NCBI GenBank assembly: GCA_963807635.1
Contig: CAWEDJ010000021.1
Location: forward strand, 1-31,361
DNA: 31,361 bases
Origin: an uncultured cyanobacterium
Lineage (GTDB): Bacteria > Cyanobacteriota > Cyanobacteriia > Cyanobacteriales > Microcystaceae
Direction of reading: 5' to 3'
The translations under genes and the position numbers were made by a program. Below the pieces are notes generated by a model that ran no database searches, had not been told where the DNA came from, and saw only the letters and a program-made list of their open reading frames with translations. Shown one piece after another: positions 1-31,361 of this stretch. Within the stretch, counting starts at the first letter, position 1, and each line of letters opens with the position of its first letter.

Positions 1-18
1 TAAATGGACAACAGCTTA
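1..18. mobile_element. Probable terminal inverted repeat of an IS/MITE (IS630/Tc1-like, TA target) inserted in hicB
   Basis: taaatggacaacagctta (rc taagctgttgtccattta) ends in TA exactly where HicB similarity starts. It resembles cyanobacterial IS ends from memory only. The rest of the element would lie outside the window. Confidence 0.4.
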
Positions 19-162
19 CCACAACTAAAAGCTTGTTATAGCCAAGGCGAAACAATAGACGAATTATTAAAAAATATTCGTGAAGTTATTGAAATGTGTC
101 TTGAAGAAATCCAAGAAGAAACACAAACACAATTTGTCGGCATTCAGAAAATTAGCGTTTAA
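4..162 (+). pseudogene. hicB: HicB-family (UPF0150) antitoxin, N-terminally truncated
   Basis: Manual translation MDNSLPQLKACYSQGETIDELLKNIREVIEMCLEE...FVGIQKISV*. Matches the HicB P-x-L-x-x-C-x-S-Q-G-x-T motif, but the first beta strands are missing and an in-frame TAA lies at 1-3. Confidence 0.75.
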
Positions 163-279
163 TCTAAAAATTCTTTTATCTCCTCTAAGATAATTTTCTC
201 CATTACGTTTTAAAAGTAATCTTGCTTTGATTGTTCTTCTTGATGGCTATTTTTTGCTATACTCCTATTGTCAAGATAG

Positions 280-1137
280 TTAAGAGAGGAGGCGTTTAAT
301 TCCCTGACTATCTAATAATAATTGGTCTAATTCCTGTTGCATTTCCCTCACCACCAGTTGATAACATTCCTCCACATAATCGCGATCGCGGGCGGCATTT
401 TCTACCATAGCGATCAAAAATAATTGGGGGACAAACGCGAGTGTGCATAGGAACAGGTAAAGGAAAATTGGGCAAGGGGCCAAGGGCAATTCCCCAGGGC
501 AAACCGAAATAAATGGGGAAAACGATGGGATCGGTATCTAAAACCCAAGGCATTCCCAGATCATGCAATTGTTTAGCCTGTTCATAACAATCAGTGAGAA
601 CCACCAAGGTATCGTGCGCCCCGACGGAAATTGCAGGAACAATCGGGACATTTTGCCGAAGCGCGATTTTAATAAAACCTTTGCGTCCTGCCAGTTGAAT
701 TTGATACCGTTGCCAATGGGGACGAAAAACATCCTGCGCTCCCCCTGGATAAACCAACACACTAGCTCCTGTTTGTAAAGCCGCGATCGCCATTTTGGGG
801 TTGCTTGAATAGCTCCGACCTTGACCGCTAACTGAGCCATACTTTGATTCACTTTCCAGACTGTTGGGTGCATTAATCCATAGATCGGGCGTTCCGTACC
901 AAAGTGTTTAAACCAGTCATAGATCATCATCACCATATCAGGAGAAGCCAAGCCACCGTTATGGGAACCCACGATCAGCACTTGTTCCCCTGATTCTAGA
1001 TGCTGCCAACCATCACTTTTGACTTGAAAATAATAACGATAAAACCATTCCCAAAAGGGCATTAATTGTTCAATGGTTTTCGGATCTCGCTCAACTAAAG
1101 ACCAGCCTTGGTAGGGCAAAGAAGATTTTTTATTCAT
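280..1137 (-). CDS. Lysophospholipid/DGAT2-like acyltransferase (Slr2103-like), split by two frameshifts
   Basis: ORFs 538..1137 (VGSHNGGLASPD), 308..793 (VYPGG, GRKGFIKIAL) and 280..489 (AARDRDYVEECY) join into one ~285 aa protein, with shifts near 795 and 400. Confidence 0.85.
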
Positions 1138-1157
1138 GGGTTTTTGCTCTCAAATCC

Positions 1158-2776
1158 CTAACCATTTAACAAGGCTTCCACAAATTCATAACTGGAAAAA
1201 GGCCGCAAATCCTCAATGCCCTCTCCCGCACCGATGAAGCGAATGGGCAGATTTAATTGTTGGGCCACCGCGATCGCGACTCCCCCTTTAGCCGTTCCGT
1301 CCAATTTCGTTAAAACGACCCCACTTAGTTTAGCGGCTTGGGAAAAAACTTCGGCTTGCCGTAAACCGTTTTGTCCGAGGGTGGCATCCAATACTAACAA
1401 AGATTCGACCTGGGCATTAGGAGCTTTTTTGTCAATAATACGACGAATTTTCGCTAATTCATCCATTAAGTTTTTCTTGTTTTGTAAACGTCCTGCGGTA
1501 TCGACCAGGAGTAATTCAATATTGCGAGACTGGGCCGCACTGATGCCATCAAAGACAACGGCGACAGATGGAATTTTTATCGGGATTGGCAATAACACTG
1601 GTTCCACTGCGATCGCCCCAAATTTTTACCTGTTCAACGGCCGCTGCACGAAAGGTATCCGCCGCCGCAATTAGACAACTGTAACCCGATTTTTGGGCTA
1701 AATGGGCTAATTTCCCGATGGTAGTGGTTTTTCCTGCTCCATTTACCCCCGTTAGTAGCCAAATATTTAGCGTTTCTTTGGTGGGAATAAAATCGGCATT
1801 ACTCACCGTTTGCAGGGGACGGTCTAACATTTCTCGCAAAATCGTTTTGAGGTAGGCGATCGCGGCATCGGGGGGAAGGGCTTCTTGCCGTAACTTATTT
1901 TGTAGGGCTGTAATGATGTAATCAGTGGCTTCAATACCCACATCTGCCTGGAGCAATAGGGACTCAATCTCCATTACCGCCGCCTGATTCAAGGGGCCTT
2001 TGACCGACAATGGCCTTGAGTTGATTCACCAAATTACGGCGAGTTTTGGTTAATCCCTGCCGTAAACGACTGAGCCAATTAATTTCTTCTTCAGAAATAT
2101 CCTCTGGGGCGCGTCCCTGATCCGCTAAAACTTTCGCCGACCAGATAAAATCGTCATCAAATTTAATCCCTTTTTTTCGGACAACGGGTTGAGGCGGAGT
2201 TTCAGGAACCTCGGTTTCAATAGCCGTTTCCTTTAAAATTTCTAGGCGATCGGATTTTTGTAACCAAGCAGGAGTACTGGCAGAAATTTCAGGTTTTATC
2301 TCATTTTCAGGTTCAATTTCGGCGATTTCAGGAACAGGTTCAACTTCCGTGACTGACTCAGTTTCAACGATTAGTTCAATACTAGGAACAGATTCAGTTT
2401 CTGCAACTAATTCAATTTCAGGTTCAACTTCAGATTCCGTAACCGTTTCAGGCTCGGCTTCAACTACTAATTCAATTTGAGGTTCTACTTCAGGTTCCGC
2501 GATCGCGCTTTCAATCTCTTGAGAAACCACTTCTTCGGCAACAGGTTCGGACGTTTCCAGAATTTCTTCTGATTGTTTGCGCTCTTGAATATTTTTAAAC
2601 GCTGATTTTGCCCACTCTAAATAGGCATCCTGGCTATTGTCAGCAACAGTTTCCGTCTCCTGGGTAACCTCTTCTCCTTGAGACGATTCCTCAACGGTCG
2701 GGGTAGAATCGGGCGTGACAGGAGTTTGTTCGGCTTGGGACGAATCCCCGAACTGACGACGAAACCAGTTAAACAT
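1158..2776 (-). CDS. ftsY: Signal recognition particle receptor FtsY (two apparent frameshifts)
   Basis: Acidic N-terminal domain, GVNGAGKTTT, DTFRAAA, DTAGR and TKLDGTAKGG spread over three overlapping ORFs. Shifts near 2000 and 1570. Confidence 0.95.
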
Positions 2777-2918
2777 AGGAGTTAAGCTTAGAATTTATGA
2801 ATGCAAAATCATTTGTCTCCTGATCTTAAACGGAAAATCACTTTCTATCTAAAATCCATCATCGAAAAGTCGCGATCGCGGATAATTCAAATAAAAAAAT
2901 AATTTGCTCTCAAACCCA

Positions 2919-3251
2919 ATGGCAACCTATACCGTTCGTTTCATTAATGCTGAAAAAAATCTAGATGTCGCGATCGCTGTTCCCGAAGATCAATATATTC
3001 TGGATATGGCCGAAGAAGCAGGAATTCGCTTACCATCGGGCTGTCTGCAAGGAGAATGTTCCGTTTGTGTTGCCAAGCTCCTTAGTGGTAACGTAGAACA
3101 ACGGGAGCAAAAATTTCTGAAACCCTCGGAAATTGCAGAAGGTTATACCGTAACCTGTGTCGCCTATCCCCGCTCCGATTGTGTCTTAGAAACCCATCAA
3201 GAATCGGTTTTATATCAATCTTCCCTTTATTATTCGCCACCTTCTTCCTAA
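2919..3251 (+). CDS. Plant-type [2Fe-2S] ferredoxin
   Basis: CLQGECSVC (Cx4Cx2C) plus distal TCVAYPRSD. ATG at 2919 gives a typical MATYTV start. Confidence 0.92.
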   Translation: MATYTVRFINAEKNLDVAIAVPEDQYILDMAEEAGIRLPSGCLQGECSVCVAKLLSGNVEQREQKFLKPSEIAEGYTVTCVAYPRSDCVLETHQESVLYQSSLYYSPPSS

Positions 3252-3269
3252 TATAATTTCCCTAGATTT

Positions 3270-3683
3270 ATGATGACTGAAAATTCGATGACCGTTGAAC
3301 AAGCTCTAGAAATTTTAAAAAGTTATAGTTGCTTAGAAGTTAAATTAGTCGAATCCGAAGCAGATAAAAAAGAATTACAAACAGCGATTAAACAAATTAT
3401 CGATTTATCCGAATATGAAAATTTAGGCATTTGTGCCAATTCCTTGGAACTCGCTTTCGAGAGTTTATCTAATTATCTTAAAGCGTTAGGCTATGAAAAT
3501 GATTTAGATATAGCTTCATTACCACCTCAAGAAAAAGCCGTTTATCTAAAATTTAATACTCAAAAAAAGAGTCATTATTTAGATAGTTATGATGGGGATT
3601 ATCGCGGGGTCTTAATTTCCTGTCAAAGTGAGGATGACAAAATTGCAGGAACCTATGGTTATTTTCCTTTAGATTTATTCTAA
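3270..3683 (+). CDS. DUF1824-family cyanobacterial protein
   Basis: ENLGICA, VYLKFNT, YRGVLISCQ and GTYGYFPLDLF motifs. Confidence 0.8.
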   Translation: MMTENSMTVEQALEILKSYSCLEVKLVESEADKKELQTAIKQIIDLSEYENLGICANSLELAFESLSNYLKALGYENDLDIASLPPQEKAVYLKFNTQKKSHYLDSYDGDYRGVLISCQSEDDKIAGTYGYFPLDLF

Positions 3684-3892
3684 TTCCACACAAGTTGGTG
3701 TCTATTCTCGAATAGAAGGTAGGAGGCAAAAAAGTGCGCCAATTCAAATAATGAAGTGCATAAGCTAGGGGGATCGCCCCTAAAATAATACTGACAAGAA
3801 CAATATAATTTTAGGGGAAAGAGTGAGGAAAAATGACCGAAAGTCTATAGAAGACAAATAACCAAAAAGATTACCCAACCTTCTTCAAAAAA

Positions 3893-4773
3893 TCAAGTCT
3901 GGGTTGGGGCCCAATTCCAACTTTCTACAGCTTTTAGATAATCCGACATTGAATGATCTTCAACACCATCTAAACCTTTTTTAGGAATTGCTTTGATCAC
4001 TCCTTCAGCAGAGTCGAGAAAACGATACCACCATCCAATATCATTATGTAAACTTTTATCTTCTGAAATGTAAACAAAAGAACCGACATGACTATAACCT
4101 GCTGCCCTCGCAGGAGCGCGGGTTACCATATCATTATTATTTTGAAAACGGAAAAAACGGTTCTCTGCTTTACCATTAATAATACGGGCAGTGTTGTGGG
4201 TCATTGCACGGGGTTGGCTAAAGGTATAGGTGGAGATAAAAGGTAAATCTTGATTAATCAATTTTGTGGCAGCAATTGTTGCCATAGCCCCTCCTAAACT
4301 ATGCCCTGTAATGAACAGTGGTCTTACCTTTTTTTGTTTAAGCTCTTTCTGTTTGTCCCGATCTTGCTGCTGAAATTGTTGATATTTTGCTAATAATGGC
4401 TCCCAGATATCCTCAGTGGCTTCCCAAAAGCCTTTATGAAAGTAACCATCTAATTTTTCTCCTTCAACGAGGAGCAAAATAGGTGTAACAATCAGATCAA
4501 AATTATCAAGCCAGTCGTCTAGTTCATCGGTTCCTCGAAATGCCATTGTGAAAAAATCTTCGTGTTCCACTAAAATTGCCTGGGAACTGTTTTGAGAAAA
4601 GCCTTTCACTGAAGAAAATCTTCGATCTCTTGTTTTAAATTAGCCAGAATTTTCTCTTCATCTGGCGAACCTTCAGGATCATCTTTTTTAATATAGGCAA
4701 CACTAGCAAGTCGAGCCATCCAGTAGGCATTCCCCGAATCTAAGATCGTTTTATACGGATTGACAGTCTTCAT
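3893..4773 (-). CDS. Lipase class 3 family alpha/beta hydrolase (one frameshift near 4625)
   Basis: AFRGT, ITGHSLGGAMA, NNNDMVTR and DHSM motifs. The N-terminus MKTVNPYKTILDSGNAYWMARLA starts at ATG 4773 in another frame. Confidence 0.85.
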
Positions 4774-4917
4774 TTTTGTTTCTCCTTAGTGCGATCACTG
4801 CTTGAGTTAAGATTTATCTCATACACTAATTAAATGTATTGATAAATATGTTTTATTGTAATTGTTCCATAGTCATTACAATTATGAAATTATCCTTAAA
4901 TTTTGGGCAAAACTTCT

Positions 4918-5028
4918 ATGAACATCGCCATTGATAAACTATACTGATGAAAGCGATCGCCGTTATGAATTAGTCAATGGAGAATTGATTCCGATGAGTC
5001 TTGGTACAGGTTAAAAGGTCGCGATCGC
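4918..5028 (+). pseudogene. Degenerate copy of the 5' end of the Uma2 gene at 6158
   Basis: Aligns with 6158-6291 (gccattgataaact...agcgatcgccgttatgaattagtc...attccgatgagtcttggtacaggt) with a 23-bp deletion. Similarity ends at HIP1. Confidence 0.9.
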
Positions 5029-5188
5029 AGAGAAAAAATAACTTCACAAAAGGCAGCGATCGCACTTTTTAATCACAAATAACAAAAACGCGATCGCATT
5101 CATAAAAAATAAAACAGCGATCACATTTTAGAATTTTATTACAGAAGAAGCGATCGCACTCAATCATAAATCACAGCAAAGCGAAAGC
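5021..5188. repeat. Periodic HIP1-cored array in A-rich spacers
   Basis: GCGATCGC at 5021, 5056, 5090 and 5150. Degenerate GCGATCAC at 5117 and GCGAAAGC at 5181. Spacings are 35, 34, 27, 33 and 31 bp. Confidence 0.85.
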
Positions 5189-5215
5189 AATGATCCTAGT
5201 TCTGGATGATCTCAT
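5171..5215 (-). pseudogene. Probable stub of a RelE/ParE-like toxin gene
   Basis: TAATG stop-start overlap with the upstream gene. Reads MRSSRT, then runs into the HIP1 array and stops after 14 codons. Confidence 0.45.
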
Positions 5216-5442
5216 TACTCTTCACCAAAATCTTTTTCTTCTGTTTTACCTTCTTGTTGTTCTATCAATGCAGCTTGAGCCATTTGTGTAAGAATGTCTA
5301 GGTTAATATTGGGATCCGTAAGAGTTTCTTGCCATTGGAGTTCATTCTCAATATCGGCTAATAGTTGTTCAGCAATTTCGTCTTGGAGATTATTGGAAAG
5401 TTTTTGTGCTTCTTGGAAGGCTTTTTCTAGTAGTTTAGTCAT
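5215..5442 (-). CDS. Small acidic putative antitoxin (75 aa)
   Basis: MTKLLEKAFQEAQKL..QDEIAEQLLADIENELQWQ...MAQAALIEQQEGKT pattern, typical of small proteins that precede RelE-like toxins. ATG at 5442 preferred. Confidence 0.65.
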   Translation of the reverse strand: MTKLLEKAFQEAQKLSNNLQDEIAEQLLADIENELQWQETLTDPNINLDILTQMAQAALIEQQEGKTEEKDFGEE

Positions 5443-5547
5443 GTTTGGTAATTCAGTAATTATTATCTTCTTCAATGATAAACAATAAAACAGCGATCGC
5501 AAAGAAAAATACGTTACAAAAGGCGGTTGTTTCAAAAGTACTTGTAT

Positions 5548-5928
5548 TTAGTTTAATCCAAAATATTTTTTTGCCTCAGATGCCAGAAGTTGGTTTAAAA
5601 CGAACATAGAAATAGATACCCCTTTTTCTTCAGCTTGCGACTTTACTTTTTTCCATATCGTGTCATTTTTAGCATTCGCTAGAAATTCATGTCCATCCCA
5701 AGTAAGTCGATAAATAGAGCAGAAAATCTCAATCGAACCATCAGAAAGAAAATCTTGTATAAACTTACCTTCTAAAAATTTTTCATCTACCAATAACTTT
5801 AGATGTTCAGCAATAATTAATTCTTCAAATTCTTCGTAATCAAAATTAGAAGCTGACAGAACTTTGCCAGGAGGAGCATTTTCAATATCGAGCAAGATTT
5901 TTCTGATGAGGTTAAGGTTTCGTTTCAT
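5548..5928 (-). CDS. DUF2513-family protein (winged-helix-like)
   Basis: MKRNLNLIRKILL start and RLTWDGHEFL..KNDTIWKKVK motif. Confidence 0.85.
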   Translation of the reverse strand: MKRNLNLIRKILLDIENAPPGKVLSASNFDYEEFEELIIAEHLKLLVDEKFLEGKFIQDFLSDGSIEIFCSIYRLTWDGHEFLANAKNDTIWKKVKSQAEEKGVSISMFVLNQLLASEAKKYFGLN

Positions 5929-6157
5929 AATTAATTCGCTATTAATTCGCTTCTGATTTAATTAATTCAACAATAAAACATACTTATCTGAGTATTACAC
6001 TACTTTATCTTTCAATAGACCGAGAAAATCCAAAAATATTCTTGAGTTTTGGAAACCTAACCAAAATAGCGAATTTACCAGTTTCAATATAACAGGCTAA
6101 ACTAAAAATATCAACCTATTTTCAGGTTTTCCCCTTGCTTAGAGAGGTTCATGAACT

Positions 6158-6745
6158 ATGACCGTCGCCATTGATAAACTCAGTTTTGCAGATTATTGTT
6201 CCTATACCGATGGAAGCGATCGCCGTTATGAATTAGTCGATGGAGAATTAATTCCGATGAGTCTTGGTACAGGTCAACATGGGGCGATCGCCGAATATTT
6301 GAATGAGATTTTTAAAGCAGAAATCCGTCAACGAAACTTACCTTGGACAGCGAAGGATATGCGAATTGGTGTTCAGTCACCCAGGGGAGGACGCTGGGAT
6401 ACGTCACGCATTCCCGATGTAACCGTACTGACTTTAGCTCAATGGAAATCCCTCTCCCAAAGAGAAGCCATTATTCCCTTAAATGAAGCCCCGCCCCTTT
6501 TGGTTGTAGAAGTCGTTAGCGAATCGACCCAATCCACTGATTATCGTAGTAAACGTTCAGAATATGCCATTCTTGAAATTTCTGAATATTGGATTGTTGA
6601 TCCACTTCAAGAACGAGTAACCATTTGTACTTTGTTTGATCGGTATTACGATGAAAGGATTTTTACGAACGGCGATCACCTTATTTCCTCGATTTTTCCA
6701 GAATTAATGTTAACGGCTGAACAAGTACTTTGGCCAGAAAACTAG
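6158..6745 (+). CDS. Uma2/DUF820 PD-(D/E)XK endonuclease-like protein
   Basis: RYELVDGEL, RIPDV, LVVEVVS, KRSEYA and EYWIVDP motifs. Confidence 0.92.
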   Translation: MTVAIDKLSFADYCSYTDGSDRRYELVDGELIPMSLGTGQHGAIAEYLNEIFKAEIRQRNLPWTAKDMRIGVQSPRGGRWDTSRIPDVTVLTLAQWKSLSQREAIIPLNEAPPLLVVEVVSESTQSTDYRSKRSEYAILEISEYWIVDPLQERVTICTLFDRYYDERIFTNGDHLISSIFPELMLTAEQVLWPEN

Positions 6746-6874
6746 TAAATTTTCACTGTCTTAAAACACACCTTGATTAATCCTTAAAGCAATAACTCTT
6801 CGCCAAAAATCCCAGAAAATACCCGAACCTGTTATCCTGTAAAAGAAATTTCAGCCGTTCACTCCCAGACAATA

Positions 6875-8811
6875 ATGCAAACCGACGATCGCCTCTCCTT
6901 AATCCAGGAAAAATCCCCTCATCAACTCAAAAAAGCGATTCAAGCCAGCCAAGATTATTTGATGTCCCTGCAATATCCCGATGGTTATTGGTGGTCGGAA
7001 TTAGAATCTAACGTCACCATCACCGCCGAAGTCGTTATTCTGCACAAAATTTGGGGAACGGATAAAGAGAGACCCTTACATAAAGCCGAAGCCTATCTGC
7101 GTCAACAACAACGAGATCATGGCGGTTGGGAATTGTACTTCGGAGACGGCGGAGAAATTAGTACCAGCGTTGAGGCCTATACTGGCCCTTCGAGTTTTGG
7201 GTGTACCAACAGATGATCCCCAGTTAATTAAAGCCAAAGACTTTATTTTGTCCAAAGGGGGTATCAGCAAAACCCGAATTTTTACCAAAATGCACGCCGC
7301 TCTCATTGGTTGCTACGACTGGCGCGGCACTCCCTCTATTCCGCCTTGGATTATGCTTTTGCCCGAATGGTTTCCTTTCACCATTTATGAAATGTCGAGT
7401 TGGGCGCGTTCTAGTACCGTTCCCCTGATTGCCGTTTGTGACCAAAAACCCATTTACGATCTGGGCAGTAAAATCACCCTCGATGAACTCTACGCTGAAG
7501 GAATTGAAAACGTTAAATATGAATTACCCCGCAATAATAATTGGGCTGATATTTTTGTGGGTTTAGATAGTTTCTTTAAATGGCTAGAAAAAGCAAACCT
7601 CGTTCCCTGGCGAAAAACAGGATTAAAAGCCGCCGAAAAATGGATCTTAGAACGGCAAGAAGTGAGTGGAGATTGGGGGGGAATTATTCCTGCCATGCTC
7701 AATTCGATGTTGGCTCTCAAAGTTTTGGACTATGACGTAAACGATCCCTTTGTGCAAAGAGGTCTAGCGGCTCTTGATAATTTTGCCATTGAAACTGAAA
7801 ATACCTATTGCATTCAAGCCTGTGTTTCTCCTGTTTGGGATACGGCTTGGGTGGTGCGGGCTTTGGTGGAATCGGGCATCAAACCTGATCATCCTGCGCT
7901 AGTTCAGGCGGGGGAATGGCTAATCAAAAAACAAATCCTGACCTACGGCGATTGGTATGTCAAAAATAAATTGGGAAAACCAGGGGGCTGGGCCTTTGAA
8001 TTTGATAATAATTTCTATCCCGATCTGGATGATTCGGCGGTGGTGGTGATGGCCTTTAGCGGGCTTAAATTTACCCAATGAAGGGTTGAAAAATGCGGCG
8101 ATGCAAAGGGGAGTGGAATGGATGGCGACGATGCAATGTAAAGCAGGAGGTTGGGCGGCCTTTGACATTGATAATGATCAAGATTGGTTGAATGATCTGC
8201 CCTATGGGGATTTGCGGGCCATGATTGACCCTAATACGGCGGATGTGACAGCTAGGGTCTTGGAAATGTTGGGTTCCTGTCATCTCTCAATGGAACCTGA
8301 ACGAGTTGAAAGGGCTTTAGCTTATTTGGAAAAAGAACAGGAAAGCGATGGGAGTTGGTTTGGGCGTTGGGGCGTGAATTATCTCTATGGAACCAGTGGG
8401 GTGATTTCGGCTCTTGCGGTTATTGATCCAGAACGTTATCGAGATCGAATTACTAAAGCCATGAGTTGGATAGAAAGTTGTCAAAATGCCGATGGGGGTT
8501 GGGGAGAAACCTGTGAAAGTTACAAGAATTCAAGCTTAAAGGGGCAAGGCATCAGTACAGCTTCCCAAACGGCTTGGGCTTTGATCGGACTATTGGATGG
8601 GGGAAAAGCAACGGGATTATTTTCTCAAACCGCGATCGCCGACGGAATTAATTATTTAATTTCAACCCAAAAAACTGATGGCAGTTGGGATGAAACAGAG
8701 TTTACGGGAACAGGTTTTCCCTGTCATTTTTATATCCGTTATCATATGTACCGACAATATTTTCCCCTTATTGCCCTGGGTCGTTATTATCAATCCCTGA
8801 CGAATGCTTAG
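6875..8811 (+). CDS. shc: Squalene-hopene cyclase (two apparent +1 frameshifts, at ~7181 and ~8056)
   Basis: YPDLDDSA (DXDD) and several QW motifs (QESDGSWFGRW, QNADGGWGE, QKTDGSW). The three ORFs join on removing single bases. Confidence 0.95.
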
Positions 8812-8921
8812 GAGTTTGAGTTTTTGATGAGTTCAAAACTGAGTTGAAAATTTCCCTCTCCCCCTATAATGAGATGTTGATCTGGGAGCGTACATTTTAT
8901 TAAAACTATTAAAAATTTTCT

Positions 8922-10568
8922 ATGTTAGATGAGTTTTTAGGGATTCAAAGAAAAAGAAATCGCTTGCTTCAGGGCATAATCTTACTGATGCTTTCCTTGG
9001 TATTAATGTGGGGTTGTGTTCGGAATCAAAATCAGCCTACCCCAAGCGTGAATTCCCGCGAAAATACCATCACCATCGGCACGATCCTCAAACCCCGCAC
9101 AATTGACCCTGCCGACAGTTATGAATTGGCTGGATTGATGGTGATCTATAACTTAGGGGAAACCCTTTACACCTACAAATTAGGCACAACAGAATTAGAA
9201 CCCCGTTTAGCGATCGCATTTCCCAAAATTAGTGAAGATGGACTCGTCTATACCATTCCCATTCGTCAGGGAGTCAAATTTCATGATGGGACGGCCTTTA
9301 ATGCCCCAGCAATGGCTTTTTCCCTAAATCGCTTCATCAAAAATGGGGGAGAACCTTCGTTTTTATTGTCGGATACAGTAAAATCCGTCGAGGCAACAGG
9401 GGAATGGGAACTTAAAGTCACGCTTCAGAAACCTTTTGCAGCTTTTCCTTCCCTCTTGGCGTTTCCTGGAGCTTGTGCCGTTTCTCCTAAAGCCTATGAG
9501 ATTGGGGAGGGTAAGTTTATTCCCGAAAAATTTGCAGGAACGGGGCCTTATAAACTCACCAGTTTTAATAGTGATTCCCTACGATTGGAAGTATTTTCAG
9601 ACTATTGGAGCGAAAAGCCCAAGAATCAGGGAATTGATCTACAACTTTATCCCAGTAACCCCGCTAATCTTTTTAATGCCTTTCGGACTAAGGCAGTGGA
9701 TGTTGCCTATCAATCTCTCTTGCCTCAACAGGTCAAAAAGCTAAAAGCTTATGCCGAAAAAGGAGAGGGGCAGGTAATCGAAGCGTCGGGTTCGGTGGTG
9801 AATTTTATGACGCTGAATATGAACAGTGATCCTCTGAAACAAAAATTGGTACGTCAGGCGATCGCGTCCTTGGTGGATCGAAAACTGTTGAACGAGCGGA
9901 TTTTGCAGGGGCAGGGAGAAGCGTTGTATAGTATGATTCCCCTGGGCTTTGAAGCCTATAAACCCGTTTTTCAAACCGAATACGGTGATCATAATATCGA
10001 AAAAGCCAGACAATTGTTACAACAGGCGGGTTATTCCAAAGAAAATCCTGTTACCGTCGAAATTTGGCACTCATCAGGGTCTATTACCGCCAGTATCGTC
10101 GCCGCTCTCCTCAAAGCCCTTTCTAAACGAGACTTAGATGGAGCGATTCAATTTCAGCCGAATAGTATTGCTTCGGCGGCTTTTTTTAGGAACGTAGGCA
10201 AGGGTTTGTATGAAAGTGCCGTTTCTAATTGGTATCCCGATTTTCTCGATCCTGACAACTATATCTATCCCTTTTTATATTGTGCCAAGGGGTCTACCAC
10301 TAAAGGCTGTGAAGAAGGCGGTTCCCAAGGTCAAGGCTCGTTTTATTACAGCGAAGAAATGAATCAATTAATTGATCAACAACGCAAAGAATCCGATCCC
10401 ACCAAGCGCAATGAAATATTTGCCCGCATTCAAACCCTATTAGGCCAAGAAGTTCCCTATCTTCCCCTCTGGCAAACGAAGGATTTTGCCTTTGCTCAAA
10501 ACGGGATTAAAGGTGTGTTTATTAACCCTAGTCAAACCTTTCCTTTTTGGACAATTAAGCGGTCTTAG
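8922..10568 (+). CDS. Peptide/nickel ABC transporter substrate-binding lipoprotein (family 5)
   Basis: Lipobox-like LMWGC, VKFHDGT and GTGPYKL motifs. 548 aa, with no permease gene adjacent. Confidence 0.9.
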   Translation: MLDEFLGIQRKRNRLLQGIILLMLSLVLMWGCVRNQNQPTPSVNSRENTITIGTILKPRTIDPADSYELAGLMVIYNLGETLYTYKLGTTELEPRLAIAFPKISEDGLVYTIPIRQGVKFHDGTAFNAPAMAFSLNRFIKNGGEPSFLLSDTVKSVEATGEWELKVTLQKPFAAFPSLLAFPGACAVSPKAYEIGEGKFIPEKFAGTGPYKLTSFNSDSLRLEVFSDYWSEKPKNQGIDLQLYPSNPANLFNAFRTKAVDVAYQSLLPQQVKKLKAYAEKGEGQVIEASGSVVNFMTLNMNSDPLKQKLVRQAIASLVDRKLLNERILQGQGEALYSMIPLGFEAYKPVFQTEYGDHNIEKARQLLQQAGYSKENPVTVEIWHSSGSITASIVAALLKALSKRDLDGAIQFQPNSIASAAFFRNVGKGLYESAVSNWYPDFLDPDNYIYPFLYCAKGSTTKGCEEGGSQGQGSFYYSEEMNQLIDQQRKESDPTKRNEIFARIQTLLGQEVPYLPLWQTKDFAFAQNGIKGVFINPSQTFPFWTIKRS

Positions 10569-10689
10569 CTTGTCGCGATCGCCTTTGTTGAATCTTACCG
10601 ATCGCAGATATTAAAGAGCAACGTGTAAAATTGATATAGTTTAATCACGCTTTACTCACCATAGTCACTAATTGTAGTCATCACGCTTT

Positions 10690-11664
10690 ATGATTCGCAG
10701 ACGTTCTGTTCCTTGGATTCATCGCTATTCCCGTTTGATAATGGGAGCGATCGCCGTTATCGGTAGCTTGATCACGGCCTACCTTACTTTCGTTGCCCTG
10801 ACAGGAGGAAAAACAGCCTGTCCTATTGATAAAGCGTCAGGAATTTCCAGTTGCGATCTCGTCCTTCAGAGTGCCTACGGCAAGTTTTTTGGACTACCTC
10901 TGAGCCTATTTGGCCTGTTGGCCTATCTAGCGATGATTGTCTTTGCCCTCGCACCTTTTTTGGTGAATGCAGAAAAAAACAAGCAACAACGTAATCAACT
11001 GGAAAAAATAACAGGACGAATGCTGTTGATTGGCGGAACTGCAATGGCAGTCTTTAGTGGCTATTTGATGTATATTTCCTTTTTTAAGCTCAATGAAGCT
11101 TGTTGGTACTGCCTAACCTCAGCAATTTTTTCAATGACTTTATTTATTTTGGCCATTATCGGTCGGGAGTGGGAAGAAATGAGTCAGGTATTTTTCACGT
11201 CAATTATTGTCGGACTGATTACCATCATGGGCAGTCTCGGACTCTATGCTAGTGCCAACGGCCCCGTTGCCGCCAATGGACTCACCCCTATTACCGAGGC
11301 CACCACCAGTCCCGTTCCTCCCTATGGCTGGGAAATTACCATGACTTCTGGCCCCTCGGAAATTGCCCTCGCCAAACATTTAACCGCGATCGGCGCGAAG
11401 ATGTATGGAGCTTTTTGGTGTCCCCACTGTTACGAACAAAAGCAACTTTTTGGCAAGGAAGCCTTTAAGTCCATCAATTCCATAGAATGCGACCCCAGTG
11501 GCAAAAATCCCCAACCCGAAGCCTGTACCGCCGCAAAAATTCAATCCTATCCCACTTGGGTGATCAAGGGAGAAACTGTTTCTGGAGCGCAAGTCCTCGA
11601 AAAATTAGCAAAAGCTTCTGATTACAAAGGTGCTAAAGACTTTAAGTACACCATGCCCTATTAA
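10690..11664 (+). CDS. VKOR-thioredoxin fusion (thylakoid disulfide-forming enzyme, Slr0565/LTO1-like)
   Basis: Membrane VKOR domain with a loop Cys pair and CWYC, followed by a C-terminal WCPHC thioredoxin-like domain. Confidence 0.92.
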   Translation: MIRRRSVPWIHRYSRLIMGAIAVIGSLITAYLTFVALTGGKTACPIDKASGISSCDLVLQSAYGKFFGLPLSLFGLLAYLAMIVFALAPFLVNAEKNKQQRNQLEKITGRMLLIGGTAMAVFSGYLMYISFFKLNEACWYCLTSAIFSMTLFILAIIGREWEEMSQVFFTSIIVGLITIMGSLGLYASANGPVAANGLTPITEATTSPVPPYGWEITMTSGPSEIALAKHLTAIGAKMYGAFWCPHCYEQKQLFGKEAFKSINSIECDPSGKNPQPEACTAAKIQSYPTWVIKGETVSGAQVLEKLAKASDYKGAKDFKYTMPY

Positions 11665-11722
11665 TCTTAAAAAGACGCGATCGCCTTATTCGGGAACATC
11701 AAGTAAGTAGGTAAGACCAAAA

Positions 11723-12295
11723 ATGAGTTCTCTGATCATCAAATTTGACTCTTTCCAGTTATCGAATGAGCAATTTTATCAATTATGCCAGGATAACCGC
11801 GACTTACGCTTTGAAAGAAGTTGTCAGGGAAATTTAGTTATTATGTCACCCCCAGGAGGAGAAACCAGCAACCGAAATATAGAGATTTCCTATCAACTCC
11901 AAGCCTGGAGTCGGCAGAATAAACGAGGGATCGCTTTTGACTCCTCTGGTGGCTTTAAACTACCCAATAATGCGGACAAATCCCCCGATGCCGCTTGGAT
12001 ACCCTTAAAAAAGTGGGATATTTTAACCACAGAAGAACGGAAAGGCTTTATTCCCCTCTGTCCTGATTTTGTCATTGAATTACGATCAAAAAGTGACAAC
12101 CTAAAACCCCTGCAAAACAAAATGCAAGAATATCTAGAGAATGGAACCCAGTTGGGCTGGTTAATTAATCGCCATGATCGGCAGGTAGAAATTTATCGGC
12201 AAGGGCAAGCCGTCGAAATCTTAGAAAATCCCAGTCAATTGTCAGGGGAAAGCGTATTGCAGAGTTTTATACTAGATTTAAAACCAGTTTGGTGA
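11723..12295 (+). CDS. Uma2/DUF820 endonuclease-like protein
   Basis: FDSSGGFKLP, SPDAAW, CPDFVIELRS and LGWLIN motifs. Confidence 0.92.
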   Translation: MSSLIIKFDSFQLSNEQFYQLCQDNRDLRFERSCQGNLVIMSPPGGETSNRNIEISYQLQAWSRQNKRGIAFDSSGGFKLPNNADKSPDAAWIPLKKWDILTTEERKGFIPLCPDFVIELRSKSDNLKPLQNKMQEYLENGTQLGWLINRHDRQVEIYRQGQAVEILENPSQLSGESVLQSFILDLKPVW

Positions 12296-12466
12296 TTTTT
12301 TTGATATTTCTTGCCTTAACCCATAAAATCGTCTCTTTACTAGAATAAAATCCCCTGATGACCTCTTTTTTGAAAAAGCGTAGAAAGGAATTAAAAGTGT
12401 GTAAAGTATATATAACCTATAAATTAAGCTGTTTCAGCCCTATTCTTTATTAAAATTGGTACTCGA

Positions 12467-14767
12467 ATGTCAACAACTTTAACGCAAGACCAAGTTAATC
12501 AGATTGTTTATAATCTCCATCATGATCCCTTTGAAATTTTAGGGAGCCATCCTATTGAAACTGATGGAACCGTCAAACAGTGGGTAATTCGTGCCTACTT
12601 ACCCGATGCCCAAACTGCTTGGGTGACGTTTCCTAGCGAACGCAAAGAATATCCCATGCAGGCGATTCATCACGCCAATTTTTTTGAATGCACAATTGAT
12701 ACCGCGATTCTTGCAAACTACCAATTTCGGCTCAAGGAAGGAGAACATGAACGGGTTATTTATGACCCCTACGCCTTTAGTTCTCCAAAATTAACCGAAT
12801 TTGACATTCATCTTTTCGGAGAAGGTAATCACCACCGCATCTATGAAAAATTAGGGGCGCACGTCACGATGGTGGATGGAATTACAGGCGTTTATTTCGC
12901 TGTCTGGGCTCCCAATGCTCGTAATGTCTCGATTTTAGGAGATTTTAATAATTGGGATGGCCGTCGCAACCAAATGCGGAAAAACGGCAACATGATCTGG
13001 GAATTATTTATTCCCGAATTAGGATTTGGCACTGCCTATAAATACGAAATTAAAAACGCAGAAGGACATATTTACGAAAAATCCGATCCCTACGGCTTTT
13101 ATCAAGAAGCAAGACCGAAAACAGCCTCTATTGTGGCCGATCTCGACAGTTATCAATGGCATGATCAGGATTGGCTAGAAGATCGTCGAAATAGTGAGCC
13201 GCTCAGTAAACCCATTTCAGTCTATGAAATGCACATTGGCTCTTGGTTGCATACTTCCATTGAAGAAGCCGCCCAGGGACTAGCAGGTATACTTCCCCCC
13301 GTCCAAGTCTCTGAATTGAATACGGGCGCAAGGTTTCTTACCTATTATGAATTAGTCGATAAATTAATCCCCTATATCAAAGAATTAGGCTACACCCACG
13401 TTGAATTATTACCGATCGCCGAACATCCCTTTGATGGTTCCTGGGGTTATCAAGTCACGGGCTATTATGCCCCAACTTCCCGTTATGGAACCCCTGAAGA
13501 TTTAATGTATTTTATCGATCAGTGTCATTTGAATGGCATTGGAGTCATTGTTGATTGGGTACCTGGTCATTTTCCTAAAGATGGGCATGGTTTAGCCTTT
13601 TTTGATGGAACCCATCTCTATGAACACGCCGATTCTCGTAAAGGGGAGCATAAGGAATGGGGAACCTTCATTTTTAATTATGGACGGAATGAAGTCCGTA
13701 ACTTCTTGGTTGCCAACGCCCTATTTTGGTTTGATAAATATCATATTGACGGAATTCGGGTGGATGCAGTAGCCTCAATGCTTTATCTCGACTATTGCCG
13801 TGAACCTGGAGAATGGGTTACGAATCAATACGGTGGTCGGGAAAACCTAGAGGCGGCAGATTTTCTCCGTCAAGTGAATAGTGTTTTGTTTAGTTATTTT
13901 CCTGGGGTATTGACGATCGCGGAAGAATCGACTTCCTTGCCAATGGTCTCCTGGCCGACCTATGTGGGCGGATTAGGTTTTAACCTGAAATGGAACATGG
14001 GCTGGATGCACGATATGTTGGATTATTTCAGCATGGATCCCTGGTTCCGTCAATTCCACCAAAATAATGTCACCTTTAGTATGTGGTATCACCACAGTGA
14101 AAACTATATGTTGGCGTTGTCCCACGATGAAGTGGTACATGGTAAGAGCAATATGCTCGGTAAAATGCCAGGCGATGAATGGCAAAAATTTGCGAATGTC
14201 CGCGCCCTCTTCTCCTATATGTTTACCCACCCTGGGAAGAAAACCATGTTCATGAGCATGGAATTTGGCCAGTGGAGTGAATGGAATGTTTGGGCAGATT
14301 TGGAATGGAATTTATTGCAATTTGAACCCCATCAGCAATTAAAACAGTTCTTTATTTCCCTGAATCATCTTTACCGCACGGAACCAGCCCTATACAGCAA
14401 CGACTTTGAAGAATCGGGTTTCCAATGGATTGACTGTACGGACAATCGCCATAGCGTGGCCGCCTTTATTCGTCGAGCAAAAGATCCCAGCGAATTTGTG
14501 GTCGTTGTCTGTAACTTTACCCCCCAACCCCATAGCCACTATCGAGTCGGTGTTCCAGAGGCGGGTTTCTATATTGAGCTATTTAATAGTGATGCGGGTC
14601 AGTATGGAGGCAGTAATATGGGCAATCTTGGTGGAAAATGGTCGGAAGAATGGTCATTCCACTCCCAACCCTATTCTTTAGATCTTTGTTTGCCGCCCTT
14701 GGGGGTTGTGGTTTTCAAATTGAACCGTGAACCCGTTCAGGCTGTTTTGGAGAGTTCGGCAGAATAG
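12467..14767 (+). CDS. glgB: 1,4-alpha-glucan branching enzyme
   Basis: FAVWAPNA, GSWGYQ, GIRVDAVASM, IAEEST and LSHDEVVHGK motifs. Confidence 0.98.
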   Translation: MSTTLTQDQVNQIVYNLHHDPFEILGSHPIETDGTVKQWVIRAYLPDAQTAWVTFPSERKEYPMQAIHHANFFECTIDTAILANYQFRLKEGEHERVIYDPYAFSSPKLTEFDIHLFGEGNHHRIYEKLGAHVTMVDGITGVYFAVWAPNARNVSILGDFNNWDGRRNQMRKNGNMIWELFIPELGFGTAYKYEIKNAEGHIYEKSDPYGFYQEARPKTASIVADLDSYQWHDQDWLEDRRNSEPLSKPISVYEMHIGSWLHTSIEEAAQGLAGILPPVQVSELNTGARFLTYYELVDKLIPYIKELGYTHVELLPIAEHPFDGSWGYQVTGYYAPTSRYGTPEDLMYFIDQCHLNGIGVIVDWVPGHFPKDGHGLAFFDGTHLYEHADSRKGEHKEWGTFIFNYGRNEVRNFLVANALFWFDKYHIDGIRVDAVASMLYLDYCREPGEWVTNQYGGRENLEAADFLRQVNSVLFSYFPGVLTIAEESTSLPMVSWPTYVGGLGFNLKWNMGWMHDMLDYFSMDPWFRQFHQNNVTFSMWYHHSENYMLALSHDEVVHGKSNMLGKMPGDEWQKFANVRALFSYMFTHPGKKTMFMSMEFGQWSEWNVWADLEWNLLQFEPHQQLKQFFISLNHLYRTEPALYSNDFEESGFQWIDCTDNRHSVAAFIRRAKDPSEFVVVVCNFTPQPHSHYRVGVPEAGFYIELFNSDAGQYGGSNMGNLGGKWSEEWSFHSQPYSLDLCLPPLGVVVFKLNREPVQAVLESSAE

Positions 14768-14791
14768 TTTTGATTTTCCTGAAAGCTATGT

Positions 14792-14815
14792 AACAAGGGG
14801 CTTAAGCCCCTTGCC
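14792..14815. repeat. Palindromic REP-like element / hairpin downstream of glgB
   Basis: aacaaggggcttaagccccttgcc. A near-identical copy lies at 21167-21190. Confidence 0.75.
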
Positions 14816-14875
14816 TGTATGTGTCTTGAATGATTAACAGTTTATCAAATCAAAAAAATCAACAAATAGAGGACG

Positions 14876-15826
14876 ATGATGCGGATATTAATTATGGGGG
14901 GAACCCGTTTTATTGGTGTTTATTTAACGAAGGCACTGGTAGAGCAAGGCCATGAAGTTGTTCTGTTTAACCGAGGAAAAAAAGCGGCTCCCGTTGAGGG
15001 CATTCAACAAATTCACGGCGATCGCCAGGACATAGAGCAGTTAACCGAAAAATTACGAGACGAACAATTTGATGTTGTTTACGACAATAATGGGCGGGAA
15101 TTAAGCGATACTAAGCCTCTAGTCGAGTTATTTAAAGATCGGATCAAACAGTTTGTCTATGTCAGTTCAGCGGGGGTTTATCTCAAATCAGACCAAATGC
15201 CCCACATTGAAGGGGATGCGGTTGATCCCAACAGTCGCCACAAGGGAAAATTTGAAACCGAAGCCTATTTAGCCGAAAGTGGTGTTCCCTGGACAGCTAT
15301 TCGTCCCGTTTATATTTACGGCCCGCAAAATTATAATCCCCTCGAAGCGTGGTTTTTTGATCGCATTGTCCGCGATCGCGTCATTCCGATTCCAGGCAAT
15401 GGTCTACACTTCACCCAATTTGGCCATGTCCAGGATTTAGCCTCAGCAATGGTCGCAGTATTAGGGAATCCCCAAGCCATTGGACAAATTTATAATATTT
15501 CTGGCGATCGCTATGTAACCTTTGATGGTCTAGCCAAAGCCGCCGCGATCGCCGCAGGAAAATCCGCAGACGATCTAAAAATTGTTCACTACAATCCCAA
15601 AGACTTTGATTTTGGGAAGAAAAAAGCCTTTCCCCTCAGACCCCAACATTTTTTTGCCGATATTCATAAAGCCCAAACCGAATTAAACTGGCAACCCGAA
15701 TATGACCTCATTTCAGGATTAAAAGACTCCTTTAATCGCGATTATTTACTCTCCAATCACCAAGAGATAGAGGTGGATTTTTCTACCGACGATGAAATTT
15801 TGTCCGCACTCTCAACTCAAAAATAG
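14876..15826 (+). CDS. NAD-dependent epimerase/dehydratase, CSP41b-like RNA-binding protein
   Basis: MGGTRFIG, VYDNNGRE, SSAGVY, RPVYIYGP and KKAFPLR motifs. Confidence 0.9.
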   Translation: MMRILIMGGTRFIGVYLTKALVEQGHEVVLFNRGKKAAPVEGIQQIHGDRQDIEQLTEKLRDEQFDVVYDNNGRELSDTKPLVELFKDRIKQFVYVSSAGVYLKSDQMPHIEGDAVDPNSRHKGKFETEAYLAESGVPWTAIRPVYIYGPQNYNPLEAWFFDRIVRDRVIPIPGNGLHFTQFGHVQDLASAMVAVLGNPQAIGQIYNISGDRYVTFDGLAKAAAIAAGKSADDLKIVHYNPKDFDFGKKKAFPLRPQHFFADIHKAQTELNWQPEYDLISGLKDSFNRDYLLSNHQEIEVDFSTDDEILSALSTQK

Positions 15827-15929
15827 AGACTTTCCTTTTCTTGACAAATAGAGTATCCTAAAGACAAAAAATCTTAGAATAAATCAAATCCCTCTATAGC
15901 TGCCCAGTATATTACTAAAGCTAGTCATC

Positions 15930-16343
15930 ATGGCGATAAACAACGAATTAAATGACCAGATGTTTCTTTTGGAAGTGGCGATTGTCCCCCAGGCTTTTGT
16001 TCCCAATCACCAAAAATTGACTCAACGTCGTGGTAAATTTTTTCTGAAAGTTTCTTCTGAAAGGATGAGTGAAGAAATTCGCTCCATTCACCGTTTGGGC
16101 GGAAAAATACTGAGTATCACTCCTACTGCGACTCTCAGTGGCAAATCCAAGGCTTTGGCTTGGTGGCTAGAAGTTTATACCGATTTTCCACGCTGTCTTT
16201 ACTATTTTGGCCCGTTTGATAGTGCCGCAGAAGCCGAATCCCATCAAGCAGATTATTTGGAAGATCTCCGCCAAGAAGGAGCGGAAAATATCCTCGCCCA
16301 GATCAAGCAATGCCAACCCCTTACCCTAACTCAAGAGTGGTAA
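15930..16343 (+). CDS. CpcD-like linker domain fused to DUF1816
   Basis: N-half V..ERMSEEIRSIHRLGGKILSITP is a CpcD/ApcC signature. C-half WWLEVYT..PRCLYYFGPF...YLEDL..EGA is DUF1816. Confidence 0.8.
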   Translation: MAINNELNDQMFLLEVAIVPQAFVPNHQKLTQRRGKFFLKVSSERMSEEIRSIHRLGGKILSITPTATLSGKSKALAWWLEVYTDFPRCLYYFGPFDSAAEAESHQADYLEDLRQEGAENILAQIKQCQPLTLTQEW

Positions 16344-16360
16344 TTCTGGAATTTTAGAGG

Positions 16361-17305
16361 ATGGAATACCGATTTTATACCGCCGATGTTTTTACTCAAC
16401 AAACTTTTGGTGGCAATCCCTTGGCGGTTTTTCCCCAAGCCCAGGGGTTAAGTGCTTGGCAAATGCAAAAAATTGCTGGTGAAATTAATTATTCAGAAAC
16501 GGTCTTTGTTTTCCCCCCTGAAACGGTCGGGGGAACCAGACGGTTACGTATCTTTACGCCTAACTCCGAATTACCCTTTGCGGGGCATCCTACCGTTGGA
16601 ACAGCCTATGTTTTGGCTTATATTGGTGATATTGCCCTAGATCAATCCGAAATTACAATTATTTTTGAAGAAGGGGTGGGGCCAGTTCCCGTCAAAATTT
16701 TGAGTGAATTAGGGAAGCCCACTTACACCGAATTAACGGCGGCTCAATTGCCCGAATTTGGCTCAAATGTACCCAATATCGAAGATTTAGCTGAAATGCT
16801 CTCCCTAAAACCCGAAGATTTCCTTACGGGAGACTATGCGCCCCAGGCAGTTTCCTGTGGATTACCCTTTCTTTTCATTCCCCTCAAAAGTCAAGAAGCC
16901 CTCGCACAAGCCATGTTAAAGCGCGATCGCTGGGAATCCCTATTGGCTAATTCCTGGGCAGATTGTGTTTATCTTTTTACCTTTGAAACAAGTCGTCAAT
17001 CGATATTTTTGCGATCGCAAAGTGCCGCCGTGCGATCGCGGATGTTTGCCCCTTCCTTGGGCATAGAAGAAGATCCCGCAACAGGTTCCGCCGCCGCCGC
17101 CTTGGGTGGTTATTTGGGAATAAGGGATCAACGTGATGGAATACTCCAATGGCAAATTGAACAAGGCATTGAAATAGGAAGACCTAGTTCATTAATCGTC
17201 AAAACGTTTAAAAAAGAAGGATTAATTCAAAAAATTTGTGTTGGTGGCTCGTCCGTAATGGTCATACAAGCAGTCATGGAAATTCCTGACCAGCATAATT
17301 TCTAA
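16361..17305 (+). CDS. PhzF-family isomerase
   Basis: [28 protein letters not shown] and EDPATGSA motifs. Confidence 0.93.
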
Positions 17306-17406
17306 TGTCGTTTTTTCCGATTCAGAAAAAAGATGATCATTTTTCCATAGCCTGGTACAATTCAAAGGATTTAACGAGGTCGTCAATTATTCCATTTCAT
17401 AAGCCC

Positions 17407-18333
17407 ATGAAAAAAACACGCCAATGGTTTACCCCCCTAGCAATTCTTGCAGCCACCAATTTAGCTTGGGTTCCGCCCAGCATTGCTAACGAGGACTATC
17501 CAACGGCAAGCGTTGATTATTTTCAGGGACGAGAATCCATTCCCCTCACCATTGAATCCCCCGAATTTGAACAATCTCCCCAGGATAATTTCGGTAATTA
17601 TGGCTCCCCCATTTATCAGGGAGGCTGTCCCGCCACTCTAGATCCCATTATCCATCGGATTATTGGCGCAAATTCTTTAAATCGTTGGGGAATCTTGGTT
17701 CAAACATTACAAGGTGGTCAACTGATCTATAGTCACAATGCCGATAGATCATTTATTCCTGCTTCTAATAATAAGATTTTTACCACTGCGGCGGCCCTTC
17801 AACGTCTCAGTCCCGATACCATGATTGGTAAAGTCTCCCTACAAGACTGGATTATGGTGACAAATAAGCGGAGTCATAATGGTTATGCCGATAGATTAAT
17901 GAAATACATTGGTGGGCCTGGAGCCGCTAAGGCCGCTCTAACACAGTTGGGAGTCAATCCCCAGAGCTTTCGGTTAGCCGATGGTTCGGGCCTATCCCGT
18001 GCCAATACCACAACCCCCAGGGCATTAGTGGAAACCTTAACCGCCATGTATTCTTCCCCAGGGAATGAACTATTTGTTGCGTCTCTACCTGTTGCAGGCA
18101 TCAATGGAACCTTGGGAAGACGGATGCGCCAAACTCCAGCCGAGGGAATTGTTTATGCCAAAACAGGTACACTGACTGGTGTTCGTGCCTTATCGGGTTA
18201 TATTAATCATCCTACCTACGGGGTTTTAGTTTTTAGTATGTTGGTTAATGATTCTAGTAAACCAGGGGCAACTTTAGTCAAACAAATTGATCAAGTTGTT
18301 CTGCAACTAAGCATGATGAACCAATGTAATTAA
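17407..18333 (+). CDS. dacB: D-Ala-D-Ala carboxypeptidase/endopeptidase (PBP4, peptidase S13), short form
   Basis: PASNNK (SxxK), SHN (SxN), DGSGLSR and AKTGTL. Signal-peptide-like start at ATG 17407. Confidence 0.88.
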   Translation: MKKTRQWFTPLAILAATNLAWVPPSIANEDYPTASVDYFQGRESIPLTIESPEFEQSPQDNFGNYGSPIYQGGCPATLDPIIHRIIGANSLNRWGILVQTLQGGQLIYSHNADRSFIPASNNKIFTTAAALQRLSPDTMIGKVSLQDWIMVTNKRSHNGYADRLMKYIGGPGAAKAALTQLGVNPQSFRLADGSGLSRANTTTPRALVETLTAMYSSPGNELFVASLPVAGINGTLGRRMRQTPAEGIVYAKTGTLTGVRALSGYINHPTYGVLVFSMLVNDSSKPGATLVKQIDQVVLQLSMMNQCN

Positions 18334-18350
18334 TTTTTCTACTTTATTAA

Positions 18351-18396
18351 AAAATCGTGGCATCTACTTTTTAAAGAGTTAAGACACCACGATTTT
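18351..18396. terminator. Inverted repeat between convergent dacB and ssrA
   Basis: aaaatcgtgg...ccacgatttt arms, flanked by A/T runs. Confidence 0.5.
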
Positions 18397-18414
18397 CAAG
18401 TTTTTAAATAGGCA

Positions 18415-18795
18415 TGGAGCCGAGCAGAGTCGAACTGCTGTCCAAATTGGGTATTGACTTACCGTTCGTTCACAGGTTTAGCCCTTCTAATCCTCAGAGC
18501 GAGAACCATCTCTTATCCCAGATGGTGGGATGCTTTAGTTTAGTCTTTACTTTTTAGCCAACTAAAGGAACGCTAAAGAAAGTGCATCCGTTGGGGTTAA
18601 CCTCTAATCTTTAACGGAGTCAAATTAGAAGTAAGCGGACTCTGACGAGTTTAGGCAGCTACTGCCACGCGCTTGAAGCTAACGATGTTATTCGCAGTTA
18701 CATTTTTTTTGAATCTGGGATTTACGAGAGGAGATTCACTCTCGACCTGCATCACGGGGGAGCTTTCGCCAACCTGTCGAAACCGTTGCGGCCCC
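18415..18795 (-). ncRNA. ssrA: tmRNA
   Basis: 5' GGGGCCGCAACGGTTTCGACAGG and 3' GTTCGACTCTGCTCGGCTCCA (CCA tail not encoded). Tag reading frame 18695-18651 reads ANNIVSFKRVAVAA*. Confidence 0.98.
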
Positions 18796-18858
18796 TTTTG
18801 GATACACTATTATCCTAACGCGTAAATTGGGAAAATGACAAGGATTGTTTTTCAGGTT

Positions 18859-19607
18859 TTAATTTGTCAAAGAAGGTTCTAAGAAATTGAGAAAGGAATT
18901 GCCTTGACGCAGTTGTATCCAGACCTTACCTTCTCCTTTAAAGCGACAGACTAATCCCTGACCACCGTAATATTTTATTCTAGAAGAGCTGATCGCTAAG
19001 TCCGCGATCGCCTGTACCTCGTAATCTAAGGTTTCTTCAAAGGCGACAATATAACCTGTATTAATCAACAAATGGTCGTTAACCGTAATTTCGAGAATGC
19101 CTCCGTAGGAACTAAACCATAAATCACCGCTACCAATCATACGCAATAGACAGGTTGATTCATTACAAAAAAAATCGGTCATACCTGAAAATTTTATATC
19201 AATTTGTACCGTTGGCATACAGGCAATAAAACAAGAAGATTGTAATAATATGCCCGTTTTGGGGGTTAAACAATAATGGTGAATATTTCCTGGTAACCCA
19301 GGAGACAAAAAGATTTTACCTGGCTTTTCTTCCGCCGAAAATTGATTAATAAATAAAATCTCTTTTCCTAAAAAGTTAGTGAGTTTTTTAAGTAATCCAT
19401 CCTGAAGATTAGCAATAAAGACAATACTACTATCCATTGCCGTTACCTGGGAAGCTTCTACTAAAAGACTCTGATGAAGCTTGAGATTAATTATTAATGA
19501 AGAGTAAAACGGCCAGATTCAATGGCAAAATTAGCATCATATTCTTCTTCGATATCTTGTTTTTTTTCGGGTTTATTAATACGATTTCTAATTAAATCCC
19601 CTTCCAT
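18859..19607 (-). CDS. AIM24/TIGR00266-family protein (frameshift near 19512)
   Basis: GSGDLWFSSYGGI, INTGYIVAFE and GLVCRFKGEGKVWIQ. The N-terminus from ATG 19607 is in another frame. Confidence 0.8.
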
Positions 19608-19661
19608 TGTTTTAATCCTTAGCAGTTGAGAGCATTTTAACCAATAAAAAATCTAAATAGG

Positions 19662-20342
19662 TTACGATATTTCTGAACGAAGCATTTGGGTAAAAGGTTT
19701 GGTACGATGGGTTTGACAGACAACTTTTCCTTTTCCTTTAAAATGGCATAGACTTTCTTTTTGGCTGACGAGGGATTGAAACCAAATAGATTGAGAAGGG
19801 ATTAATTTGAAATTTAAGCTATTTTCAAAGGCAATAACATTCTCTAAGTTGATGATATATTCTCCGTCCACATCAACTTCAGTTACTCTGCCAAAGGCAC
19901 TAATTAATACGGTTCCCTCTCCGACTAAACTTAGCCAAGAATTAGATTCATTAGAAAAAAGAGATTTGAACTTATCAAATCCTGAAAAAATTTCAATTTT
20001 AGAACTAGAAGCTAAATAGGCGTTGATCCTAACAATGAGTTTATATTTACTCATGGTATGCACAAAAATTTCTCCAATCAAAGGAGGGGCAAGATAGATT
20101 TCTCCTTCCGTTTCCTTGGCTTTAAAACTATTCAGAAATAAGAATTTTTCCTTAGATGTATTTTTTGCGTTATTTTTTTTGTTGTCAGCAATTTTTTCAC
20201 TGCCGCGCTGCATCATGGTATTGATTTTCAATTGATCACTCATGATCATCACAGATCCCGCCTGGGCGACAATTTCTTCGTCAACTTCTAACTTAATATG
20301 AGCGATCGCGGTGTTAGGCTGGTTTAAGATTTCAACTTTCAT
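19662..20342 (-). CDS. AIM24/TIGR00266-family protein
   Basis: MKVEILNQP, VAQAGSV, GEGTVLISAFG and FKGKGKVVCQTH motifs. Confidence 0.82.
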   Translation of the reverse strand: MKVEILNQPNTAIAHIKLEVDEEIVAQAGSVMIMSDQLKINTMMQRGSEKIADNKKNNAKNTSKEKFLFLNSFKAKETEGEIYLAPPLIGEIFVHTMSKYKLIVRINAYLASSSKIEIFSGFDKFKSLFSNESNSWLSLVGEGTVLISAFGRVTEVDVDGEYIINLENVIAFENSLNFKLIPSQSIWFQSLVSQKESLCHFKGKGKVVCQTHRTKPFTQMLRSEIS

Positions 20343-21027
20343 ACCCGTTTGCATTAACGGGAGATTGATCCCGCCGACTTTTGGTGTAACGCCCTAGTCC
20401 GCTACGACTACGAGACTGTAAGTATATAATACCCCCTCCCTTCAGTTGGGTAACGAGGCCGTATCCTGCGATCCTAGAACCGATGATGCCCTTAGGAAAG
20501 TTAACTTTGAGACGAATTTTAGAACTATAGGCCAAAAGAGAATCCTGTTCTACAGCAAACTTTTTAAAGACTTGGTGCTGATTAATACCGCCATGAGCGC
20601 CAATAAAGATCAATCCCCGACCTGAGAGTTTCAAGCCAAATAATCCTTGACCCGCAAACCAACTCGAAAAACCAATCCAATGAATTCCCATTTTTATCTG
20701 GGAAGTATGGGCAATATGGACTCCTGGTTGTAAACAAAGGGAACTTTGGGTTAAATCCAGACGAATAATATCTCCAGGAAAGGCTGGGCATAAAACAATA
20801 CTCAACGGTTCCTCTGTTGGATTGTGAAAGTTGGTTACCCATAGGGGGTGATTACCTAACAATCGTCTCAATATCGCGAAAGCAATATCGCCAGAGATGA
20901 TCGTTTTCATGACGATTCCCGTATCCATACTCACCATTGTTCCTAAAGCGGCTGTTAGGCTCTCTTTCGGTCTGAGGGTGACATGAAGGGTGGCAAAGAC
21001 TGGTCTAAAGCTGACTTTATACAGCAC
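20332..21027 (-). CDS. AIM24/TIGR00266-family protein
   Basis: GTMVSMD, PAFPGDI, WFAGQGLFGLKLSGRG and GGGIIYLQSR. GTG start. Confidence 0.82.
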   Translation of the reverse strand: MLYKVSFRPVFATLHVTLRPKESLTAALGTMVSMDTGIVMKTIISGDIAFAILRRLLGNHPLWVTNFHNPTEEPLSIVLCPAFPGDIIRLDLTQSSLCLQPGVHIAHTSQIKMGIHWIGFSSWFAGQGLFGLKLSGRGLIFIGAHGGINQHQVFKKFAVEQDSLLAYSSKIRLKVNFPKGIIGSRIAGYGLVTQLKGGGIIYLQSRSRSGLGRYTKSRRDQSPVNANGYES

Positions 21028-21166
21028 AAATTTAGGAGGAAGAAATTTTTTAAAAACTACCTTCCTATTCTCTTTGATCTTTCTCGTAAAGCCTAGAGAT
21101 TGAGATTATTCTTAAAATCAAGACAATAGCAGTATTCACAGGGAGAAGGTATGCCTGATATTTATA

Positions 21167-21190
21167 AACAAGGGGTTTAAACCCCTTGCC
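21167..21190. repeat. Palindromic REP-like element / hairpin downstream of purF
   Basis: aacaaggggtttaaaccccttgcc. Confidence 0.75.
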
Positions 21191-21226
21191 CGTAGCTCAT
21201 TTAACTACATACGCTAAGTTGTCAGG

Positions 21227-22705
21227 TTAAACCGTCACTTCTTCCAGAATTAATTTAGAGCGTTTCACACTTTCAGGAATGGGAATGGGATAATCACCAT
21301 TGAAACAAGCGGAACAAAAATGATTAATATCTTCACCCGTTGCTTCTAGCATTCCTTGTTGGCTTAAATAAGCGAGGGAATCTACCCCAATTTGCTCGGC
21401 GATCGCCTGAACGGATTTTGTCGCCGCAATCAATTGATTTTGATTATCCGTATCAATGCCATAGAAACAGGGATGGGTAACAGGAGGAGAAGAAATTCTC
21501 ATGTGGACTTCCGTTGCCCCTGCATCCCGTAAAGCTTTGACAATTTTGCGACTGGTGGTTCCCCGCACAATGGAATCATCGACAATGATCACCCGTTTTC
21601 CCTTGAGGACATCCTTGAGGGGATTGAGTTTCATGCGAATTCCAGATTCCCGCATCGTTTGGGTCGGTTGAATAAACGTCCTGCCCACATAGCGATTTTT
21701 AATTAATCCTTCGGCGTAGGGAATGCCCGATGCTTGGGAAAAGCCGATCGCCGCAGGAATGCCCGAATCAGGAACCCCCATCACTAAATCCGCATCCACA
21801 AAAGATTCTTTCGCCAGTTGTTTCCCAATCCGCATCCGATAGGTATAAAGCGTTTCGTCGTTAGTGACACTATCGGGACGAGAGAAGTAAATCATCTCAA
21901 AAATACAGAGTTTCTTCTCGGATTTCGGAGCCCAGTGGAAGGAAACCAGCCCAGTTTCGGTAATCCAAACCAACTCACCTGGTTCGACTTCCCGCACATA
22001 GTCCGCCCCAATAATGTCTAAACCACAGGTCTCGGAAGCAAGAACATAGCGAACGGGGTCTCCTTCCAATTGACCAATTACCAAAGGTCTGACTCCATTG
22101 GGATCGCGCACTCCCATTAGTCCAACGGGGGTTCCAATCACTAAACTATAGGCCCCTGAACACATCTGAAAGGCACTGATCGCCGCTTCTAGCCAATCTT
22201 TGCCACTATCCACTTCATCCGCGATCGCCAGGGCAATCATTTCTGAATCCGTCGTTGTTAGAAAATCACAACCCTGATGCACTAGATGTTCTCTGAGTTC
22301 TACGGTGTTCACCAGGTTGCCATTATGGGCCAACGCTAATTTGCCTAAACGAGTTTCCACAATGGCAGGTTGGGCATTGACCTTGTGACTAGATCCTGTT
22401 GTGGAATAACGATTGTGGCCAACGGCGATATGACCAATTAATTCGTCGTGTAAGACTGATTCCTTAAATACCTGGGAGACTAACCCCATATCCTTGTGGC
22501 TATGGACGCGATCGCCGTCAAAGGTCGCAATTCCTGCTGATTCTTGACCCCTGTGCTGGAGAGCATAAAGCCCAAAATACGTTAACTTAGCAACCTCACC
22601 TTCGGGACAATAAATCCCAAACACACCACAGGCTTCTTCAGGTTTATCGGAACGGGGCGCATCGAGATGATGACTGTCATCGGTAACCTTGGTATTGGCA
22701 AGCAT
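21227..22705 (-). CDS. purF: Amidophosphoribosyltransferase
   Basis: EEACGVFG (propeptide plus catalytic Cys), LQHRGQESAG, VDDSIVRGTT and PCFYGID motifs. Confidence 0.98.
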   Translation of the reverse strand: MLANTKVTDDSHHLDAPRSDKPEEACGVFGIYCPEGEVAKLTYFGLYALQHRGQESAGIATFDGDRVHSHKDMGLVSQVFKESVLHDELIGHIAVGHNRYSTTGSSHKVNAQPAIVETRLGKLALAHNGNLVNTVELREHLVHQGCDFLTTTDSEMIALAIADEVDSGKDWLEAAISAFQMCSGAYSLVIGTPVGLMGVRDPNGVRPLVIGQLEGDPVRYVLASETCGLDIIGADYVREVEPGELVWITETGLVSFHWAPKSEKKLCIFEMIYFSRPDSVTNDETLYTYRMRIGKQLAKESFVDADLVMGVPDSGIPAAIGFSQASGIPYAEGLIKNRYVGRTFIQPTQTMRESGIRMKLNPLKDVLKGKRVIIVDDSIVRGTTSRKIVKALRDAGATEVHMRISSPPVTHPCFYGIDTDNQNQLIAATKSVQAIAEQIGVDSLAYLSQQGMLEATGEDINHFCSACFNGDYPIPIPESVKRSKLILEEVTV

Positions 22706-22947
22706 CCTAATTGGGGGACTCCTTGGTAATGGGGGGATTCAGTTAGAGAAAAATAAACGCTTAAATATTCTAGGCTAGGAATTTTAAAAATAAAAAAAGT
22801 TCAAGGAAATTGTCCTTAACATTTCTTTAACCTAATCTTAGCAGGATCGGTGTAGCCCTTTTGGGAAAATCCCCTTTTCGGTTTGCCATAGTCTGATAAA
22901 CTAGCTACATTAGTATGTAGAGTCATTTTTTAGGAAATTTTTACATC

Positions 22948-23043
22948 ATGGAAAGCGTTGCCTATATCCTGGTTTTGACAATGGCGTTGTCCGTTTTATT
23001 TTTCGCGATAGCGTTTCGGGAACCCCCCCGCATCGAAAAATAA
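22948..23043 (+). CDS. psbT: Photosystem II reaction centre protein T (not in the ORF track)
   Basis: Manual translation MESVAYILVLTMALSVLFFAIAFREPPRIEK*. Confidence 0.97.
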   Translation: MESVAYILVLTMALSVLFFAIAFREPPRIEK

Positions 23044-23233
23044 TTCCCCATCAATCCTGCGGTTTTACAAAAAAGCCTTATTTTTTTGCTAGGAGCTATC
23101 TAAAATTTTTTCTTACTTCCCTTAAGTAGGCTAAAATAACGAAGATAGCTCTATTTGTTGCTATTTAGAAACCTTGAGTTATCTAGTAAAAAAATTTAGC
23201 TAATTAAAACTCCTTACTCAATGGACTTTGACA

Positions 23234-23755
23234 ATGCAATGTCCCTACTGTCAACATAACAATAGTCGTGTCCTAGAATCCCGCTCCAGTGAAGGGGGAC
23301 AGAGTATTCGTCGTCGTCGGGAATGCCTAGAATGTAAACATCGCTTTACCACCTATGAACGAGTCGAATTTGTTCCCATTACCGTCATAAAAGCAGATGG
23401 CAAAAAAGAATCTTTCGATCCATCCAAGCTACTCAGGGGAATGGTACGTGCCTGTGAAAAAACAGGTCTTTCCTATCAAAGATTAGAAAGAATCGTCGAA
23501 GATATTGAAGCTCAGATCCAACAAAGCAACAATCGAGAAATTAGTAGTCAGGATATTGGTCAATTAGTTTTGAAATATCTCCAAAAAGAAAATGAAGTGG
23601 CGTATATCCGCTTTGCTTCTGTTTATGGTCGTTTTCAAGGAATTACCGACTTTGTAGAAACCTTAAATCACTTAAAAACAGATAGCCCATCTCCTTGGGA
23701 AACGAGTCATGATGCCTTAATCGAAGAAGATTCGACCGCAATGCTCACATCTTGA
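23234..23755 (+). CDS. nrdR: Transcriptional repressor NrdR
   Basis: [25 protein letters not shown]-cone domain and [10 protein letters not shown]. Confidence 0.97.
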
Positions 23756-23771
23756 TGGATTTGTATTTGTA

Positions 23772-24338
23772 ATGATAGATACTCTCAATCGTTGTGCTTG
23801 GGTCAAAGCTGATCCTCTAGAAATTGCCTACCATGACCAGGAATGGGGAGTTCCGCTCCATGATGATCAAAGATTATTTGAATTCTTGATTTTGGAAGGG
23901 GCGCAAGCGGGCTTGAGTTGGAGTACGATTCTCAAAAAACGAGAAAATTATCGTCTTGCCTTTGCTCAATTTGATGCTGGGATCATTGCCAACTACGATG
24001 CAGGTAAAGTAGAAGAATTAATGCAAAATGCGGGAATTGTCAGAAATCAACGAAAAATAGAAGCTACCATTATTAATGCTCAAAAATTTTTAGAAGTTCA
24101 GAAAGAATTTGGCTCGTTTGACTATTTTCTTTGGCAATTTGTGGATGAAAAACCGAAGAAAAATCATTGGCGATCGCTGACAGAAGTTCCCGCAACCAGT
24201 CCAGAATCCGATGCACTCAGTAAAGCTTTGAAAAAACGGGGTTTTAAATTTGTCGGTTCAACGATTTGTTATGCGTTAATGCAGGCAGTCGGCATGGTCA
24301 ATGATCACACAACGGATTGTTTTTGCTATCGAAAATGA
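23772..24338 (+). CDS. tag: DNA-3-methyladenine glycosylase I
   Basis: RCAW, YHDQEWG, LEGAQAGLSW and GMVNDHTTDC motifs. Confidence 0.96.
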   Translation: MIDTLNRCAWVKADPLEIAYHDQEWGVPLHDDQRLFEFLILEGAQAGLSWSTILKKRENYRLAFAQFDAGIIANYDAGKVEELMQNAGIVRNQRKIEATIINAQKFLEVQKEFGSFDYFLWQFVDEKPKKNHWRSLTEVPATSPESDALSKALKKRGFKFVGSTICYALMQAVGMVNDHTTDCFCYRK

Positions 24339-24433
24339 AGATTTTTCTGATTTTTTAGTCTATTATTACCCAATCTGGAAATAACGCGATCGCTGGGGCA
24401 TAATAAAAAAGTTCTCAAAAAATTTTAGCGGCT

Positions 24434-24799
24434 ATGAATCGGAAACGCTTTGTGATTGAAATGGGTATGGGGATTGATCAACACGGTCAAGATCCAACGG
24501 TGGCGGCGGCTAGGGCTGTCCGTAATGCGATCGCCAATAATGCTTTGCCAGGCGTTTGGGAAGTGGCGGGTTTAAGTCATCCTGATGAAATGATTGTGGA
24601 AGTCCAGGTCGCTGTTCCCTATCCTGAAGAGGTTCGAGCCGAAGAAGTTTTAGCCGTCTTACCCTTTGGACAGAAAACGTTAAAGTTAGAATCGGGGGGA
24701 ATGGTCGTCCAGGGTAGAGCAATTCCCGAATTAGCCGATAAAAATGATGAAATGTTAATTGCAGTTGCGGCGGTGACGGTTTTTATTGAAACAGATTAA
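24434..24799 (+). CDS. Lin0512-family protein
   Basis: IEMGMGIDQHGQDPTVAAARAVRNAI motif. Confidence 0.88.
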   Translation: MNRKRFVIEMGMGIDQHGQDPTVAAARAVRNAIANNALPGVWEVAGLSHPDEMIVEVQVAVPYPEEVRAEEVLAVLPFGQKTLKLESGGMVVQGRAIPELADKNDEMLIAVAAVTVFIETD

Positions 24800-24832
24800 T
24801 TTTGTAAAATAAACTTATTTGAACGTAACATA

Positions 24833-25468
24833 ATGGACTTAATACGCTCGTGGTTAGAAGCTTCTTTTCTGGCTCTCAGTTCAGGTTTTGCCCGCATTGT
24901 TTGGAATTTATTTTTAGCTTATATTCCTGTTTTTTTAAGTGTTTGGTTATTTCGTTGGTCTAGTAGGCGATCTCCTGTATGGTGGGTTATTTTTGCCATA
25001 TTTATTGCTTTTTTACCGAATGCGCCCTATATCCTAACAGATATTATTCATTATATTTGGCTTATTCAAAAACGTATTCCTGACAGTATTATCATATTTG
25101 CTGTTACACCTCAATATTTAATATTTCTCATCGGAGGTTTTCAAGCCTATGTTATGTCTTTGTTAAACCTAGAGTTTTATTTAACAAAAGTAGGACAGGA
25201 AAAATCTATTTTTGCCGTTCAAATTTTAATTCATTTCTTATCGGCAATCGGGATTTATTTAGGACGATTTTTACGCTTTAATAGTTGGGATTTTGTTACT
25301 CAACCCGATGAATTAGCCGAAACTCTAGCTAGGGATTTATCCCATAAACAACCTGTTTTAGCGATCACGATTACTTTTATCATTTTACTCGGTCTCTATT
25401 GGATTACGAAACAAATTAATTTGGGTCTGGTTTTGCGATTTCAGCAATTACAGAAAGAAGGGAAATAA
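24833..25468 (+). CDS. DUF1361-family membrane protein
   Basis: WNLFLAYIP, FLPNAPYILTDIIH and GIYLGRFLRFNSWD motifs. Confidence 0.88.
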   Translation: MDLIRSWLEASFLALSSGFARIVWNLFLAYIPVFLSVWLFRWSSRRSPVWWVIFAIFIAFLPNAPYILTDIIHYIWLIQKRIPDSIIIFAVTPQYLIFLIGGFQAYVMSLLNLEFYLTKVGQEKSIFAVQILIHFLSAIGIYLGRFLRFNSWDFVTQPDELAETLARDLSHKQPVLAITITFIILLGLYWITKQINLGLVLRFQQLQKEGK

Positions 25469-25471
25469 AAT

Positions 25472-26192
25472 TTATCGATTTTTCAGCGATCGCATTCCCC
25501 AGAAAATCAAATTAGGATCAAATTTGCAATCATTAGCGATATCAGGGTATATTTCCTTTAAATAAGATAATAATCTTTCCCCATCTCCCCCTGTAAAAAT
25601 AATCTTACTATCAGGAAATTGCTTTAACCAATCTTCTATAAAACCCATAATTCCTGATAATAAACTATAAATAATTCCACTCGCGATCGCGTCTTCCGTA
25701 TTCATTGCCCAACGATTCGGTAAAGATTGGGGTAAATTTAAAAAATTTAAACGAGGTAAAACGGCAGTTTTTAGGGATAAAGATTGAAATTGCAGACCCA
25801 AGCCAGGTAAGATAGCTCCTCCGATCAATTGCCTATGCTGATTAACGCCTGTGAAAGTTAACGCTGTTCCCCCATCGATCACTAAACTGGGAAATCCATA
25901 ATTTTCACCACTACCTAAAACCGCTAAAGCGCGATTGATTCCCAAAGTGTGATAGAGATTTTTTAGAGGAATATCGGTCAATTGAAGTAATTTTAAATAG
26001 GGATAATCTAGAAAAAGTTTGGTTTCTCTCAGGGACAACAGACGCTAAATAGAGAGGAATATTCGCAGGAAAATTAGTAATCGAATCATGATTAGTCTGC
26101 CAAGTTTTAATTAAAATATTCTGCTCAAAATAAGCCCAATGTAAATGGGAATTACCAATCACTAATGCTAACCATTTAGACGACACTTCCAT
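25472..26192 (-). CDS. coaX: Type III pantothenate kinase (frameshift near 26030)
   Basis: LVIGNSHLHW in one frame. LGINRAL, VIDGGTALT, GGAILPG and TGGDG in the other. Confidence 0.9.
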
Positions 26193-26285
26193 AAAGATTC
26201 GGTTATTTCCCTAATTTCTTGCTTAACATAACGTCTATGATCGCGTTAGGGTAAGAGAAATATGATCTTAACGGCGATCGCAACT

Positions 26286-28374
26286 ATGACTACTTTAACC
26301 GTATCAAACAATCCGCTCCTGATTGGGAAAGGACTTCCCCCTTTTGATCAAATCCAAGCAGAACACATCATTCCTGCGATCACTCAATTTTTAGCGGAAT
26401 TAGAAACCGAATTAACGAATTTAGAAAAAAATGTCGTTCCCACTTGGTCGGGATTGGTAGAACCTTTGACCCTGATAGAAGAACGTTTAAATTGGAGTTG
26501 GGGAATCGTCGGTCATTTAATGGGGGTAAATAATAGCCCTGAATTGCGGGAAGCCTACGAAGCCGTTCAGCCCCAGGTTGTTCAATTTTATAGCCGACTG
26601 AGCCAGAGTCAACCGATTTACGAAGCTTTTAAAAGCCTACAAGTTGGCGGTGAGTGGTCGAGTTTAGATTTGCCCAAAAACGCATCGTCGAAACCAATCT
26701 CCGTGAAGCAGAATTATCGGGCGTGGGTTTAAGAGGCACAGAAAAAGAGCAATTTAATACAATTCAATTAGAATTAGCGGAATTAACCACAAAATTCTCG
26801 AATAATCTGCTAGATGCTACTAAAGCTTTTGAACTTAAATTAACCCAATCCCAGGAAATTGAGGGATTGCCAACGAGTTTACTGAGTTTAGCCGCGCAGA
26901 CAGCCCGTGAAAAGGGAGAAACCGAAGCTACCGCAGAAAATGGCCCTTGGGTGATTACGTTGAATTATCCCAGCTTTGTTCCCTTCATGAAATACAGTAC
27001 TCAACGCCCATTGCGAGAAAAACTGTATAAAGCTTTTATTACTCGCGCTTCCACTGGAGAATGGGATAATAATCCTTTGATTGAGCGTATTTTCGTAGTT
27101 CGTCAGGAAACAGATCCCAGATATTAGGGTATCAGACCTACGCAGAAGTCAGTTTGGCGCGAAAAATGGCTCCTAGCGTGGAAGCAGTGGAAAAACTGTT
27201 AGAAGAATTGCGTCAAGTGAGTTATACCGCGGCTCTACAAGATTTAGCTCATCTTAAAAGCCTTTGCCAAGACCGATGACCTGAAACATTGGGATATTTC
27301 CTATTGGTCAGAACAGCAACGAGAAGCAAATTTGATTTCGATGCTGGAAGAGTTGCGTCCTTATTTCCCTTTACCTCAAGTTTTAGAGGGTTTATTTACC
27401 CTAGCTCAACGGATTTTTTCGGTGACGATTACCCCCGCCGATGGACAAGCTCCCGTTTGGCATCCAGATGTACGTTATTTTCAGGTCGATAATGAATCGG
27501 GAGACGCGATCGCCTATTTTTATCTCGATCCCTACAGTCGCCCTGGGATCAAAACGGGGAGGAGCCTGGATGAGATGATTGCATTCGATCGGGCAAAGAT
27601 TGAAGAGAATGGCGAAATTATCACCCGTTTACCCGTTGCCTATTTGATCTGTAATCAAACTCCCCCAGTTGGATGACAACCGAGCTTGATGACCTTTGAT
27701 GAAGTGACGAACTCTTTCATGAGTTTGGTCACGGTATTCAGCATATGCTGACCCAGGTAGATTACAGTGGTGCTGCAGGGATCAATAATGTGGAATGGGA
27801 TGCGGTGGAGTTGCCCAGTCAATTTATGGAAAATTGGTGTTATGACCGCGTCGACATTATTTGGTATGGCTAAACATTATGAAACAGGGGAAACCTTACC
27901 CGAACTGATTATCAAAAATTACTCGCTGCTCGCAATTATCTGAGTGGTTCGGGCATGTTGCGTCAAATTAATCTTAGTTTATTAGATTTGGAATTACATC
28001 ACCGTTATCAACCGAATGGCGCAGAAACGATTGCCGATATTCGGAACCGTTTAGCGAAAACTACCACTGTTTTAACACCCTTACCAGAAGATGCTTTCCT
28101 GTGTTCCTTTGGTCATATTTTTGCGGGGGGATATGCGGCGGGTTATTACAGTTATAAATGGGCTGAAGTGCTTAGTGCCGATGCGTTTGCGGCATTTGAG
28201 GAAGCAGGTTTGGACAATGAAAATGCGGTAATGGAAATTGGTAAACGTTTTCGGGATACGGTGTTAGCTTTGGGGGGAAGTGTGCATCCGATGGAGGTGT
28301 TCAAATCTTTCCGAGGACGGGAACCTGAAACGGAGCCTTTATTGAGACATAATGGGTTATTTGTTGCGGTTTAG
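26286..28374 (+). CDS. prlC: Oligopeptidase A (M3 family), many indels
   Basis: NNPLL..LPPF start, HEFGH at 27718-27732, [10 protein letters not shown] and [16 protein letters not shown]. Spread over several frames. Confidence 0.93.
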
Positions 28375-28385
28375 TCTCTTTAAAA

Positions 28386-28452
28386 CTAGGATGGGTTAGA
28401 TAGCGATTATTTAATACAATAAGCATTAATTTATTGTCTATCGTAACCCACC
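28386..28452. repeat. Nested hairpin, REP-like element between convergent genes
   Basis: Outer tgggtta-gatag...ctatc-g-taaccca and inner acaataa...ttattgt, preceded by ctagg. Confidence 0.55.
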
Positions 28453-28458
28453 AAAATT

Positions 28459-28665
28459 CTACTTCTGCTGTCGTAAAATGACTTGAATTAATCCCGTTAA
28501 TCCATTACAAACCAGTAAAAGCAAAATCGCGATCGCCAAAATAATTGCTGTCGGTGAATCTCCATTTTTGATAATGGTTTGGGGATCAATGGGGTTAATC
28601 GGTTGGGTCGGTTGGATCTGAACGTTATTCATCGGTGTTAACCTTAATTGGGATATTTTCATCAT
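28459..28665 (-). CDS. Small single-pass membrane peptide (alternative start 28632)
   Basis: Pro/Gln-rich N-terminus, then GDSPTAIILAIAILLLLV hydrophobic helix and a basic tail. Confidence 0.65.
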   Translation of the reverse strand: MMKISQLRLTPMNNVQIQPTQPINPIDPQTIIKNGDSPTAIILAIAILLLLVCNGLTGLIQVILRQQK

Positions 28666-28703
28666 GGATTTATACGTTGTTCCATGAATTTATTCCTTTA
28701 TCC

Positions 28704-28760
28704 TACGAAACCCTTATGCAGCAGTCATTACGGAAAAGTACGAAAAAGTAAGGTTATGAT
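28704..28760. promoter_or_regulatory. Tandem direct repeats in the divergent promoter region (candidate operator)
   Basis: tacggaaaag (28729), tacgaaaaag (28739), taagg (28749), plus tacgaaa (28704). A TATGAT -10-like hexamer follows at 28755. Confidence 0.5.
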
Positions 28761-28799
28761 AAAGTTAGTTTTTAGCTGATAGTTTCAACGATTAAAACC

Positions 28800-31203
28800 A
28801 TGACCCCAGAAGAAGCTATTAATATTGCTGATGAGGCTTTGAAGATTTACTCAGGTAAAATTTTGACCGATATGCAACGGCTAATTTTGCAAGAATCTTT
28901 CGCTGGCAAGGGTTACGAGGAAATGATAGGCTATGATCCTCAGCACTTTAAAAATGAAGGTGGCGCACTTTGGAAGTTATTATCAGAAGCTTTAGGAGAA
29001 AAAGTTAGCAAAAAAAGTTTTAAAGGTGCGTTAGAAAAACGACTAAAATCTAGTCAATTTGCACTGTTTCCCCCAGAACCAACAATTTATAAGTCTGAAA
29101 AATGGGTAGGTCGATCGCCACTTATCGAGAAGTTATTAAATGAATTACAAAAAAAGACCCGTATTGTCTGGTTAACGGGACTTTCGGGCATTGGTAAAAC
29201 GACATTAGGGGAATGTATCGCGGTTAAAGCTTGGGAAAATAATCCATCTTTTCAGTGGATACATCTAGAAATTTCAACTAGTCAATTGACTGATTTTGCT
29301 ACAGGAGCGAGAGAAATTCTGAGTCAATTAGGCGAAAAAGATTTCGATCAGCAGGAAATGAATGATCCTAAATGGTTAAGCGATCGCCTGTTGCAAAAAT
29401 TACAGTCTTCTTTTTATTGGTTACAAATTGACGCACTAGAAAAATTGATTTCAGCAAATGAATTTATTGATAGTTATTGGCTGACTTTTTTAGAAAGTTG
29501 TTTAAATACGAATCATTTTTCCAGTCGTTTATTATTAACTTCTCAGGTTTTGCCCAACAGTCTGATTAATTGGTGCGATCGTTTTTCTAATATTTGGCAT
29601 CAAGAAACGTTAAAAGGGCTAGGAAATGAAGAATCTGAACAATACTTTGCTAAAAATGGCATTGTAATTGATGAGTTTAATCAAGATATTCTAACTGGTA
29701 TCAGTCAAACTTACGAAGGCCATCCTCTAGTTTTGCAAGTAATTACGGGAGAAATTTCACAGGTTTATCAAGGAGATGTAACGGCTTATTGGAAAGTTAA
29801 TCAAGCAGAATTTGAGCAGGTTTCACGGGAATTAAATTCGTCTCGTTTAACGCAAACTGATTATAACGAGCAATTAGCCCGTCGAGTTAGGGAAAGAGTC
29901 AAAAAGTCGTTAGAACAATTACCTAAAAAAGCGAATCGCGTTAATATGTTGCAGTGCGGTTTATCGTCGTCCAGTTCTTAAAAAGTTTTGGTTAGGATTA
30001 ATAACAGAATATTCTCCTAAAGAGCAATTAGAAGCTTATCGAATATTAGGCGATCGCGCTTTAATTGAAACAGAAAAAAATCTGATTCGGCAACATAATT
30101 TGGTACGAGATATTGCCTATGATTGGTTACGCAAAGATGAGGTTATTTGGAAAGCCGCAGAGGTTAAAGCGGCAGAGTTATGGCTAAGTGAGTATCAGTC
30201 TGAAGAGAATGCTGAAAATTTACAGAAAGTACGAGGTTATTTAGAGGCTTTTTATCATTATTGCAATGCTGAAGACTGGACTTTGGCAATCAAATTGTTT
30301 AATATTCCCTATCAAACATCACAAGATAAATTATCCGTTCATAAATTAATTACTTGGGGATTTTACCGAGAAACAATAAATATTTGTAAAAAGCTAATAG
30401 ATAAAGATAAATCTGAATCAGGAATGAGAATTAATTATTTTTGTCTACGTATGATAGGAGTTTCTTATTCATATATAGGTAATTATTTGGATGCAATAAA
30501 TAACTTACTAAAAAGTTTAAATATTGTACAAAAAGAATCATTTAGCTTGATAAAAGAAATTGATATAATACGTTGTTTAGCATATTTTAATTGTAATATT
30601 GAAAACTATGAAAATGCTACTTTTTGGAATTACTTATGCTTTTTAAAGTCTAGTAAAATTGATTACAATGAAGGATTATCCTTATTCTTAGCAATAGAAG
30701 GAACTATCTTTTTCAAAAAACAAGAGTACTATGAAGCTCTTGTTCGTTACAAAAAATCTTTACTAAGTTTGCATGGTCGAGGAATAAAAAATTTAACAAG
30801 TCTTTTAGGAAATCTAGGGGTTTGTTTTGTGAAAACACAAGACTATGACCAAGCCTTACATTGTTTTCAAAATAGTCTTTTGATGGTGAATTTTTTAAAA
30901 GATGATTTTATCCAAGCAAATATGTTGCAGAATTTAGGAATAACTAAAAGCTATCTTGAAAATAATATAGATGCTTTAAGTGATTTAAAAGAAGCCTTGA
31001 GAATTTTTAAGAAAAGAAATCTACTTAATGGACAAGCAGAAGTCCTAAGAAATATTGCGGCACTATATCTTAATACGAAACAACCTAAATTCGCACGACA
31101 ACATTGCGAACAAGCTCTAAAAATTGCCACAGAGTTAGGTATTCCATTAGCTCAAGAATGTCAAGAATTATTATCAAACATTGAGGAGGCAGAAAATTGT
31201 TGA
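28800..31203 (+). CDS. HTH-like + STAND/NB-ARC NTPase + TPR protein (~800 aa, one +1 frameshift near 29935)
   Basis: N-domain LTDMQRLIL..GKGYEEM..LWKLLSEALGEKVSK, then WVGR, Walker A GLSGIGKT, LLLTS and GHPLVL. Removing one A from gcgaatcgc joins it in frame (AIALICCSAVYRRP...QHNLVRD) to the TPR ORF. Confidence 0.88.
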
Positions 31204-31361
31204 TAGTTTGGACAATCCATGCAGAAGAACGACAACAACAATGGCAACAACGGCTAGAAATTACAAAGGAGGAAGTTGAAGCCGTATTAACTAATCCACA
31301 GCAAATTGTTACTGAAAATCAAGTATTTGTTGCCCAATCTAGACGAGGAAAAGGTTTACTT
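31200..31361 (+). CDS. DUF4258-like (RelE-fold) putative toxin, 3'-truncated by the window
   Basis: TTG overlaps the upstream TGA, with RBS gaggagg at 31183. Reads MIVWTIHAEERQQQW...ITKEEVEAVLTNP and is open to the window end. Confidence 0.7.
   Translation, partial: MIVWTIHAEERQQQWQQRLEITKEEVEAVLTNPQQIVTENQVFVAQSRRGKGLL

Follow-up and report, generated by a model that had tools for sequence, protein, structure and literature searches.

In MalT and the other LAL regulators, a LuxR-type HTH at the C-terminus acts on multiple boxes on DNA, and the target of AfsR in Streptomyces, afsS, encodes a small protein. MalT has been named as a STAND transcription activator, and AfsR activates a weak promoter via 11-bp direct repeats at the -35 region (PMC10936776, accessible part). 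For bacterial NLR-like proteins, HTH 'adaptors' have been proposed to trigger a transcriptional response, and the accessible part of that proposal names neither a target gene nor an operator (10.1101/2022.07.19.500537). Rgg/SHP systems (RRNPP) combine an HTH and peptide-binding repeats without an NTPase, with pheromone precursors of ~22-23 aa (PMC13361665, accessible part). The VMAP ternary systems, from which the name of PF26355 is taken, are placed in a cyanobacterial conflict context by the accessible part of PMC7159879. The cassette analysed here is conserved and real, and it is an apparently undescribed variant of STAND activator, with a candidate private operator, a membrane peptide as putative target, and plug-in blocks for head and sensor. 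No report of it was found in the literature searched; the supplements of 10.1101/2022.07.19.500537, the source data of PMC7159879 and subscription papers may list such architectures.

The cassette lies in the last part of the window, by which we mean the whole stretch of 31,361 nucleotides that was analysed, a contig of an uncultured cyanobacterium with a genome of 4.0 Mb in 107 contigs. Close homologues that carry a name are cyanobacterial without exception. On the minus strand, a small ORF (28459-28665) is divergent from a STAND gene that starts at 28800 on the plus strand, and the features of both genes and of the DNA between them are as follows.

28459..28632, minus strand: single-pass membrane peptide gene, 57 aa; an in-frame upstream start at 28665 would give 68 aa
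28666..29072, no strand: block 1, promoter/operator and HTH; no DNA match to the related locus L075 here, matches on both sides
28700..28705, minus strand: predicted -10 of the peptide promoter, TAGGAT; same offset in anchored class-A loci
28723..28728, minus strand: predicted -35 of the peptide promoter, ATGACT; 17 bp from the -10; anchor hexamer
28728..28753, no strand: three imperfect direct repeats with a period of 10-11 bp; predicted HTH operator, abutting the -35
28755..28760, plus strand: TATGAT, candidate -10 for transcription of the STAND gene itself; the corresponding -35 region would coincide in part with the operator
28800..29063, plus strand: HTH, PF26355 (HTH_VMAP-M9), predicted LuxR/NarL/GerE-type fold; from homologue labels and a structural model
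29124..29837, plus strand: NB-ARC STAND NTPase; Walker A, Walker B and GxP present, sensor-1 Arg replaced by Gln
29934..29934, plus strand: one base more than in relatives, causing a frameshift; probably an assembly error
29935..30279, plus strand: conserved helical region after the NTPase, with an MHD-like motif; from alignment
30280..31077, plus strand: block 2, hypervariable TPR sensor; replaced among close relatives
31078..31203, plus strand: conserved last TPR and C-terminal helix; from alignment and metagenome contigs

The original prediction described a single STAND protein of ~800 aa, but no such ORF is present in the window, where the gene is split over two frames, one of 393 aa at 28800-29981 with the NB-ARC and a 413-aa stop-to-stop frame at 29962-31203 with the TPRs. 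The split is due to one extra base at ~29934 relative to L002, L003 and L075, and this base is absent from five contigs that represent three of four sequencing runs, the fourth run being without cover there. STAND homologues in relatives are intact at 781-801 aa and 89-91% identical over the N-terminal half. Moreover, the upstream oligopeptidase gene carries many single-base indels in comparison with L075 and the pantothenate kinase gene of the window is also split, which points to assembly error at the contig end. We consider the STAND frameshift to be probably such an error rather than a true break.

Other components of the prediction were recovered at close to their expected sizes. The divergent peptide gene, given as 57-68 aa, is an ORF of 68 aa, or of 57 aa from 28632, and the distance to the STAND gene, given as ~135-170 bp, is 134 or 167 bp depending on the peptide start. 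The NB-ARC-like NTPase and the TPRs were both found by profile (PF00931, 37.3 bits against a cut-off of 23.5; TPR_12, 73.5 bits), the HTH-like N-terminus corresponds to PF26355 with a fold of LuxR/GerE type by model comparison, and a domain search of the locus gave no enzymatic or pore effector, in line with the claimed lack of a nuclease, TIR or SIR2 effector. The prediction made no mention of the frameshift, of repeats in the operator, of blocks that are exchanged or of the tracking of the peptide with the HTH and not with the STAND part.

The peptide most likely has 57 residues, starting from 28632, the start common to most homologues; lengths in the family range from 53 to 89 aa. It has a polar N-terminus rich in Q, P and T, an S-P-T-A-I-I-L core, one hydrophobic helix at about residues 28-49 and a basic C-tail. 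Net charge was zero or negative before the helix and +2 to +4 after it in 16/16 peptide sequences, and hence an N-out/C-in topology is predicted. Searches returned 54 close homologues and, with a wider profile, 511 clusters, of which the best 120 were listed, the taxa among these being all cyanobacterial. Pooled pN/pS was 0.35 over 10 pairs (9/10 below 0.6, one at 1.29), and by this measure the family is under purifying selection. The peptide had no Pfam family and no PADLOC match, an Atlas search with it gave unnamed cyanobacterial clusters only, and no relatives were found in viral contigs or in plasmid records. Its occurrence is patchy, with 21/401 genomes in a sample of the phylum, 33/251 in the same order and 17/90 in a second order, and two tandem copies occur at L076, L078 and L080.

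Linkage of this peptide to an HTH gene is conserved. In a first set, 43 of 48 assessable peptide loci face a gene with an N-terminal HTH, a count that takes in two loci where toxin-antitoxin genes separate the pair and several where the partner is frameshifted or truncated. This set comprised 49 distinct loci, one without upstream DNA, after the window locus, three duplicates and four weak profile matches had been left out. The five misses were L034, where the peptide contains stops, L052, L053, L065, and L068, where only promoter and a TPR remnant are left. In a second set of 29 new loci picked by peptide profile, 20 face an HTH gene and two others face a STAND gene with the HTH truncated or not displayed, while seven are misses, four of these being 5'-truncated peptide fragments. 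The two sets together give linkage in 63/77 loci, and the expectation of conserved divergent linkage, for which lack of co-occurrence had been named as the refutation, thus survived in each of them (43/48, then 20/29). Chance adjacency, or a small ORF that is not a gene, deserves practically no credence; short hydrophobic ORFs are indeed common and a generic promoter scan was empty on the peptide strand, but 511 homologue clusters, a pN/pS of 0.35 and the linkage counts above speak against it, and chance adjacency was rejected on these conservation data.

The region after the HTH in the partner protein varies widely, including NB-ARC-TPR, NACHT, NTPase-WD40, GUN4, TRADD-N with pentapeptide repeats, and TPR alone, and the HTH-GUN4 and HTH-pentapeptide partners are without an NTPase. 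Thus, the constant unit is peptide plus HTH. In the reciprocal direction, 12 loci in 90 genomes of another order match the STAND half at E<=1e-40. Those headed by PF26355 have the peptide and the same intergenic repeat block in 7/7 cases, one of them (L157) being the search centre and several being kin, and those headed by TIR or trypsin have either of them in 0/5 cases, where absence of the peptide is confounded with distance because these controls are more distant (36-39% identity). Among loci picked by HTH, a clear family peptide was found in 3/30 with XRE-type heads, L094 having a distant look-alike, and in 0/29 of the broad PF26355-headed loci; L117, with an HTH 71% identical and a 101-aa ORF, has neither peptide nor motif. 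The peptide is rare among HTH-picked loci, the HTH families being far larger than the cassette. The sensor/regulator reading of the original prediction is well supported by the conserved divergent linkage, by the LuxR-type HTH and by the HTH-specific repeats described below; the peptide tracks the HTH and not the STAND part.

In the window, the cassette is flanked by an M3 peptidase gene and a DUF4258 gene, the downstream side being only partly visible because the contig ends 158 bp downstream; the same DUF4258 gene is present in L075. Each genome has other neighbours, which include IS, relaxase and toxin-antitoxin genes, and for this reason an obligatory third gene was rejected. The neighbourhoods are not defence islands, as judged from 97 of 178 neighbour ORFs scanned against NCBIfam, and in the loci scanned the oligopeptidase neighbour is confined to the genus of the window.

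Comparison of the window with L075 at the DNA level gave matches at 28385-28665, at 29073-30279 and after 31077, and none at 28666-29072 or 30280-31077. These joints recur in metagenome contigs, an X3 contig joining position 28665 directly to 29095. One breakpoint of exchange coincides with the start of the peptide and another falls shortly ahead of the NTPase. Proteins with NTPases 88-93% identical have heads of PF26355 or of either of two XRE-type families, and 9-35% of residues are identical in their TPR parts (best local alignment). The TPR block is replaced in contigs of three runs, in three contigs by 791-919 other letters. These alignments indicate two separate units of exchange around a near-identical NTPase, one made up of promoter and HTH and the other of the TPR sensor.

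Such exchanges bear directly on the possibility that the peptide is a partner of the regulator, either a pheromone precursor sensed by the TPRs in the manner of Rgg/SHP or a membrane tether that inhibits the STAND protein by feedback. An N-terminal-HTH regulator divergent from a small hydrophobic peptide gene is the Rgg/SHP layout (PMC13361665, accessible part), and an oligopeptidase gene adjoins the cassette in the window's genus. However, replacement of the TPRs leaves the peptide 72-95% identical, and its partners include unrelated sensors (WD40, GUN4, pentapeptide) as well as unrelated HTH folds, so that no common binding surface is evident. The oligopeptidase neighbour, moreover, was not seen outside the genus in the loci scanned. 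The cassette also differs from Rgg/SHP in possessing an NB-ARC, which Rgg lacks, and in a peptide of 53-89 aa with a full membrane helix and without co-variation with the sensor, against SHP precursors of 22-23 aa. A partner role is improbable on these grounds, and we return to the peptide as a target of the regulator.

The STAND protein shows the hallmarks of the NB-ARC class, with Walker A and B, GxP and MHD-like motifs followed by a repeat sensor. A single-sequence model of the 393-aa half reached a pLDDT of 37, too low to be used, a first scan of genome contigs with the STAND half gave no match, and PADLOC returned only generic TPR-type matches, for the proteins P0055 and P0061, and no named system. 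Within the same NTPase clade, P0148, with an NTPase 61% identical, carries a PNP-like effector in the N-terminal slot, and close relatives also include a protein headed by PF19954 (P0161), which we take to be an effector-associated domain. More distant NTPase relatives have TIR or trypsin in this slot. The order of effector, STAND and repeat sensor, the variable N-terminal slot and the abundance in cyanobacteria are shared with Avs and bNACHT proteins, whereas the cassette is without a fused enzymatic effector, and its output would be a separately encoded and transcriptionally induced peptide.

For the head, the PF26355 label rests on precomputed matches of homologues whose HTHs are 82-93% identical. 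The top three Atlas clusters for the head are PF26355 with a score of 0.92, and the window's own head (88 aa) gave no match to Pfam models. A model of residues 1-88 built on 50 sequences had a pLDDT of 89, and its top 10 matches out of 48,161 chains were all of LuxR/NarL/GerE type, with Z values (6.1-6.7; rmsd 2.0-2.7 over 60-63 aa) that are modest singly, mutually consistent, and in agreement with HHalign, which gave 74% to a GerE-matching HTH. Foldseek with the HTH model found no match, and neither did the N-terminal half when compared by sequence with solved structures. A Cpl-7-like lysozyme match of the HTH profile in the PDB was rejected as a summed-repeat artefact, and the remaining PDB matches of HTH profiles were weak or repeat-driven. 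The modelling suggests that the head is a DNA-binding fold of the LuxR type, which is unrelated to the tested XRE-type head.

A STAND activator with a LuxR-type HTH recalls MalT and the LAL regulators. In the cassette, however, this HTH is N-terminal, in the slot that NLR effectors occupy, the C-terminus consists of TPRs, and the sensor is hypervariable. The family label of the N-terminal HTH, PF26355, is shared with the VMAP ternary systems (PMC7159879, accessible part), but the locus shows no MoxR-vWA-VMAP operon on its upstream side or on the part of its downstream side that is visible. The HTH family of the head is present in 115/151 cyanobacterial genomes, and members of these HTH families are more often found opposite genes of other kinds (DUF4347, lipase, ComFB, PLDc_N and vWA).

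Intergenic DNA contains a distinct tandem repeat for each HTH class, the LuxR-type and XRE-type classes having been assigned by Pfam or profile match and classes D, E, G and H by eye. The XRE-type motif was derived from peptide loci and then counted in loci chosen solely by their HTH. These gave 72 occurrences, whereas mononucleotide shuffles gave 4.0 (maximum 10) and coding DNA gave 2. Two or more copies, usually 12 or 9 bp apart, were present in 14/27 de-duplicated loci and in 1/27 loci of the other HTH class, kin among these loci not being independent. The block of the window's subfamily (class A) was read from five loci and found again in six new ones. Across the broad PF26355 family this motif was not enriched (at least two copies in 1-2/27), and it marks the window's subfamily. 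By inspection, the motifs of other HTH classes likewise recurred in new loci, among them L005, where a different small membrane ORF lies opposite.

Beside these repeats, a weak, sigma70-like promoter of the peptide, conserved in the window's subfamily, is predicted from hexamer alignment. Position 2 is A and position 6 is T of the -10-like hexamer in 11/11 anchored class-A loci (13 examined), and the majority fraction over the hexamer is 0.75 compared with 0.53-0.57 in the flanks. Conservation of the -35 is partly by construction because this hexamer was the anchor, which does not apply to the -10-like hexamer. A generic promoter scan reported nothing on the peptide strand, where the site, with 8 of 12 positions, is below threshold. 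A 19-bp operator pattern has one exact site in genome G000, and it has one site per genome in 3/3 genomes with this HTH-STAND and none in 2/2 genomes with TIR or trypsin STANDs. With up to 3 mismatches allowed, it has 28 sites in G000 compared with 63 for a control pattern, so no wider regulon is evident.

The geometry between the repeats and the hexamers of the peptide promoter is fixed across two orders. The repeats also lie over the likely promoter of the STAND gene, suggesting autoregulation. It is conceivable that they serve only to autorepress the STAND gene and that the peptide is a passenger with its own constitutive promoter: the repeats are directly upstream of the candidate STAND -10 as well, and through mere physical linkage the upstream DNA would travel with the HTH. 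Yet the spacing to the peptide-side hexamers would then not need to be fixed across two orders, nor the peptide to be retained through repeated replacement of promoter and HTH, and many orphan peptides are truncated. We regard this passenger role as very improbable, and control of the peptide promoter by the regulator, through nucleotide exchange, oligomerisation, occupation of the repeats and recruitment of polymerase, as highly probable.

AfsR and its target afsS of Streptomyces, AfsR being a large SARP, are a close precedent for this type of control. According to the accessible part of PMC10936776, AfsR shares with the cassette an N-terminal DNA-binding domain, a NOD and TPRs, as well as direct repeats, spaced by one helical turn, at a weak promoter of the target, which in the cassette is a predicted one. 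The afs box overlaps the -35 and the spacer, whereas the repeats of the cassette lie upstream of the -35 and abut it (same source, same part). Moreover, AfsR has a SARP head, whereas the head of the cassette is a LuxR-type PF26355 or XRE-type domain without SARP Pfam match, and the NTPase follows directly after its 88 aa. The target in the cassette is divergent and membrane-spanning, and head-plus-operator and sensor are exchangeable, in distinction from AfsR/afsS.

In the mechanism that we propose, variable TPRs would bind a foreign or damage signal, and the NTPase would then exchange nucleotide and oligomerise, as STAND proteins generally do (PMC10936776, accessible part). With several of its HTH heads on the 10-11 bp repeats next to the -35, the oligomer may bring in RNA polymerase, and the induced peptide would insert into the membrane in N-out/C-in orientation and arrest or kill the cell. 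The locus would then be a mobile two-gene cassette, composed of an HTH-NB-ARC-TPR protein as ligand-gated activator and the facing membrane peptide as likely effector in infection or damage, an explanation to which we assign marginally less than an even chance. If the regulator does control the peptide promoter, a harmful defence output has somewhat better than even prospects. The defence reading follows from the hypervariable sensor, from a head in the slot that immune effectors occupy in relatives, and from the patchy cassette beside different genes. Against it stand the apparently benign genes under the same HTH families, the lack of a named PADLOC system and neighbourhoods that are not defence islands.

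The same regulator-promoter logic would also apply to a peptide that is not toxic, such as an envelope or stress signal, or a small membrane protein that modulates a transporter, a kinase or the photosynthetic apparatus. It would then be one target among the many that one-component HTH-STAND regulators have in cyanobacteria. Elsewhere, genes of exported, surface or housekeeping type lie opposite the same HTH families, GUN4 and pentapeptide repeats are among the sensors, defence-island context is lacking, and tandem copies of the peptide exist at some loci (L076, L078, L080), all of which would suit such an output. Conflict, however, is fitted better by hypervariable sensors, by immune effectors in the same slot and by patchiness, and we consider a non-toxic output unlikely, though less so than the partner and passenger roles.

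A wider, tentative extension of the harmful-output explanation, which we hold to be plausible but short of probable, is transcription-coupled NLR immunity in cyanobacteria, in which hypervariable TPRs license an HTH to induce a membrane-killing peptide. Around a fixed NTPase and a fixed peptide, sensors would be interchangeable, and matched HTH-operator blocks drawn from two or more unrelated folds would be swapped. The induced peptide might then, on an equally tentative footing, correspond at the level of transcription to a TIR, protease or PNP effector that is fused.

HTH-headed STANDs are very common in cyanobacteria, and the cassette offers a candidate target, operator and promoter, which makes the proposed transcriptional output of such proteins directly testable. 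If the modular reading is true, the cassettes constitute a natural library of HTH-operator pairs. If the peptide is toxic, the cassette would represent a new mode of action for a bacterial NLR and a new family of small effectors. Even if it is not toxic, the HTH-specific repeats would provide operators for several uncharacterised regulator families of cyanobacteria, together with sensor-operator parts that are naturally orthogonal.

Within PF26355, the LuxR-type HTH family of the window's STAND protein, the kind of repeat appears to depend on the subfamily, GTCGG-type versus AAAGTA-type (loci L012, L016, L133; L118, L122, L123). This apparent pairing hints at a recognition code. At L123, the PF26355 HTH gene faces a PemK/MazF toxin gene.

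At L005 and L094, HTH genes of the same kinds, with the intergenic motif that matches them, stand opposite other small ORFs of membrane type, which bear no likeness or only a distant one to the family of the window's peptide. The peptide gene is duplicated in tandem at L076, L078 and L080. At L052, the peptide variant is short, and the gene opposite resembles a sigma-factor-related protein by eye; a Pfam search with this gene gave no match.

Genes in or near cassettes:
L052:1912-3099, putative sigma-factor-related gene
L002:700-1309; L053:169-799; L074, Gp49/RelE-like toxin and addiction-module antidote, or antidote alone
L063:1494-2429, relaxase gene
L060:8589-9263, ParA gene
window 31197-31361 (counterpart L075:91-336), DUF4258 gene
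window 25472-28374, pantothenate kinase and oligopeptidase A region, broken frames

The toxin and antidote genes, or the lone antidote, lie between the predicted operator and an XRE-headed STAND gene, and therefore would be in the regulator's operon. In the window, the STAND stop codon is overlapped by the DUF4258 gene, possibly a toxin-antitoxin component, which is retained in the close relative L075.

The relaxase and ParA genes near two cassettes suggest association with mobile elements. L071, recorded under a Saccharibacteria bin, carries a typical cyanobacterial cassette and is probably a mis-binned contig. In the broken region of the window, pantothenate kinase is split into two frames and oligopeptidase A into at least four pieces, and comparison with L075 revealed numerous single-base indels; this region, close to the contig end, is probably error-rich assembly.

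TGAGC-type repeats in runs of up to 10 accompany XRE-type HTH genes (L086-L115, loci picked by this HTH), which frequently face genes for exported or surface proteins (DUF4347, DUF7453, DUF4394, lipase). XRE-type HTH proteins and these repeats are a general cyanobacterial family of regulators and candidate operators, which merits separate study.
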